From: a virus
Strand: one strand, 5' to 3'
Virus record (IMG/VR): IMGVR_UViG_3300029258_002616
DNA: 11,678 nt
Under the pieces are notes generated by a model that saw only the letters and a list, made by a program, of their open reading frames with translations, was not told the origin of the DNA and ran no database searches. Positions 1-11,678 of this stretch are shown piece after piece (within the stretch, counting starts at the first letter, position 1; each line of letters begins with the position of its first letter). A program made the translations under genes and the position numbers.

Positions 1-2
1 GT

Positions 3-179
3 ACAAAAGAAAGAAAGGAAATACTAAAAGATTATTTTAGTGAATCGCCTTTATTTAAGACAACGGAAAAAGCTTTTGAATATGCAAAAGAAATAAATGA
101 AGAAATTTTAAAAGATGATTTTTGTCCTATAGTTGAATATGGTATTTGCTATTTAGGAGAATATGAATCTTTTGATTAG
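3..179 (+). CDS. 3' end (58 codons) of a CDS that starts upstream of the window
   Basis: Frame 3 is open from the first complete codon at the window edge to TAG at 177-179 (…YLGEYESFD*). No in-window start. The stop abuts the tRNA-Trp 5' end at 180. Confidence 0.45.
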   Translation, partial: TKERKEILKDYFSESPLFKTTEKAFEYAKEINEEILKDDFCPIVEYGICYLGEYESFD

Positions 180-251
180 AGGGGTGTGGTGTAATGGTTA
201 ACATCTTCGGCTCCAACCCGAAGGCTCAGGGTTCGAATCCTTGCATCCCTG
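180..251 (+). tRNA. tRNA-Trp (anticodon CCA)
   Basis: Hand-folded cloverleaf: acceptor aggggtg/catccct with one G-U. D-stem gtgt/acat, D-loop aatggtta. Anticodon stem ttcgg/ccgaa, loop cTCCAac (U33, A37, anticodon CCA). T-arm caggg-TTCGAAT-ccttg. Discriminator G. 72 nt. Confidence 0.85.
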
Positions 252-276
252 AATTAAAAAATAAAGGAGATAATAA

Positions 277-585
277 ATGAATCAACCAAAACCACAACAA
301 ATAAGTGGAAATATGTTATTAAGTTCTTTTATGAGCGGAGTAATTAACAATATGGTAATAATGTCGTTCATAAAAAGCTTTACAAAAGAAGAAGCTGAAA
401 AAGTTCTTGATGAACTTTATAATGCGCAACTAGAAGTTTTTAAGAACACATGGGAGCCAATGTTAGCACAGGATATTGGTGGTTTAATTGAATTAAAAAA
501 AGTTCTTAAAGAAGAATTTGACGGATTTAAAAAATCAATTTTAGAAAAGTATAAAAAAGATGGAGAGTTGGCAGAGTCTGGTTGA
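277..585 (+). CDS. hypothetical protein (102 aa)
   Basis: ATG preceded by AAAGGAG with about 9 nt spacing. Its last ~24 nt, including the TGA stop, lie inside the 5' acceptor and D region of tRNA-Ser(UGA). Confidence 0.6.
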   Translation: MNQPKPQQISGNMLLSSFMSGVINNMVIMSFIKSFTKEEAEKVLDELYNAQLEVFKNTWEPMLAQDIGGLIELKKVLKEEFDGFKKSILEKYKKDGELAESG

Positions 586-652
586 TTGCACTGCACTTGA
601 AATGCAGAGGGCTATGTGAATAGTCCCAGGGGTTCGAATCCTCTACTCTCCT
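562..652 (+). tRNA. tRNA-Ser (anticodon TGA), class II
   Basis: Acceptor ggagagt/actctcc, perfect 7 bp. D-stem gcag/ttgc with an 11-nt loop containing GG. Anticodon stem ctgca/tgcag, loop cTTGAaa (anticodon UGA). 20-nt variable arm with stem ggg-cta/tag-ccc. T-arm agggg-TTCGAAT-cctct. 91 nt. Confidence 0.8.
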
Positions 653-738
653 AATAAAAATACACGACGAAGGTCAAAAAATATAAAATATCTACTATTT
701 GTAAAACATGTTATAAAAGTAAGTATAGATAGATTTTA

Positions 739-813
739 GGCACCGTAGACCAATCAGGCAGAGTCAACGAGCTTAAACCTCGTTAAGTAGCGGTTCGATT
801 CCGCTCGGTGCTA
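739..813 (+). tRNA. tRNA with Leu anticodon TAA, atypical short variable loop
   Basis: Acceptor ggcaccg/cggtgct with one G-U. Positions 8-9 are TA. 3-bp D-stem gac/gtc with a 12-nt loop. Anticodon stem acgag/ctcgt, loop cTTAAac (U33, A37, anticodon UAA). Variable loop only 5 nt (taagt). T-arm agcgg-TTCGATT-ccgct. Discriminator A73. 75 nt. Confidence 0.65.
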
Positions 814-827
814 ATAAAATAAAAAAA

Positions 828-900
828 GGCGCGATGACCTAATTGGCAAAGGTACATGATTCAAACTTATGGTTTATCGGTTCAAATCCGATTCGCGCTA
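828..900 (+). tRNA. tRNA with Leu anticodon CAA, atypical short variable loop
   Basis: Acceptor ggcgcga/tcgcgct with G1-U72. D-stem acct/aggt, loop aattggcaa. Anticodon stem catga/ttatg with one G-U, loop tTCAAac (anticodon CAA). Variable loop 4 nt. T-arm atcgg-TTCAAAT-ccgat. Discriminator A73. 73 nt. Confidence 0.65.
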
Positions 901-922
901 ATTAAAACAAAGGAGATTTAAA

Positions 923-1279
923 GTGTTTACATTCTTAGTAATTTTAGGAATAATTAGTTTTTTAGTTATCGTTTTCACAGTACAATACTACGAACCTTGG
1001 ATTGATGGTGATGGACCTGTGTATGTGTTTTTAGTTTCATTAATCATACTAATTTTATCTATTGTTTCGGGAATCATAGGAACAAGAACAGTTAAAACAA
1101 AATATGAAAAGGCTAAAATTACTCAAATAATCGAACATAAAGATACATTAGTAATTTTGCTCGAAGATGGAAAAATACTTACTAAAAAAGAATTAAAATG
1201 GAGAGACAAAAATAGAATTTTTAAGAAAATAGAAATCGATAGATTTGGTGATGAAGACGAAGAATATGTGGTAAAATAA
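923..1279 (+). CDS. hypothetical membrane protein (118 aa, two predicted TM helices)
   Basis: GTG start 7 nt after AAGGAG. Two long hydrophobic segments near the N-terminus (FLVILGIISFLVIVF, VFLVSLIILILSIVSGIIG), then a charged C-terminal tail. Confidence 0.65.
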   Translation: MFTFLVILGIISFLVIVFTVQYYEPWIDGDGPVYVFLVSLIILILSIVSGIIGTRTVKTKYEKAKITQIIEHKDTLVILLEDGKILTKKELKWRDKNRIFKKIEIDRFGDEDEEYVVK

Positions 1280-1489
1280 ATGACATTACTAATTTTAATA
1301 GCAATAATTATAAGTCCATTAATTTTAGCATTAATTATCAAATGGTATTTAAACTATAGATGGATGAAGAGATACATAAATGATATTGGTTATCGTTATG
1401 CATTAGAAGCTCGTGAGAGAGCAGAAAGATTAAAGAACATGAATTTGCAAGCGATGTATCTTGATAAAAAAGAAGGAAGAATAAATTGA
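1280..1489 (+). CDS. hypothetical small membrane protein (69 aa)
   Basis: ATG directly follows the TAA of the previous gene (TAAATG). N-terminal hydrophobic helix LLILIAIIISPLILALII. Weak SD. Confidence 0.5.
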   Translation: MTLLILIAIIISPLILALIIKWYLNYRWMKRYINDIGYRYALEARERAERLKNMNLQAMYLDKKEGRIN

Positions 1490-1662
1490 GGTCCGATAAA
1501 ATACTAAAATGTCCTAAATGTAATTCCATTGAAATTTCATATATATTTGTTATGGAACGAAAATATGATAATACAAATTATTATTGCAGAAATTGTAAAT
1601 ATAAATTTTATATAGAATGGAAAGGTAATAATTATAACGCCCTTGTAGACGAATTGGCCTAG
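1486..1662 (+). CDS. small zinc-ribbon protein (58 aa; CPKC…CRNC)
   Basis: TTG start 7 nt after AGGAAG, overlapping the upstream TGA stop as TTGA. Translation MRSDKILKCPKCNSIE…YYCRNCKYKF has two CxxC pairs. TAG stop at 1660-1662 lies inside the D-loop of tRNA-Leu(UAG). Below the 60-aa cutoff of the supplied ORF track. Confidence 0.5.
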   Translation: MRSDKILKCPKCNSIEISYIFVMERKYDNTNYYCRNCKYKFYIEWKGNNYNALVDELA

Positions 1663-1717
1663 TCAACTGGCTTAGACCCAGTGCGTAAGCGTCCCGGTTC
1701 GAATCCGGGCGAGGGTA
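1639..1717 (+). tRNA. tRNA-Leu (anticodon TAG)
   Basis: Acceptor gcccttg/cgagggt with two G-U pairs. 3-bp D-stem gac/gtc with an 11-nt loop containing GG. Anticodon stem actgg/ccagt, loop cTTAGac (anticodon UAG). 10-nt variable region. T-arm cccgg-TTCGAAT-ccggg. Discriminator A73. 79 nt. Confidence 0.75.
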
Positions 1718-1789
1718 TTTAAAAAAAGTAAATGAAAAAATTGATTAACATGGAGGGTTTTGTATAGTAATACTTTAGGAGGTATTACT

Positions 1790-2014
1790 ATGCGTTTATT
1801 AAACAAACCAAACCGTATTCTTAAAGAAACTACAAATAATAGAGAATATAAAATAGCGAAAGCAAATTTGGAACTATATAATATATGTCCTATATGTCCA
1901 CCATATGGAGGGTGTAATTCACATAGGATTAAAATTAGAGATTATCGTTGTTGGAAACGATATAGAAAAACACAATATAAGCTGATGTCGCCTAACGGAA
2001 GGGCCTCGGAGTGA
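1790..2014 (+). CDS. small Cys-rich protein (74 aa; CPICPPYGGC motif)
   Basis: ATG at 1790 lies 7 nt after TAGGAGG, preferred over the ATG at 1760. The last 34 nt, including the TGA stop, are the 5' half of tRNA-Phe; the stop lies in the anticodon loop. Confidence 0.55.
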   Translation: MRLLNKPNRILKETTNNREYKIAKANLELYNICPICPPYGGCNSHRIKIRDYRCWKRYRKTQYKLMSPNGRASE

Positions 2015-2051
2015 AGATCCGATAGTGGTAGTTCGACTCTACTCGTCAGCA
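1981..2051 (+). tRNA. tRNA-Phe (anticodon GAA)
   Basis: Acceptor gctgatg/cgtcagc with one G-U. D-stem gcct/gggc, loop aacggaa. Anticodon stem tcgga/tccga, loop gTGAAga (anticodon GAA). T-arm ggtag-TTCGACT-ctact. Discriminator A73. 71 nt. Confidence 0.85.
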
Positions 2052-2061
2052 ATTAAAACTT

Positions 2062-2283
2062 ATGTATAAACAATGTAAATTAAGAAAAGGAAAAGCAACC
2101 ATAACTACTTGGGCACATGTAAATGTTGCAAAAAAAGGAAAACAAATTATGGTAAAAAGAGGTAATTTTTGGGAGTTTGATTGGATTATTGAAGAAGTTT
2201 ATCACGATATTGTAATAGATGAAGATAGGTTAGATGAATTAAAATCAGATCATAGAAATCAAAGAAAAGTAAGCGATGTTTAG
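2062..2283 (+). CDS. hypothetical protein (73 aa from ATG 2062, or 44 aa from ATG 2149)
   Basis: No SD upstream of 2062. An in-frame ATG at 2149 lies 8 nt after AAAGGAA, so the shorter product is equally or more likely. Confidence 0.5.
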   Translation: MYKQCKLRKGKATITTWAHVNVAKKGKQIMVKRGNFWEFDWIIEEVYHDIVIDEDRLDELKSDHRNQRKVSDV

Positions 2284-2291
2284 GAAAAGAA

Positions 2292-2744
2292 ATGGAAAAA
2301 CTAAAAGTTGTTAAAAAAATAAAATGGGATGAAGTAAAAAAGGCAATTCAAGAAAGCTCAAATGAAAGTTCTATCTATGTTGGTTGTGATAGTCAACACA
2401 GAAAAAAAAGTACACTTTTTGGACTAGTAGTTGTTATTCATATAGATAGTTCAAAGGGTGGAAGAGTATTTTATGAAATATCTAAGGCCAAAAGAATTAA
2501 GAGTCTTAGAGAGCGTCTTTTAAAAGAGGTTGAATTGGCTGTCACAGGAGCTCTCCAGATAGTGGAATCAGTTGGAAATAGACCTTTTGTTATTCACCTC
2601 GATATCAACCGGGATCCAGCGCATAAAAGTAGTGTGATTGTAAATGAAGCGATTGGATGGGTAACCGCGCAAAATCTGGAAGTTGCAGTAAAACCAGAGG
2701 CATGGGCAAGTGCACATGTGGCCGATCATATATGTAGGCTATAA
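2292..2744 (+). CDS. conserved protein with a putative RNase H-like fold (possibly DUF458/YkuK-like), 150 aa
   Basis: ATG 6 nt after AGGAAAAGA. Spaced acidic/His motifs (IYVGCDSQ, VVVIH, HLDINRD, SAHVADH) resemble an RNase H-like catalytic arrangement. Family assignment is from memory and weak. The 3' half is noticeably more GC-rich than its surroundings. Confidence 0.6.
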   Translation: MEKLKVVKKIKWDEVKKAIQESSNESSIYVGCDSQHRKKSTLFGLVVVIHIDSSKGGRVFYEISKAKRIKSLRERLLKEVELAVTGALQIVESVGNRPFVIHLDINRDPAHKSSVIVNEAIGWVTAQNLEVAVKPEAWASAHVADHICRL

Positions 2745-2814
2745 TTAATTATTAATTTCCTCTTAGGGACATCAAGTTATTTTATTCCAAAAATAAGGAA
2801 ATTGTCTAAAAAAA

Positions 2815-3024
2815 ATGAAAAAAAAAGTTAAAAAGCAAAAATTAGAAATTTCATTAGAAGAGTTAAGAAGCATCATAGGAGAGATCGAAAGACGTTTAGA
2901 TTGCGGATGGGATGATTGCTGGCCAACTTATGATGAAGAAAAAATTGAAATTACAATTTATGAGGATAAAGTAGACTTACGTATTCCATATGAAGGTACT
3001 TCTTTTCAAACTTTTAATAGGTGA
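2815..3024 (+). CDS. hypothetical small acidic protein (69 aa)
   Basis: ATG start. Lys-rich N-terminus and a DCGWDDCW motif. The TGA stop overlaps the SD/start region of the next gene. Confidence 0.5.
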   Translation: MKKKVKKQKLEISLEELRSIIGEIERRLDCGWDDCWPTYDEEKIEITIYEDKVDLRIPYEGTSFQTFNR

Positions 3025-3026
3025 AA

Positions 3027-3524
3027 ATGAAAAAAGAACTTGAAAAAAAATTAAGAACTAGATTTAAATTTTTTACAGTATCACCTGAAGTAGAAGATGG
3101 TTGGTTTGATTTATTATGGAACTTATGTTTTGAATTAGAATCGTGGTGTTTTGAAGGAGAGACAACTCAAGTTAAAGAGAAATTTGGTGGATTAAGATTT
3201 TATGTAACTTCTGCGGCCGATAGAGAGTATAGGATAATTCATGCGTATGAGGAGAAGTCATATACTATTTGTGAATTTTGTGGCGGAAAAGGAAAGCCAA
3301 GAGAAAAATTAGCATGGAGATTAACCTTATGTTTTAAATGTTATATCATAAAAAGAATTAAAATATTTTTTGACTTTATTACTTTTTCAGCATGGAGAGC
3401 AAAAAGAAGAATAAATCGTTTTATTAAAAGATATAAAATAAATAAAGAAATAAAGAAAGCAGAAAAATTAGGTGCTTATGACGCAGTCGAACATCAGACA
3501 AGCGAAAATAATTTTATGCCGTAG
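3027..3524 (+). CDS. hypothetical protein with C-terminal CxxC…CxxC zinc-ribbon motif (165 aa)
   Basis: ATG 3027 lies 4 nt after AGGTG; the ORF track's GTG 3021 is the alternative start. CEFCGGKG…CFKC motif. The TAG stop at 3522-3524 lies in the acceptor stem of the following tRNA-like element. Confidence 0.6.
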   Translation: MKKELEKKLRTRFKFFTVSPEVEDGWFDLLWNLCFELESWCFEGETTQVKEKFGGLRFYVTSAADREYRIIHAYEEKSYTICEFCGGKGKPREKLAWRLTLCFKCYIIKRIKIFFDFITFSAWRAKRRINRFIKRYKINKEIKKAEKLGAYDAVEHQTSENNFMP

Positions 3525-3595
3525 TATCCACGCCCGCTACGAACGGGTAGTAAGGTAATTGGACGAAAATGCGGGTTCAAATCCTGCCTACGGCG
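3518..3595 (+). tRNA. aberrant tRNA-like element with an Arg(ACG) anticodon arm and no canonical D-arm
   Basis: Perfect acceptor gccgtag/ctacggc plus discriminator G. Canonical T-arm gcggg-TTCAAAT-cctgc. Well-formed anticodon arm gcccg-cTACGaa-cgggt (U33, A37, anticodon ACG). But only 7 nt (tatccac) separate the acceptor from the anticodon stem, and 22 nt (agtaaggtaattggacgaaaat) separate the anticodon arm from the T-arm. Confidence 0.35.
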
Positions 3596-3616
3596 AATCA
3601 ATAAAGGAACAAAAAT

Positions 3617-3838
3617 ATGTGCAATTCAGACAGAAATTGTGAAAAGTGTAGAAATGGATATTATGTAGAATCAATAAAATTTCCTGATGAATTAATTGAA
3701 ATTTTAGGGGAATGGTATGAAAAATATAGGAATCAAGCAATTTTGAGAAGACTTAGACTCATCGTAGCTCAATCGGAAGACCGCGCGATTACGAACCGTG
3801 ATGTTGAGAGTTCAAATCCTTCCGATGGGAATGGATAG
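3617..3838 (+). CDS. hypothetical protein (73 aa) whose 3' third is co-linear with a tRNA-like sequence
   Basis: ATG 7 nt after AAAGGAAC. CEKC motif. The reading frame runs through the entire Arg-like tRNA at 3758-3830. The TAG stop lies in the acceptor stem of tRNA-Ser(GCU). Confidence 0.45.
   Translation: MCNSDRNCEKCRNGYYVESIKFPDELIEILGEWYEKYRNQAILRRLRLIVAQSEDRAITNRDVESSNPSDGNG
3758..3830 (+). tRNA. tRNA-Arg(ACG)-like, possibly degenerate
   Basis: The 73-nt canonical layout works: acceptor ctcatcg/cgatggg with one G-U, TA at positions 8-9, D-loop aatcggaa, anticodon loop tTACGaa (anticodon ACG), T-loop TTCAAAT, discriminator A. But there is one mismatch in each of the D-stem (C·C), anticodon stem (A·C at 31-39) and T-stem (A·C). 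Confidence 0.4.
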
Positions 3839-3916
3839 TTGCTCGAGTGGAAAGAGACCAGTCTGCTACACTGAGGTCGGGTATAGCCCGCATAGGTTCA
3901 AATCCTATACTGTCCG
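3833..3916 (+). tRNA. tRNA-Ser (anticodon GCT), class II
   Basis: Acceptor ggatagt/actgtcc with one U-G. 3-bp D-stem ctc/gag. Anticodon stem cagt/actg, loop cTGCTac (anticodon GCU). Variable arm stem cggg/cccg. T-arm atagg-TTCAAAT-cctat. Discriminator G73, as expected for Ser. 84 nt. Confidence 0.8.
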
Positions 3917-3934
3917 AATAGGAGAAGAAGAAAA

Positions 3935-4057
3935 ATGAAAATAATTGATCTAAAAAAATATAAAAAGAAAGAATCAAAAAAAAGAAAGGAAAAAAGAGAA
4001 GAGATAATAAAAAAAATTATAAAATTGTCAGATCATCTATATCCGAATAAAATCTAG
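3935..4057 (+). CDS. small Lys-rich hypothetical peptide (40 aa)
   Basis: ATG 8 nt after TAGGAGAAG. Translation MKIIDLKKYKKKESKKRKEKREEIIKKIIKLSDHLYPNKI. The TAG stop forms part of the tctagaca -35 element of the downstream promoter. Low complexity, so this could be spurious. Confidence 0.3.
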   Translation: MKIIDLKKYKKKESKKRKEKREEIIKKIIKLSDHLYPNKI

Positions 4058-4084
4058 ACAATATCATTAATAATAGAATATAAT
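4055..4084 (+). promoter_or_regulatory. sigma70-like promoter upstream of the MVP-like gene (TAGACA-N18-TATAAT)
   Basis: -35 tagaca 4055-4060 and -10 tataat 4079-4084. It sits within a 16-mer, aatagaatataattaa, that recurs identically at 9231-9246 in front of the carbamoyltransferase gene. Confidence 0.45.
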
Positions 4085-4148
4085 TAACTATAGAGATTTT
4101 TTACAAAAGATCCTATAAATTTATTATAAAAATACAAAGGAGGTTTTA

Positions 4149-11678: not shown

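Follow-up and report, generated by a model that had tools for sequence, protein, structure and literature searches.

Two adjacent tRNA genes in a viral DNA fragment of 11,678 nucleotides (IMG/VR record IMGVR_UViG_3300029258_002616; the whole fragment is called the window hereafter) combine leucine anticodons, UAA and CAA, with the short variable loop of type I tRNAs. They are very probably genuine phage leucine tRNAs of a type I lineage, which would serve the ordinary supply of leucine and be charged by the LeuRS of the host. As such, they are further members of a known and common kind of type I tRNA-Leu.

The initial annotation, made from the sequence alone, had left two readings: minimised Leu tRNAs, or tRNAs charged with another amino acid that recode UUA/UUG. 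It considered that either would be unusual. The first reading is upheld by the anticodons, A73, the core pairs, a Leu-type D-loop motif (in the UAA and CAA tRNAs), and a clean family alignment. The second is contradicted by the TTA and TTG codons of the phage, which align to Leu columns like CTT does. The judgement that both would be unusual does not hold either, since short tRNA-Leu are widespread among Actinomycetota and in the tRNA clusters of phages, and one of them has been leucylated biochemically (PMC6614811). In other words, there is no sense-codon recoding here, and the short shape is normal in the tRNA clusters of many phages.

Structure and setting of the tRNA genes

The window has a GC content of around 31% and all its genes are on one strand. 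ARAGORN identified eight tRNA genes, all on the + strand and clustered with small ORFs. These genes and the largest element discussed below are the following:

180-251, + strand: tRNA-Trp(CCA) (ARAGORN, Rfam)
562-652, + strand: tRNA-Ser(UGA), 91 nt, with a full long variable arm (ARAGORN, Rfam)
739-813, + strand: tRNA-Leu(UAA), type I shape (ARAGORN, Rfam RF00005, identity elements, Leu D-loop motif)
828-900, + strand: tRNA-Leu(CAA), type I shape (ARAGORN, Rfam RF00005, identity elements, Leu D-loop motif)
1639-1717, + strand: tRNA-Leu(UAG), with a 10-nt mini variable arm (ARAGORN, local Rfam search)
1981-2051, + strand: tRNA-Phe(GAA) (ARAGORN, Rfam)
3758-3830, + strand: tRNA-Arg(ACG), the weakest score, 36.6 bits (ARAGORN, Rfam)
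3832-3917, + strand: tRNA-Ser(GCU), 86 nt, with a long variable arm (ARAGORN, Rfam)
4149-6944, + strand: 931-aa ORF with a major vault protein shoulder domain (Pfam PF11978, E = 1.9e-23) and a weak Vault_3 repeat

ARAGORN and the covariance model RF00005 agree with the initial annotation on the two adjacent Leu tRNAs of 75 and 73 nt with variable loops of 4-5 nt, and ARAGORN and Rfam also agree with it on their Leu anticodons, U33/A37, and A73. Its third Leu tRNA, with anticodon UAG and a 10-nt variable region, was recovered by ARAGORN and by a local Rfam search. When refolded with RF00005, the UAA and CAA tRNAs have their anticodons at the same position and no long arm.

The UAA tRNA (75 nt) has a 3-bp D stem with C13.A22, a D loop of sequence AAUCAGGCAG, and the 5-nt variable loop UAAGU. 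The CAA tRNA (73 nt) has a 4-bp D stem and the 4-nt variable loop GUUU. In ARAGORN, the stems of the two are thus 7/3-4/5/5. Their anticodon loops, CUUAAAC (C32-U33-UAA-A37-C38) and UUCAAAC (U32-U33-CAA-A37-C38), are placed identically by ARAGORN and Rfam, and the minimum-free-energy fold of each RNA, taken alone, is the cloverleaf. Both align to RF00005 over the full length of the model, with scores of 53.0 bits for UAA (E = 2.8e-9) and 57.7 bits for CAA (E = 1.4e-10), the gathering score being 29 bits. Two further readings of the anticodons were rejected. An 8-nt loop with a mis-assigned anticodon is incompatible with the 7-nt loop with U33 on which ARAGORN and Rfam agree. A stop-codon suppressor would have the anticodon UUA, CUA, or UCA, and the anticodons found, 5'-UAA-3' and 5'-CAA-3', pair with UUA and UUG.

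With a stem-loop of at least 12 nt as the criterion for type II, the long variable arm is absent from the UAA and CAA tRNAs, and the UAG tRNA, with 10 nt, is borderline. The latter is 79 nt long and its variable region, GCGUAAGCGU, could form a 3-bp stem with a tetraloop; it scored 50 bits in the local Rfam search and was absent from the Rfam run on the whole window. All three Leu tRNAs have G1.U72 and A73, and none encodes CCA. The stretch 739-900 is 100% identical in the three independent metagenome assemblies that cover it (loci L009, L012, and L013). Hence, the sequences of the Leu tRNAs are not an assembly artefact.

The window also encodes a YkuK/RNase H-like protein, a metallophosphoesterase, and a carbamoyltransferase. 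The vault-like ORF matched no PHROG. Its homologues, at around 40% identity, are found on 8 IMG/VR contigs, the longest of which has 359 kb, a size typical of jumbo phages, and the source of the window is therefore probably a large uncultured phage. A megablast of the whole window against INPHARED gave no match, i.e., there is no close genome relative in that database. A scan of positions 1-2100 for promoters and terminators found them at chance level only. Within the cluster, a small ORF (1486-1662, + strand) with two CxxC pairs, resembling a zinc ribbon, overlaps with its 3' end the first 24 nt of tRNA-Leu(UAG). The tRNA-Arg(ACG) is mismatched in its D, anticodon, and T stems and lies one base from tRNA-Ser(GCU).

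Short tRNA-Leu in phages and bacteria

At high similarity, the window tRNAs have few counterparts. An exact 39-mer of the UAA tRNA was not found in IMG/VR, and blastn against INPHARED gave no match for the CAA tRNA and a single one for the UAA tRNA, in Ochrobactrum phage vB_OspM_OC. Distant relatives identified through the vault-like protein (L001-L008) have no tRNAs or a Leu(UAA) of normal length (86 nt). Among the relatives linked through the YkuK protein, L014 carries a Leu(CAA) of 75 nt and a Leu(UAG) of 82 nt with a 10-nt arm, L017 a Leu(UAA) of 77 nt and a Leu(UAG) of 76 nt beside a normal 86-nt Leu(UAA), and L019 a Leu(UAG) of 76 nt.

To cover the family more broadly, we searched with a pattern made up of a UAA anticodon loop, a variable loop of 4-6 nt, a T arm, and a partial D loop. 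In IMG/VR, ARAGORN confirmed at least 116 tRNA-Leu(taa) of 73-79 nt (116 of the 120 matches listed), with 114 distinct sequences and a median locus GC of 40% among the matches listed. In species-representative genomes, there were at least 115 tRNA-Leu(taa) of 73-78 nt (115 of the 120 matches listed). The genome matches listed are mostly lone tRNAs from Actinomycetota, located on chromosomal contigs, and some are from Planctomycetota and others. The Actinomycetota with a type I-shaped tRNA-Leu(UAA) include Nocardioides, Nocardia, Arthrobacter, Microbacterium, and Mycobacterium (loci L145-L264). This range across Actinomycetota and Planctomycetota extends beyond the one Streptomyces case of the literature searched.

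The short shape extends to anticodons for which the pattern did not select. Among the matches listed, the viral loci have 12 short and 4 long tRNA-Leu(CAA), and 13 short and 3 long tRNA-Leu(UAG). At the same pattern-match loci listed, all 41 Ser tRNAs are long, as are 20 of the 24 Tyr tRNAs. For cultured phages, the family consensus has matches in 422 INPHARED records (in 246 of these, they span 80% or more of its length), from phages of Mycobacterium, Erwinia, Escherichia, Salmonella, Streptomyces, Pseudomonas, Bacillus, Enterococcus, and cyanobacteria. Nearly all rows among the matches listed correspond to an annotated tRNA-Leu. Thus, tRNA-Leu with a short variable loop are common both among Actinomycetota and in the tRNA clusters of phages. 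Textbooks and the 2019 Streptomyces paper hold bacterial type I tRNA-Leu to be a rarity, yet hundreds of phage genomes carry such genes. In the searchable literature, we found no paper on the prevalence of type I Leu tRNAs among phages.

Other tRNAs of these loci are also of note. Bacterial tRNA-Tyr are normally type II. Across viral loci 14 of 18 are long, and L017 has two tRNA-Tyr(GUA) with short variable loops, of 70 and 72 nt (9953-10022 and 14295-14366). The same locus harbors 25 tRNAs and a tmRNA (11401-11723) between positions 9700 and 17000, a tRNA-like gene with the 4-base anticodon 'atta' (12204-12275), and a TROVE/Ro60-like ORF (17461-19080). TROVE and vWA_Ro60 domains are also found beside the tRNA array of another relative (L015, 2555-4225). 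Two viral contigs (L033 and L136) have a tRNA(CUA) of amber-suppressor type, which ARAGORN labels 'Pyl', and three (L043, L119, and L121) have a tRNA-Ile(UAU) of 93-94 nt with an insert of 22-24 nt in the variable region.

What advantage the type I shape may bring to phages, escape from a defence being one example, is a matter of speculation. Defences that target tRNAs and phage tRNA countermeasures are established, and the eukaryotic nuclease SLFN11 reportedly prefers type II tRNAs. One could imagine that the shape was selected as a counter-defence, allowing phage tRNAs to evade a toxin or nuclease directed at type II tRNAs or at the tRNA-Leu of the host. This would be an addition to leucine supply, compatible with it, rather than a replacement, and we regard it as unlikely. 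The phage does have its own decoders, unusual in form, for all six leucine codons, and type I Leu tRNAs are over-represented in phage arrays across host groups, including that of E. coli, which has type II only; but no defence gene or nuclease is linked to the loci examined, and the Ser tRNAs of the same phages retain their arms. The shape also occurs in Actinomycetota, on chromosomal contigs, and so does not have to serve against a defence. If it did, the nuclease could be deployed by either the host or the phage, and phage translation would continue while leucine decoding by the host collapses. In hosts like E. coli, the phage tRNAs would then need compensating determinants that have yet to be described.

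Leucine identity and the reading of UUA and UUG

To assess how the type I family evolves, we aligned 46 sequences with less than 80% mutual identity: the two window tRNAs and viral type I Leu tRNAs with five anticodons. The alignment has 75 columns and is almost free of gaps. In the type I cloverleaf 97.5% of the cells are paired, a percentage that is inflated by the use of a structure-based tool to ascertain the set, and in 19 of the 20 pairs both partners vary. Covariation in the alignment scores 0.967, whereas shuffles score 0.22 and controls with slid partners 0.17 at most; U8, A14, A73, and the residues of the T loop do not vary. Even with this ascertainment, the number of compensatory pair types looks like that of a functional tRNA family. 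Compensatory substitutions this pervasive mean that the cloverleaf is under purifying selection.

These results bear on whether the window genes could be decaying or non-translational tRNA-like elements, such as pseudogenes, nuclease decoys, or processing or integration signals, in which the arm was deleted and which are not aminoacylated. We consider this highly unlikely. Aberrant tRNAs do occur in phage clusters, and the window tRNA-Arg(ACG) combines its low score with several mismatches. Furthermore, the CAA tRNA is atypical for the type I family in its 4-nt loop, since none of the around 270 other members collected has one (all have 5-6 nt), and a loop of this length is nearly inactive in the Streptomyces system (PMC6614811). 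Yet the CAA and UAA tRNAs have the best and fourth-best Rfam scores among the window tRNAs, they keep every universal tertiary nucleotide as well as A73, they belong to a family full of compensatory substitutions, and their sequence is identical in independent samples.

The tRNA cores were then compared with what is known of leucine recognition. The LeuRS of E. coli relies on A73, A15-U48, G18G19/A20a, and tertiary pairs that join the D loop to the T loop; it is independent of the anticodon and of the long arm, and arm-less variants remain active (PMC9976931). All three window Leu tRNAs have U8:A14, A15:U48, G18G19, and A73. In a reference set of around 940 ARAGORN tRNAs from the loci fetched for the analysis, A15:U48 and A73 occur together in 87% of type I and 88% of type II Leu tRNAs, whereas no other isotype exceeds 49%. 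The window tRNA-Phe and tRNA-Arg likewise have both, and these elements alone do not discriminate: they are simply consistent with leucine.

More specific is a motif in the 3' half of the D loop: G18-G19-N-A-R-A, then four more nucleotides up to the anticodon stem. In the reference set, it is present in 11 of the 16 type II Leu tRNAs (69%), in 35 of the 41 type I Leu tRNAs that were not picked by the search pattern (85%), and in at most 3% of each other isotype; because the family was collected with ARAGORN and the pattern, its frequency is inflated for the UAA members. Both the UAA and CAA tRNAs of the window have the motif, which is absent from the UAG tRNA (GGCCUAG). The UAA and CAA tRNAs lack G3:U70, the AlaRS element, having C-G at 3:70, and also G73 and the long arm, the SerRS elements. 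Two other classifications were less informative: per-isotype nhmmer profiles, which use the sequence only and were built from 16 heterogeneous type II Leu tRNAs, did not discriminate isotypes, and nearest-neighbour assignment on masked, arm-less cores classified control tRNAs weakly, and Phe wrongly. As for the first pair of the acceptor stem, G1.U72 is found in all Leu tRNAs, short- and long-armed, of this phage and of the YkuK-linked relatives L014, L017, and L019. In the 46-sequence alignment, position 1:72 is G.U in 19 and G-C in 22, and E. coli tRNALeu(UAA) also has G1-U72 (PMC6614811).

The reading of the codons can be assessed from the phage genes themselves. TTA is the commonest leucine codon of the window ORFs (109 of 236), and with TTG (23) it makes up 132 of them. 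Leucine accounts for 7.6% of the codons, which would become 3.3% if TTR were not leucine. From alignments of the carbamoyltransferase (119 homologues) and the YkuK protein (80 homologues), we tallied the residues of the homologues for each codon class. In the carbamoyltransferase, the 22 TTA columns are 46% Leu, followed by Ile, Val, and Phe (the last at 7%), and the CTT columns are 48% Leu. The TTA set includes columns with 100%, 97%, 91%, 90%, and 86% Leu. The TTG columns are 39% Leu overall, and Leu reaches 97% in the one at position 243. Results for the YkuK gene are alike. UUA and UUG are leucine codons in this phage and there is no sign of recoding; that reading is unsupported because TTA and TTG fall on Leu columns as often as CTT.

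It is extremely unlikely that the window tRNAs are charged with another amino acid, for example Phe, and recode or ambiguously decode UUA/UUG: the inserted residues would damage conserved, often near-invariant positions, leucine content would drop by more than half, the AlaRS and SerRS elements are missing, G34, a major determinant of PheRS, is absent from the UAA and CAA tRNAs, and the family also occurs as lone tRNAs on large chromosomal contigs of many Actinomycetota, for which the standard code is assumed. What could be said for it is that a type I shape with a leucine anticodon departs from the textbook bacterial tRNA-Leu, that A35 and A36 are common to the window Leu anticodons and Phe(GAA), which also shares A73, and that some bacterial LeuRS fail to charge type I tRNALeu (PMC6614811).

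We thus favor genuine phage leucine tRNAs engaged in ordinary leucine supply. These would be processed by host enzymes, and CCA would be added after transcription, given that none of the genes encodes it. The host LeuRS would then leucylate them through A73 and the tertiary core (U8:A14, A15:U48, G18G19, and the Leu-type D loop), not through the anticodon or any long arm. UUA and UUG, i.e., 132 of the 236 leucine codons of the window ORFs, would be decoded by the UAA and CAA tRNAs, and CUN by the UAG tRNA, such that the phage would have its own decoder for every leucine codon. The long arm may have been lost only where the synthetase tolerates it, in Leu, and kept where it is the main identity element, in Ser. 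This loss in Leu and retention in Ser matches the known identity rules. From the codon-alignment test, we infer that the window tRNAs accept leucine, within the limits that some bacterial LeuRS do not charge type I tRNALeu and that the CAA loop is shorter than the 5-nt minimum (PMC6614811). Within the family, acceptance has been shown biochemically solely for the member from S. coelicolor.

Comparison with known systems

Among the closest known systems is the type I tRNALeu(CAA) of S. coelicolor, which has the 5-nt variable loop ACAGC and is leucylated by the single LeuRS of that species (Fan et al. 2019, NAR 47:6369, PMC6614811). In this tRNA, 5 nt is the minimum loop length for good activity, and 4 nt left slight activity (PMC6614811). 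The loop ACAGC follows NNAGY, the common pattern in the family that the window UAAGU fits, and U8:A14 is important in the S. coelicolor tRNA and present in the window tRNAs alike. The 4-nt loop of the window CAA tRNA, in contrast, has the length that is nearly inactive there. The S. coelicolor gene coexists with type II Leu tRNAs; it differs from the window genes in being chromosomal and high-GC, in being served by a LeuRS with a special leucine-specific domain, and in that A73 is no determinant. The ability to charge the Streptomyces type I tRNALeu was mapped to this domain, and the LeuRS of E. coli and S. purpurogeneiscleroticus do not charge it (PMC6614811).

Other systems share some of these traits. 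The animal mitochondrial tRNALeu(UUR) is also type I with a UAA anticodon, and is recognised via A73 and A14 without a long arm (PMC9976931). However, it is organellar and floppy, has a dedicated mitochondrial LeuRS, and its common descent with the phage family is unsupported. A short-loop tRNALeu(TAG) was noted descriptively in a tRNA cluster of Mycobacterium (PMC6582537), in a mobile-looking array with HNH endonuclease genes and alongside type II copies of the host; unlike the window genes, it is chromosomally integrated. Canonical type II tRNA-Leu, such as that of E. coli with anticodon UAA, share with the window tRNAs A73, A15:U48, G18G19, the GG-N-A-R-A motif, and the 3-bp D stem, but have a stem-loop variable arm of 13-17 nt that the window UAA and CAA tRNAs lack and of which UAG keeps 10 nt. 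As for tRNAs that reassign sense codons, such as the tRNASer(CAG) of the CUG clade and the yeast mitochondrial tRNAThr(UAG), the window differs in that its codons align with the standard residue.

Cultured phages also have annotated Leu tRNAs of this kind. Ochrobactrum phage vB_OspM_OC has an annotated tRNA-Leu(TAA) of 75 nt plus CCA (78 nt) with the variable loop AAAGU, and its cluster includes a Leu(TAG) with an 11-nt mini-arm and two 91-nt Ser tRNAs. The mini-arm architecture of Leu(UAG) in this phage and in L014 is like that of the window. Cyanophage P-RSM6 has a Leu(UAA) of 74 nt. Escherichia phage wV8 (Felixounavirus; L265, EU877232.1) has two such genes beside a 90-nt Ser tRNA:

28645-28721: tRNA-Leu(UAG), 77 nt including CCA
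29223-29300: tRNA-Leu(CAA), 78 nt including CCA

Together with those of cluster-C-type mycobacteriophages, these Leu tRNAs have bodies of 74-75 nt, 5-nt loops, A73, often G1.U72, and a D arm of the GUAGCCCAAYNGGNAGAGGC type. They sit in tRNA arrays whose Ser tRNAs keep their long arms. Most of them encode CCA, unlike the window genes, and their identity to the window tRNAs is around 70-80%. The case of wV8 presents an apparent conflict, since phages of E. coli carry type I Leu tRNAs although the LeuRS of E. coli is reported to charge only type II. Both the charging of phage type I Leu tRNAs and the preference of phages for them are tractable in cultured phages such as Felix O1 and wV8.

Follow-up and report, generated by a model that had tools for sequence, protein, structure and literature searches.

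Early promoters of the T4 and T5 classes are strong promoters of virulent phages that are read by the host sigma-70 holoenzyme. Temperate phages carry morons, a concept of Hendrix and co-workers, in which a gene is flanked by its own promoter and terminator; the concept applies to prophages, where a moron is expressed even though the prophage is repressed. PeSLs (promoter-early stem-loops) of T4-like phages are cassettes that combine a terminator with a promoter (Arbiol et al. 2010, PMC2839356; Comeau et al. 2014, PMC4122927). They recur many times per genome in intergenic DNA, chiefly in hyperplastic regions beside ORFans. Their layout begins with an upstream stop codon in AT-rich DNA and continues with a sigma-70-like promoter, a stem-loop and then an SD sequence and a start codon (PMC2839356; PMC4122927). 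The stem-loop acts as a terminator or attenuator; it can precede the −35 and −10 boxes, lie between them or overlap them, and the consensus variants, such as TTTACW and TTGYVH, differ by phage group (PMC2839356; PMC4122927).

The DNA studied here, referred to as the window, is a stretch of 11,678 nucleotides with a GC-content of 30% and with every gene on the plus strand. It contains eight tRNA genes predicted with ARAGORN and a ninth predicted with Rfam, and the protein-coding genes include those for a 931-aa MVP-like protein, a metallophosphoesterase and a NodU-type carbamoyltransferase. Most genes have GGAG-type SD sequences; the host is therefore an SD-using bacterium, to which the −35/−10 promoter logic is applicable. 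Exact-protein look-ups located the phage in several metagenomes, solely as contigs of up to 13.3 kb, and seven contigs from six samples are collinear with the window and 99.99–100% identical to it. Datasets containing the phage are ERZ27256770, ERZ27256778, SRR6963311, SRR6963479, SRR14699969 and JGI 3300029267 and 3300017987. Relatives of the MVP-like protein (38–42% identity) are encoded by viral contigs of 190–359 kb and by uncultured huge phages of 462–735 kb, which suggests that the window belongs to the genome of a phage that is uncultivated and probably large. No near-identical DNA was found among GenBank phages. At the protein level, the MVP-like protein had matches only in huge uncultured phages, and the carbamoyltransferase only in Bacteroides, Acinetobacter and Xanthomonas phages, with less than 40% identity.

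Two copies of a promoter-like module, P1 and P2, lie in the window in direct orientation (Table 1). The octamer TCTAGACA, found both by direct reading and with a repeat finder, is followed in each copy by the 16-mer AATAGAATATAATTAA (4072–4087 and 9231–9246), and the identity reaches one base further in the 5′ direction, giving the 17-mer TAATAGAATATAATTAA. The full repeat is 43 nt long and identical at 35 positions. The original prediction of a duplicated module was confirmed by direct reading and the repeat finder for both copies, except that copy 1 ends at 4087 and not at 4088. The gap between the octamer and the 16-mer, described as N16 or as 18 nt, is 11 nt in both copies. The proposed TAGACA-N18-TATAAT arrangement proved correct (4055–4084 and 9214–9243), with 11 of 12 positions agreeing with the sigma-70 consensus. 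An additional pair of AATAGAAT motifs does exist, but at 7911–7918 and 7922–7929 rather than at 7913–7928. The distances to the two genes, given as 45–60 nt, are different. The −10 box of P1 ends 64 nt before ATG 4149. From the end of the −10 box of P2, it is 30 nt to the ATT at 9274, which is the probable start, 48 nt to TTG 9292 and 75 nt to the ATG at 9319 chosen by the gene caller.

The identity between P1 and P2 is distributed in blocks. It is perfect in the 8-nt −35 block (about −38 to −31) and in the 17-nt block (about −20 to −4), drops to about 5 of 10 positions in the spacer between them, and the flanks are unrelated. This is the pattern that would be expected from selection on promoter elements, or from a copied promoter later adapted locally.

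Table 1. Coordinates of the modules, the units they precede and related sites (window coordinates, except for the last line).
Feature	Position	Strand	Description
P1 (copy 1)	4045–4087	+	AT-rich upstream part; TCTAGACA at 4053–4060; identical 17-mer at 4071–4087
P1 boxes	−35 TAGACA 4055–4060; −10 TATAAT 4079–4084	+	predicted start near 4090–4092
MVP-like gene	4149–6944	+	931 aa; MVP_shoulder and Vault_3 domains; SD GGAGG 5 nt before ATG
Hairpin after MVP-like gene	6966–6986	+	GC-rich, 9 bp, then T7 (6987–6993); −16.2 kcal/mol, 0/200 shuffles
AGGAGAATATAATTAA	6999–7014	+	14/16 match to the module −10 block; just after the MVP terminator, 2 nt before ATG 7017
Looser member	7900–7929	+	TAGATA-N18-TAGAAT-TAA; holds both AATAGAAT copies (7911, 7922); before 39-aa ORF at 7946
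Looser member	8160–8189	+	TTTACA-N18-TATAAT-TAA, TG at −15/−14 (extended −10); before metallophosphoesterase ATG 8225
P2 hairpin	9193–9224	+	13-bp stem, 6-nt loop, T-run (T8 in all, 9220–9227)
P2 (copy 2)	9204–9246	+	TCTAGACA at 9212–9219; identical 17-mer at 9230–9246
P2 boxes	−35 TAGACA 9214–9219; −10 TATAAT 9238–9243	+	predicted start near 9250
NodU/CmcH-type carbamoyltransferase	9274–11040	+	probable start ATT 9274, 6 nt after GGAGG
P3	11478–11508	+	TAGACA-N19-TATAAT with GGAATATAATTTA; before AAA_28/UDG genes
L064 promoter-like sites	1–28, 1241–1268, 7166–7194, 8486–8513, 15609–15636	coding strand	L064 coordinates

P1 and P2 are probably functional, strong promoters of the sigma-70/sigma-A type that are read by the host RNA polymerase. 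The sigma70-like reading is supported in silico by the near-consensus hexamers, the 18-nt spacer, and the location on the coding strand in intergenic DNA with SD-led genes downstream. Both modules agree with the consensus at 5 of 6 positions in TAGACA and at all 6 in TATAAT, which places them among the three best sigma-70 matches in the window. However, the total number of consensus-like promoter matches in this AT-rich window is 65 versus 61 in shuffles. Agreement with the consensus is thus weak evidence by itself; what carries the case is the repeat, together with the association of TAGACA with TATAAT. The combination TAGACA-N17–19-TATAAT was observed three times in the window versus 0.01 expected, always on the plus strand. 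In the 13.3-kb contig, TATAAT follows three of the five plus-strand TAGACA hexamers at a distance of 18–19 nt versus none of the three minus-strand ones, and all three −10 boxes fall within the approximately 10% of the contig that has no gene or tRNA annotation. The motifs GAATATAAT (4 copies versus 0.56 expected) and TATAATTAA (6 versus 1.2) were found on the plus strand only.

Scans of sequence collections bear on the reading that the modules are a chance likeness of low-complexity AT-rich intergenic DNA with no function. The 17-mer gave 41 matches in viral contigs, one per contig, and the 16-mer gave at least 120 matches in metagenome contigs, all single; the contexts of the 16-mer that were examined were unrelated AT-rich DNA with no second copy per contig. 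A composite-pattern scan of viral contigs returned six matches, all unrelated. With +1/−2 scoring, which sees the 17-mer block alone, the pair is the best direct repeat in the window, with a score of 20 versus a mean of 15.7, and one of 60 shuffles reached this score; the 17-mer block by itself is only marginally beyond chance. With +1/−1 scoring, the 43-nt pair has a local score of 27, above all 150 dinucleotide shuffles (mean 19.7, sd 1.4, maximum 25). It is therefore the two-block architecture in register that makes the repeat significant. A functionless coincidence is also at odds with the three TAGACA–TATAAT pairs, all on the coding strand, intergenic and before genes, and it is extremely improbable.

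The modules resemble the T4 and T5 early promoters in their near-consensus hexamers, AT-rich upstream DNA, conservation between copies past both hexamers and the use of one promoter type for many genes, whereas T4 early promoters have GTTTAC-type −35 boxes in place of TAGACA. In the mechanism proposed for P1 and P2, the host sigma-70/sigma-A holoenzyme would bind TAGACA and TATAAT over the 18-bp spacer with the aid of AT-rich upstream DNA. The recognition elements would be TAGACA as the −35 box, the 18-nt spacer, TATAAT as the −10 box within the conserved string GAA-TATAAT-TAA, and the AT-rich stretch 5′ of the −35 box. Two features count against a sigma-70 reading: the A at the second −35 position departs from the strongly conserved TTG, and the perfect identity from −20 to −13 has no explanation in known sigma-70 contacts.

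The modules may instead be promoters of the middle or late class made for phage-directed machinery, i.e., a phage sigma factor or an activator that reads TAATAGAA just upstream of the −10 box. The 17 nt of perfect identity (−20 to −4) reach far past the −10 hexamer, the unusual −35 variant TAGACA is used three times, AATAGAAT is in excess (9 copies versus 2.2 expected), and one protein of the phage contig L188, whose carbamoyltransferase is 48% identical, has a weak Sigma70_r2 match. On the other hand, no sigma-like or regulator-like protein is found among the window ORFs, the hexamers and their spacing are those of the housekeeping class, the TAATAGAA block is not kept in P3 or in the looser members of the family, and two copies are too few to tell selection from common descent. 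Recognition by a phage factor seems unlikely, and reading by the host holoenzyme is preferred. Sequence anatomy, statistics and hairpin stability are shown directly; that RNA polymerase initiates at the modules, with which sigma factor and at what time, and whether the repeats take part in recombination, are matters of inference.

The TAG at 4055–4057, with which the −35 box of P1 begins, also serves as the stop codon that closes a 40-aa ORF (3935–4057) located 3′ of the tRNA array. The hairpin that can be drawn at this copy is weak, with −6.2 kcal/mol, z = −2.0, an 18-nt loop and no T-run, and seven of 200 shuffles fold as well. The MVP-like gene would be served by the putative promoter P1. 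Transcription from the predicted start would produce a leader of approximately 57 nt with the SD sequence GGAGG, continue through the gene and end at the hairpin behind it, making a monocistronic transcript. This hairpin is a predicted intrinsic terminator closing the P1–MVP unit, and since the gene has both P1 and its own 3′ terminator, the segment 4055–6986 can be considered a putative self-contained unit.

The promoter–gene–terminator organisation of this unit is moron-like, as is its composition: the GC-content of the MVP-like gene is 0.33–0.35 versus 0.22–0.29 in the DNA downstream. The unit differs from a moron in that its promoter type would also serve neighbouring genes here. Within the MVP-like gene, an 81-nt direct repeat (6294–6374 and 6624–6704, 330 nt apart) has the top +1/−1 repeat score in the window (29); it encodes part of the C-terminal, Lys/Glu-rich portion of the protein.

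The hairpin of P2 is considerably more stable, with −16.2 kcal/mol, z = −6.25 and none of 200 shuffles folding as well. The −35 box lies inside its 3′ arm, and the TAG stop codon (9202–9204) of the ORF 8959–9204 lies inside its 5′ arm. The original prediction overlooked that TCTAGACA in copy 2 is the 3′ arm of a terminator hairpin. The structure probably ends the phosphoesterase operon as an intrinsic terminator that is merged with the promoter following it. The carbamoyltransferase, which matches a PHROG family of auxiliary genes, would then be served by the putative promoter P2: transcription would be restarted just after the hairpin whose 3′ arm doubles as the −35 box, begin near the predicted start and proceed through a leader of approximately 24 nt to the probable ATT start of the gene. 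As the hairpin would stop transcription of the phosphoesterase operon, the carbamoyltransferase is proposed to depend on P2.

A different meaning can be given to the same inverted repeat. TCTAGACA may be an operator half-site of a dimeric repressor, with AATGTCTAGA-N6-TCTAGACATT in copy 2 forming a protein-binding palindrome over the −35 box and not a terminator. The 10-nt arms do form a perfect inverted repeat, the core TCTAGA is palindromic and present in both modules, and overlap with a −35 box is typical of repressor operators. However, copy 1 has one half-site, its partner TTGTCAGA being imperfect and 20 nt off, and P3 has TAGACA only. In copy 2, which alone is palindromic, the repeat is followed by T8 and lies exactly on the upstream stop codon, which is the anatomy of an intrinsic terminator. 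In addition, TCTAGACA with up to one mismatch is not enriched (7 versus 7.5 expected). The operator was rejected as the main explanation and is considered very unlikely; a terminator fused to a promoter is the preferred reading of P2. A structured-RNA reading was also rejected. Neither copy matched Rfam at the gathering threshold, with sub-threshold noise (E = 0.17–0.94) around 9150–9330 and nothing in 3900–4200, and the leaders are not unusually structured (z = −1.7 and +1.1).

The start of the carbamoyltransferase was assigned separately. The rare start codon ATT at 9274–9276 (region 9263–9319) is the most likely one. Homologues with about 48% identity begin with MKLLITLGHNSSAIG, which aligns residue for residue with IHLLITLGHNSSAIG, and the match to the Pfam N-terminal domain begins at residue 12 with position 12 of the profile. 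The ATG at 9319 proposed by the gene caller would cut off the invariant LGHN motif. The gene is flanked by genes for the metallophosphoesterase and for AAA_28 and UDG-family proteins (8225–13276 in contig L001, window numbering), and its nearest homologues (L188 and L189) reside in phage gene clusters for nucleotide metabolism or modification, together with genes for dCMP deaminase, dUTPase, glycosyltransferase, radical SAM and dNK proteins. This neighbourhood hints at a DNA-modification role.

The layout of both modules is close to that of PeSLs: they are repeated intergenic modules of the same organisation that precede accessory genes, with TAGACA as a variant of their own. The upstream stop codon lies in the −35 box in P1 and in the hairpin in P2, and GGAGG with a start codon is found downstream of both. 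P2 fits the PeSL description feature for feature, and P1 does so except for a convincing stem-loop (−6.2 kcal/mol, z = −2.0, compared to −16.2 kcal/mol, z = −6.25, in P2). The differences are the number of copies, with two close and one to three looser ones in 13.3 kb versus about 50 per T4-like genome, the spacer of 18 nt versus 17, and no sign that the phage studied here is T4-like. The modules resemble PeSLs in how they would work, and we do not file them as PeSLs.

The similarity to PeSLs brings in the question of recombination. The repeats may be mainly recombination substrates or scars, i.e., a PeSL-like mobile cassette bringing in or looping out the 5.2-kb segment from the MVP-like gene to the ORF 8959–9204, with the identity reflecting recent copying. 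Such an origin is consistent with direct repeats in the same orientation flanking accessory genes, with the stop-codon, hairpin and promoter layout, with the moron-like MVP unit having its own promoter and terminator, and with the elevated GC-content of the MVP-like gene relative to the downstream DNA. The uninterrupted identity, however, is just 17 nt, which is short for homologous recombination, and the hairpin of copy 1 is weak. No P1/P2 junction or deletion occurs in the seven collinear contigs, and recombination between copies, a PeSL trait that shows in indels between related genomes and in mini-circles, was not seen in this set, whose members are 99.99–100% identical and include no diverged relative. 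The same identity means that the available contigs allow no evolutionary test of constraint on the modules. Recombination is also compatible with promoter function and no replacement for it, and as the main role of the repeats it is rather improbable; we retain the promoter reading of P1 and P2. A broader version, in which the 43-nt modules would be PeSL-like mobile terminator/promoter cassettes in an uncultivated lineage of large phages outside the T4-like group, where they reshuffle accessory genes and drive their expression, among them those for the MVP-like shell protein and for a carbamoyltransferase of DNA modification, with TAATAGAA (−20 to −13) possibly read by a phage factor that sets timing, is speculative and unlikely to hold as a whole. 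Most likely, these are ordinary strong promoters of the bacterial type, and the union with a terminator hairpin seen in one of them is common among large phages.

P1 and P2 are not alone in the window. The third TAGACA–TATAAT pair, P3, has its −10 box within the 25-nt gap ahead of the AAA_28 gene (ATG 11514). Its 19-bp spacer is outside the usual 16–18 bp, whereas the 18-bp spacers of P1 and P2 are inside this range, and only 5 nt separate TATAAT from the A of the ATG; both features count against the proposed promoter family. Two looser members precede the 39-aa ORF and the metallophosphoesterase gene. The original prediction regarded co-regulation of the vault-like protein and the carbamoyltransferase as notable; a specific co-regulation of the two is not supported, as P3 lies before the AAA_28/UDG genes and the looser members before yet other genes. 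The module is therefore better described as the best-conserved form of a promoter type that would serve multiple units, rather than as a connection peculiar to these two genes, and it looks like the general strong promoter type of this phage.

Several other sites have a partial likeness to the modules. The status of the AGGAGAATATAATTAA site as a promoter is doubtful because it has no −35 box. The sequence GAATATAATT[A/T]AAT adjoins the ATG of two genes (7017 and 11514), and the stretches 7003–7019 and 11500–11516 are identical at 16 of 17 positions. At both starts, TATAAT is 5 nt from the A of the ATG and an SD-like GGAG/AGGA sequence is located 12–14 nt upstream; these may be leaderless starts or starts with an unusual ribosome-binding-site spacing. 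On the minus strand, TAGACA-N18-TAAAAT at 2808–2779, in the gap after the RNaseH-like gene, is identical to P1 at 23 of 30 positions. It was rejected as a family member, as no SD-led ORF lies behind it, and it may be an antisense promoter or a chance occurrence. The over-representation of AATAGAAT concerns the window as a whole and was reached by none of 200 shuffles; eight of the nine copies are on the plus strand. Four copies lie inside coding regions, so not all of them are promoter-related.

The closest relatives share 47% identity with the MVP-like protein and 48% with the carbamoyltransferase. In a comparison of orthologous promoters, their upstream regions proved not alignable. The carbamoyltransferase genes of relatives sit within operons with no promoter before the gene; the promoter is therefore not conserved with the gene. 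L064, an AT-rich phage contig encoding the 47%-identical MVP-like protein, contains five near-identical TTAACA-N16/17-(G)TTATAAT sites, one of them directly after the terminator behind its MVP-like gene, and TTGACA-N17-TAGATT precedes the MVP homologue in the contigs L065–L067. It thus seems that these phages usually have stand-alone MVP-like units and sigma-70-like promoters of which each lineage repeats its own version.

Provided that the modules are active, they offer a usable map of transcription for part of a large phage not known otherwise. On this map, the MVP-like gene would form a unit of its own, probably with high expression, and transcription would start afresh behind a terminator to reach the carbamoyltransferase. 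The matrix TAGACA-N18-GAATATAATTAA can be used to annotate the remaining genome once it is assembled. The value of these predictions lies in annotation and in the choice of parts for expression studies of the phage vault-like protein; they change no concept.

Two further observations concern the window itself. The ninth tRNA, at 3518–3595 (Rfam RF00005, 30 bits versus a gathering score of 29, E = 1.4 × 10−4), is located inside a 233-nt unannotated gap, where neither ARAGORN nor Rfam with its default filters reported it; its T-arm resembles those of the other tRNAs in the window. Contigs of three independent assemblies (ENA and two Logan runs) start within 4 nt of window position 1, and this shared start at 1–4 may mark either the physical end of the genome or the border of a repeat.
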